Shown here in pieces: positions 1 through 64,000 of a DNA stretch of 64,000 bases. The stretch covers positions 60,698,001 through 60,762,000 of the forward strand of contig OZ024743.1 in assembly GCA_964016885.1 (NCBI GenBank). The letters run 5' to 3'. Numbering within the stretch: the stretch's first letter is position 1; every line of letters starts with the position of its first letter. The notes beneath the pieces are model-generated. The model was not told the DNA's origin. It made no database searches and saw nothing but the letters and a program-made list of their open reading frames with translations. The DNA is from Eledone cirrhosa (Eukaryota). Position numbers and translations under genes: made by a program.

Positions 1-370
1 TACACCAACAACAGCTGCAATAACAACACAATCACAACATTCTAACAACTACAACACCAACACAAATAACGTTACAATCAAGGCAACAACAGCAACTACA
101 ACACCACAATTACACAACAATATTAACACCAACAAATAGAAAACCACAAGTACACTGACGTGACAACTACAACACAAATAACCACCCCAAGAATAACATC
201 ATAATTATATCAGCAATATCACATCTATAACAACAGCTACTATTACAAATATATTACAATAACAATATTCACATCACAATTCCAAGAAAAATACTAACAG
301 CCACATTACAACCAGAACTACAATACTAACAACATCACCATTTCAAAAATATTAAATATCAACATCACAG

Positions 371-694
371 GACACGTTTTCCGCCTCCAACTTAGTCGCT
401 TCAGTCACAAAGACCCCCATACCGCGGTCCATAAAGCAGACGACAGGAAGACAAGCAAATACCAGGGTTTGTCCGGTCGCTTCCTTTTTGCACCAGTCGC
501 CGTCAAGATCTCAGGCGTCCTCGGAGCCCGTACAGCTGAGCTCCTCCACAGAATCGGAACGTTAGCAGCCTGTCTGAAGAAGGAGCCCCCGCGAAGTGGG
601 GTGGCTGTTGCAGCGAGTGTTGTTGGCCATTGCCCGCAGAAATGTCTTTGCAGTTTCGTCGACGGGGTGCAGCCGAAATACCGCCGCGACCTAA
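371..694 (+). pseudogene. 3' fragment of a CRE-clade (restriction-like endonuclease) non-LTR retrotransposon, frameshifted
   Basis: Reading across two frameshifts gives DTFSASNL...KADDRKTSKYQGLSGRFLFAPVAVKISGVLG...LLHRIG...EPREVGWLLQRVLLAIARRN, matching the RLE C-terminal pattern K..KY..L...F.P.AVET.G..G...QR.S.AI.RGN. Confidence 0.65.
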
Positions 695-905
695 GCACAG
701 AATCTGTCACCTCTCCCTTTTCTCTACTCTTCTCCCGTTGCCTTATAGTCCTTGCTCTTTCCCTCCTTTTCTTTACATTTATGTCATTCATAGTCCTTTC
801 CTTTACTTTACTACACAGCCAGATCTGCCCTTCTTTAACCTTTCCACTTTCTATTTCTATTACTCAATTTTGTTTTTGTTTGTTATATATATATATTTCT
901 ATCTT

Positions 906-1335
906 TGTATAACTTTTGTCTGTAAAATATAGTTGACATAATATGTTTATGTATTACAGATAACAAAATATTTCCACCATTGTATAACTTCTGTTTGTAA
1001 AATATAGTTGACATATGTTTATGTATTACAGATAACAAAATATTTCCACCATTGTATAACTTCTGTTTGTAAAATATAGTTGACATAATATGTTTATGTA
1101 TAACAGATAACAAAATATTTCCACCATTGTATAACTTCTGTTTGTAAAATATAGTTGACATAATATGTTTATGTATAACAGATAACAAAATATTTCCACC
1201 ATTGTATAACTTCTGTTTGTAAAATATAGTTGACATAATATGTTTATGTATAACAGATAACAAAATATTTCCACCATTGTATAACTTCAGTTTGTAAAAT
1301 ATAGTTGACATAATATGTTTATGTATAACAGACAT
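906..1335. repeat. 75-bp minisatellite, ~5.7 near-identical copies
   Basis: Unit ttgtataacttctgtttgtaaaatatagttgacataatatgtttatgtataacagataacaaaatatttccacca; one copy has a 3-bp deletion; explains the 25-aa periodic ORF 883..1338. Confidence 0.95.
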
Positions 1336-1679
1336 CAAAATAAAATAAAGGACAAAATCTTACATAAAAGATTTTCTGGCATTTAGCCTCATGTTTTTAT
1401 GTTAAAAAAATACAATATTATTCATAACATCACAATGACGACAACACATTTAACAACATTTCTACAATAACAACGACAATATTAACAAAGACATTATTAA
1501 GATGCACATCATCATGATAACTTCAAGAACACCAAAAACAATTTTGACATACGTAACTCCACAGCTTCAACATTCACAACATTCACATCACAATACTACC
1601 ATTTATAAATGGCATCAGTAACATTAGCAAACACTACAATAAAGCCTCACAACAACTGCAACAACTCAACAACGTTAAC

Positions 1680-2925
1680 CATGTCAACACACACTGACAC
1701 AACATCATAGCTACGACATCACAACAACAACTGCAACCATATCAACACAAACTGACACAACATCATAGCCACGACATAACAACAACTGCAACCATATCAA
1801 CACAAACCGACACAACATCATAGCCACGACATCACAACAACAACTACGATATCAACACAAACTGACACAACATCATAGCCACGACATCACAACAACAACT
1901 GTAACCATATCAACACATACTGACACAACATCATAGCCATGACATCACAACAACAACTACGATATCAACACATACTGACACAACATCATAGCCACGACAT
2001 CACAACAACAACTACGATATCAACACATACTGACACAACATCATAGCCACGACATCACAACAACAACTACGATATCAACACAAACTGACACAACATCAGA
2101 GCCGCAGCAGCACAACAACTGCAACAACACAACAACTTCAACCATGTCAACATACATTCACACTATTTCATAGCCACGACATTACAACAAATTCAACCAT
2201 ATCAAATCATACAAAAACAACACCATAGTCACTGCTTCACAACAACAACCATATCAACACACACAGACACAACATCACAACCAATGCATCACAAGAACAA
2301 CTACTATATCAACACACACTGGCACATCATCGTAAATACAGCATCACAACAAGAACCATATCAACGCACAGGCACAACATCATGACCACTGCCTCACAAC
2401 AACTTTATCATCACACATAGACACAACACCGTAGCTACAGCATCACAACTACTATATCAACACACAGATACAACATCATAACAACTGCATCACAACTACT
2501 ATATCAACACACAGATACAACAGCATAACAACTGCATCACAACAATCATATCAACACTCACAGACACAAGATCATAACCACTGCCTCACAACATTTCCAA
2601 TCATATTAAAACACAGACACATCATCATAGCCACTACATCACAACTCCAACTTTATCAACACACACAGACACAACATTATAACCACTGCCTCACAACAAC
2701 AACCATACTAACACATACAAACACAGCAACAAAGCTACGGCATCACAACAACATGCATATGAACACAGAGAGGAACAACATCATAGCCATTGCATCACAA
2801 CAACAACCATATCGAACACAATCAGGCACAGTATAATAGCCACGACATCACAACTCCAACTATATCAACACACACAGACACAACATCATAACCACTGCCT
2901 CACAACCTCAACCATATCAACAATA
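1680..2925. repeat. ~55-bp ACA-rich minisatellite, degenerate at the edges
   Basis: tgacacaacatcatagcc recurs at 1921, 1976, 2031 (period 55). Confidence 0.85.
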
Positions 2926-3167
2926 TTCTCAGGCATATCAGAGCCTTAGCGTTGCAACATCAACAGCAACAGTAACAACATCCACAGATGATGCAATGAG
3001 CAGGCTACTATGTGGTCAGTGAAAATGGCACAAAATAGCAGCCAAATATTGTTTAATTTTACACTTTCTAACAACATTGAATAATGAACACTGGATATTG
3101 TAATCAGTGTGCTCACAACTGAAACAGTTGAGTTTTAAGTCTATTCAATCAAAGCTGAGCTGAAGCC

Positions 3168-3168
<1 letters not shown>

Positions 3169-3245
<77 letters not shown>

Positions 3246-3279
3246 TTGCTGCTGTTGCTGCTGTTGCTGCTGCTGCTGC
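3169..3279. repeat. Compound trinucleotide microsatellite (AAC)n(TAC)n(TGC)n
   Basis: Direct reading. Confidence 0.95.
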
Positions 3280-3449
3280 ATCTACAAAACAATTACTCGA
3301 CTAAAATAACAAGCACAACATAAAATGCACAGCCAGTTCTTCAACTGAAATAGTTACAAAAAAATAGCAACTATCAAAAATGCCAACAACAACAAAAGCA
3401 AAAAAAATATCCACATCAAAAATACCAAGACGAACCTTTACGTAATCGC

Positions 3450-3775
3450 TAAACTTACTAGAAAGAGCAGTCAAATCTCCCTCAAATTCCACTCAAAAGT
3501 CAACAAAAAGGACGCGTTGAATAATATAATTTGGGGTTGCATGGACGTAAGAAAATGACGGACAGGCCATGCCTCCTAACCTAGAGCTAAACAACAACAG
3601 TAACAATATATAAAAAATAGAGAGCTGATAAAGAAACATCTGCATGGCCCTCGACCAGCTAGAAATAGCAGGCGAATTTTCGTAAAAACCACACCCTAGC
3701 ATCTTTAAAAAAAAGGGAGGGATGACACTTGTAACTAGATGGGCTTAGATATACAAACAACGGAGTGTGTTAGCT
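3450..3775 (+). mobile_element. Two degenerate copies of a short interspersed repeat (ctagaaatagcagccaaat... family)
   Basis: Similar segments at ~26880, ~52090 and ~52620. Confidence 0.5.
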
Positions 3776-3900
3776 TGAATGTCTTATGTGTGTGTGATGT
3801 GTGTGTGTGTGTGCGTGTGTGTATGGTGTTTGCGTTTGTCTTTAACTGTGTCTGTGTGTGCGTGTGTGTACGCGCGTGCGAGTGTATCTGTATATATATG

Positions 3901-3937
<37 letters not shown>

Positions 3938-3998
3938 CACACACATATATATATATATATACAGAAAGAGACGGAGAGCGAGAGAGAGAGAGATGGAG

Positions 3999-4071
<73 letters not shown>

Positions 4072-4087
4072 GATAGATAGATAGATA

Positions 4088-4220
4088 ATTTTCTTTTTAT
4101 TTGCCACCAGGGCATCAAAAAGTGGGACAAGTACAATGGGGGGAGTTTACATAACAAGGCGTCCTCAATAAGGAGGAGGCAATAACAAAATACAAAAATA
4201 AAATAAAATATAACAAAATA
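4088..4220 (-). mobile_element. Tx1-like LINE 3' UTR fragment inside (AGAT)n
   Basis: Near-identical to 15810-15940, the 3' end of the Tx1 copy; (AGAT)n on both sides. Confidence 0.85.
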
Positions 4221-4539
4221 GATAGATAGACCAGTTCATAGCTGACCTAGGGTTAAAGAATGACAGCAATATAAGTAACCACAGAGAGCTAGGATGCAGC
4301 AAAAGAAACGATAACTATAGTTAAAACCATAAATCATCATCATCATGATAAGCATACACATGGTGATATAAAGAGAGAACTTACCGACAATAAACGCCAA
4401 TTAGCGACATAGCAGCTGTGTTAAGACGAAACACTGTTAACAGTTAGTGTTGTGTCCAAGGAGAAGAGAGAAGATTTGAAATAGAAAGAAATGACGGTTT
4501 GAAAATAACTGGAATGGTTTAGTACAGGAGGAGCAGCGG

Positions 4540-4676
4540 GGTGAGAGAGAGAGAGAGTGTGTGTGTGTGTGTGTGTAAGTGAAAGTGGGTTGGGAGAGAG
4601 AGAGAGTGTGTATACGTGAAAGAGGGTTAGGAGAGAGAGTGAGAGAGAAAGAGCGTGTGTATATGTGAAAGAGGGT

Positions 4677-4718
<42 letters not shown>

Positions 4719-4940
4719 TGTGTATAAGTGAAAGAACGTTGGGTGAGAGAGAGAGAGCGTAAGTGTATAAGTGAAAGGGTTAGGAGAGAGAGAGAGTGTG
4801 TGTATAAGTGAAAGAGGGTTAGGAGAGAGAGAGAGAGAGAGAGAGAGAGTGTATAAGTGAAAGAGAGTTAGGAGAGAGAGAGAGAGAGAGTGTGTGTGTA
4901 TAAGTGAAGGAGTGTTGGGTGAGAGAGAGAGGGGAGAGGA
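4540..4940. repeat. GA-rich minisatellite (gtgtataagtgaaagagggttagg + (GA)n), ~8 units
   Basis: Direct reading. Confidence 0.8.
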
Positions 4941-5119
4941 TAGAGCAGTGGTAGAAGTATATAGAGACAAGGAAAGCATAGAACTACAACACGCTCACGT
5001 CACATCCTTTCATATTCTGTTATAGAGCCACTTGTTTAGTAACATTGTAGATGATGTGTATATACTACATTAACACCTTATCTTTTCAACATGAACATAG
5101 ATATATAACACGTGTATGG

Positions 5120-5121
5120 AT

Positions 5122-5156
<35 letters not shown>

Positions 5157-5730
5157 CACACACACACACAAACACACACACTCACACATTCATACACACA
5201 CTCACACACCCACATACACACACACACACACACATACATTTTCACACACATTCACACACACATCCATACACACACTCACGCACTCATATATACACACACA
5301 CACACTTTCACAGACGCAGACACTCACACACACTCACACACACTCTCACACACACACATACACAAACACGCAAACAGACACACTCACACACATACATTCA
5401 CATACATTCACACATACTCACATACACACACTCATACACACACACACTCATACACACACACACACATAAATAAGTACATTGCAGTGATACATATACACCG
5501 TACACGTGTATGGATACACACACTCACACACACACTCACATACAGACACTCACATACACACTCACACACATTCACACACATTTATACACTAACACACACA
5601 CACTCACGCATACACACACACACTCACACATACCCTCTGAAACACACACACACGCTCACATACATTCACACACACACTAACACCCACACTCACACATACA
5701 CACACACACTCACATAGTCACACACACTCA
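5120..5730. repeat. Degenerate (CA)n low-complexity tract
   Basis: Direct reading; source of the His/Thr ORFs. Confidence 0.9.
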
Positions 5731-5842
5731 CGGAGATAGAGAGAAATAGAGAAAAAGAGCGATGTAATAGACAGATACATATAAGCCTTACGCATGTGTA
5801 TACATCACGTTAACACATTATCTTCTCAGCGTGAACACACAC

Positions 5843-5884
<42 letters not shown>

Positions 5885-6324
5885 GTATCTATCTATTTCT
5901 CTATATATGTATGTATAAATACATACGCACAGTTACACATATATATATATATATGTGTGTGTGAGTGTGTGTATATATATATATATATGTGAGTGTGTGT
6001 GTGTTCACAGAGCTACATATGTAGAATGATAGATATAGTCACACATACAGAAAGACATACCCATTACATATATAGATACATGCAATCATTATTTTATAAT
6101 ATAACCTCATTATCTTCTTTAGGCAAATACAGCTACACACAAACACAAACATTATGCACTACTTAAAAATATTATCTACTATACACAATTGTATACTTAT
6201 ATTTATATACAATAATAACTAGCTAATGAATATGTATGTATGTGTATGTATGTATGTATGAATGTATGTGTGTGTGTATGTATGTATGTGTGTATGTATG
6301 TATGTATGTTGTATGTATGTATGT

Positions 6325-6513
6325 CGGGTCACTATTGAGTGCTACTGGTAACATGTAACCCACTACAACCTGTCACATGATTGGGTCGTCGGCCACTAGA
6401 CACGCAACCCCACAATGTTTACTTGGTGAGGATGGTGATTTTGGGCACCCTGCAAGAAAAAAAGGAAAATCTGACAAAGGGCGGAAAAACTGACAAGTGT
6501 CAACAGCCATCCG
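6325..6513 (+). mobile_element. Interspersed repeat resembling an RTE-type LINE 5' region
   Basis: Homologous to the reverse complement of ~36470-36645; pieces of the same family at ~7830-8105 and ~30490-30720. Confidence 0.45.
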
Positions 6514-6673
6514 CAAATGTATAAATATGCATATACATATGTATGGAAAGTTATATTTAAATTGTTGGGTTACAACGAGTAAATATTTATAACTGATATA
6601 AAAGCACTCAACAAGTATTTGGAGTATATTTACGATATTAAATAAATGGAAATTATATTTATAAAACCATATC

Positions 6674-6739
6674 TATTTCATTATATATATTTCAGGGATA
6701 ACATATTAAAAATATGTTATGCCTTCTTCAGACAAAATA
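6674..6739 (-). ncRNA. Type I hammerhead ribozyme (family a), mirror copy
   Basis: Reverse complement of 6875-6940. Confidence 0.75.
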
Positions 6740-6874
6740 CAATATAAACAGTCTTATAAATAAATAGATTCGACATACCTTTCAACTTCGACTTGCATTT
6801 GAATCAACTTTTCAAATGCAAGTCGAAGTTGAAAGGTATGTCGAATCTATTTATTTATAAGACTGTTTATATTG

Positions 6875-6940
6875 TATTTTGTCTGAAGAAGGCATAACAT
6901 ATTTTTAATATGTTATCCCTGAAATATATATAATGAAATA
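6875..6940 (+). ncRNA. Type I hammerhead ribozyme (family a)
   Basis: tattttgt-CTGAAGA-aggcataacatatt/ttt/aatatgttatccct-GAAA-tatata-TA^-atgaaata; stems I and II pair; palindromic stem III. Confidence 0.75.
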
Positions 6941-7223
6941 GATATGGTTTTATAAATATAATTTCCATTTATTTAATATCATATACATATGTATATATGT
7001 ATTATATTATATTTAGAGTTTTAAACTCAAATGTATGTATGTATACACATATTTATATATATATGCTCGGGGACATAGAAATAACCGGGCTGGATAGCCG
7101 ATCGCGCGGTAAAACCAGGAAAGGGCAACTCAGGAAACTGGGACAAAAAACAAAACATGACAAAGAACTCATAAGAGTCAACGACTATCCAAAAAATGTG
7201 TAAATATGTATATACATGTATGC

Positions 7224-7298
<75 letters not shown>

Positions 7299-7326
7299 AA
7301 CAAAAGATGGTTAAAAGAGTTCCATG

Positions 7327-7397
7327 TATTTTATTATGCGCATTTCAAAAACAAATATCATCATGCAATAATATTTGTGTTTTCATCAGATAAAACA
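7327..7397 (-). ncRNA. Type I hammerhead ribozyme (family b)
   Basis: tgttttat-CTGATGA-aaacacaaatattat...atgatatttgttttt-GAAA-tgcgca-TA^-ataaaata; lies within fragment 7295-7458, homologous to the 43.9/45.3 kb arms. Confidence 0.8.
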
Positions 7398-8789
7398 GGA
7401 AGACATGATATGAAGGTTAAAAAACACTTGTGGATAGTTCAGTTTTAAATCAACATAGAGTGCTTCTTATCCGATATCTGCATTGCTTTATTGTACTACA
7501 ATAAAACTCACCTCCTACATATATATATATATAAAATCAAGGTCTAGCAAATAGAGAATAAGTTTTAAAATAAATTTTTAAAAAATGCGGTTTCATGCTC
7601 CAGAATAAACGGAAAATCCAAGCGGATTTTGATTGAGAAGGGAGCAATCTTCAGAAGGCTCTTCTCCCTCGGAGAATATAAAATTCCCAAGTTCAAATCA
7701 CATACTGACGCCATACAGAACCATTCCCAAATGAGAGCGGATAATGAAAGAAATAATTGTCTGGTGCCGTGTGCAAAGACAAAAGGCATGTGTGTGTGTA
7801 TATATATGTATGCATGTGTATGTATATCCCCGAGGACATAGAAATAATTGGGCTGGATACACGATCACGCAGTTAAACCACTGGGAGTGAAGGACCCCTA
7901 GGCTTTGTCAGGGCATTCTTCTAGAAGAAGGCAACTCAGGAAACTGGGATGACATAAAACCTACGGCTCAGTTGTTACCGATAATGTTGATCTTTTCTTC
8001 TTTTCGGGTTATAGCTACTGTCGCTCAGAGAGTGGGATTGGCTCAGTATACAGTCTTTCCTCACTTTAAAAAATATCTTCATGCACAGGCATTGCAAGAT
8101 GGCATTAATTGATAATTATTGATAATGTTATATCATGCAATGGCCATACTCGATAACGCGGGGACAGTCATCATGTAGGTATGTATAGGAATGTATTGGA
8201 TATCCGTCGATTTCGAAACGAGATTTGTAGTTCTTTGACCAACAGAACAGCAAAATTAACATGCAAATGGCTGAGCATTCCACAAGTGTATCCTTAAGTT
8301 AATTCAGCTGGACACAGTAACTAGAGAATTGGATTCACGATCGTGAGGTTGTGTATTCGATTCCCGGACCGGGCGATGTGTTATGTCCTTGGGTAAGACA
8401 CTTTATATCACGTTTCTCCTTCTACCTGGAGTTGCAACCAACAGAGAGTATTAGCAATTGGAAAGACGAATGGAAACATTTGACGAAAAGTCAATCGACT
8501 GTCTCATATATCAATCTTCCACGAACAATCGATCCTCTTAAACGACCGTAAAACATTGGACTAATTAACTACATATCTCTGACCATTGTTTTGCAAGAAC
8601 TGCAGCACAATATCTTTCAAAAGCCACTTTGGCTACTGCTAAGTCATATATAACTAAAATAACTATATGGGGGTGAGTGTGTGTGAGTGTGTGTGAGTGC
8701 GTGTGTGTGTTTGAAACCAATAGTCGCACATATATGTTAAGTGTATGAAACATTGTTTATACTATATACGTATATATATATATATATAG

Positions 8790-8875
8790 ACCCCTGGCGA
8801 AGTGGTAGAGTGCAGAGCTCACAATCGCAAGGTTGTGAGTTCAATTTACGGACCGAGCAGCGAATTGTGTCCCAT
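8790..8875 (+). mobile_element. tRNA-derived SINE head (family 2)
   Basis: A-box-like tggcgaagtggtag and B-box-like gagttcaatt; related copies at ~8325, ~13920, ~27345 and ~31090 (-). Confidence 0.55.
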
Positions 8876-9756
8876 GATAAATGCCCCTGACAATTACGTT
8901 AAGGGTGTACCTTAATTTCATGAGCAGGCAGTTACTTTGATAGAATCAACTGGAGCACTCGTAGTGTAATTTTCTATATATTGGGTGTCACCTCACCCTA
9001 CTGTTTCGAGGATATTCAATTTCCCACGACATTGTGTATCTGCAGTGCATTTATTTTTTTTCAATTTGCACCAGTCCACCCAGCTTTCAATAATGAACTG
9101 TACCTGTTATTCTTTGACCTTGTCACCCACTTAAACAAAATGGAACAGAATCTCCCTGACGAATAAGTTATGGATCTGTGCAATACCTACATTTTACTAT
9201 GTTAGCTTCTCGAGAAAGCTATTCTGTAATTCGAACTGAACCCATATTCAACATGCACACATACCTTTCGGAATAGACTTCTGACCATCTCAACCATGAG
9301 TACTCCAGTTGCTAGATCAACGAAACAGAATTCTCATGAAATTAACGTGTAAGTGGCTGAAAATTCTACAGACACGTGTACCTTTAATCAAGATTCAGCG
9401 ATACTCAATGCGTGACAATATTGGGCCCTTTGAATTTCAGGTGCAATCCATCCGACTGTCATCCAGACAGTACCCAATTTCACTCATAACTCATTGAACC
9501 ACCCGCGGCTATGTTAAATGATACTTGCGCAAGATGTCACAGGATCTAATCATTGTTTATGTGACATATTTATCATACGTCGATTGCTTGTCATTTCCTT
9601 GGACATTAACACGTAATTTACAATATCGCTGGTGTCAACATTGTACTTTGGCATCAGTAATTTTATCAATGCACCTATATGATTCAACACTGTCTCCCAC
9701 CTTCTCTTTCAATCTCCCGTTCTCTTGCTTTCTCTCCAATCTCCCTCTCTCTCTCG

Positions 9757-9840
<84 letters not shown>

Positions 9841-9964
9841 CTATCTACTTATCTCTAACGCCTGTTTACTCATATGATATATCTTTAAAAGCCTTCAAAG
9901 CTAACCTACAAATATTTATGGAAATGCGCGAGATCACACACTCAAATACACACACAAATTCATG

Positions 9965-10008
<44 letters not shown>

Positions 10009-10088
10009 TTATATTATATTCACATGATATCTACAGGACTATAACGGTTTTATTCATATCAATTCATCAGTACAATCCAGATGCTTTC

Positions 10089-10137
<49 letters not shown>

Positions 10138-10139
<2 letters not shown>

Positions 10140-10757
10140 AATGATGGTTGGCAAATCACTGATGAGGGACTAATTTTATAATATGTAATCCATGTGCAAT
10201 CACGCAGTATTCCTCTTCCCTTGTTTTTCATACATATTTACCTAGACTGCGATTATCTGTTTCTCTCTTTCTCTCCTACTGCTCCCCCGTTCTATCTGTT
10301 TCTCTTACCTTCTTTCGCCCCCTCTGTCAGTTACACTTTCTCTCGACTGACCTCTTCCTCGCACTTCCACTCACTCACTCTCTGTTTCTCCCCTTCTCAC
10401 TTTCTCCCGTTCGCTAGTAGTGGGGTTCCTTCTTTCTCACACCTCATTCACGGCGTACGGTCTGCTTTTCTGACGGCTCATGAAATAACTATGCTGACCG
10501 GATAACCATCATGTTGCTTGCTGTTTTTCAGACCTTCGGTTTGCTTTTCCTTCTTGTTGTTTACTTGTCTCACTCGCTTTACGCGATTCACTTGTCCCAA
10601 TAGCTTATTTTAGTTATTGCTCGCACCAACCTGAGGTATATGATTTTTAATGCGATGAAATAACAATGATGGTTGGCAAATCACTGCTGAGGGACTAATT
10701 TTATAATATGTAATCCATGTGCAACCACGCAGTATTCCTCTTCCCTTGTTTTTCATA
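10138..10757 (+). repeat. Partial tandem duplication (~95 bp at 10138 and 10664) between (TA)n tracts, pLTR-like
   Basis: caatgatggttggcaaatcactga(t/c)gagggactaatt...cccttgtttttcata occurs twice. Confidence 0.7.
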
Positions 10758-10763
10758 TGTATG

Positions 10764-10812
<49 letters not shown>

Positions 10813-11317
10813 GTATATATATATATACATATATGTGTGTGTGTGTGTGTGTGTTTGTAAGCGTGTGTGTTTGTGTGTCTTTCTGCATTATATATTTATA
10901 TTCAAAGTAGAGGGCGCAGTCCCATCTCCTCAGTCAACCTCTGAAAATCACTGCCGTTTTGGTTCATTATGGTTCACACTGTTCATTCCAGTGCATATTG
11001 GGTAGTACAAAACAGATAAAGACAAGTTATACCTTTAGGCTAATTACACAAATATAGATTGTGCAAGGGCTTAACCAAAGGAGAAAAATATATATAGAAA
11101 GGAGAGAATAGTAAGACAGAGAAGAAAAATAAAAACTGTAGTCCAACAGGTAGACAAGGAAGAACGATACTAAGGCGTAGAAAAGGAAAGAAGGGAGAAA
11201 GGGAGAATAGCGCAAAACAGGCCGGGTGGTATGATGTCTATTATATGACAGTTTTTAAAAAAAGCCCGCACGATTAAGTCTTTAGAATATAAATTCAATA
11301 TATATATATATATATAT

Positions 11318-13893
11318 TTCGAGGCGAAACACGAAGGCTGCGTGGTCAGAAGTAAATCACGAGCTCTAAGAAACGAGGGAGCAAAAGCTGTTAGCTGGGA
11401 CCGAGTGGCGGAAGCAAAAAGTGGCAACAAGTCCACGATTCGGTCTTTGAAAGACCAAAACGGACGCGTGCTACTTGACTCAGGCAGATGTGCGCGGCCT
11501 TTCGGTGGCACTTTGCGCGACTGTTTGAGCAGAACGATGGTGCACCGAACGGGGCAATGGACTTTCGTTCATATCTCGACGGCCTGCCGCGTCTCTCGAG
11601 CATGGACGCCGAGTTCTGCGAAAGACCGAACACAGCCACTGAGGTACTGGACGCTCTGGGCCGCTGCGGGAAACGCAAATCACCCGGTCTAGATGGTCTA
11701 CCCTATGAGTTTTACATAGGCATGCCGGACTTATTCTCTGGCGTCCTCGAAGCCGTCTACTGCAATTAGCAGCAGAACGGGACAATTCCCAGTTCTGCAG
11801 GCAAGGGCGTAGTAACACTGATCAGGAAAGACGAGAACAAGAGGGACGAAATAAACAATTTCAGGCCCATAACTCTGTTCAACACAGAGTTAAAGATTTT
11901 GGCCAAGGCTTGCATTTGTCGTCGAAAACCTGGTAGGGAAAGCGCAAACGTCTGCAATCCCGACCAGGTTCATAGACGATAACCTCCACCTCATGCGATA
12001 CATCATAGAGAGAGTGGGGTGTAAATCCGGCTTCGGTGGGGCTCTGATCAATTTAGATCAGTCTAAGGCATTCGATAGGGTCGACCATCGATACTTGGAA
12101 GCGGTTCTCAAGGCGGCCGGTTTCGGTCCCGTTTTCAGAGGCTGGAACAAGGCGATGCACACCAGCATCTTCTCGAAGGTCAAGGTGAACGGCTACCTGT
12201 CGGAGCCGTTCGCAACCACGCGTTCCAATCGACAGAGATGCCCTCTCTCCTCCATTCTGTACGTATTGACTCTAGAGCCACTACTGCGGAAGTTGGAGCT
12301 TTTGTAGGGCATCCCTTTAGAACCGGGATTGCGAAAAGCGGCGTCGGCTTATGCCAACGGCGTGACGGTAATGGGGTCGAAAACCTTGGAAATCGAGGTA
12401 ATCGGCAACCTACTACAGGAATACGAAAGGTTCACAGGAGCAAAACTGAACCCGGACAAGTCTGTCGGTTTGCAACTCGGAACGTGGAGAGGCAAACCGA
12501 TGCCGTCCGACGCTGGACGGAAGAACCGGTGAAATTGCTCGGAGTCTGGTTCGGTCCAAACCTCCAGGTGGAGAAAAACTGGAAAGAGGTCATGGCCAAG
12601 GTATTTCCGCTCACCTAGAAGTGGGCAGAGTGCAAATTGTCTTTGAAAGGTCGAGCGAAGGTGGCGAACACTTTCATAGCGTCCGTCATCTACTACCGCT
12701 TGACTGTCGTGCCTTGTCTCCGTGAATACCTCACCATGATGGAACGTATGCTCTTCCAGTTCCTGTGGAACAAGCAGGCTCCACTGGTGAGGAGATCCGT
12801 CTGCTGTCAACACCCTTCCAACGGAAGACTGGGCTTGCAGTGGCTAATGATGCGCAAACATGCGCTCAGGCTACGGCATATTCAGGTATTCCTCACCGAC
12901 CAACCGGTGTGGGCACCGTTTGTGAGACAGGCCTTCCCACAACTTGTCTCGCTGACGGAGCTGCAGTCCTGGGTCAAGCGAAGACCGAAGAAGATGGGCA
13001 CCTGGCACATTGAATACGCCCAGGCGCTCACAGTCTTCTGTCAAGCGGGCACAGCAATCAATGGGTTTACACTTCGACATTCTGTAGAGAGTTAGTACTT
13101 TACAAGTGCGACGACGTGCTCGAGGAGACTCTAGGCGTTGAAGACGACGAGCTCACCAGTCTGTTCGGTAGGACTTTACGTCCGGGACCTATGGACAATC
13201 CTATGGACAATTTCCAGAGGTCCCTGGCCTGGCAGTGCTACCGAGGAGCTCTATCCGTTCGACATAATATCTACAGGCACGGACGCCTCGGCAGGGATCC
13301 TTCCAAGAGGACGTGTCCAAGATGCGAGCAGGACATTGAAACCGTCTTGCACGCAATTGTACACTGCCCGGGCGTAAGGATCAAATCGCTAGCCTCTTTT
13401 AAAAACGAAAGAGAGGCGGTTTTCCTCTGTACAGTGGCTATGGTGAAAGAGGTTATATGGTGGACGAGATTGAGAAGACTGGGGACAGATGCCTTTCTCT
13501 CTGGACAACAATTGATTCCCTTTTTTAAGTATCACTTTAGAAGAAGAATCAGAGTGGAGAGAGAGGTACTGCACCCCAGTAAATTTACTGAAAGGTGGGT
13601 GAATGAAGCGAAAATGGCCCGAGTGATTGGGCCTTCTCTGTTTATAAGCCTGTAGGTTAAATAATTGAGCAAAAGGAAGAAGGGAACACTTGCAGAACAC
13701 GCTCCTGAAGTTGAGGGTTGTTCTATCGACGGGGTATTAAACAACCCATTTGTGGCGTCACCCCCCTATTGGGGATTTCGATTGTTATGATTGTTTGTTT
13801 TATTTTTATTTTTACACGACTGTATGTAAAATCCCCGGCATGTGTCTTTGTATTGTCCCCTTTTCTTGTGCTCCCTTGTGGCAAATAAAGAAA
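11318..13893 (+). mobile_element. 5'-truncated, decayed Tx1/L1-clade LINE (RT + C-terminal Cys motif) in (TA)n
   Basis: KSPGLDGLPYEFY, FRPITL, LDQSKAFDRVDH, RQ.CPLS, YADD mutated to YANG, CPRC...ETVLHAIVHC; several stops and frameshifts; ends gcaaataaagaaat(AT)n. Confidence 0.95.
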
Positions 13894-13919
13894 TATATAT
13901 ATATATATATATATATATG

Positions 13920-14215
13920 TGGGCTTGCAATCGGGATGCTGTGAGTTCGATTCTCGGACCGGGTGATACGCTGTGTCTTTGAGCAATACACTTTATTCAC
14001 GTTGCTATAGTTTAATCAGCTGTAGACATGAGTTATAACAACACTGATTCCAAGCTGTATCGGCCTTTGTCATTCCCTTGGACAACATCAGTGGTGTGGA
14101 AAGGGGAGACTGGTATGCATGGGTGACTGCTGGTCTTCCAAAAACAACCTTGCCCGAACTTGCGCCTGGGATGGGAACTTTCTAGGGGCAAATCCTATAG
14201 ACATTTGGGACCGAA
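13920..14215 (+). mobile_element. tRNA-derived SINE (family 2, CORE-like middle)
   Basis: B box gagttcgattc, then gtgtctttgagcaatacactttattcac. Confidence 0.65.
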
Positions 14216-14604
14216 GGAAACAGAAATAACAAAACATACAACGGAGTACAATGAAAAAATATATTTATGCTTGTTATAGTAGGGAAATTATCTTTCATCA
14301 GGAATTAGAATGAGAAATCAAAGAAGAAAGAGCAGAATGGACGAGAGTGAGCAGTGGTAGAAATGAAACAAATTTCCCCGAGAAAAAGCAGATTTGTTCA
14401 GGTATATGTGTGTGTATGTAAGGGTGTGTGTCTGTGTGGTGATGGTGTTGGGGGTGATAATAATTGAGACTAGTAAAGCCAGTATTCAACTTTGTAATAC
14501 ATACTTGAAAGTAAGTAGTGTTAAAATTAAACAGTTTCAAACAAATTAATCTGAACAGCAAGGCTTACTTGTCTTGAAACAATATATATATATATGTATG
14601 TATA

Positions 14605-14646
<42 letters not shown>

Positions 14647-14838
14647 ATGCATGTATGCATGTACGTATGTATATACACTCACATATATAATCCAGTTTCT
14701 TAACAAACATGTACACTCACACACACACACGTTTGTTAAGCAACAGGATTATATAATTATAACACACTAGAGAACTTGAACATAATTCCCGTACTGAGCA
14801 GTTGTGTACTTTTGTGTGAAGAAAAAGACATTATATAT

Positions 14839-14878
<40 letters not shown>

Positions 14879-14923
14879 TATATATGTATATATATTTATA
14901 TATATATATATATATATTTATAT

Positions 14924-15073
14924 ATGGAAAGTTATATTTAAATTGTTGGTTTACAACTAGTAAATATTTATAACTGATATAAAAGCACTCAACAAGTATT
15001 TGGAGTATATTTACGATATTAAATAAATGGAAACTATATTTATAAAACCATATTTATTTCATTATATATATTT
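14924..15073 (-). mobile_element. Fragment of HHR family a pLTR
   Basis: Near-identical to 6543-6692. Confidence 0.8.
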
Positions 15074-15454
15074 ACGTACATGCATACATACGTACATACA
15101 TACATACGTACGTACATACATACGTACGTACATACATACATACATACATACATACATACATACATACATACATACATACACACACGTCTTTTCACGCATC
15201 TCTGCGTCAGCGTATATTTTGATATAGGCAAGATTATATCGTTGTGTAGGATGGAATATGTTTTATGTATGACGTTATGCGTATGTCCGTGAAAGTATGC
15301 GTGTGTGTATAACTGTGGGTTTGTGTTCGATGCATGTGTATGTGTATGTGCATATGTGTGTGTATACCTGTGTATGTATGCATGTGTGTAAGCGCAGTTG
15401 TGTGTCCATAGGTCTGATGCCTAGCGGTGTTGATATTATTATTACCATTATTGT

Positions 15455-15484
15455 TAGTAGTAGTAGTAGTAGTAGTAGTAGTAA

Positions 15485-15540
<56 letters not shown>

Positions 15541-15563
15541 AGAGGAGGAGGAGGAGGAGGAGG
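15455..15563. repeat. (TAG)n(GAG)n microsatellite
   Basis: Direct reading. Confidence 0.95.
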
Positions 15564-15807
15564 GATTCAAAATAGTTTTTCCCAAATTAAATATTTGTCA
15601 GTTGGATTCTGTAACCGAAATAACACAGGATGCTGGCGGAAGTTATGTTAAATGGGGGTGGATCGTGTTCGGGTGGGAGGTTAGTGGGGGAGGGAATATA
15701 GAGAAAAAAAGAAACAAAGAGGGACGGAAAGTCAGGTCGTAGACAGACAGACAGATAGACAGCCATATGTATATACATAGAGAAAGCAAATGAAAGAAAG
15801 ATAGATA

Positions 15808-18393
15808 TATTTCTTTTATTTGCCACTAGGGCATCAAAAGTGGGACAAGTACAAAGGGGGGAGTTTACACAAAAAGGCGTCCTCAATAAGGAGGAGGCAA
15901 TAACAAAATATAAAAATAAAATAAGATATAACAAAAAATAAAATTTTTAACAAAATCCTCAATAGAGAGGAGGCGCCTTGGGGGGTCGCACACACCCCCG
16001 AAAAAAGTGTGCAACCCTTCTCCTCAGGAGCACAGAGAAGGGGTGCTCCCTTGGTCTTTCATCTTCCTCACCTATAGTCTGATGTAGAGTGAAGGCCCAT
16101 TCACACGGGCCATTCTCGCCACTTTCACCCATCTTTCATAGAAACGGCTGGGGTGCAGCACCTCTCTCTCCATCCTGATCCTTCTTCCGAAATGATATCG
16201 GAAGAAACGGACCAGTTGTTGGCCAGAGAGAAAGGTGCCTGACCTCAGTCCTTTCAGACGCGTCCACCATACAACCTCTTTCGCCATGGCTATTACGCAC
16301 AGAAACACCGCCTCTGCTTCATCTTTGAAGGGGGGAGGCGGCTTGATCATTACAATAGACTCGGTGGTCAACCGGATCGGTCCCACCCTTGACAGCAGTT
16401 GTTCGACATAGCCCCACAGATCGGCTACGCCCGAGCAGTGTACCAATGCGTGTGCAACGGTTTCCTCGTCGCACACGCATCTGGGACAGATCTTTTTGGC
16501 GGGGTCCCTACCCGGGCGCCCGTGTCTGTAGAGCCTTTCTCGAACGGGTAAAGCCCCTCGGTAGCACTGCCAGGCCAGGGACTTCTGGAAGTTGTCCATA
16601 GGTCCCGGGCTGAATGTCCTACCGAACAGGCTGGCCAGTTCGTCCTCCTCCATGTCTAGGGCTTCTCCGAGGGCGTCGTCGCACCTGCTGCGTACCAGCC
16701 CTCTATAGAATGTTGCGGTGGAGTCTCCACTGATAACCGGATCCGCCTGCCAGAGGGCGGTGAGCGCCTGGGCACACTCAGTGTGCCAGGCGCCCAGTTT
16801 TCTCGGTCTTTGCTTGACCCAGGATTGCAGCTCGGTGAGTGAGACGAGTCTGGGAAAGGTTCGTCTCACAAACGAGGCCCACACCGGTTGTCCGGTGAGG
16901 AATACGTAGAGGTGCCGTAGCCTTAATGCGTGTTTACGCATCATTAGCCACGGCATCCCCAGCCCTCCTTTCGAAGGGTGTTGACAGCAGATGGATCTCC
17001 TCACCATAGGAGCCCGCCTCTTCCAAAGGAATTGGAAGAGCGCGCGCTCCATCTTGGTGAGGGTTTCCCTTGGGCAGGGCACTACGGTCAGGCGGTAGTA
17101 GATGACGGACGCTATGTAGGTGTTCGCCACCTCCGCCCGACCTTTCAGGGATAGTTTGCAACTGGCCCACTTCTGGGTCAGTGCAAACACCCTGTTCGTA
17201 ACCTCCGCCCAGTTTTTCTCCACCTGGAGGTCCGGTCCGAACCAGACCCCGAGCAACTTCACCGGGCCCTCCGTCCAGCGTCCGACGACGCCATCGGAGG
17301 GCATCGGTCTGCCCCTCCACGTGCCGAGTTGCAAACCGATCGACTTGTCCCGGTTCAGCTTAGCCCCTGTGAACCTTTCGTACTCCTCCAGTAAGGTGCC
17401 GACCGCCTCGATTTCGGAGGCCGTCGACACCATTACTGTCACGTCATCGGCGTAGGCCGACACCGCTTTCCGCAATCCCGGTTCCAAAGGGATGCCCTGC
17501 AACAACTCCAACTTCCGCAGTAGTGGCTCTAGAGTCAACACATACAGAAGGGAGGAGAGAGGGCACCCTTGTCGGATGGACCGCGCGATTTGGAACGGCT
17601 CCGAGAGGTAGCCGTTCACCTTGACCCTAGAGCAGATGCGGCTGCTGTGCATAGCAGTGATCCAGCCCCTGAAAACGGGTCCGAAGCCTGCCGCCGCTAG
17701 CACCGCATCCAGGTAACCATGGTCGACCCTATCGAACGCCTTAGATTGATCCAAGTTGATCAGAGCCCCACCAAAGCCGGGTTCGTGCCCAACCCTCTCT
17801 ATGATGTATCGCATGAGGTGGAGGTTGTCATGGATGGACCTGGACGGGATAGCGCATGTCTGCGCATCTCCCACCAGGTTGCCCACGACAAGCGCCAACC
17901 TCTTTGCTAGCACCTTGGCCAAAATCTGTAACTCTGTATTTAGCAGAGTTATGGGCCTGAAGTTACTTATTTCGTCCCCCTTGTTCTCGTCCTTCCTCAC
18001 TAGCGTGACTACGCCCTTGGTCACAGTACAGGGAATTCTCCCGTTCTGTTGCCAGTTGCAGTAGACCGCCTCGAGGAGATCGGGGAACAAGTCCGGCATA
18101 GCTAGATATAATTCGTAAGGAAGACCATCGAGACCCGGGGATTTGCGTTTGCCGCATTGGCTCAGCACGTCCTCTATCTCAGCGGCCGAAATCGGCTCCT
18201 CGCAGGACTTCGCCTCCCTGTCCGAGAGGCGCGGCAGGCCGTCGAGGTATGGACCGAAGTCCACGTTCCCAACCGGCTCCCCGCCCCTCCCGAACAGTCG
18301 GGCAAAGTGCCTTTGAAAGGCCTCACACATCTGCTTAGGCTCAAGAATCGCCCGTCCATCCAGGTCTCGCAAAGACCGGATGGTGGATTTAGT
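15808..18393 (-). mobile_element. 5'-truncated Tx1/L1-clade LINE, young copy, in (AGAT)n context
   Basis: Uninterrupted ORF2 remnant plus 3' UTR ending gtggcaaataaaagaaat-ATATCTATCT. Confidence 0.95.
16072..18372 (-). CDS. Tx1-like ORF2 remnant: reverse transcriptase + C-terminal zinc-binding region (endonuclease missing)
   Basis: 766 aa open; KSPGLDGL, FRPITLLN, DQSKAFDRVDH, RQGCPLS, YADD, CPRC...HALVHC. Confidence 0.9.
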   Translation of the reverse strand: MRDLDGRAILEPKQMCEAFQRHFARLFGRGGEPVGNVDFGPYLDGLPRLSDREAKSCEEPISAAEIEDVLSQCGKRKSPGLDGLPYELYLAMPDLFPDLLEAVYCNWQQNGRIPCTVTKGVVTLVRKDENKGDEISNFRPITLLNTELQILAKVLAKRLALVVGNLVGDAQTCAIPSRSIHDNLHLMRYIIERVGHEPGFGGALINLDQSKAFDRVDHGYLDAVLAAAGFGPVFRGWITAMHSSRICSRVKVNGYLSEPFQIARSIRQGCPLSSLLYVLTLEPLLRKLELLQGIPLEPGLRKAVSAYADDVTVMVSTASEIEAVGTLLEEYERFTGAKLNRDKSIGLQLGTWRGRPMPSDGVVGRWTEGPVKLLGVWFGPDLQVEKNWAEVTNRVFALTQKWASCKLSLKGRAEVANTYIASVIYYRLTVVPCPRETLTKMERALFQFLWKRRAPMVRRSICCQHPSKGGLGMPWLMMRKHALRLRHLYVFLTGQPVWASFVRRTFPRLVSLTELQSWVKQRPRKLGAWHTECAQALTALWQADPVISGDSTATFYRGLVRSRCDDALGEALDMEEDELASLFGRTFSPGPMDNFQKSLAWQCYRGALPVRERLYRHGRPGRDPAKKICPRCVCDEETVAHALVHCSGVADLWGYVEQLLSRVGPIRLTTESIVMIKPPPPFKDEAEAVFLCVIAMAKEVVWWTRLKGLRSGTFLSGQQLVRFFRYHFGRRIRMEREVLHPSRFYERWVKVARMARVNGPSLYIRL

Positions 18394-18448
18394 TCAGATA
18401 GATAGAGAGATAGCTAGATATGTAGATAGATATATTTCTTTATTTGCT

Positions 18449-18526
<78 letters not shown>

Positions 18527-18684
18527 TGAAAGTTACCAGTTTAGTCTAGTAAGACTATTGTTCAACTTGGAGTTCGATAGTAAAGAAAGTATTATAAGTT
18601 ACTGCCCGGTGGCTGAGCTCTTGTCATTTCGACGGTGATTGGATAAATATCATACATCATTTATGTATATATATATATATATAT

Positions 18685-18864
18685 AACAAAAGAAGTGTGG
18701 TAAGGAACCAGATGGACCATAACGCACCAGTGTACTCGATACTTACGGTAGTAGAGTGAGTAACAGGAAAAGCGTTAGGACCCCGACGGCTGAGCTCCGG
18801 CCGTTTCGGCAGCTAGATTTAGCTGTCGAAACAGCCGGAGATCAGCCATCGGGGTTCTGACTCT

Positions 18865-18870
<6 letters not shown>
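18685..18870. mobile_element. Fold-back fragment of HHR family h (3' halves only)
   Basis: ccccgacggctgagctccggccgtttcggcagcta / tagctgtcgaaacagccggagatcagccatcgggg; homologous to 30280-30410. Confidence 0.7.
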
Positions 18871-18931
<61 letters not shown>

Positions 18932-19084
18932 CATATATACTCAGTAGATATATAAGCAGTTCAATGCAAGCACTCGACGTCATGCTATTTCTTCGAAGTT
19001 ATTTCTGCGAAGCTGTAAATGTTAAAGACTCCTTTATTAATAAACTATTTAACATCTACAACTTCGCATTCTCCCCCACCCCCT

Positions 19085-19142
<58 letters not shown>

Positions 19143-19164
19143 ATATATGTATGTATGTATATAA

Positions 19165-19277
<113 letters not shown>

Positions 19278-19650
19278 CGTGCGTGTGAGTGTGTGCATGT
19301 GTGTGAGTGTGTATACGGACAGAGAGAGGGTGAGACTGAGAAAGAGAACGAGTGAGAGAGAAAGGTTGAGAGAACGAAAACATGAGGGAATGAAACCCGG
19401 AAAGAAAGAAAGATTGTAAGGAAGAAAGAATACTGAAAGGAAACGAACAGGAAGGAAAATAGGAAGAATGAAATAGAGGGTGAAAGAAAGAAGGTAAGCA
19501 AATAAGAAAATATTTTAAAACAATAAATAAATAGGGAGTAAAAATTATGACAGAACAGTGAAACCTTTATATTCTTTACTCCTTTTCCATATGAACAGCA
19601 ACCATTATCTATATAGAAAATCACCACACACACATTCGCACACACATTCT

Positions 19651-19725
<75 letters not shown>

Positions 19726-19808
19726 TCTCTCTCACACATATATAACGGATAAGATTCTTGTATGATAAACATACATTTATTTGCGGGAATCATCATAGAA
19801 ACATGGTA

Positions 19809-19862
<54 letters not shown>

Positions 19863-19905
19863 GTATAAGTCAAACATGTTAAAGTTGGCTTCGTTTATTC
19901 TAATT

Positions 19906-19962
19906 CGCTGCTCTATATATTTCAGTGACAGCCATTATTGGCTATGACCTCATCAGGCAGTA
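19906..19962 (-). ncRNA. Type I hammerhead (family c), cleavage triplet mutated
   Basis: tactgc-CTGATGA-ggtcatagcca/ataa/tggctgtcact-GAAA-tatata-GA-gcagcg. Confidence 0.65.
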
Positions 19963-20097
19963 AGAATTAATGTAGAAAAAACAGGTAAACATGGTGTTGT
20001 AATGTGTTCTACCCTGTTAATTCATCGATATGTCCAGCTCCTCGGTGTGTCGTTAGTTAGTCCTCAAAGGAACTGGAATATATATATATTAAAATAA

Positions 20098-20169
20098 CTG
20101 CTTTCTCCCTTAACGGGATCTTCTGAAGATCCCGTTAAGGGAGAAAGCAGCAATTCTTTGCTTAAACTT
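20098..20169 (+). ncRNA. Hammerhead (family d) at the axis of a 26-bp perfect palindrome
   Basis: CTGAAGA-tccc/gttaa/ggga-GAAA-gca...tgc-TT^-aaactt; 5' strand of stem I lost by fold-back centred on 20124. Confidence 0.55.
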
Positions 20170-20282
20170 GAATCTGTTATTTTAATAAATATTTGCTCTA
20201 TGGTTTTTATATATTTGATATATATATATATTATCCTTATCGAGCCCACTTCGGATTTTAGTCTTCATGTTTATTATAATTA

Positions 20283-20798
<516 letters not shown>

Positions 20799-20910
20799 TT
20801 ATTGTTCTGCAACCCCATGCATTGAACCACAAAGTTACTAAGACAAAACCTATATATTTGCTAGCATTGATATGCATCTGTATGTATATATATGTTACTA
20901 GATATTAATT

Positions 20911-20989
<79 letters not shown>

Positions 20990-21724
20990 GATAGAACCAG
21001 TTGAAAAATAGTTAGATTACTCGATTCTTGGGGTTGTAAAATATGGCTATATTATAAATAGTCGGGACACGACGGCTGATATCTTGCAGTTTTAACAGCT
21101 GGTTCCGTGCATGTGAGTGTACCTGTGTCTCGGTACGTATGTGTGTGTGAATTTATGCATATATATACTCTTGCATGTGTGTTTGTTCGTGTGTATTTAT
21201 GATGTAGCGCTTCGCCAAAACGATATCTATAAAATATATACCAGGCTTGAAAAATAAGTACTGAATTCAATGTAAACTACTAGTTCCCTTGAAGATGATG
21301 CACAAACATGACCGATTCTAATTGCTAAGGCACGTCATCGAAAAGAAGGTCAGTCGTGTTGGTCTATGTTTAAATCATAAGATCTCTATAGCATTTTGTT
21401 ATAGCCCTTAACTCCTGGTGAAACCGTAGGGCCGCCATCATAACATAAAACTAGCGGAGCCCATCCCTCTCGAGATCGGAGCACAGCTGACTTCCTCCAA
21501 AGAAATAAAGAGAGAGACAATAAAGGTGAGATAGTAGTCAGAAAGAGATATCAATAAGGAACCAAACCATTATGGTACTGGTTCTATATTTACCGTTCTT
21601 GAAGACAAATGAAAGGCAATGTTAATCTCGGCGGTTGACCCCAAAGCAAAGTGAAGAGGAAAATATACTGAGACATTTTTAATTCGTTGCTTGCAGTATT
21701 TTAATAGCCATAACATTTTATGCA

Positions 21725-22065
21725 TACTGTTGGGTCTCGAATAATCGCCCCCCCCCCCCCCCCCCCCTTCACCACACTTATTAATTTTAAGTCCCCCCCC
21801 CCTCTCCCCCGTTCTTATTCCAAAGCCCCACTTATTAAATGTTGTTAATCTATCTCCGGCGGAATGGTTGCATTCCTGCGACAATTAATATTCTACTTTA
21901 CAAGAAATCCCATATGTTATAAAATAAGACTGGGTAGGGGTCTCAATGTGTAAACTAAACGACGTATTCTGGTTTTTTAAAAATCAACGGAGACATCCCA
22001 GTAAAATTATTGATTCTCCAACATGCACCAATTCCCCCACCCTTATTATTTGGGACCCAAGAGTA
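21725..22065. mobile_element. Tc1/mariner-type MITE
   Basis: TIRs tactgttgggtctcgaataat / attatttgggacccaagagta with TA ends. Confidence 0.7.
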
Positions 22066-22159
22066 CATGTAAACATTTTTTTGTTTTTATTTTCTCAGCA
22101 TTTGTCACATCTGTCTGGTTTATTTACTATTAAATAAAATAGACACACACAGACGCACA

Positions 22160-22497
22160 TACTATCGGGTCCCAAATAATAAGGGGGTTGAAATAAGCGG
22201 AGTGGGAATGGAAAATCGGTAAGTTTTCTTGGTTGTCTCCGTTGATTATTTAAAAAAAAAGAATTAGCCGTTTAGTTTACATATTGAGACCCAAACCCAT
22301 ACTATTTATATTATAATGTATAAGATTTCAAGAAACGTACGTTTTTTTGTCATGTGTAATGTTTTTTTTTAATGCATAAAGAAAATTGATTATCGCAGGA
22401 ATAAATGCTACCACTTAAAATATAATTTCGCCGGAGATAGATTAACAAAATTCAATTAGCGAGGTGGGGGTGATAAGAGTGGGGAGGGACCCGAGAA
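22160..22497. mobile_element. Second, diverged copy of the same MITE in opposite orientation
   Basis: Starts tactatcgggtcccaaataataaggg; internal segments are reverse complements of 21850-22000. Confidence 0.6.
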
Positions 22498-22504
22498 TTT
22501 ATAT

Positions 22505-22625
22505 ATAATTGTTTCTACTTTAGGCACAAGGCCAGCAATTACCCAATGCATTACTGGTACTTTATTTTATCGACCCCGTAAGGATGAAAGGCAAAGTCAA
22601 CCTCGGCGGGATTTGAACTCAGAAA
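22505..22625 (-). mobile_element. tRNA-derived SINE family 1, 5'-truncated
   Basis: B box gagttcaaatcc; core gcctttcatccttacggggtcgataaaataaagtaccag; tail ccttgtgcctaaagtagaaacaatt. Confidence 0.85.
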
Positions 22626-23164
22626 ATTTATATATAATATCGCAAAGCCTGTTGTCCGACTTTCTCAAGATTTTTGCCACCTCGCCATCTTCCATTGAAT
22701 ATTGCATTTTGAATAACTTTGAACTGATTTCAGTTAACTGATGTTCCAGGGTCCTTTTTATTTCTATAGTTTACACGTGTCTACGGAATACTCACCCGCA
22801 TGGACCTAATTTCATAATCAAACTGGTTGGATGCTTCAACAAAGTAAATAATCGTCGTCCGAATCGATTGAGATCCAACACGCACACATACCCATAAATA
22901 CACAAGGTTTTGTAAAATTGGAGACCTGGTTTAAATATTTGCAACAGGGCAGCCTTCGTGAAAGACATACGAGGAGCCTGTGATGTTGTTAAATTGGGCG
23001 ACCGATTAAGTTTACCATTTAAGTGAGCAATGGAGAGATTATCACTCATAACAGAAAAAAACCATCCAACATTCTAGCAATTTCGCCAATTAAGCACACT
23101 TGACTGGCATTTCATTTATCGACCCCCGAAAGCATGAAAAGCTATATTGATCTCTACGTTTTTT

Positions 23165-23445
23165 GGGGGTTTTTTTAATGTCCGAAAAAATACGATCATG
23201 AATATAAGCGGTCGAAATGGGATTCCTCTGAAGGGTCTTTGTAGTAACCTTACTTGATAGACTGTGTAATTCGGAGATCAGATAGTTACTCAAGTTAGAT
23301 CCGCTACTTCTTGCTTGTGATCCATCCGGATCAGTTGGAGGCGGTTGCTTCTGCCAGGAACCGCTGGAAGGAGAATTTGAGGACTCTGCCCCCGCAACCA
23401 CGGCACTCTCAGGAATAAGTGGGCAAAGAAGAAGAAGAAGAAGAA
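23165..23445 (+). pseudogene. RTE-clade LINE 3' fragment with (GAA)n tail
   Basis: AVEMGFL*RVFVVTLLDRLCNSEIR*LLKLDPLLL resembles the RTE ORF C-terminus. Confidence 0.7.
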
Positions 23446-23726
23446 ACATCCGGAATAAATACCGCAAGGCATTTCTTCAGCTGTTCCAAAGACTCTGCCA
23501 TTTCGATTCCTAAGAGTTTTAGCTTCAAAAGACACTGCAACGCGAGAACAAATGATTTCCCTACAGGAACAAAACTTTATAGTTATTTTAAATATATCCG
23601 ACTCGGCACTTTTTTATTTTCTCCAACTCTCACGTCGCAATGGAATGAAACCCACGCAAATCTATATTACAGAAGTCGTACACACACTCGCAGACACGCA
23701 CACACAAACACACACAGACACACGCA

Positions 23727-23789
<63 letters not shown>

Positions 23790-24033
23790 ACACATGTATA
23801 TATACATATTTCTCTTCTTTCTGAATGTGTGTATGTGTGTTTATATGTATATGTGTGTATGTGTGTGTATATGTATACCTGTGTCTTTTTCTATATTGTT
23901 ATATATTATATATTTTTTATATATTAGTTTTCTTACCCTTCTTTTCTTATGTATATTTCCCGTTATTATTCCAGCCTCACTTCCAATTTTTAACAGATTT
24001 TAAATCTCATTTCATATCTTTTATCTATAACAT

Positions 24034-24104
24034 CTCTGTCTGACGACCGATCCAGACGTATAATATTATTATCGTCTGTGATCCAGAAACCTTTGGTAAT
24101 GGAG
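24034..24104 (+). ncRNA. Type I hammerhead (family f)
   Basis: ctctgt-CTGACGA-ccgatccagacg...cgtctgtgatcca-GAAA-cc/ttt/gg-TA^-atggag. Confidence 0.75.
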
Positions 24105-24131
24105 TAGTTATATTTTGTGTTGTTCAATTTC

Positions 24132-24202
<71 letters not shown>

Positions 24203-24264
24203 AGAATAAGTAAAAGCGAAGTACTTTCAGATGTTCTTTAATAATAATGTCCTTTAATAATAAT

Positions 24265-24338
24265 GCTGTGATATATATTTCAATGACGACACTGGCCACA
24301 CTGTTCTGTGTGCGAGTGTCGTGACATCATCAGACAGC
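24265..24338 (-). ncRNA. Type I hammerhead (family g) copy 1
   Basis: gctgt-CTGATGA-tgtcacgacact...agtgtcgtcatt-GAAA-tatata-TC^-acagc. Confidence 0.8.
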
Positions 24339-25499
24339 TTGTTACATAATAAGGTTGTTTCCGAGGCAATCCAAATTGAATCGACATGGGAACGGATGAA
24401 GTTCGTGCCTTTGGGTTTTTCATCCGTTCCCTTGTGAGTACCAATTCACCCCCACCGGTCTGCGCAAGCGCATGTCCGAAGGAAGTTGACCATTAGCACC
24501 GCAGATTTCAACGAAATTCGCTGTCAGTGGCCCACCTATGCCTTGCCAAAGTTTACTGCTACACATCGCTACTGTGGTAGTCAGCCGAAAGCCAGAGGGG
24601 ATGGGAGGGTGTTAGTTTTTATAGGTCATAATACTACCTTTCACTAAGCGTTGACAGTAAGACTGACCATCAACTCATAAGGTAAAATAAACTTAATTCT
24701 AGGTACTATGGTTTTACATAGTAAGTTAAGAGTGAGAGTTGGGAATAAAAATTAAAATTAAAGGTTAAAATCCTAAATAAAATATCAGAGATTATAAATT
24801 AAACAATAAAGAATTCAAAAATTCTAAATTCAAAAAATTTTTTTCAAGTGATAATTCGGATTAAGTAAAGATATACATTGCAGTGAGTAAATAATATGGA
24901 GAGAGATGTTTAAGTAATATGTTCTGGGAGGGATTCTTGTGTTACAGATATTGAACGGCAGTGCCGGACCTTATAACGGAGGGCAAACCACATGGTTCAA
25001 GGCATTGGTCAATCCGCTACACGGTCATACTTTCCATCACATGGAACAGAGTCAAAGAAAAACAGACAAAAAGTACACAAAAGAGAACACAAAAGAAAAG
25101 AAAAGAACAGAGACAATAGTGAATAAATGCAAAAACACAGAGTACATATATGTAAAATGATCCATATGATTGTCCATCTGGTGCAGGAAAATAGGGGTTT
25201 ATCTTATTTTTTGTTTCCGCGTATTAATCCTGCCGAAAGATACTATTACGCCCGTCCAGTGTCAGGGGTTTTTCATCCCCATGGTAGAGGGGATTTCCGG
25301 GGTAGCTCTTGGTTGGTTCCTCACTTCTCCACCATATCGGTTACATCATAGAGCGCTCAACTAATCGGAGCTAAATTATTAGGGTAAACATTGATGCAAT
25401 TCAATTCAAGCACTCAACGTACTTTTTCCACATAGGAGTGACGGAGTAAATATCGAATAAGTAAAAGCGAAGTAGTTTCAGATGTTCAAGTCCTTTAAT

Positions 25500-25573
25500 G
25501 CTGTGATATATATTTCAATGACGACACTGGCCACACTCTTCTGTGTGCGAGTGTCGTGACATCATCAGACAGC
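25500..25573 (-). ncRNA. Type I hammerhead (family g) copy 2
   Basis: Same motif as 24265-24338. Confidence 0.8.
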
Positions 25574-25866
25574 TTGTTACATAATAAGGTTGTTTCCGAG
25601 GCAATCCAAATTGAATCGACATGGGAACGGATGAAGTTCGTGCCTTTGGGTTTTTCATCCGTTCCCTTGTGAGTACCAATTCACCCCCACCGGTCTGCGC
25701 AAGCGCATGTCCGAAGGAAGTTGACCATTAGCACCGCAGATTTCAACGAAATTCGCTGTCAGTGGCCCACCTATGCCTTGCCAAAGTTTACTGCTACCCA
25801 TCGCTACTGTGGTAGTCAGCCGAAAGCCAGAGGGGATGCCTCGGAAACAACCTTATTATGTAACAG

Positions 25867-25940
25867 GCTGTCTGATGATGTCACGACACTCGCACACAGA
25901 ACAGTGTGGCCAGTGTCGTCATTGAAATATATATCACAGC
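25867..25940 (+). ncRNA. Type I hammerhead (family g) copy 3, inverted
   Basis: Same motif on the + strand. Confidence 0.8.
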
Positions 25941-26071
25941 ATTATTATTAAAGGACTTGAACATCTGAAACTACTTCGCTTTTACTTATTCGATATTTAC
26001 TCCGTCACTCCTATGTGGAAAAAGTACGTTGAGTGCTTGAATTGAATTGCATCAATGTTTACCCTAATATA

Positions 26072-26111
<40 letters not shown>

Positions 26112-27890
26112 TAATATATATATATATATACATATATACACGTATATACATATATATATACATATATACACGTATATATATGTGTGTGTGTGTATAATCA
26201 CCGATTACCAGCCTGTTGCCTGTGAAGGTGGTACTGGTGACTCGTGCGCTAAATTCCCAATTAATTGTACTTAAAATTACTTTTGGGTATTCATTCCTCT
26301 TTAACTATAACCATTTCTCAGTTTTGATTGTTATCCTCCCTGTAATATAACAATCTGGGAGGGAAGTAATTGTAGCGAAGGTCCATGGGGAAAATTCGTT
26401 TAAATAAACAGGGACATCGGTAGTGAAAAGATTAAGAACCACTGCCTTATATAGAGAGTTATCATAACAAGAGTATCATACACGCATTTACACTTTTCAT
26501 GAGTTTATGCTATTGAATAATCTTAACACAATGTCAGCCCCACTTCACTCTTTTTCTCTCTCTCCCTCTTTCTCTCACTCTCTCTCTCTCTCTCGCCTTT
26601 TCTCACTCACCATCTCCCCCCTCCCCATCCTCTCTCTCTCTCTCCCTCTTTCTCTCACTCTCTTGCCCTTTTCCAACTCATCCCCTCTCTCTATCTCGGT
26701 TTCTCTCCCATCTGTTTCATCTCTACCACTTGCTGTATTTGAATAGCAACGAAATTTTATTCTTCCATCTATTCCGGTACCTACTGCCGCATAACAGCCT
26801 CAACTAACACCATCCACCTAGACATCCCCCATTTACATTTACTATATTACAGTCCGAGGGAGCCTTTACTTGGTCGCTCGACGTGCTAAAAATAGCGATC
26901 AAATCTTCCTCAAATTACACCCGAATTTCTGAATACGAAAAAGTTTAATTAGAAAGCGTAGTTCCTTTTGCAAACATGAGGTCCATGATTTAATTCTATT
27001 GCGTGGCTTCTTGAGCAAGTAACTTTACCATAGCTTTGCGTTCAACCAATTCGGTACAGGGATATGTGTAAGACCATCTCTACATGTAATGCAAATGTCC
27101 AGTCGCGTTACATATTGTCACCCTGATTCGGCCCGGAAATTACGTTAAGGGTAAACGTTAATTCACGAGTTTGATGTTCAGTTCATCGAATAATAGATGG
27201 CTTATCAGACATTTCCTTTTAAAACCTGGGACAAGACAACAACAATTACACAACGGCTATATGATAACAATCAATCAATCCATCCCTGACCTGTTCGCCA
27301 TTACACGTGTGGTAGCTAGACTTTAAGTGATATTAGTGAAACCCAGTGGCTTATTGGTTAGGGTGTTCGGCTAACAATCGTAAGGTCGTCATTTGATTCC
27401 CAATGGCACCTTGTGCCCTTGAAGGTGCGTGTCTTAATGATTAACGTGTCCTGGGACTGATGGGAGAAAGCTATGTATTGTCATCCCAGGTGACCTAATC
27501 CTAATTATTGCAACAGATTGGAATCCGCTAAAACCATCCAAGAGCCAGGTTGAAGAGGCCACTTAGCTTTTCACCTTCTTGCATATCGTTGTCACAAGAA
27601 ACTTGTTACATAGATTCGTCCCAAAGACTTATTATATAGCCTTCTCAGAACAACCTTTTCACAGAACATGGCCACAAGAGCCTTCAGAGAGGCTTGTCAC
27701 AAGAAAAACAATTTTAATTGTCCTCCTCTATCGAAAAGGTTTATCACAATACCTAGTTGTGGTGTTTATATATGTACATGTTCATGTGTGTGTATGTGTG
27801 TGTGCGAGTGTATGTGAATGCGTATATGTATACACACATTCCCATACATTTTTAATAGATATCATTTTCAAAATTTATATCCAAAGCATA

Positions 27891-27968
27891 ATTGTTTTGT
27901 CTGACGAACGAGTTAGATGTTTCTGCAAGAATCATCTAGTTTCTCGAAACCTTCGGTAATTAAATAAT
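27891..27968 (+). ncRNA. Type I hammerhead (family f-related)
   Basis: attgttttgt-CTGACGA-acgagttagatg...catctagtttctc-GAAA-cc/ttc/gg-TA^-attaaataat. Confidence 0.7.
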
Positions 27969-27991
27969 TATATTGTCTTGTTTATTAAGTA

Positions 27992-28022
<31 letters not shown>

Positions 28023-28034
28023 GGAACCAGTAAG

Positions 28035-28128
28035 ACCCCGACAGCTGAGCTCAAGCCGTTTCGACGGCTAATTCTGGACTAAATGAAAATTTATCCTGGT
28101 ATTTAAATAGCCGATCTTCTCAAGGGGT
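28035..28128 (-). ncRNA. Type I hammerhead with U3:A8 core (family h), same strand as the PLE ORF
   Basis: Reverse complement of 30223-30316. Confidence 0.7.
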
Positions 28129-29297
28129 AATTCCATATATGGTCAAAGTGATTGTCAAAAATCAGTAGTAATTCTGTGGTTGCAAATTAGTAGGGGAGAT
28201 GGTGGCTAAACCTGCCAGTAGGAAAAAGAGGGGAGGGGGTAGAGTAGCCCCAATCAAGCGTTTGTAGTGCCAGCTACAGCTGGGCATGAGGTCAGTCAAA
28301 GAAGATACAGGGGAGGGGGAGGGGGAGGAAGTCGGAACGGTAGGTAGAACAATGGGGGGTAGAAATATATAGGAAAGAAAAAATACTGAGAGTGAAGAAA
28401 AGCAAATAAGTGTAAAGAAAAACAAATGAGTGTAAAGAAAAAAGTAAAGTAAATTAAATTCTACGACCTAGGTCTCTAGCTATTGTTAGTCTAGAATAAA
28501 TAAATAAAGAAAGAAAGAAAGAAGTAAAGAAAGAAATAAAGAAATAACGAAATAAGTAAAAGAACTAGGTGGGACGGAATAGGCGAGGACCCTTTTAAGA
28601 GGTATAAGTACGTAAATGATACGGTGACGGGTCAACAAAAGGGGCCAAAATACTAAAGAGACTACCACGAAATAAACAATAAAGGTTTCCATCCCGGGCG
28701 CAATTCCAGCAACCACCCAGTGCAGCAAAGTGAACTAATACGAGATAATAATTCTGAGTCCCGAGAAAAATATATACGAATGCTAACTCTAAAAGATCTA
28801 AAACAAGCTACATGAAAGTTCGTACGAAGTAAAGGTAGAATACGGAAGAATAAATTCAGAATCCACCCCGCCCAAAAGAAAAGCGAAGAAAGGAATACTG
28901 AAACGAAAAAATAAGGCATAAGTGCCACTAAGAAATATAGAGGGCACGGAGAATAGTGGGAGCGGTCGGAAAAAGGGGACAAGTATCCGGGGTCTAAACC
29001 AACTGCTATAAAGGGCGGAGTCCGCCAAATCTATCCTAGACTAGGGGAGGGGGTGGGGGTATTAAGGCTACAAGGGGCCAAAGGGCAGCCTCGGGTGGGC
29101 GAGAAAAGACACCGACAAAGGAGAAGAGCTGGGGTAGAAGGACTAAGGAGAGAGGGGGGAAGGAAGGAAATAAAGGAAGCGATAAAAGAATACAAAGAAG
29201 AGCTTACGTCTCCCTTGGCAAGCAGGGGTTACCCATTGCAAAATCGGCAAGTGGGGTGTTATAGCCCTAGTCTACCCCCCCCCCCCCCCCCCCCCCC

Positions 29298-29498
29298 GGG
29301 GTCATTATGGGGTTTGAGGGCGAGGTAAGTCCTACGCAATCTATGTTTACATGCAGTAACCAGTTCATCTTTCTTGTTTAGGAGTTGGTCCGTCGAAAAC
29401 AGCATTTGTAAAGTTTCCTCCGAGCATAAATTGCACGGACGGCGTCCTCCCGTGTAAGAATTGGCTCTGGACAGTAATCTCCAAGTGAGATCATAGGT
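29298..29498 (-). pseudogene. C-terminus of a Penelope-like GIY-YIG endonuclease domain (not in the ORF track)
   Basis: TYDLTWRLLSRANSYTGGRRPCNLCSEETLQMLFSTDQLLNKKDELVTACKHRLRR matches the PLE pattern W.IL..A..Y.....C.LC..E......LLNK..EL...C.H. Confidence 0.8.
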
Positions 29499-30222
29499 GA
29501 TTCTTCCGTATTCTACCTTTACTTCGTACGAACTTTCATGTAGCTTGTTTTAGATCTTTTAGAGTTAGCATTAGTATATATTTTTCTCGGGACTCAGAAT
29601 TATTATCTCGTATTAGTTCACTTTGCTGCACTGGGTGGTTGCTGGAATTGCGCCCGGGATGGAAACCTTTATTGTTTATTTCATGGTAGTCTCTTTAGTA
29701 TTTTGGCCCCTTTTGTTGACCCGTCACCGTATCATTTACGTACTTATACCTCTTAAAAGGGTCCTCGCCTATTCCGTCCCACCTAGTTCTTTTACTTATT
29801 TCGTTATTTCTTTATTTCTTTCTTTACTTCTTTCTTTATTTATTTATTTATTTATTCTAGACTAACAATAGCTAGAGACCTAGGTCGTAGAATTTAATTT
29901 ACTTTACTTTTTTCTTTACACTCATTTGTTTTTCTTTACACTTATTTGCTTTTCTTCACTCTCAGTATTTTTTCTTTCCTATATATTTCTACCCCCCATT
30001 GTTCTACCTACCGTTCCGACTTCCTCCCCCTCCCCCTCCCCTGTATCTTCTTTGACTGACCTCATGCCCAGCTGTAGCTGGCACTACAAACGCTTGATTG
30101 GGGCTACTCCACCCCCTCCCCTCTTTTTCCTACTGGCAGGTTTAGCCACCATCTCCCCTACTAATTTGCAACCACAGAATTACTACTGATTTTTGACAAT
30201 CACTTTGACCATATATGGAATT

Positions 30223-30316
30223 ACCCCTTGAGAAGATCGGCTATTTAAATACCAGGATAAATTTTCATTTAGTCCAGAATTAGCCGTCGAAACGGCTTGA
30301 GCTCAGCTGTCGGGGT
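30223..30316 (+). ncRNA. Type I hammerhead with U3:A8 core (family h)
   Basis: acccc-TTGAGAA-ga(t)cggcta...tagccgtc-GAAA-cggct/tgagctc/agctG-TC^-ggggt. Confidence 0.7.
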
Positions 30317-30407
30317 CTTACTGGTTCCTATTACCCACTCTACTACCTCAAGTATTGAATACTTTGGTGCGTTATGGTCCACCTGGTTCCTTACCACATT
30401 TCCTTCG

Positions 30408-30472
<65 letters not shown>

Positions 30473-31089
30473 TACGTATTTTGTATTTTGAGGGAGACGT
30501 GCAGTGAAAGTCCCCCTAGTCTTCATTAAGACATCTCTTTAGAAGAAGGTCACTGTGATGTAAAACTTGCGACTTCCTTTACATCCAATGATGTAGACCA
30601 GTTCTACGTTTTGGGTAAATGCATTCAATGTTCAGAGAGTGGCTTTTGCTCCGTGCAAAGCCTTTCCTTAATTAAAAATATTCAAGCGCAGGCATCGCTT
30701 GATATTTGACATCTTTTGCGTTGCATGACATTGCTGGCTTTGGGCTCTGAAACGGATAACGGAAAGGTCTGGCCCGGCAGATGTTACAGGGCACTACAGC
30801 CTAAGCCCGGTCGTCGTCCTGCTACTGCGAGTCCTTAGCAAGACTACAAAGCCACGCCCGTGTTGCTCGTGCTTAATTATCAAGCGATAGCATTAATCAA
30901 AATCGAGTTGCAGCCATCATGTATACATGTGCGTATATAAGTATATATCAGTCGATCGACAAGATCCAAGACCTCATTCGCTTAACAAATGGGGTAAAAC
31001 TTGTCAAATTGGACCGAGGAAACAATGTTTCTATTGGTCTTTCCAATCGCAAATCCAGATATCAGCCAAAAGGAGCAATAAACAATAAG

Positions 31090-31197
31090 AAATAAAGTGT
31101 CTTGCGCAAAGACATAACGCATCACCCGGTCCGGGAATCGAACTCACAATCTAACGATTACGAATCGAATTCCCTAACCACTAAGCCACGCGTCTTC
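31090..31197 (-). mobile_element. tRNA-derived SINE head (family 2)
   Basis: Reverse complement gcgtggcttagtggttaggg...gagttcgattcccggaccggg (A and B boxes). Confidence 0.75.
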
Positions 31198-31591
31198 ACA
31201 TGTATATGTTTTCTATGCTATAGATGAGGGTCACGTGAAAACCACTTTGTCAAACCGAAAATCATGAAGCAAGTGTGAAAATAACACAGAAGTGCTATTT
31301 ACACAGTTGTTTCACATGCTGTATGTGATATTTTGTAATAAATCTCTCTCTCGCCCCTCTCTCTCTCTCTCACCCTCTCTCACTCACTCACCCACTCTCT
31401 ATCTAGCTACTATCTATATACCTATCTTTCTATTAGTATCTTTTGCTGATTAAATGCAACCAACTGTGGCAATGCTGCAGCACAAACGTTTAATGTATTT
31501 AGTCGTTTCTTTTTTCTTTCATTCCTTTTTTTCTCAAGCTGGGTACTTACTTAGCCGAACCGCTACGTTAGGTGGAATTTATTAACGCAAG

Positions 31592-31670
<79 letters not shown>

Positions 31671-31937
31671 GGTGTCTGTGACCTATATATACACCGGTCA
31701 CAGACAGACAGAAACACACACGCACACATATATATATGTGTGTGTGTGTTTCCTTTTATACTCTCCCATACATTATTGCTTTAGAGATATGCTTCAACAT
31801 TAATTGGTGAAGTTCAATACTCAATTTCACAAACACATATCCACACAATTAGAAACACTTTCTATTTAACATGATACAGTAATGATGTATTCGTTTCTTT
31901 GAAGTCACCGATTGTAAGTTCATTCAACAACACCATC

Positions 31938-31979
<42 letters not shown>

Positions 31980-33219
31980 TTTTCCTTCTCTCTATCCTTC
32001 TCTCTCTCTCTATTTATGATGGTACCCAGAAAACACCGTATCTCGGGAACCTGTGCTCCAATTTACGAAAACTTGTTTTATTCCATTTGTATTTCCATTT
32101 CAGGCTCAACTTCCTTTCAAAGTAGTTCCCATTATGTGCCCTTTTGGCTGTATTACGTTACAGACAACCAAGCAAGCAAGCAATCACAGACTTTTAGTAG
32201 TATATAGATAGATATATCTCAAATAAAAAAAAAAACGGTTGAAATTGATATAAATATATCAAACATTAGCAGGAGATAATTTGCAAAGAATGTAAGAACA
32301 TATAATTACAAAATGCAGCATATTTAAATTTTGCAGAAACTTCAAATATAGATTCCTTTTATACTCTCCCATACATATTCCATTATTTCTTTAGAGATAT
32401 GTTTCAACATTAAATGGTGAAGTTCAATCGTCAATTTTGTATCATCGATGAGAGAGAAAATCGAACTATATGAACTTATACCTCAAAGACAAATAAAGGA
32501 CTGTCGAAAATGCATATGTGTGATTTAGTGAATTATTTTTGGCGGTATCATATGAACACGCGATGCACAGGCAAAGTGTATATATGAAATTTCATCGTTT
32601 TTTTTCTTTATATATATATATTTATATTATATTATATGCTGGTGGGTAACTATTTAAGGTAATGTAACTGGTAGATCTCGAACTATCCCGAGATAAGCAT
32701 CAACACGGGAGCGGATATTGTGAGAGAAGTGATTGAATTTTATCAGCTCCCATATCTCTCCACTCCGGGTTCTCCAGAAAACCTGAGATTGATACAAATA
32801 ATGTTTGGAAGACCATCTTAAGAGGCTGAATTGATACTATAGAACCTACACACTGCATTGTCGTCAAACCCATTGAAACATTTGTAATGGAAAATTTCCG
32901 AATAAATTGTCGTAAGAACCCGTTTTGCCTATTTATTCTTCACCATATATAATATTAATTTATATCTTCGAGGATGAATGTGTGTACACATTTACAAAGT
33001 TTTAGTATGTAGCCAGGTAAACATGCCAAATACTTATTTCCTTGTAAATTGAAAATATGATAAATACTTCTAACCGGTTCTCAAATCTAATTAGGCTTTC
33101 ATCAGAAGGCATGTATACCATCTAAATTAGCACAACGAAACACGTCACTGAGAGGTCTATATACCCTATAGTGTATAGTTGTGTCACTCAAACGGACGCA
33201 CTAATATCTATATATATGT

Positions 33220-33236
33220 AGAGAGAGAGTGAGAGA

Positions 33237-33279
<43 letters not shown>

Positions 33280-33283
33280 AGAA

Positions 33284-33327
<44 letters not shown>

Positions 33328-33346
33328 CGAGAGAAAGAGAGAAAAG

Positions 33347-33442
<96 letters not shown>

Positions 33443-33449
33443 AGAGAGA
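33220..33449. repeat. (GA)n tract
   Basis: Direct reading. Confidence 0.95.
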
Positions 33450-33615
33450 TCTGATGATGGATCCTCTGTCACCATCGACAATAAGCCTTCTGTTGTTCGC
33501 TGAACTGAACGTCCAACTCTCATGAATTTACGTTTACCCGTAGCGTAATTTCCGGGCCGAATCCAAAGCAGAATATGTAACGTCACTGCAGAGATGGTCT
33601 CACACATATCCGTCC

Positions 33616-33653
<38 letters not shown>

Positions 33654-33680
33654 ATGGACGGATATGTGTGAGACCATCTA

Positions 33681-33716
<36 letters not shown>

Positions 33717-33781
33717 GAAAATTGAACAGGGACAGAACAGAGAGGCAGTACGATAAATGTTTATTAAACATTTTTGACCTA

Positions 33782-33833
<52 letters not shown>

Positions 33834-33840
33834 TAGGTCA

Positions 33841-34056
33841 ACAACGGTTAGTTCACCATACCGAGAACAAATGTTTCACCTTATGCGGATGCTCAGCTCG
33901 GTCTGAATCTTTAGTTTCAGACCGAACTGAGGATCCGAATAAGGTGAAACATTTGTTCTTGGTATGGTGAACTAACTGTTGTGGAACTACTTCTACCAAA
34001 CTCGTCCCGTGGACTGAGTGCTCTACTACTACGGATTTAACCCTCCAGTGTTCTAT

Positions 34057-34060
<4 letters not shown>
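33841..34060. mobile_element. Fold-back HHR element (family i)
   Basis: Arms 33841-33907 / 33916-33982; relatives at 43608-43723 and 47198-47372. Confidence 0.75.
33921..33963 (+). ncRNA. Minimal type I hammerhead (family i), slightly decayed
   Basis: accgaa-CTGAGGA-tcc/gaata/aggt-GAAA-catttg-TT^-cttggt; mirror at 33860-33902 has CTGAGCA; copy at 47236-47278 decayed. Confidence 0.6.
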
Positions 34061-34102
<42 letters not shown>

Positions 34103-34109
34103 ATAATAA

Positions 34110-34225
34110 TTGTTTCTACGTTAGGCACAAGGCCACCAATTACCCAGTGTATTACTGGTACTTTATTTTATCGACCCCGTAAGGATGAAAGGAAAAGTTA
34201 ACCTCGGCGGGATTTGAACTCAGAA
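34110..34225 (-). mobile_element. SINE family 1, truncated
   Basis: Same core and tail as 22505-22625. Confidence 0.85.
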
Positions 34226-34345
34226 TGGCAAGAAATGTGAAGACTAAAATCCAAAGAGAGCTCAATAAGGATAAATATATATCAAATATATAAGATCTCG
34301 TTAAGGGTGAAAGCAGCGATTCTTTGCTTAAACTTTAATCTGTTA

Positions 34346-34388
<43 letters not shown>

Positions 34389-34399
34389 CTTTGAGTATG

Positions 34400-34782
34400 T
34401 GTTGGTTGTTTACCGACACTTCAGTATGCAGGTTAGAGCACTCGACGAGGTGCACAGGTGGGTCTGTTTACTCCAGAGTAATGTAAAAACAAGAGTTGTA
34501 AGCAACAGCTAAAACCAACCTCATCCATTCATATTCGCTGTCATACACACCTTGGTGATAACCACTATACAACAGCCACGACTCCACTGGGCAACCAGAA
34601 CCCGAACAGAAAAAACAGGAAAACACAATGTTGGAATAGTTTTGACCTTGTTAATTCGTTGAGATGTTCAGATCCTGTTCGGGTTTTGGCTGCCTGGCTG
34701 TTGAATACTGGTTATCACCGAAGTGTGTATGTCAGCGAATATGAATGGAAGAGCCTGGTTTTGACCTTTTGACTTACACTTT
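34400..34782. mobile_element. Decayed fold-back copy of HHR family c pLTR
   Basis: 34403-34480 is the reverse complement of ~36895-36973; internal inversion ~34515-34640 vs ~34675-34765. Confidence 0.6.
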
Positions 34783-34798
34783 TTGTTTATATATATAT

Positions 34799-34887
<89 letters not shown>

Positions 34888-35189
34888 TATATGTGAGTCC
34901 CGGGTATAATCTGGGGTAACCGAAGTAAGTAAGGTTCTCAATACATAATAGAGTATATACAAGATTTAATATACAAATGGCTTCTACATGACTAGAACTG
35001 TTTTTTCGAAGGAAATCATCAGGGATGTTAATGATTTCCTCGGATGAAACAGTTCTAGCCACATGTAGAAACGATTTCTATATTAAATCTTATATATATC
35101 CACACACACACATATATATATAATGATTTTCTACATTAAATCTTATATATATATATATATATAAGATTTTCTATATTAAATCATATATG

Positions 35190-35290
<101 letters not shown>

Positions 35291-35554
35291 ATGTATGTAT
35301 GTATATTGTTGTTAAGTTCTAACATTCGTGAATTATGTGAATCTGAATTGGAAAATCTCGTATAGACAATGCATCATTGTCCCAGTGGGTAGAATTAGAA
35401 AGGCTTTACTTCGGAGAATGGTCATCGCCCTCCAAATCGCAGTAAGGAGGTGGGTAGTTCCGGGACCAAGGAGTCTAGATCTTTCCACTGCTGTGGATGG
35501 AGAACGGTTTATAATTTAACAACATACGGTATTTTGCTTATTTTTTCTCTGTAG

Positions 35555-35676
35555 AAACTATTTACTTTACTATTGTTCATGTCAAACTGTGCAGTAAACA
35601 CAGTGATAATATTTCCTCTGCACAAGGAACGTCTTTCAGCTCTCTACCAACAGGCGTTGACCGAATGAATTTCAAG
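35555..35676 (+). other. Candidate host exon (122 bp)
   Basis: Polypyrimidine acceptor ttttttctctgtag and donor AAG|GTAAGC; one frame open; no recognisable protein. Confidence 0.3.
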
Positions 35677-35924
35677 GTAAGCAGTAGCTGCATCAATATT
35701 ACCAGTCCAACAACGCATGGAAAACACTGGGGACACTGACCTTATCATTAAACATGAATATGAAAACACTTACACACGCGCGCACACATCAAGAGATGTA
35801 TTTGCAAACTGACAGAGATATATCATAGTAAATACACAATCGTAAACATAGACAGTGAATCATTAATCTACACAAATATCCAGTCATCAAACACATTAAA
35901 TAGATATACAGTTATACATACATG

Positions 35925-35969
<45 letters not shown>

Positions 35970-35997
35970 GCATAAATATATATATATATACATACGC

Positions 35998-36067
<70 letters not shown>

Positions 36068-36107
36068 GCATATATATATGCATATATATGTACATATATG
36101 TATGTGT

Positions 36108-36148
<41 letters not shown>

Positions 36149-36778
36149 ATCGTAAATAGATAAACGTAATTAAAGACAGTATATCATTATTTTGCACAGA
36201 TAACCAGTCATCTATCACATTAAATAGATATGCAGTTACATATGTATACATATTCATGCCTATATGCTTGAAGCTTTTTATGTGAGGAAAGGCTTTGCAC
36301 GGGGCCAATCCCAATCTCTGAACATCAAATGCATTTACCCAAAAAGAAGAACTGATCTACGTCAATGGATGCAAATGAATTCGCAGGGTTTATATCAGAG
36401 GGACCTTCTCCTAGAAAGATGTCTTAATAGGACTAGGGGTCTCTCCCTCCACAAAAAAGCTTTATCTGATGGCCGTTGACTCTGCTGAGTTCCTCTGCCC
36501 TTTGACGGGTTTTTTTTCATCCCGCAGGCTGTCCAAAAAAAACCCCTCCTCACCAAGCAAGCTTGGTGGGATTGCCGGTTTAGTAGCCGATGACCCGACC
36601 ATGCACAGGCTGTATTGGGTTGCATGTTACCAGTATCGCTGAATAACGACCTGACATATAGATATGCCGAAATCATATGCCACCAATTCTTCGGGACTGG
36701 GTATATCAAAAGATCGAAATAACAGAGGCAAACGTTGTTCCATCATTAAGTTTTTCTGTTTTTTCTGTTCAAGTTCTA

Positions 36779-36837
36779 GCTGCCTGATGCGGACATAGCT
36801 GTTGAATAATGGTTATCACCGAAATATATATAACAGC
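36779..36837 (+). ncRNA. Hammerhead family c, A9 mutated
   Basis: gctgc-CTGATGC-ggacatagctgttg/aa/taatggttatcacc-GAAA-tatata-TA-acagc. Confidence 0.5.
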
Positions 36838-36982
36838 GAATATGATTAAACGAAGTTTACTTTAACCTGTTGACTTACACTTCTTGTTCATAAATTACTC
36901 CGGAGTAAACAGACCCACCTGCGCACTTCGTTGAGTGCTCTACCCTGCATACTGAAGTGTCGGTAAACAACCATCACATACT

Positions 36983-37020
<38 letters not shown>

Positions 37021-37063
37021 CAAGCATAAACACACATATATAAATGTATGTATGTCTACATAC

Positions 37064-37142
<79 letters not shown>

Positions 37143-37645
37143 AATATATATATATATTTATACGTGTGTGTGTATATGATGTGTATGAATATGTAATGAA
37201 TAGACAAGTAAGATGAAGTAATTTGAGATATTCTATTTATCTTACACATGTTTCAAGAGAGAGAGGGAGAGAGCGAGAGAGAGAGAGCTAATATGTGAAT
37301 CAGATATATATATATCATCCCATTCGACGTTTTATAAATCATGCCATTGAACCAACCCTGGATTTATTAACTTCGAAAGAAAATAAGGCTGGATATAAAT
37401 TCAGAATACAGAGAAGCATTCTAAAGGCTCTGTTATTTCACCACCTTTTTTCTATTTGATGTAGAACAATAATTGGCTGCTGATGTTGTTGTTAGCACCG
37501 TGTGTTGCACAGAAGCACTGATGAGATATCATGATTAAGCATTTTCATATGGCTCTAACAGGATAGATGTGCATGCGTGCACATACATATGCATACACAC
37601 TACATTACAAACACACACTCACACATACATACATACATACATATA

Positions 37646-37830
37646 TAGGAAAAAGTATGACCCCGACGGCAGAGCTCAAGCCGTTTCGACGGAGAAATAG
37701 CCGTCGAAACGGCTTGAGCTCTGCCGTCGGGATGATACTTTTTCCTATTAGCCACTCTACTACTTTAAGTATTGAGTACTCTGGTGCGTTATGGTCCATC
37801 TGGTTCCTTACCAGATTTCCTTCGTTATAT
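37646..37830. mobile_element. Fold-back fragment of HHR family h
   Basis: ccccgacggcagagctcaagccgtttcgacgg / ccgtcgaaacggcttgagctctgccgtcggg; axis ~37698. Confidence 0.8.
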
Positions 37831-38185
37831 ATATATATATATACATATATAGTATTAAGGATACTATTTATGGTTATGTATATAATAAAACCTTTTATGG
37901 TTATATATATTTAAACTCTAAATAGTGAGATTCTAATTTTAACTTTAATTTTGTCCTTTAATATGAATGTAACCTTTGTATGTAAATTGCCATGATATAT
38001 CATTATGATGGATGTCAACCCACTGTGGGTCAATATATACATATGTTTTTGCATGTCTCTTGTGTTGATAAGGAGGTCAAGTATGTGAAAAATCACTAAA
38101 TAGTTGCTCCGAAGAATCCAAACCTCGGTTTGGAGGAAACAATTGTAAGCAAATATATGATTTAAACTGAACTTTGATTCATCTA

Positions 38186-38233
<48 letters not shown>

Positions 38234-38240
38234 TGTAATT

Positions 38241-38318
<78 letters not shown>

Positions 38319-38366
38319 TTCCCTTTTTCGGATTATAATACTGTGAGAGCCGTGGTTTTCTGTTGA

Positions 38367-38447
38367 GCTCTGCTGATGAATGAAATCCAACCGTGACCAT
38401 CTCCACTGAAAGTTTTCATGAAATAGTCTTTTAAGACTATACAGAGC
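38367..38447 (+). ncRNA. Type I hammerhead (family j) copy 1
   Basis: gctctg-CTGATGA-atgaaat...gttttcat-GAAA-tagtctt/tt/aagacta-TA^-cagagc. Confidence 0.88.
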
Positions 38448-38997
38448 ATTTGATGTTATTCCAAATTGAAGGATAAGTGTTTTAAACTTTATTTTATCAT
38501 GAGTTAAAGGTCTATTGATTTTTCCCTGGATTGCACTAAATTCTGTGGATGAATTTGTATCCTGATTCTCTTTTGAGATGAGTTTGAATTATTTTTCCTA
38601 AATCTTACATTAACTACTTTTCCCATCTTGACGTTATAGTCGCATATATGTTATAGAATGCTGTTAGCTTCTCGCTAAAACAATCTCTATACCTCTCATT
38701 TATATTTATACTCGGATTCTTTTCCTAGAGTGCTTAAACTATCTGTGACTAATCCCGGTTTTTTTCATAAAAACTGTGATAATTATTGCTATTTTTGCTG
38801 AACTCTTTTTGTAGAGTTTTTTTTCAGAATGTATTTGACTGCTATTTCTTGTAAATAAACATTCACTTACATCCTGACGTCACTAGCCCCGTTTTTCCCC
38901 ATGTGCTTTTTCATATCTACACATGATGGCGAACTAGCCAGTTTTAGAATTCCCATTTTCGGATTATAATACTGTGAGAGCCCTGGTTTTCTGTTGA

Positions 38998-39078
38998 GCT
39001 CTGCTGATGAATGAAATCCAACCGTGACCATCTCCACTGAAAGTTTTCATGAAATAGTATTTTAAGACTATACAGAGC
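38998..39078 (+). ncRNA. Type I hammerhead (family j) copy 2
   Basis: As copy 1, with one stem III mismatch. Confidence 0.85.
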
Positions 39079-39328
39079 ATTTGATGTTATTCCAAATTGA
39101 AGGATAAGTGTTTTAAACTTTATTTTATCATGAGTTAAAGGTCTATTGATTTTTCCCTGGATTGCACTAAATTCTGTGGATGAATTTATATCCTGATTCT
39201 CTTTTGAGATGAGTTTGAATTATTTTTCCTAAATCTTACGTTAACTACTTTTCCCATCTTGACGTTATAGTCGCATATATGTTATAGAATGCTGTTAGCT
39301 TCTCGCTAAAACAATCTCTATACCTCTC

Positions 39329-39366
<38 letters not shown>

Positions 39367-41279
39367 CGACTGATGAGATGGGACTCTATAATCGTTCATT
39401 TTCCCTTATTTATTCATTCGTATGCTTATAGCGACGCGGATTTCAAATTGGTGTTTTCTCCTACAACCTCCGCGTTTGAATGTCTTTCTTAACTTATCCT
39501 CTCTATTGCTTTCGTTGTGACTGTCTTTTTAGAACCTAACGCACAGACATACGGAAAATAGTTTTTATCAAAGTCTGTATATTCTCTATCTCTTTCCCCT
39601 TCTCTTTTACTCCTCATTCTTCTTGGCTAATCAATATGTTAGGCTTCGTTGATTTCTTTTCAGTTGCAGATCATGGGTTAGGGGCAAATTATCTCTTATT
39701 TGTAAGTAGTCGTTATGGCTATTGTCTTAACCTTTGTCCATTTGTTACTGTCCCAAGTGCAATAGAACCAGATATATCGATCTTAAAACACTAAATTAAT
39801 ACATCTCTAGTGGACGACTGATGAGTTGAAACTGTCGGTATTCATTCATTTTCCTGTCTTTGCCCTTATTTTTTATTATATATATATATATATATACCAC
39901 TTATGTTGTGTGGTTTACGAATAGGTAAACCATACAAAGGAAGTCCCGACAGGAAAACCCTCCATTAATGTTACAAAGAATACTTTACATATTTCAATTC
40001 CGTTTCTGCACCAGCCACGGGATTCAACATTTACGATGAATGTGTTGCATAACGTACAGTGCTTTTATTATTATTAGATCATGTTTTACCCATTGGTAAA
40101 GCAGACATTATAAATGGAATACAGTTCTAGTTGCAGTCGAGCGGTTTGTGTTGTAATGGAGAACCGGAGGAATGATCAGCCCAGACCAAGGTGACTTGCC
40201 GAAACTAATTCTACCTCAAAACTTGGAAATAACAGCACACGGCTACATATAACCATATGGACGAACGAGATATTTGACTGACTCTCTAAATAGTTTGATC
40301 CACCCGCATTATTGATTTTATTTGACTTTCCTATCTTGTACTGAGATTTTACCTATATAGTTTAGAGTTTATCATGTATTTATATTAAATGCTATATTTT
40401 TATAACCTACATTATATCTTATTCGATTTTTATCTAATTTCATTTTATTCAATTGTATTTGTACACATTACCCTATAATTTACCGGTCATATACTTCATG
40501 TGTGATATATATTTCTAATATCACGTCCCAGTAGGATATTCATACTAATAGCTTCAACTAGGTATTAAATACTATCAATTATTAATTGCTTTTTATTACC
40601 TCTTTTGCTTTTTTACTATCCATTAATTAAATATTTATTCCTCCTCTCCCCCTTCCAATTTAATTTCGTCTTAATATTTAATATTGTTCTTTTGTATTAT
40701 AACTACACTAGGGACATATTTACTACCTATTGTAAAATTTACCTTTAATCTATACTTCATTTTTCTATATCCTTATATTTCCTGTAATTTTCGTATTATA
40801 TGTTATAGTATATAATTTATAATAACGTGAAATTTCATATGTAATCTGATATTAAGCGACCCATCCGACTCAATACTAGCTACGGATTTAATTAAAAATG
40901 TTATCTTCAATTTTACCTTCAACTATATACATGGATTGTTTATCCACACTACGTAATTTTATCACTATCATTACTATTATCATTATCATTACTATTATTA
41001 GCTTATCTTGTATGAACTACATTACAGACTGACAGTCTGGTTGTTTCCATCCCCTGAGTCCTTGCAATTAATTAACTAATTCATTATTTTCCCCTTCTAC
41101 ATTATTTTAATATACTCGCTACTGGTATATCATTTGTGGACCTTGTAGTGAAGAGGAAGGTTAATATGTAATGATCATTGAGACGTCATAACACATTTTC
41201 TTTTCTTTTCTTTCACAATACAAACACTCACACATTAACGTGATCTCCATTACTTACCTTTAACGAATCGCTTACAATA

Positions 41280-41670
41280 ATATTGTTTCTACTTTAGGCA
41301 CAAGGCCAGCAATTACTTCAGTGCATTACTGGTACTTTATTTTATCGACCCCGTAAGGATGAAAGGCAAAGTTAACGTTGGCGGGATTTGAACTCAGGAT
41401 GGAAAGGGACGTAACTCTATGCTTCAAAGCATGCGTCCGACCCTCTACCGATTCTGCCAATCCTAATATTGTGGAATGGAAGTATCGGTAGAGCGTCAGA
41501 CACCATGCTTTGAAGCATACAGTTTGCGTTCTGAGTTTAAATCCCACCCAAGTCAGCTTTGCCTTTCATCCTTACGGGGTCGATAAAATAAAGTACTAGT
41601 AACGCACTGGGTCAATTTAATCGACGGTCCCCTTCTACGAATTGCTGAACTTGTACCTATTGTAGAATTA
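41280..41670. mobile_element. Head-to-head pair of SINE family 1 copies
   Basis: Minus copy ~41280-41462, plus copy ~41472-41670. Confidence 0.8.
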
Positions 41671-42126
41671 TATAATATTATAATTTCTTCTTAATTTATT
41701 TCTTCTTAATGTATATTTCGTAATTCATTTTAATTAATGTATTTAACGAGACAGTCAACCCTACTTTTTAGAATCTTTATACTTTTATAGCACTCCTATA
41801 ATTTTCTTCACCGTCACACTACACAAGATATCGACCAGGCTCTAACTGACACAGAGTTTAGTAGCCCTAAACTTTGTAGCGGTGGACCGTTTGTTTTGAT
41901 TAACAGCGTGGCTTTATCAATGAACAGCAGCATGTCTGTCACCACCAAACAACAACCACCCCCTTCGCCGCGCCTACCAAACCTAAAACGCTAAGCAATA
42001 ACGAATGTGTTATTCAGAGATGGTTCACTCCAACAATAACACCTAATTTTGCGAGCCATCTCCGGATCAAATATATTCTCTGTGTTTGCAGTAATTCCAG
42101 TTTATTAATTAACTAATTATGCAATC

Positions 42127-42201
42127 TGAACCTGAAGATGTCGTCAAGGTCTTGTATCATGATCGGATGGTGTAACTTAGCGATTGAAATATGTATAGTG
42201 C
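42127..42201 (+). ncRNA. Decayed hammerhead
   Basis: CTGAAGA-tgtcgtcaag...cttagcgatt-GAAA-tatgta-TA; stem I weak. Confidence 0.4.
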
Positions 42202-42354
42202 TTTCTACAACATTAAAACCTTAAAAGGATATTTCCAGACTGGTCTTCAGTGGTTTTAGTTATATATGTGTGTGTATATATATATACATATGTCCCAAGG
42301 CTCTGATACCATCAACACTATACACACAGAGTTGGCATATCTAAGAACTGTCTA

Positions 42355-42410
42355 ACTGCCTGATGAGGTCATAGCCATTCAATGGCTATCATCGAAATAT
42401 ATATAGCAGT
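42355..42410 (+). ncRNA. Type I hammerhead (family c), intact
   Basis: actgc-CTGATGA-ggtcatagccatt/c/aatggctatcatc-GAAA-tatata-TA^-gcagt. Confidence 0.82.
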
Positions 42411-42468
42411 AAATAAAGGATTATGAGTTCATGCAATTGACTTATGTTTCGTCACTATATATATATAT

Positions 42469-42591
42469 ATCTCCCCTGTTTGCTGAAAATTAAAGCAAGT
42501 GAGACTGTCACTACTCTAAAACAATAGGGGAAGGTCTTCGAAATGCTTTTAATTAAGCATACAGTGTGTTGCAAAATGCACTATATATACA

Positions 42592-42679
<88 letters not shown>

Positions 42680-43203
42680 TGTATATATAGTGTATTTTGC
42701 AACACACTGTATGCTTAATTAAAAGCATTTCGAAGACCTTCCCCTATTGTTTTAGAGTAGTGACAGTCTCACTTGCTTTAATTTTCAGCAAACAGGGGAG
42801 ATAAAGCTGACAGGCTCTGTTTCGCACTTTTTGGTGCTTATCAAAGCTAAGTACTCCACCTGTTTGCTGAAAATCATGAATGTTTGATTCTTATAGAATT
42901 CTAGTAATAATCAGGACTGATTATACAGAGCGGTTGCCGGTCAAGCAGAAATTGAAAATTAGAATTGGTGCTCTGAAATACAGATATATATATGAATGTA
43001 TATATAGTGTATTTTGCAATACATTGTATACTTAATTAAAAGCATTTCTCCCCTGTTTGCTGAAAATTAAAGTAAGTGAGACTGTCACTACTCTAAAACA
43101 ATAGCGTAAGGTCTTCGAAATGCTTATAATTAAGCATACAGTGTATTGCAAAATACAGTATATATACATTCATATATATCGCTATTTCAGAGCACCAATT
43201 CTA

Positions 43204-43210
<7 letters not shown>
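42469..43210. mobile_element. Multiply inverted pLTR-like cluster (family k)
   Basis: 42469-42597 inverted to 42672-42802 across (TA)n; a further + copy from 43047; ~42955-43048 inverted to ~43117-43210. Confidence 0.75.
42781..42874 (-). ncRNA. Type I hammerhead with U3:A8 core (family k) and ~20-bp extended stem I
   Basis: agct-TTGATAA-gcac/caaaaa/gtgc-GAAA-cag/agc/ctG-TC^-agct, flanked by ttttcagcaaacaggtggag / ctcccctgtttgctgaaaa. Confidence 0.75.
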
Positions 43211-43282
<72 letters not shown>

Positions 43283-43309
43283 TATATATGCATATAGGTA
43301 CATATATAT

Positions 43310-43444
43310 TGAGCTCCTCATTCTTGCTCTTGTGTTGGCATGTAAACAGAACAATGAACTGTACTGATAAAGGGTGATACCCAGAAACATTAGTGTCTGC
43401 AGTTCTGTTTACATACCAACACAAGAGCAAGAATGAGGGGCTCA
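43310..43444 (+). ncRNA. Hammerhead (family l, CUGAUAA core) capping a ~43-bp hairpin
   Basis: aactgta-CTGATAA-agggt/gat/accca-GAAA-ca/ttag/tG-TC^-tgcagtt; arms 43310-43352 / 43402-43444. Confidence 0.65.
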
Positions 43445-43567
43445 TTCTACTGATATGGCTTTAAAAATGAGGCTGCTTGCATAATTGCAAACGAATCGAA
43501 TATTATTATTAATATTAGAAAAACTCAGACTACATTTATTGTATTCAGCGATGTAGAGCGAACATTT

Positions 43568-43610
<43 letters not shown>

Positions 43611-43723
43611 TGGTAACACAACATTTAGTTCACCATACCTAAATGTTGTGTTACCACTTCTACCTAACTCGTCCCATGAACTGAGTGCTCTACCACTACG
43701 GATATTACCTTCCAGTGTTCTAC

Positions 43724-43834
<111 letters not shown>

Positions 43835-43949
43835 AGATGAGTTTTATTGTAGCTCAATAAAGCAATGCAAATATTGGATAAGTAGCACTCTACAGTAGGA
43901 CTGGAGTATAAATAATATAAGATCAAAAGATGGTTAAAAGAGTTCCAAG

Positions 43950-44020
43950 TATTTTATTATGCGCATTTCAAAAACAAATATCATCATGGGATGATATCTG
44001 CGTTCTCATCAGATAAAATA
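43950..44020 (-). ncRNA. Type I hammerhead (family b)
   Basis: Mirror of 45295-45367. Confidence 0.82.
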
Positions 44021-45294
44021 GGGAGACATGATATGAAGCTTAAAAAACACTTGTGAGCAGTGATGTTTTAAATCAACATATGAAAAATAAATTAAGATGG
44101 ATGTATGAGATTGGGAAAAAGTGAGGGGGAGGTTCGAAAATGTAAGGAAGAGGAAGAAATAAGAGTAAAGGATGGTGGGGGAGGAGTATAAGAAGGAAGG
44201 ATGAGAAAGGAGGAGAGATGGGTGAGAGAGAGAGATAGCCTTTACAACTGAGAAAAAATATTGTCTCACAGAGAGAAATTAAAAAGCTGTTGGAAGATAA
44301 TAGATAATTTAAAAGATTTTGAAATTAAAAGTTAATGAAAAAGGAATTAAGGATAGTATTAAATTAAGGTTTGTATATTGAAGGGTTTTATAATATGTGC
44401 GAAGAAAATAATTTATTAATATGTGTTATTAAAATAAAAATATTAATGATATTAAGGATATAATATGAAAAGAAGAAGAATAAATGAGTTATGAATTTAA
44501 AGGAATTAGTTGTGGTTTAAGTTTGTTTTTATGTAATGTAATATGTATACGTAAATAGTATGTTTAAAATGAGCGTGGAAGGAGAGAAGAAAATAGAATG
44601 TTTAAGTTGAAAATATCTAACATAAAAAAGTATATAAGTTTACGAAATATTTTCTAATGGTAATATTATAATATATTAAAAGAAATTAGTTAGGGTTTAA
44701 GTTTGTTTTTATGTATTGTAATATGTAAAAGTAAAATTAAGTAGTAGGTTTAAAACGAGCATGAAAGGATAGAAGAGATAAGAAAAATTTAAGGAAGAAA
44801 AAAATCTAACGTCAAAAAGTTTATATGTTTACGAAGGACTTCTATATTATTAAACCCTTCAATATACAAACTATCTATATTATTAAACCCTTCAATATAC
44901 AAACTATCTATATTATTAAACTCTTCAATATAAAAACCTTAATTTAATACTATTCTTAATTAATTTTTCTTTATGTATAAACCTCATTAACTTATCTATT
45001 ATCTATTATCTTCCAACGTCTTTTTTAATTTCTCTCTGTGAGACAATATTTTTTTCTCAGTTGTAAAGGCTATCTCTCTCTCTCTCTATCACTCATCTCT
45101 CCTTCTTCTTCCTCATCCTTCCTTCCTATAATCCTCCCCCACCATCCTTTACTCTTATTTCTTCCTCTTCCTTACCTTTTCCAACCTCCCCCTCACTTTT
45201 TCCCAATCTCATACAGCCATCTTAATTTATTTTTCATATGTTGATTTAAAACTTCACTGCTCAAAAGTGTTTTTAAGCTTCATATCATGTCTCC

Positions 45295-45367
45295 GTATTT
45301 TATCTGATGAGAACGCAGATATCATCCCATGATGATATTTGTTTTTGAAATGCGCATAATAAAATAC
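45295..45367 (+). ncRNA. Type I hammerhead (family b)
   Basis: gtattttat-CTGATGA-gaacgcagatatcatc/ccat/gatgatatttgttttt-GAAA-tgcgca-TA^-ataaaatac. Confidence 0.85.
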
Positions 45368-45441
45368 TTGGAACTCTTTTAACCATCTTTTGATCTTATA
45401 TTATATATATATATATATATACATATGCATATATGTATGTG

Positions 45442-45556
<115 letters not shown>

Positions 45557-46284
45557 CCATTTACTTCCGTTCTGCAAATGTCTCCATTATGCTGTCTGCT
45601 CTGAAAAGAAAACATTCGCTTGTTATCTGCACACGTGCTGCAGTGGTGTGTGTCTGAAGCTATTTTCAGACCACCGATCTACAGCTTCTTTCAGAACGTT
45701 TTTCGCTTTGAGTCGGAATAGCATATAGTTAAATAGAAATAGCACACAGCTAAAGTTAGCTACTCCTAGCCTTAGAATTAGTGCATTCCATCAAAATTAA
45801 TTCCGTTCTCTTATTCATTTATGTATTTATTATTTAAACGTTGAACATATATAATCTTTGGATCACATGATCCGTATCCATAAACACCCGGATTATAGGA
45901 TAAATGAAAATTCATACAAACTGGAAAATTTACATTGTCATAAATTAATGGGTTGCATTAGAGAAACCCTATAGTTTATCCTAATTTTCTTATAGGTGTA
46001 AACGATTAAATGTAATATTACTATCAGCATACATTTACAAATGGCATACATAATTATATGATTATAATGGAAAACATAGGGTTAGAACCCAGCTCCTTGT
46101 GGTTGGAAAGCGAGCTATTAATTGTAGCAACATGGCTGGGTAAGAAAATACATCCTGAGCATATATGTATATTTGCGTGTATAAATATATACATTCTGAA
46201 CTGGTACCAGCGGATATACATAAATAAATATGTATATATATATATATTTATTTATTTATGTAATAAACAACATAAGATAATTAT

Positions 46285-46342
46285 TTCATTTACCAGTGGT
46301 TTCTTGAAAGCAGATAAATCTGCTTTCAGTCGTCAGAATGAA
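46285..46342 (-). ncRNA. Type I hammerhead (family m), mirror copy
   Basis: In inverted arms 46255-46389 / 46457-46590. Confidence 0.82.
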
Positions 46343-46503
46343 TAAAACATGGTGTTTTTATTAAATGTGGATTTGAAAACAAAAATATAAGAAATATGAA
46401 AGTGAGGCTGAGGAAACAACGGGCGAAGAAGAAAAGGAATATATATATATATATAATATATTTTTGTTTTCAAATCCACATTTAATAAAAACACCATGTT
46501 TTA

Positions 46504-46561
46504 TTCATTCTGACGACTGAAAGCAGATTTATCTGCTTTCAAGAAACCACTGGTAAATGAA
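46504..46561 (+). ncRNA. Type I hammerhead (family m)
   Basis: ttcatt-CTGACGA-ctgaaagcagat/tt/atctgctttcaa-GAAA-cc/act/gG-TA^-aatgaa. Confidence 0.85.
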
Positions 46562-46654
46562 ATAATTATCTTATGCTGTTTATTACATAACTAATAAACT
46601 CTGTAACCTACATAGAGCACTCTTTTTTCCTGTACCTTTCCGACGGAATTATTT

Positions 46655-46771
<117 letters not shown>

Positions 46772-47134
46772 GTATATATGTATATATACATATACATATA
46801 TGTATGTGTGTGTGTTTCTGTGTGTGAGTAGAAACATTTTTCAAAAGACTATAAAGAAAATATTTTTGAAAAGACTCTTAACACAGCTGAAACCGGTAAA
46901 AAGTAAACAGAAATTTATAAATAATTATCAAATTACTTGGTACAATAATACAGAAACCCTCTAAATAAAGGAAAGGCTAATCATTCCTTTTTTCAAAGCT
47001 TATTTTCCCTATAATCTCTGACTTGTAAAGAAATCCCTTACGTTTTAATTTCTTCATTATATATATATATATAACGAAAGAAGTGTGGTAAGGAACCATA
47101 TTGACCATAATGCACCAGAGTACTCAATACTTTT

Positions 47135-47200
<66 letters not shown>

Positions 47201-47470
47201 TAGTTCCACAATTTTCACCTTATGTAGATTTTCAGACCGAGCTGAAGCACCTCATAAGATGAAATATTTGCTCTCGGTATGGTGAACTAACTGTTGTGGA
47301 ACTACTTCTACCAAACTCGTCCCATCGACTGAGTGGTCTACTACAACGGATATACCCTCCAGTGTTCTACTATTATATATATATATATATAGTAATAATA
47401 ATAAATCCAAAGAGGGCTCGATAAGGATAAATATATATCAAATATATAAGAACCGTAGAGCAAATAGTTA

Positions 47471-47604
47471 TTAAAATAACAGATTAAAGTTTAAGCAAAG
47501 AATCGATGCCTTCACCCTTAACGGGATCTTCTGAAACTTTCAGAAGATCCCGTTAAGGGTGAAAACAACGATTCTTTGCTTAAACTTTATTCTGTTATTT
47601 TAAT
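47471..47604. ncRNA. Back-to-back hammerhead-like motifs (family d, CAGAAGA core)
   Basis: Minus: aaagttt-CAGAAGA-tccc/gttaa/gggt-GAAG-gca...tgc-TT-aaacttt; plus copy 47538-47588 has GAAA. Confidence 0.5.
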
Positions 47605-47649
47605 ATATATATATATATATATATAGTAATAATAATTTCGAAGACCTAT

Positions 47650-47681
<32 letters not shown>

Positions 47682-48509
47682 TTGTGCGTGTGTATTTGTC
47701 TGTCGCCATTCATTAATTATTTATTTACAAGTAATGCTGATAATGGCACTAGTTTTTACATCTTGTAAAAGAATCATTTATAATGAAGGGTTTTGGGATA
47801 ATGATTTAGACTTAGTGGTTCCAATATGTTTGAAAACTAGTTTATACTACCCTCCGACAGGATACACACATGCATACAAACATACATACATACATACATA
47901 CATACATACATACATACATGCTTATTCATACATATATACATGCATATTCATACATGCATATCTACCGACATACATCCTTACTAACATGATTGTAAACCTG
48001 AATAATAACACTGATATTATCTGAAGATAAAGGTTAGCATAAAATTAATATTATTGCTAGGATAACCACCTATCTAGAAGAGACATGAAATAAAACCTGA
48101 TACAAATCTCTCGCCCAGAAATATTGGAAGATTCTACTCAATGTTCGAACAAAATAGAAAAAAATAAATCAATTCCTTGAGAAAGTTGTACATGGGTACT
48201 TCAGGCGAATAACACAGACCATAGAGGTCCGACATGTTGAAATCATCCCACCTTGAAAGATATCTCCACAAATTCTAAGTACAAGAAGTCCCTATCAAGT
48301 ACCTACTGCACAAAATAGAAAAGTCATCAATTGACAATTTCTTTTTCTTTACAAACTTCCAACTGAGAATCTGGCTGGTCAAAAATAAACTCAAAATTAC
48401 GACGAGATGAAAACACTCATAGACATGTTTGTATGTGTGTATGAGTGTATGTGCTAGCGCGCGCGTATGTGAGTGCGTGCCTGTGTGTGTGCGCGCGTCT
48501 CTGTGTGTA

Positions 48510-48700
48510 TATAATTGTCTCTACTTTAGGCACAAGGCCTCCAATTGCTCCCAATGCATTACTGGTGCTTTATTTTATCGACGCCGTAAGGATGGAAGGC
48601 AAAGCTAACCTTGGCAGGATTTGAACTCAGAACGTAAAGGGCCATAACTCTATGCTGCAAATCATGGTGTCTGACGCTCTAGCGATACTGCCAATCTACC
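48510..48700 (-). mobile_element. SINE family 1, full-length
   Basis: Head gattggcagtatcgctagagcgtcag, B box, core and tail. Confidence 0.85.
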
Positions 48701-48708
48701 GTGTATAT

Positions 48709-48898
48709 CAGGAATGTCAAACTGAGGGTTCCCTGAGGGCCACATGGGTCATATATATATGTTGTCTAAGGGCCACACATGACAACTAATTGCGCACATC
48801 ACAACTAATATGTTTTAGTTTATATTACGCTCGCACTGTAAAAACCTTTATGCGGGCCGCAAGTATGCTTGTAAAGAGCCGCATGTTTGACATGCCTG
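48709..48898. mobile_element. hAT (Charlie-like) MITE, 190 bp
   Basis: TIRs caggaatgtcaaac / gtttgacatgcctg; perfect 8-bp TSD gtgtatat (48701-48708, 48899-48906). Confidence 0.9.
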
Positions 48899-50034
48899 GT
48901 GTATATAAAAAAGTCCGTCAGATTTTTGCGGCGACGAGCGTTCGAATTGTTTGATCAATGAAACGGCCAACTCCTGTAATTAGCCTGCAATTGGCTTAGT
49001 GTTCTGCATAACACAGTATGTGACAAGGCTGGACAATGGAATCACAAGAATAAGTCTATCCTCGGCCTCCCGTGGAGTTCCTGTCTCCTTGATTCTACTG
49101 ATAAAGCTTGAATTAAACTTATGTTGTGGTCAAAACACATGTCGATGATGCTACATGGTGGGATTGAACACGAAACCTCGTGATTGCAAAGCAAAATTCC
49201 GAACCACTGAGTCATCCTTGTTGTATTACTCCTAAAATAACACGTTTTTATGTTGAGCCTTGTATCTAGTACATCTTTTTGTATCTAGCATTCAAGTGTG
49301 AAAACGGTTTCTGCGTTTGAAAGGCTTAACATTGAAGAGTTAAGTTTGGTAGATATTCGTTAGTATATCTGTTTGATTACATGAGGATAGTAGAGAGAGA
49401 AAGAAAGTTATTTAGATAAGATAAGAAAGAAAAAGAGGGAGAACAGGGAAAGATTAAAATGTGATGTACGTAAAACCATTCAACTTTCCAGCCGTGGAAC
49501 ATATTAAATCATATGCTAATAATATGTATTTATTCTGTTCATGGACCATAAGCAACGCCTAAGGCTCGTGTGTAATTCCGCTTTCAGGAACATTAAATGG
49601 ATGGAAGACACTTCTGCTACACAGGACAACTCATCAATGACAAGACACCTTCAAAAGAGGGGAATGAAATGACTACTTTAGAGCTAACTGAATTCTGGCA
49701 ATGTGGAATTGCCAAGAGACACACAAAAAAATCATCAACAACTATATAAGGCATCCCACAGTCGTTTCTTATCGATAAATGTTCGATAAATCACACTACT
49801 AGTGTCAATGAAAGACATAAGAAACGAATTCAATTATTGGAACAATGAATGCGTACATATATATATATATATATATATATATTAATGACAATATTCGTTC
49901 GTAGGAAATAATCAGAAAAGTCCTGATGATTTCTAAACCTAACTGGTCACCGCACGATATGCATCAGAAATCCAAGAATATATACTGAGTGCTCTGCAGA
50001 CATGTGTACTCGTAACGACATTACGGCACAATTA

Positions 50035-50299
50035 TTTCACCTCAATTGGTCCCGCTCTCTTTAACATTACACCAAAACACATTAAAACAGAAACAGATCA
50101 CATGAAATACAAAATGTCTTTAGAAACTTTCCTCCAAGAAATCCCGTATAAACCTCCTACATCCGGATAAGTCTCCGTAAACAATAACCTTCTACTTGGG
50201 TGGGCCTTGGAGTCTAAATCCTGATTTGAAAGACTTCACCAGGTGGTGCTATTAAGTTACACATGCCCTAGACCAATACTGACCGAAATCTATCAAAGT

Positions 50300-50300
<1 letters not shown>
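50035..50300 (+). pseudogene. CR1-like LINE 3' end fragment
   Basis: SIGPALFNI.PKHIKTE...KMSLETFLQEIPYKPPTSG resembles the GP.LFN.LP...FK..LD.FL..IPD.P C-terminus. Confidence 0.6.
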
Positions 50301-50349
<49 letters not shown>

Positions 50350-52261
50350 ATAAGGTCCAATGCAGATGTCCATAATTCCTTTATTCGTGGCTAATGATGC
50401 TTCAATCATGAAACCAGTAACGCTACATCATCAAACAACATCTTAAGCAATAAGATTATGTTGCCAATACAATACAAGCTAAAGACAAAAGAATGGACCA
50501 ATATGATGTTTTCAAGAACGGGAATGGACCAAAGTAGTGAAACCATCATATTTGTCCGTTTCCTTGTCTTTGTATAACATTGAACCTTCACAATTATCGT
50601 TATTGTACATATACTCCATCACGGACTAATAAATTATATTTGGAAGAAAACACATGACGTCGAGTTCTTAAATATAATTACAACGGTATTCACAGATCGG
50701 TGTGTTGCATACGCAACCCTGATTAGTCAACATATATATATATGTATATATATGTGTGTGTGTATGTGTGTGTGTGTGTGGTAAAAGATGAGCACACAAG
50801 AAAAGTCAAAAGAAAAAACACGAAAAGTCCCTTCTCTTGTCAACGTTTGGAAATCCTTATAGTTTCGGTATATAAAAGTTGATTCTATTTATTCCAGTTC
50901 ATACAAAACAGCAGCAGGACAAAATACGGAGACATAGGACAGAGTGTGTCTTTTAATGAATTACACAAATACAGGTGAAAATAAATTGCTCCAAACCTGT
51001 ATACTTCAACTTAATACGAAGCCATAAAATTATGGTGTGTAATTAACTTAACCAAGAGAAAAATAAATAGTTTGGACGTTAATTCTAAGATGAAAGGGTA
51101 TGAGTGGGCGGTGGTAAGTCCTGCCGCTGAAAGCGCTGGGGTTACGTGTAAGAAAGTCAAGAAAGTGGAACGAAGATGTATAGGGAGAGACAGAAGGAGG
51201 CTAAAGAGTAGAAAAGAAATAGAAAATGAGAGAAGAAGAAGAAGAAGAAGAAGAAGAAGAAGAAGAGAGAGTGAATGAGAGAGAGTGAGAAGCAAGGTAA
51301 AGTAAAGAAACGGAAGGTTACGTGTGGTATAAAATTTATTTATAGACAGGTGTTAGAATGTGCTGCCTGACTATTACCATATCGAATATAAAAAAAAAAA
51401 AATGAGCGCACAAGACCAAGACAAGGCAAAATATGGACAGTTACTTCTGTTCTGTCAAATTATACTATCTGTGCATTAAATTTGATAATGTTCATTCTAG
51501 TGTACTTAACTGGGCAAAACACGGACACAATACAAAAAAGAAAAATTACTTGTTGGAATCGAACTTTCCCAGCTCTAATAACGTTGCACCACTGTGAAGG
51601 ACACGCTTAGCTTTCATATATAGGGTTAATGTATCAGCTAAAGGATGTAAACATGGCATCAATCGTATTCAGGAAGTGTTGCGAAAGAGAGATTTAAACA
51701 TACCACTAAAAGTAATTTTTGTTATTCGCGGACGTGGATTTGAACTTTTAAGGTTTGATGTCATTTAAAACGCCAACCATTGAATCAGACGTGGAAAAGC
51801 CTCGAAAAAAATTTTCGGAGGAAAATTTCCGGGAAAAATTATTGGAAATTCTTTTTTTTTTTTAAATTCTCCGAAAATTTCCCTCGTAAATTTTCTCCGG
51901 AAAATAATCTAATTTTTTTTTTTTTTTTTTCAGGTAATTTATCGGGAAATGTTTCTGAATGTTTCGCACATGTATTTGCTTAATATTTTCTTCCTATTTT
52001 TCCATTGTATCACATCTGAAGCCATTTAAATATCTGCACCAAAGATTCCAACATTTGCCTACGAGATTATATTCATGTTGTCACTATACCGGCTAGAAAA
52101 AGCAGCTAAATTCCGCTCAAAACACACTCTAACGTGTAAGAAGACATAGGATAATGTCATCCTAATTGCAAAGTGGTTGGCGACAAAGCCGATAATCTTA
52201 CAGTCGTAGGTCTACTCAACTATAACTAACACGGGACTAAAACAATAAAAACAACGGCAGC

Positions 52262-52455
52262 AATTGTTTCTAATTTAGGCACAAATTTAGCAATTTAAAA
52301 GTATGAGGAAGTCGGTTATATTGATTTCAGTACTTGACTGGAAAGATGAAACGTAAAGTTGACCACTACACGCTTTGAACTCAGACGCCGTAAGGGTCGT
52401 AACTAAATGTTGTAAAGAATTTTCGCCGACGCTCGAAAGATTCTGTCAATCCAAC
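52262..52455 (-). mobile_element. SINE family 1, old copy
   Basis: Tail and B box recognisable. Confidence 0.6.
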
Positions 52456-53964
52456 ACCGACAGGAACAACAAAAATAATGTATAGTTTGTTCAAAATTTT
52501 CAATTCACAAAATACAATGAACACCTCTACTAAATAACATTAATATTGATCAAAGTAATGTCATTGATTTCTCCATTGGTTACAAATACTGAAGAAGTTT
52601 ACTTCTTCGTGGCAATTCATTCCGCTAGAAACAACAGCCAGACTTCCTAATGTCACTCCTAAAATAGACTGCTGACTGCACTATTCAGCGGCTATGATTT
52701 CAGTTTATTTTATTTTATTTTTTTCATAATCTTTCATTTGGTTTATTTGTTTTTATGAAGCCCAGCGGTCTACCGAGCATTGTCCAAATCCCCATGTGTT
52801 AAGTTCGCTTCTACATCACAACGTAAGAACAGGAAAGATAATGTAGATCTATATATAGTAGAATAATCGAGTATCGAAAAATCGGCGCACGAGTTCACGA
52901 TAAACAAAATTCGAGATGAGCGGCAGAGGGCTCTATAATTCAAATAAATCAGAGCTATAACTATCGTTAAAATACCGTCACACGTAGAATATGTCTACAA
53001 TCAACCAAATAACCGAAAAATTCGATATGGAAGATTCGGGACACTCAGATAAATTATCAATAAATCAATAAATGAAATGAATATGGACAATATTTCAATG
53101 ATATAGTCAGACGAAGAAAGGCAACGCCTAAGACTCATTTTAGGGACTCCGAGACTGGTTGAATGAATAAAAATGATTACACTCTGACCAGAGAACAGAC
53201 CTAAGTATTTGAAAGATAATAGACTTTGTTAAATCCACAGACCAGGTATTGGTGTTGAGGCACGCGGCAGATAAACTCTACAATACAAGAAGATAAATAC
53301 ACTTTTTGACAGACTACCAGACAGTTTTTGTCAAGAAATGTCAATTACAAGGCATTGTTCAGCTTGTAACAACAATTAGAAGATACTTGCCCAACGTGAG
53401 GTGTAACCATGAAACCAGCATGGTAACTGCACAGCCATGCGTGTCGCACTTGGACCATCTTTCGTTATAGCTCTATTCCGACTTATGACTAAACAGCAAC
53501 AACATCTAAACCGTATTTTTTTTCAAAATATTCAAAACATTCTACACAATATTTAATTAACTTACGAAGAATTGGGAAATTTGAAATGTGAAAATATAGT
53601 CGCCGCAATGCAGATAACTGTTAAATCTAAATAATAGTTGAATACGTCTAGTAAAGTAATCCTGGGAGGAGACCAAGGTCGATAGTGATAACTGCAGGGA
53701 TCAAACTACATCTCTCATCTACTGGGTGGGAGCGTTTAACAATTACGCCTGGCATACTTTACTCGACTTATTTATTTGTAGTTATCTGAATTGCGGTACT
53801 ATATTTTCAAATAAAAAAAAATATTTGCGACAAGTCATATAGAATATTTTGCTAATGAAAAACTTCACACACAGAAGTGACTTCCTCATGTTTGGAGCTA
53901 CTTTAGAGCCAACTAAGCAGCAGCGTTGAGTACAAATCCCCGAGAGCCGCATTATTTATCTTGA

Positions 53965-54150
53965 TGGATTGGCAGTATCGGTAGAGGGTCTGACGCCATA
54001 CTTTGCAGCAAAGAGTTACGGCTTTATGGTCTGAGTTCAAATCACACAGAGGTTAACTTTGCCTTTCATCCTTACGGGGTCGATAAAATAAAACACCAGT
54101 AATACACTGGGGTAATTGCTGGCCTTGTGCCAAAAGTAGAAACAATTATT
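53965..54150 (+). mobile_element. SINE family 1, full-length
   Basis: tggattggcagtatcggtagag...gagttcaaatc...gcctttcatccttacggggtcgataaaat...ccttgtgccaaaagtagaaacaatt. Confidence 0.88.
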
Positions 54151-54689
54151 GATCTTTAACGGACACCAGTTTTATAAAAATTTGTATAACATAATTGAAT
54201 ATATTTAATATATGATACATTTCTAAACACCTTTGCCGTGGTGCAATGGATTGTATTGTGACCTGTTACACGACTTGGTGTGGGGAAATGTGGACTGTGT
54301 ACTAGAAAATGCAGGCTTAGTAATTTTCTCAGCGTAGACATAACAAACAGTGTTAAAACCTAGATTCATCAATTTTAAGCTGAAATTATTTTAATTTTGA
54401 GAACGGGGCACATAAATGGGAGAAGGGTGTACATATATTAAGGTGAGAGAAAGGTGTTAAATACCCTGGCGTCGGCTTTGCAGTTAATGTGATGCAAAAT
54501 ATTGTGTTGTGTTGTATAAAGGGCTAAATACTTTTTCCGCAGGCCACCGGGGCGTGGGCCCCCAATTGTTCATAATAGTGAGAGATAGGGAGAGCGGGAG
54601 AGATGGAGGCAGTGACAGTCGGAGTCTGGTTCCTTTGTACTCGGACCTCATGTATATGTATGTTTCATTATGTACATATAATATAATAA

Positions 54690-54836
54690 GGGCGGTGAAT
54701 AGTTACGTCCCTTTACAGTCTGAGTTCAAATCCAGCCGAGGTTAACTTTGCCTTTCATCCTTACGGAGTCGATAAAATAAAGTACCAGTAATGTACTGGG
54801 TAATTGCTGGCCTTGTGCCTAAAGTAGAAACAATTA
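54690..54836 (+). mobile_element. SINE family 1, internally truncated head
   Basis: B box, core and tail. Confidence 0.85.
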
Positions 54837-55205
54837 TGTACATATAATATAATTTGAAACGATATATTGAGATATATCAATTGACAGACTAGCCATCACA
54901 ATGGTGATGTATTTACGTTTTGTTTGAACTGTGTCACCTTTTTGTGAGAATTTATGCATCGGCAATACAGCTTTTCGTTGCTTATTAGTTCTTTATCCTT
55001 GGTTTGGAACAATAACGCTCCTAACTCCATCGGTTTTGCGACCTTCACAGTCTCGTCCTCAGAATAAGAATGGTCATGCAAGTAACGTATCTGTTAGATG
55101 TTTAGCAGTGGACATACAATACAATGGGAGTGGTAGAAAATCATGGCACTAGACTGAAAATTATTCAACCGTTGAAGAATACCAGTTGTTATAATTGTTT
55201 TCATA

Positions 55206-55410
55206 TGCGTGGGGGTGCTGGAAATTTCCTGATTTGGGGTAAAAGAAACTACAGGGAGATCAGTTAATTATGATTTTATTCAATATTCAAACTCTTAATG
55301 CAGCGATGCTTCAGTTTTTGTAAGCCCTATAAATAGAACGCGGATGTTGGACCTTCAACCAGACCTCTGTATCAGCGATCAAGCCAGGAACTTTTCAGCA
55401 CTACCACGTA
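55206..55410. mobile_element. Mariner-type MITE
   Basis: TIRs tgcgtgggggtgctggaaatttcctgattt / aagccaggaacttttcagcactaccacgta. Confidence 0.7.
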
Positions 55411-57896
55411 CATATTGCTCCAGCTGGAGTGTATCCTCTCTTGGCTATACACACCACTATCAATTTAGATCTAGTATTGCTTTGTGTATTCATCTCACAC
55501 CACACATACCGTTTAAATTGACATTGGCGACAATATTTTATAAGCAATTAGGCAAATATTCAAGCCAGAACACAAAGTGCCAGAACAGATAAAGCATCCT
55601 ATCTTGTTTGACACTCGAAGAATTCTGGTAAACCTCTGACATGGACTAAAATTTTACTCTTAATGACATGGAAAGGAAAAAAAGTCAGATTTCGCCACGA
55701 TTGAATTTGAACACAGAACACAAAGAAACGAAAAAGGAACACAACATGGCACATATATCCAATACTGTGAGAACATTTGCTATTTTATAATCAGAAATTA
55801 TTTATATATATATATACACTCACTTTAGCACATTAAACGCTATACTTATGTTTCCAATAGTTCGGTAAGGGAATTTAAATTATATGTGTGAAATATAGGA
55901 AGTCTTACATTAGATTACATATAAATATTTATAGCATAATTTGATAGTGAATATATCTGAACTTGGTGAGTCAGCAATTATTGTGTCGTTAGATCCCTCC
56001 TACTTGGTGTAGCATTCTATGGAAATGGTGATGTATTTACGTTTTGTTTGAACTGTGTCACCTTTTTGTGAGAATTTATGCATCGGTAATATGTTCATTA
56101 ACTATTTTGATATCACATCTAAAATAAAAGACACAGCTTATGATTTTCAAATAATTTTGAAAATAATCAAGAATTTAGATACATTTTGTAAAACGTAAAT
56201 TTCTCATTAATTAAGCTAGTCTGAAGTATCATTCATTTTACATTAGGCTGGAAGATTTTAAAATAAATATAAGCATTTAAAAGTTAACTTGTTTGTGTAT
56301 GATAGAACCAGGAGTGGTTTCATGTGGTTTCTTATCAAAAGAATTATGTCTTGTTAGAAATGTTCTTTGAAGTGTTTTGGTTGCTGCTATAGGTCAGGCG
56401 GAATTAAATTGACCTATGTTGAAAGACAATCCAGCTGTGACAGGTAGGAGAATACGTAGAGCTGGTACCTAGTCATTTAGCACCGAAGACGAGCTTTCCA
56501 ATACGCTCCCAAATAAAGTAATTTCATCTTGCATTTCGGTAAGCTGACGAATTTAGTTTATGACATTTCTTGCTCTGACCATTATTACGCCTACATTTTC
56601 TATTTTTCAGTCCACAGCTACGCTATATTGTATTATGTTACATAGTATAAACTTGGATATTTCCATAAAGTTACTACGCGGCAAAGATATTTAGCAATTA
56701 ATGCATTGATCGTTGGAAATTATCATAGATTAATTATAATTATACAAGTATGTGTAATATTCTCAAACTTTAAGTTGAAGTAATATATTCCTCTGATGTA
56801 TACGACATTGGTGGTTGCCTAGTTGGCGTAATGGTAGCAGTGACCTTGTTCTTAGTTTGCATACACCTGTTAGCGGATAACATTTAACATAACACTCTTA
56901 CGAAATATATATGAATTATCCAGCGGATTGGTGGAGTCGTTAGAACTGCGAATATAAAGCTTTACGGTATTTGTTCCAGCTATCTGAAGTAACCATATAA
57001 GTTACCAATCCGGTACTGGAGGCGATGCTTCTTCTATCTCACTTCCTCACTTTCTCTAGAAGAAATCATCTGTCTTCAGACTCCAGAACATATACATTGA
57101 CCACACAATAACCTAGAATATTCGACAGTGGAGGCGGTAAGGCGTTGCTCCAAATTAAAGAACACATACATATATACATGCGTATACATACCAATCGCCT
57201 CTCTTTCACTCTCTCTCTCTCTCTCTGCCTTATATATCTGCAGACAAACGTTGCATTAACACCAACTATACTTAATGTATGACTTTGTAATTAAATATAC
57301 ACTCTTTCACTTACATAAATATATAATGAGAGTCAAGTTGGTGCCAAAATACTTAATGTAATGAGGAACAGAAATGTTATGAAATAATAATTGTAGATAC
57401 GATAGAGAAACAAATATTAGCTTAATGACAAACAAATTAATATTATTTAAACTGATCTTGGCAAGTACCGTTGACGATACCAGATAGGCTTTCGTCTAAT
57501 TAGAGCTCTTCAACGAAGCATAGGCTCCTGTTCTGCCATGTACATACAAGATAACTGAATCATCACATTGATGCATAATATTGTACAAGAGAAGGCGCCA
57601 AACATTATATATATACTTTATTTTTGTATTTGTTTTGCAAGATATTTTATGTGAAAACGTGTGTTGAAACATATATACTTATATATTGAGAGGCTCGTGC
57701 AGCCAAAAAGAACACACGCACCAGTTGAGTTTCATTTCAATCAATTATTATAATTTTTCAGTCGGCTTGTTTGATAACTGGATCGTTGTTTAGTTGATGA
57801 TTGTCAAAGATCTTTCGTCCCACATTCTGTGACCTCCTCAGTGATTAAGTTTGTTACTTTGTGTCTCCTCATTGTTTGGGTTTACACCATCTTGTC

Positions 57897-58448
57897 ACAA
57901 GATGCCAGGTGCCCAGTCTCAGACTCTTCTTCACCCAGCACTGTAGCTCAGTCAATGGCGTCCACACTTGTTCATCGTTGACTGCTGAGGGTGCTGGTAG
58001 CAGATGGACCGCCTCACCATAAGCGGCTGATGAGCAGGCATTCCAATTTGATGATGTTCGAACGGGCCAAGGCACGATCGCTAAGCGGTAATAGATGACG
58101 GACGCGATGTTCTCTTTCGGCACCTCCGTTCGACCTTTCAGTGATAGCTTTCTTTCAACCTATTTCACTCTTCCCAGCATTTGAGCCCCTGTCACCTGAC
58201 AGCTGGTTTAGCGAGAAGCGGCATATTCCCTCCATACTTTTGGAAGAAACAATTTTGCAAAATCAAAAAAATGAAATAAAGTTCAAATATTCGGGTCCAA
58301 GGTCCAAATATTAGGAGATCGCCTTAACGCAGAGCAATGTGTGGTACCCTATCAACATTCAATGAGAAAATATAGCAATAATTGCAATGTAAACATTTGA
58401 AAATTAACAAAACTTTCGGAACGATATTCAGATACGTCTTGACAGACT
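57897..58448 (-). mobile_element. Internally deleted Tx1-like element (5' UTR joined to late ORF2 pieces)
   Basis: 5' UTR motifs gttcaaatatt..gtccaa.gg.ccaaatatta and gtctgtcaagacgt shared with 63670-63838; peptides LSLKGR.EV...IASVIYYRL and LTELQCWVKKSLRLGTWHL. Confidence 0.7.
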
Positions 58449-58474
58449 AAACAACAAAGATAATAATGATAACA

Positions 58475-58690
58475 GTTTTTACTTTAGGCACAAGGGTCTC
58501 AATTTGAAGGTGAGAGGAAAGGGAATTAAATTGACCATAGTGAATTACTGGTGCTTTATTTATAGACCCCGTAAAGATGAAAGGCAAAGCTAACCTCGGC
58601 GGGATTTGAACTCAAAACGTAAAGGGCCGTAACTCTATGCAAGAAAGCACGAAGACCGACGTTCTACCAATACTGCCAATCCACTGCCCT
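58475..58690 (-). mobile_element. SINE family 1, full-length
   Basis: Head, B box, core and tail. Confidence 0.85.
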
Positions 58691-58983
58691 AATAATAATA
58701 ATAATAATAATAATGATTTCATTTATTGTCCACAAGGGCCGACATATAGGGGACAATACAAAAGACTGGGACAGTGGAGTTTTACAGAAAAAGCGAGTAA
58801 ACAATATGAATAACAATAACAAAGTAACAATAACAAAGTAACAATAAAATTACAACAAGAAAAAATTCCCCAATAGGGGGGATGACCACCTAGGGTTCAC
58901 TCAGGTACCCCACCAGTCCTGAAAGACCCGACGCTTCGAGAGCACCCTGGAAGAGCACCCCTCTCCTCATCAAATTTACCTAC

Positions 58984-61669
58984 CTACAGCCGCATGACAA
59001 GATAACGCCCACTCACACGGGCCATTCTTGCCACATTCACCCACCTTTCAGTAAATGTACTGGGGGGCAGCACTTCTCTCTCCACCCTCACCTTCCTTTC
59101 CAAGTGAAACTTGAAAAAGTTGATGAGGGATTGGCCGAAGAGAAAAGTGTCTGTCTTCAGTCCTTTCAACCTCGTCCACCATACAACCTCTTTCGCTACT
59201 GCTACCAGACAGAGGAAAATTGCCTGCCCTTCCTGGCCAAAAGAAGGCGGCGGGTGGATCTTCACTATGGACTCGGCCGATAGCCGGATCCGTTCTACAC
59301 GCGACAACAGCTGTTCAACATAACTCCACAAGTCAGTAAAGCACGAACACTGGACGAGTGCGAGCAGAACGGTTTCGTCGCTCTGCGCGTATCTCGTGCA
59401 GGTCGGCATGACAGCACTTCCGTGCCTGTAGAGTTTATCTCGAACCGGCAGCGCCCCCCGGTAGCACTGCCAAGCGAGGGATTTTTGGAAATTATCTATC
59501 GTCCCCGGCTCGAAAGTCCTCCGGTACAGACTGGTTAGTTCGACTTCGTTGACTCCCAGAGCCTCTCCGAGTGCGTGGTCGCACTTTCCCACCACTAATC
59601 CTCTATAGAACTCGAGAGTGGAAGTTCCACTGACCGCATTGCCCGCCTGGCAGAGGGCAGTGAGTGACTGGCAACATTCCAGATGCCAGTCACCCAGTCT
59701 CGGTCTCTTCTTGACCCAGGACTGCAGCTCAGTCACAGAAACGAGCTGCGGAAAGGCCCGTCTGACAAACGGCGACCACACCTGTTCACCGTTTAGGCAG
59801 AATATCTGGAGATGCCGCAGCCTCAGAGCATGCCTGCGCATCATTAGCCACGGCATTCCCAGCCCTCCACGTAGAGGGTGCTGCCGATGTACGCGTTTGC
59901 CACCTCCGCCCGACCTTTCAGTGATAGCTAAATCCCAGCCCATTTCTGGGTGCGACTGGCTACCCTGCCCGTCACCTCGTCCCAATTCTTATCCACCTGG
60001 AGGTCTGGCCCGAACCAAACCCCTAGCAACTTTACCGGTCCGTCCGTCCAGCGCCTAACGACGCTGTTGGACGGCATGGTTTGCCTCTCCAGGTGCCGAG
60101 TTGCAAGCCCACCGAGTTTTCCGGGTTAAGTTTTGCTCCCATCAACCTTTCATATTCCTCCAATAAGTTGCTGACCACTTCGATTTCTGAGGTGTCCGAC
60201 ACCATCACGGTGATGTCGTCCGCATAAGCCGACATAGCATTTCCGCGTCCCGGTTCGAGCGGGATGCCCTGCAACAGCTCCAGCTTCCGCAGTAAAGGCT
60301 CGAGATTCAATACGTACAGAAGGGAGGAGAGAGGGCACCGTTGACGGACCGATTGGGAGACCTGAAACGGTTCCGAGAGATGACCATAAATTTTGACCAC
60401 CGAGCAGGTGCCGCTGTGCATTGCAGCGATCCAGCTTCTGAATACGGGGCCGAAGCCAGCCGCCTTGAGGACAGCCTCCAGGTACCGATGGTCGACCCTA
60501 TCGAATGCTTTCGATTGATCTAAATTGATCAGAGCCCCACCGAAGCCAGGTTTACACCCTACCCTCTCTATGATGTATCGCATTGGGTGGAGGTTGTCGT
60601 GTAAGGACCTGGTTGGGATTGCGCAAGTTTGTGCCTTCCCAACCAAATCCCCGACGACAAGCGCCAACCTCTTCGCTAACACTCTGTGTTGAGCAGAGTT
60701 ATGGGTCTGAAATTGTCTAATGTTTCCCTCTTGTTCTCGTCTTTCCTTATCAGCGTCACTCCGCCCCGGCTCACAGAACTTGGAATACTCCCGCTTTGCT
60801 GCAGTAGAGGGCTTCGAGGAGATTGGAGAAGAAGTCTGGCATATTTACGTAAAGCTCGAAGGGAAGACCATCCAAACCGGGTGACTTGCGCCTTATGCAG
60901 CCGACAAGGGCATCCTGAATCTCGGCTGAAGTAATTGGCCTTTCGCAGCGCCCAGCGTCAGCCGTCGAGAGTTGCGGCAAGCCATCGAGGCGACCGTTTC
61001 AAAACGTGGACACCTTACACTATTTCTGTCTATTTTCCTAATGAATATCCTGTCTATATACGATCTAGATGACCCTATGCGGTTAGCCCAGGTCCACACT
61101 GGCGCATTAGGGAAATCTAGTCGGTACCAGTCAGACAGTTGGAACTGGCTGATCATGTTCTTGAGGCTTTTGCACCCCCCCCCCCTCGCTCCTATCGGAT
61201 ACTCCCACACAGTCCCAGCGTGCGTCTAAGATGCCGTTCCAGTCCCCCGCTAACAGTTAAGGGCGAGACGTGCCCAGAAAGGCTTCCAGGCGTCTAAAGA
61301 AGTCCGGCCGTCCTTCCCCAATAGGAGCATAGACGGCCACCAGTCTAAAGGCACCACCTTCGTTATTGTTCACGTCCAGGACCGCCAACTTCCCGTCCGG
61401 GTCCCGGAAGATCGACCTTACCTCAAGATCCAGGCCTTTCCTAAACAGCACTGCCATCCCGCCTCCCATTCCCGGCCATCTGTTCGCCACAGATGCAAAG
61501 TCTGATAGTCGTCGAATATGGGGGCTAGTGCGCGCGTGTCGGAAATCCTGGTCTCGCTGACGGCAATTACATCCATTTCTAGAGACCTGAGGTCATTGAG
61601 CAGGTGACCCTGCTTCCAGGACGATCCCAGGCCTCGAACATTTAAACATCCGACTCTTAATACGGCCAG
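58984..61669 (-). pseudogene. Tx1-like ORF2 (AP endonuclease + RT), frameshifted with an internal deletion
   Basis: GCLNVRGL, AVSET, VAVYAP, GDWN, SYIDRIF, KSPGLDGL, DQSKAFDRVDH, YADD. Confidence 0.92.
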
Positions 61670-61693
61670 ATTAAAAAGAGAGTGAGTAAAAGT

Positions 61694-63628
61694 TTACTTA
61701 CCTTCCGGGCTCTTGTGAAGGTCGGGTTCTTCAACCTCCATAGTTGGTGGGGTTTCTTTTGGGAACCCCTTTAAAAGTCTTGAAGTTGGTTTTACGTTCG
61801 GGGTTCCCACGTCCCGATGAAAGCTGTCTCGTATTTCTTTGTATAATTCGATCGACATTCGCACCAGAACCAAATCTTCCGGCACGCGAAATGTACTCGA
61901 TTTCAAAATTTCCCCCTCCTTTTGTATATTTTCACTTCGTGCTACGAGGGCCATCAGTTCCTTGTTGACCCTCCTGACGAGCACGATGTTTTGTATGTTT
62001 TGTTGGTGTGATTTTTGTATGCGTGGCTGTGGTGGTGATGGTTTTGGTGGTGTTGTTTCGGTTGTGTCTGTGTTTGTTGTGAGTGCGGTGTCTGTGGTTT
62101 CAGATGTTTGTGTGTATATTTATTCTTGAGTCTGTTTAGGTTGTTTGCATTTGGGGGATTCTGGTGATGGTGATGGTGGTGTTGATGTTGGTGTTATTGG
62201 AGAGATGTTTGCGTGGGTGGTGTCTGCGTTTTTTATTGTGGGTGATTTTGTGCTTTGTTGAGTTTTTTTTCTTTTTGTGTTTCCTTTTTTTGTATTTTGG
62301 GGGATTTTGGTTTTCCCTCATCTTCACTACTGGCAGATGAGGGGTCTGTGTCTGTAAGTGTGTCTGTATGTATGTTTATGGTTTTATTGGTGTGTGTATT
62401 TTTTGGGGGGAGGGGGAATTTGACAGCTTTCCTCGTTCCCCCACTGGGTGGTCAATATTGGTGGTGGTCTTTCTATTGGTGTTGTTATTGGTGGTTTTGC
62501 CGATGCTGGTGTTGGTTGTGGTCCTCGCCCCGGCGTCAGCAGCCTTTCGACCCATTGCCTCTTTCAGCAGTTGAGGGCAGAAGGCTCTCAAATGGGTTTT
62601 TTCCCCACAAACAAAACACTGCGACCTTTTGCCTTCGGTCATAATGTGAATGACCGTCCCATTCTGAAGGCGGATGTGATCCGGGATTGTCTTCACATTC
62701 TTGGGCCTGATCTGGAGAAGGATCTCCAGGTCAATCCCGGACCAGTCCTCTCTGGCCGTTCTGGTCACTTCTATAGGGACTGTATCCGTCCCCTCCACAA
62801 TCACACATCCCAGAAGCCACCACATGTCAAGTCCTGGTGGGATTCTGGGAATGCGGAGACGGGCCGTTCTTTTTCCCATGTGGGAGGGGTACATTATGAC
62901 CTTGCTGGTTTTGTATGGAGTCATAGCGTGTTTCCTAGCGAGGGCTTCTGACTTGAACAACACCGAAATGGTGCCGTACTGTCTGCCCCTCTCTATGTAT
63001 TTGGTGTCTTCTCTGATGCACCTCAGCTGCCCTTTTGATTTGTGCTGAGATGCATCTATAATGCTCCGTTCTGTGCTCCACTGCCTCAATAGCAGTTAAG
63101 TTGGCCCAGGTTTGCTCCTGCATGATGAGCTTCCAAGCCTGGACCAACTTTTCATCTTTGTTTGAGAGGTCCATGTTGAAGCATGTCCTCTTTTTTGCTG
63201 CTGCTGCCGCAGCGAAAGTGTTCTTCTTGTTTTCGTTGGGGGTGTTGTTGTCGTTGTCGTTGTTCTTGTTGGTGTTGCTGTTATCACTGTCGCTGTTATC
63301 ATTGTTGTCTTTGATGCCACCGTTGTTCTCGGTGCAGTTGGTATTGTTGTTGTTGGTGTTGTCGCTATTTGTTTTCATGTTAGTGGTGTTGATATTGTTG
63401 TTGCATTTGTTATTTTTTTTTTTGTTATCTGTATTTTCGTTGTCGCTGTTACTGTCATTTTCTTTCAAAATTAGAATTCTCATTGCTATCATTGGTGTCT
63501 TAGTTTACATTGTTTGTAGTGCTGTTTGTGTTATCAATTTGTGTTAATTTCGCTGTCGCGCTCCTCTCAACTTCCACGTCGTTGTCGCACGACAGCAGAC
63601 ATATCGCTGGGGGGCGTGGCTCAGCCAT
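61694..63628 (-). pseudogene. Tx1-like ORF1 (gag-like, CCHC knuckle, N/T-rich linkers), disrupted
   Basis: Starts MAEPRPP at ~63628; zinc knuckle CFVCGEKTHLRAFC in ORF 62376..63089. Confidence 0.8.
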
Positions 63629-63855
63629 GTTATTTTTTTCCTCCGTAAATTTTTTAACATGTAAAAAAAAGTTCAAATATTTGTGCCAAAAGGCCCAAAT
63701 ATTATACTTTCCCCTTCACAGGGCAAAGTCTAAGGGCTTATATCCCTTACACAACAATAAATATTTAACAACAAATAATTTTAACAGGCAAATAAAGCGA
63801 CTTACTGGGAGCGAGCCAAAAAGACGTCCGAACAGACCAATAATAATAATAATAA

Positions 63856-64000
63856 TTGTTTCTACTTTTGGCACAAGGCCAGCAATAAACCAGTGCATTA
63901 CTTGTACATTATTTTATCGTCCCCTTAATGATGCAAGGCAAAGTTAACCTCGGCGAGATATGAACTCAGAACGTAAAGGGACATAACTCTATGCTGCAAA
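63856..64000 (-). mobile_element. SINE family 1 (runs off the window)
   Basis: Tail and core. Confidence 0.8.

Follow-up and report, generated by a model that had tools for sequence, protein, structure and literature searches.

A two-armed PLE insertion within a (TA)n tract

The window, meaning the whole 64,000-nt stretch of Eledone cirrhosa DNA analysed here, contains a fold-back PLE insertion (28020..30410) that is flanked on both sides by (TA)n (Table 1). Its two inverted arms (28020-28851 and 29500-30331) each span 832 nt and show 5 differences between them, and the hammerhead is identical in both, in agreement with the ~830-bp hammerhead-bearing inverted arms described in the initial annotation. 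The placement of the downstream hammerhead on the ORF strand was likewise recovered, with the hammerhead at 28128-28035 (-) and the ORF end at 29501-29292 (-). All residues encoded by this ORF end (70/70) were identical to the C-terminus of the intact protein P0001. The 96-aa frame previously read as a PLE ORF end is correct for these last 70 codons, while its first 16 residues derive from the inverted arm. The main-arm tail ends 20 nt past the predicted cut and the second-arm tail 99 nt past it, and 2 nt of microhomology were found at the junction between the arms. Among 140 contexts from sampled loci, 61 short tail ends and 52 long tail ends ran into (TA)n.

Table 1 Features of the PLE insertion and of related arrays; positions refer to the window unless a genomic location is given.
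Feature	Position	Strand	Remarks
Two-armed (fold-back), 5'-truncated insertion of an apparently young PLE assigned to the Hydra clade	28020..30410	(.)	Within (TA)n tract
Main arm: ORF end, ~1.1-kb 3' region, hammerhead, short tail	28020..29501	(-)	93% identity to intact unit over 1483 aligned columns
Type I hammerhead, main arm	28035..28128	(-)	U3 (28123):A8 (28118); predicted cut after C17 (28040)
C-terminal remnant of RT-GIY-YIG ORF (CxxC..E..N..CxH)	29259..29501	(-)	Longer G run carries the frame to 29259
Inverted second arm: 3' region, hammerhead, long tail	29500..30410	(+)	
Type I hammerhead, second arm	30223..30316	(+)	U3 (30228):A8 (30233); N7 (30232); C17 = 30311; palindromic loop III
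Main 5' boundary of mini-insertions, inside loop II	30267..30277	(+)	Probable transcription start
G1.1, first base past the predicted cut; second 5' boundary of mini-insertions	30312	(+)	
Tail with two insertion 3' ends (30331, 30410)	30317..30410	(+)	Putative RT initiation sites
Head-to-tail arrays, five hammerhead copies each	L046-L049, G000:C1 437.20 Mb and 91.47 Mb		

The PLE family has also left older mini-insertions, which comprise only the hammerhead 3' half or the tail, at 37645-37831, 18680-18815 and 47068-47132 of the window. Direct and inverted repeats (a 300-nt direct pair and 108-123-nt inverted pairs) form a separate nest at 24249-26069.

Intact elements and their placement in the Hydra clade

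A search of the same genome with the 62-residue remnant returned 45,587 candidates, and every scored match was 100% identical (150/150). Intact frames lay within twenty fetched genomic regions, and the full elements that the peptide had been expected to recover were obtained as intact 3.5-kb tandem units. Unit length was 3,531-3,543 bp and the intact ORF encodes 717 aa, counted from the first Met. Units within an array differed at 0-1 or 2-7 sites, compared to 26-30 sites between arrays, and in one array alternate units were more alike. Together, the identical matches and the five-copy arrays indicate that the element family is young.

The 717-aa protein consists of a telomerase-like RT followed by a C-terminal GIY-YIG domain, without an N-terminal EN, and this combination in a single ORF of the intact units bore out the original assignment to PLEs. 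Its predicted structure (pLDDT 84.9) had telomerase as the best fold match (TERT 3du5, E 1.4e-9), and the VIY..YIG motif aligned in the GIY-YIG domain. No significant Pfam family was returned for the remnant, for the intact protein or for 19 aligned relatives. Scoring of 7,996 database candidates yielded at least 2,049 relatives, and the 120 listed were mostly ~40% identical. A tandem or inverted pLTR structure with a tail, as expected of PLEs, was also present.

Craig et al. (2021, PMC8557442) define the Hydra clade by RWK, DKT, a CxCx5C linker, CxxC..E..N..CxH and the absence of CCHH. The element carries RWR (RWK in most relatives), DKT and the CxCx5C linker; CxxC and CxH flank E and N, CCHH is absent and a single Cys lies inside the GIY-YIG core. 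The (TA)n insertion preference of the Hydra clade was found as well, and the element protein agreed with the published Hydra alignment when the two were compared by eye. On these motifs and this by-eye alignment, the element is assigned to the Hydra clade of PLEs. The C-terminus had at first been likened to Naiad-type elements, and a Naiad whose hammerhead was overlooked owing to its U3:A8 core would account for the (TA)n targeting and the 3.5-kb length. However, Naiads have an N-terminal GIY-YIG, a CxC linker to the RT and a DKA motif, whereas the element here combines a C-terminal endonuclease with DKT and a CxCx5C linker, and it lacks CCHH. Naiad identity was rejected by the domain order of the intact units and has almost no remaining probability.

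Structure of the variant hammerhead

The hammerhead is 94 nt long and has the core U3-U4-G5-A6-G7-A8-A9 (UUGAGAA), GAAAC, a GUC site and an ACCCC/GGGGU stem I. Stem II comprises 8 bp with a bulged U, is closed by G10.1-C11.1 and carries a loop II of ~37 nt; stem III comprises 6 bp with a palindromic GAGCUC loop. Every component named in the initial annotation (UUGAGAA, the G-C-closed stem II, GAAAC, the 6-bp stem III, GUC and ACCCC/GGGGU) was found again in both arms. The features of a type I hammerhead were all present, namely three helices, the conserved core, the 3-8 pair, G10.1-C11.1, A15.1-U16.1 and NUH, and the 3-8 pair is missing in the C3·A8 subfamilies described below. The minimum-energy fold was a three-way junction whose stability was not above that of shuffles (z = -0.96), and an extension of stem I appeared in one predicted fold only. 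The predicted dimer fold had an energy of -61.9 kcal/mol versus 2 x -22.7 kcal/mol for monomers. A U3:A8 descriptor matched three sites in the window (the two arms and an unrelated site at 42844) and had no match in any of 100 dinucleotide shuffles. No hammerhead match at the coordinates of the element appeared among the 150 of 189 Rfam matches listed.

Core positions 3 and 8 across the genome and the ORF tree

Exact whole-genome patterns gave 5,642 matches, comprising 4,134 with U3:A8, 1,463 with C3·A8 and 45 with any base at position 3 and G8; the control, in which patterns were run backwards, gave 0 matches. The C3 variant was absent from contigs built over the hammerhead from DNA runs, which probably reflects upstream loose ends, and these contigs were excluded from the core counts; the best of the runs may be the source of the assembly. 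U3:A8 is thus the majority state (4,134/5,642) and also the core of the active subfamily, as the family consensus had been predicted to be. The view that the core is compensated holds for this majority; it does not extend to the 1,463 matches with unpaired C3·A8, which belong to lineages that amplified. Position 7 was G, A, C or T across subfamilies and A8 was constant. As N7 is free to vary in hammerheads, this combination of a varying N7 and a retained A8 is in line with a hammerhead under selection.

Of the 69 linked copies, 32 entered a tree built on the 3'-terminal ORF sequence (up to 600 nt); 17 were excluded for a length below 390 nt and 20 as young, nearly identical copies. Two core-label changes were recovered in all bootstrap trees (200/200). 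The tree formed a ladder in which the most diverged copies had U3:A8, followed by 12 C3·A8 copies (a grade with several supported nodes) and then by younger U3 copies, among which the active copies fell. The most diverged copy served to root the tree, and this rooting is not independent. An outgroup hammerhead search returned 166 matches, with the 5' half in only 1 of 30 loci, so the root rests on the most diverged copies; if it lay inside the C3·A8 grade, U3 would have arisen twice. Under either rooting, the sequences indicate that a lineage amplified with an unpaired 3-8 position. Exact arm matches numbered 3,731 and 17,165 for the two C3·A8-linked tails, the latter tail also occurring in some U3 copies, and 14,840 for the U3:A8 tail. 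In total, the C3·A8-linked lineages left >20,000 arms in the genome.

Two 5' boundaries of mini-insertions

The hammerhead 3' half was far commoner than the 5' half, with 9,909 exact matches in the youngest subfamily alone. In the first 30 loci of the 3'-half search, the truncation point fell between 30267 and 30295 for 27 of 29 distinct arms. Fold-back insertions with both arms reaching loop II and <=24 nt between them numbered 6,390, which is a lower bound for starts in loop II, and the longer arm began at 30267-30275 in 27 scripted loop II fold-backs. The boundary spreads over ~10 nt and coincided with a >10-fold depth step in one DNA run. PLE promoters are located in the pLTR, and the sequence at the boundary resembles an initiator element. 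Transcription probably starts inside loop II. Counts for an extra cap-derived G at the boundary (842 with G versus 987 with A or C) are confounded by junction microhomology. An RNA that starts in loop II lacks the U3-A8 strand, and its 5' hammerhead therefore cannot form. A splice acceptor at this boundary was considered and rejected, as the sampled short copies join the other arm or flanking DNA with no common upstream exon. Long T runs directly preceded the boundary in some mini-insertions (L333, L334, L355).

The second boundary lies at G1.1. By-eye inspection of 20 loci from 172 matches identified 16 true 5' ends at G1.1 and four G-run expansions. In 28 fold-backs G1.1 was the exact end of both arms, which were separated by a single untemplated A/T, and neighbouring registers of this two-arm design were empty (0 for one base shorter, 0 for two bases longer). 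A further 30 G1.1 fold-backs had untemplated spacers of 2-7 nt. Among the first 50 of 319 very short fold-backs, read by eye, the longer arm ended at G1.1 in 30 (19 unambiguously, the others within one base or mutated), 2-3 nt upstream in 3 and further downstream in 0. By analogy with R2, such precise ends with untemplated bases would fit RT run-off at an RNA 5' end, and these genomic footprints suggest that the hammerhead cuts at GUC in vivo. G1.1 is also the end of the G run and of stem I, and an RT stop could contribute to the ends there.

C3·A8-linked tails as a natural control

Linkage between tail and core was scored in a non-random sample of loci: the U3 tail was linked to U3 in 53/53 copies, the older control tails to C3 in 18/19 and the middle tail to C3 in 32/34, some U3 copies of the middle tail having been missed by the search expression. 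In the C3·A8-linked tails, G1.1 ends were read by eye in 8/50 (of 76) and 9/50 (of 311) fold-backs. Per 1000 read-through arms, this equated to ~3.3 and ~3.3 G1.1 ends, compared to 12.9 for the U3:A8 tail. The strict two-arm G1.1 pattern occurred once in C3·A8-linked tails versus 28 times with U3:A8 (p = 0.012). Per copy, G1.1 ends are thus about fourfold rarer in C3·A8-linked lineages, reduced but not absent; the drop is not assignable to position 3 alone, since stem II (pair 10.2-11.2), stem III and age also vary between the subfamilies. The older tails had more centre-collapsed fold-backs. Our reading is that efficient cutting is not needed for spread.

Proposed mechanism and its alternatives

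We consider it fairly likely, from these genomic patterns, that in vivo the U3:A8 hammerhead cleaves at GUC in a minority of transcripts and that this is probably not required for retrotransposition. The endonuclease would cut both (TA)n strands, and RT would start internally in the tail at two positions, +20 and +99 nt relative to the cut site. Each strand would receive one cDNA, and the pair, each member begun at a different tail site, would then be joined head to head, each arm running to the template 5' end or stopping early. Most templates would begin in loop II, at the probable promoter start, and their 5' hammerhead, without the U3-A8 strand, would be uncuttable. A minority would begin at G1.1, where a complete hammerhead had been cut in a read-through or tandem transcript. 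The window copy would be a longer example, copied through uncut hammerheads. Cutting may possibly proceed by a dimer via the palindromic loop III.

On balance, there is an even chance that the fold-back mini-insertions can be read as a genome-wide record of template 5' ends and as in vivo evidence of cutting, with U3:A8 to C3·A8 to U3:A8 forming a mutation-and-rescue series in which cutting fell ~fourfold and the element still produced copies by the tens of thousands. If true, PLE hammerhead cleavage would be real and under selection, but not rate-limiting for retrotransposition.

The hammerhead might instead be a non-cutting relic or a protein-binding fold, with G1.1 ends produced by RT stalling, either on the G run or on stem I, or by deletion of the palindrome centre after insertion. 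That the family amplified with C3·A8, that the fold energy is no better than that of shuffles, that minimal hammerheads of PLEs show poor cleavage in vitro (PMC4209133) and that centre-collapsed fold-backs are commoner in older tails all fit such a relic. However, stalling or collapse sits poorly with the single-base precision, the untemplated spacers and the empty neighbouring registers. Moreover, the C3·A8-linked lineages have the same G run and stem I, yet ~fourfold fewer ends. The return of U3 on the youngest branch and the retention of A8 beside a freely varying N7 also argue against a relic, which we regard as unlikely. Less probable still is the opposite possibility that cleavage is required, such that unit-length cut RNA is circularised and rolling-circle RT yields the tandem master arrays, with C3·A8 keeping enough activity through a C·A wobble or protein help. 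A rolling-circle model has been proposed (PMC4209133) and would accommodate the five-hammerhead arrays, their unit differences (0-1 or 2-7 within versus 26-30 between) and the residual G1.1 ends in C3·A8-linked tails. Yet the greater likeness of alternate units in one array also fits later duplication, most templates start in loop II and not at the cut, and hammerhead mutants insert normally in vitro (PMC11167929).

Relationship to known systems

The closest published elements are those of the Hydra clade (e.g. Hydra-1_Obim and Hydra-2_Amil; Craig et al. 2021, PMC8557442), which share the single ORF with RT then GIY-YIG, the same motifs, the (TA)n target, a hammerhead near the 3' end and inverted truncated copies. 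The unit here is longer, at 3.53 kb compared to generally under 3 kb for the published Hydra elements. All 26 Hydra rows (26/26) of the hammerhead table in that paper have a C3:G8 core and a short loop II, whereas the family here combines a U3:A8 or C3·A8 core with a ~37-nt loop II and a stem III of 6 bp, and its stem II/III motif had 0 matches in the available part of the PMC8557442 supplement.

The variant core itself is not new, as U3:A8 in PLE hammerheads is already published. Cervera and De la Pena (2014, PMC4209133) described U3-A8 minimal hammerheads with ~1,300 matches in the Cercyon PLEs of Schistosoma mansoni. Cercyon resembles the present family in the U3-A8 covariation within the pLTR hammerhead, the long helix II, the short helix I and the palindromic helix III region, but belongs to a different PLE clade and has a minimal helix III where the family here has a full 6-bp helix; the available text of that paper reports neither in vivo evidence nor a C3·A8 lineage. 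In vitro activity has been stated for natural U3-A8 hammerheads (Perreault et al. 2011, PMC3088659); they show the same compensatory core change, with neither a PLE link nor an unpaired state described in the accessible text.

In the Poseidon element PAc of Anolis (2024, PMC11167929), both target strands are cut and extended and two internal RT start sites make the tail, as proposed here, and the hammerhead is dispensable for insertion in vitro. PAc differs in its C3:G8 core and in having tail sites inside the ORF. In the portion of the PAc report available, RNA-seq gave no reads ending at the cut site, whereas here the ends appear in genomic insertions. Genomic 5' junctions also reflect the cut site in R2 elements with HDV-like ribozymes (Eickbush et al. 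2013, PMC3774820), although these involve a different ribozyme and retrotransposon class and the cut is their normal 5' end rather than, as here, a minority class. Neither hammerheads nor Hydra come up in the main text of a 2026 octopus-genome repeat annotation (PMC13282606).

What appears to be new here is the cut-site footprint and the C3·A8 phase; no description of cut-site insertion ends or of a C3·A8 lineage in PLEs was found in the literature searched, which covered few subscription papers. On the role of PLE hammerheads in vivo, the 2014 paper (PMC4209133) states that in vivo evidence is absent and the 2021 paper (PMC8557442) calls their function unclear, in the parts available. The family described here gives a countable readout of cut templates together with natural core mutants of different ages, which makes the question directly testable, and the same counting is applicable to other PLE families.

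Other hammerheads in the window

The other hammerhead repeats of the window had initially been tied to this PLE, a connection that the comparison did not support: those at 38373 and 39004 match only each other and that at 42844 belongs to a different family. The former two (+) are canonical CUGAUGA hammerheads in a 631-bp direct repeat, with a sequence unrelated to the PLE hammerhead. A loose scan gave further CUGANGA...GAAA candidates at 42360 (+) and 57841 (-). The unrelated repeat family at 42800-42850 (-) has a U3:A8 hammerhead (UUGAUAA, 4-bp stem II, palindromic stem III), with 1,936 candidates in the genome and U3:A8 in all 20 loci read (20/20). One copy of this family (L234) adjoins a Hydra-like ORF that is 40% identical to that of the PLE described here.
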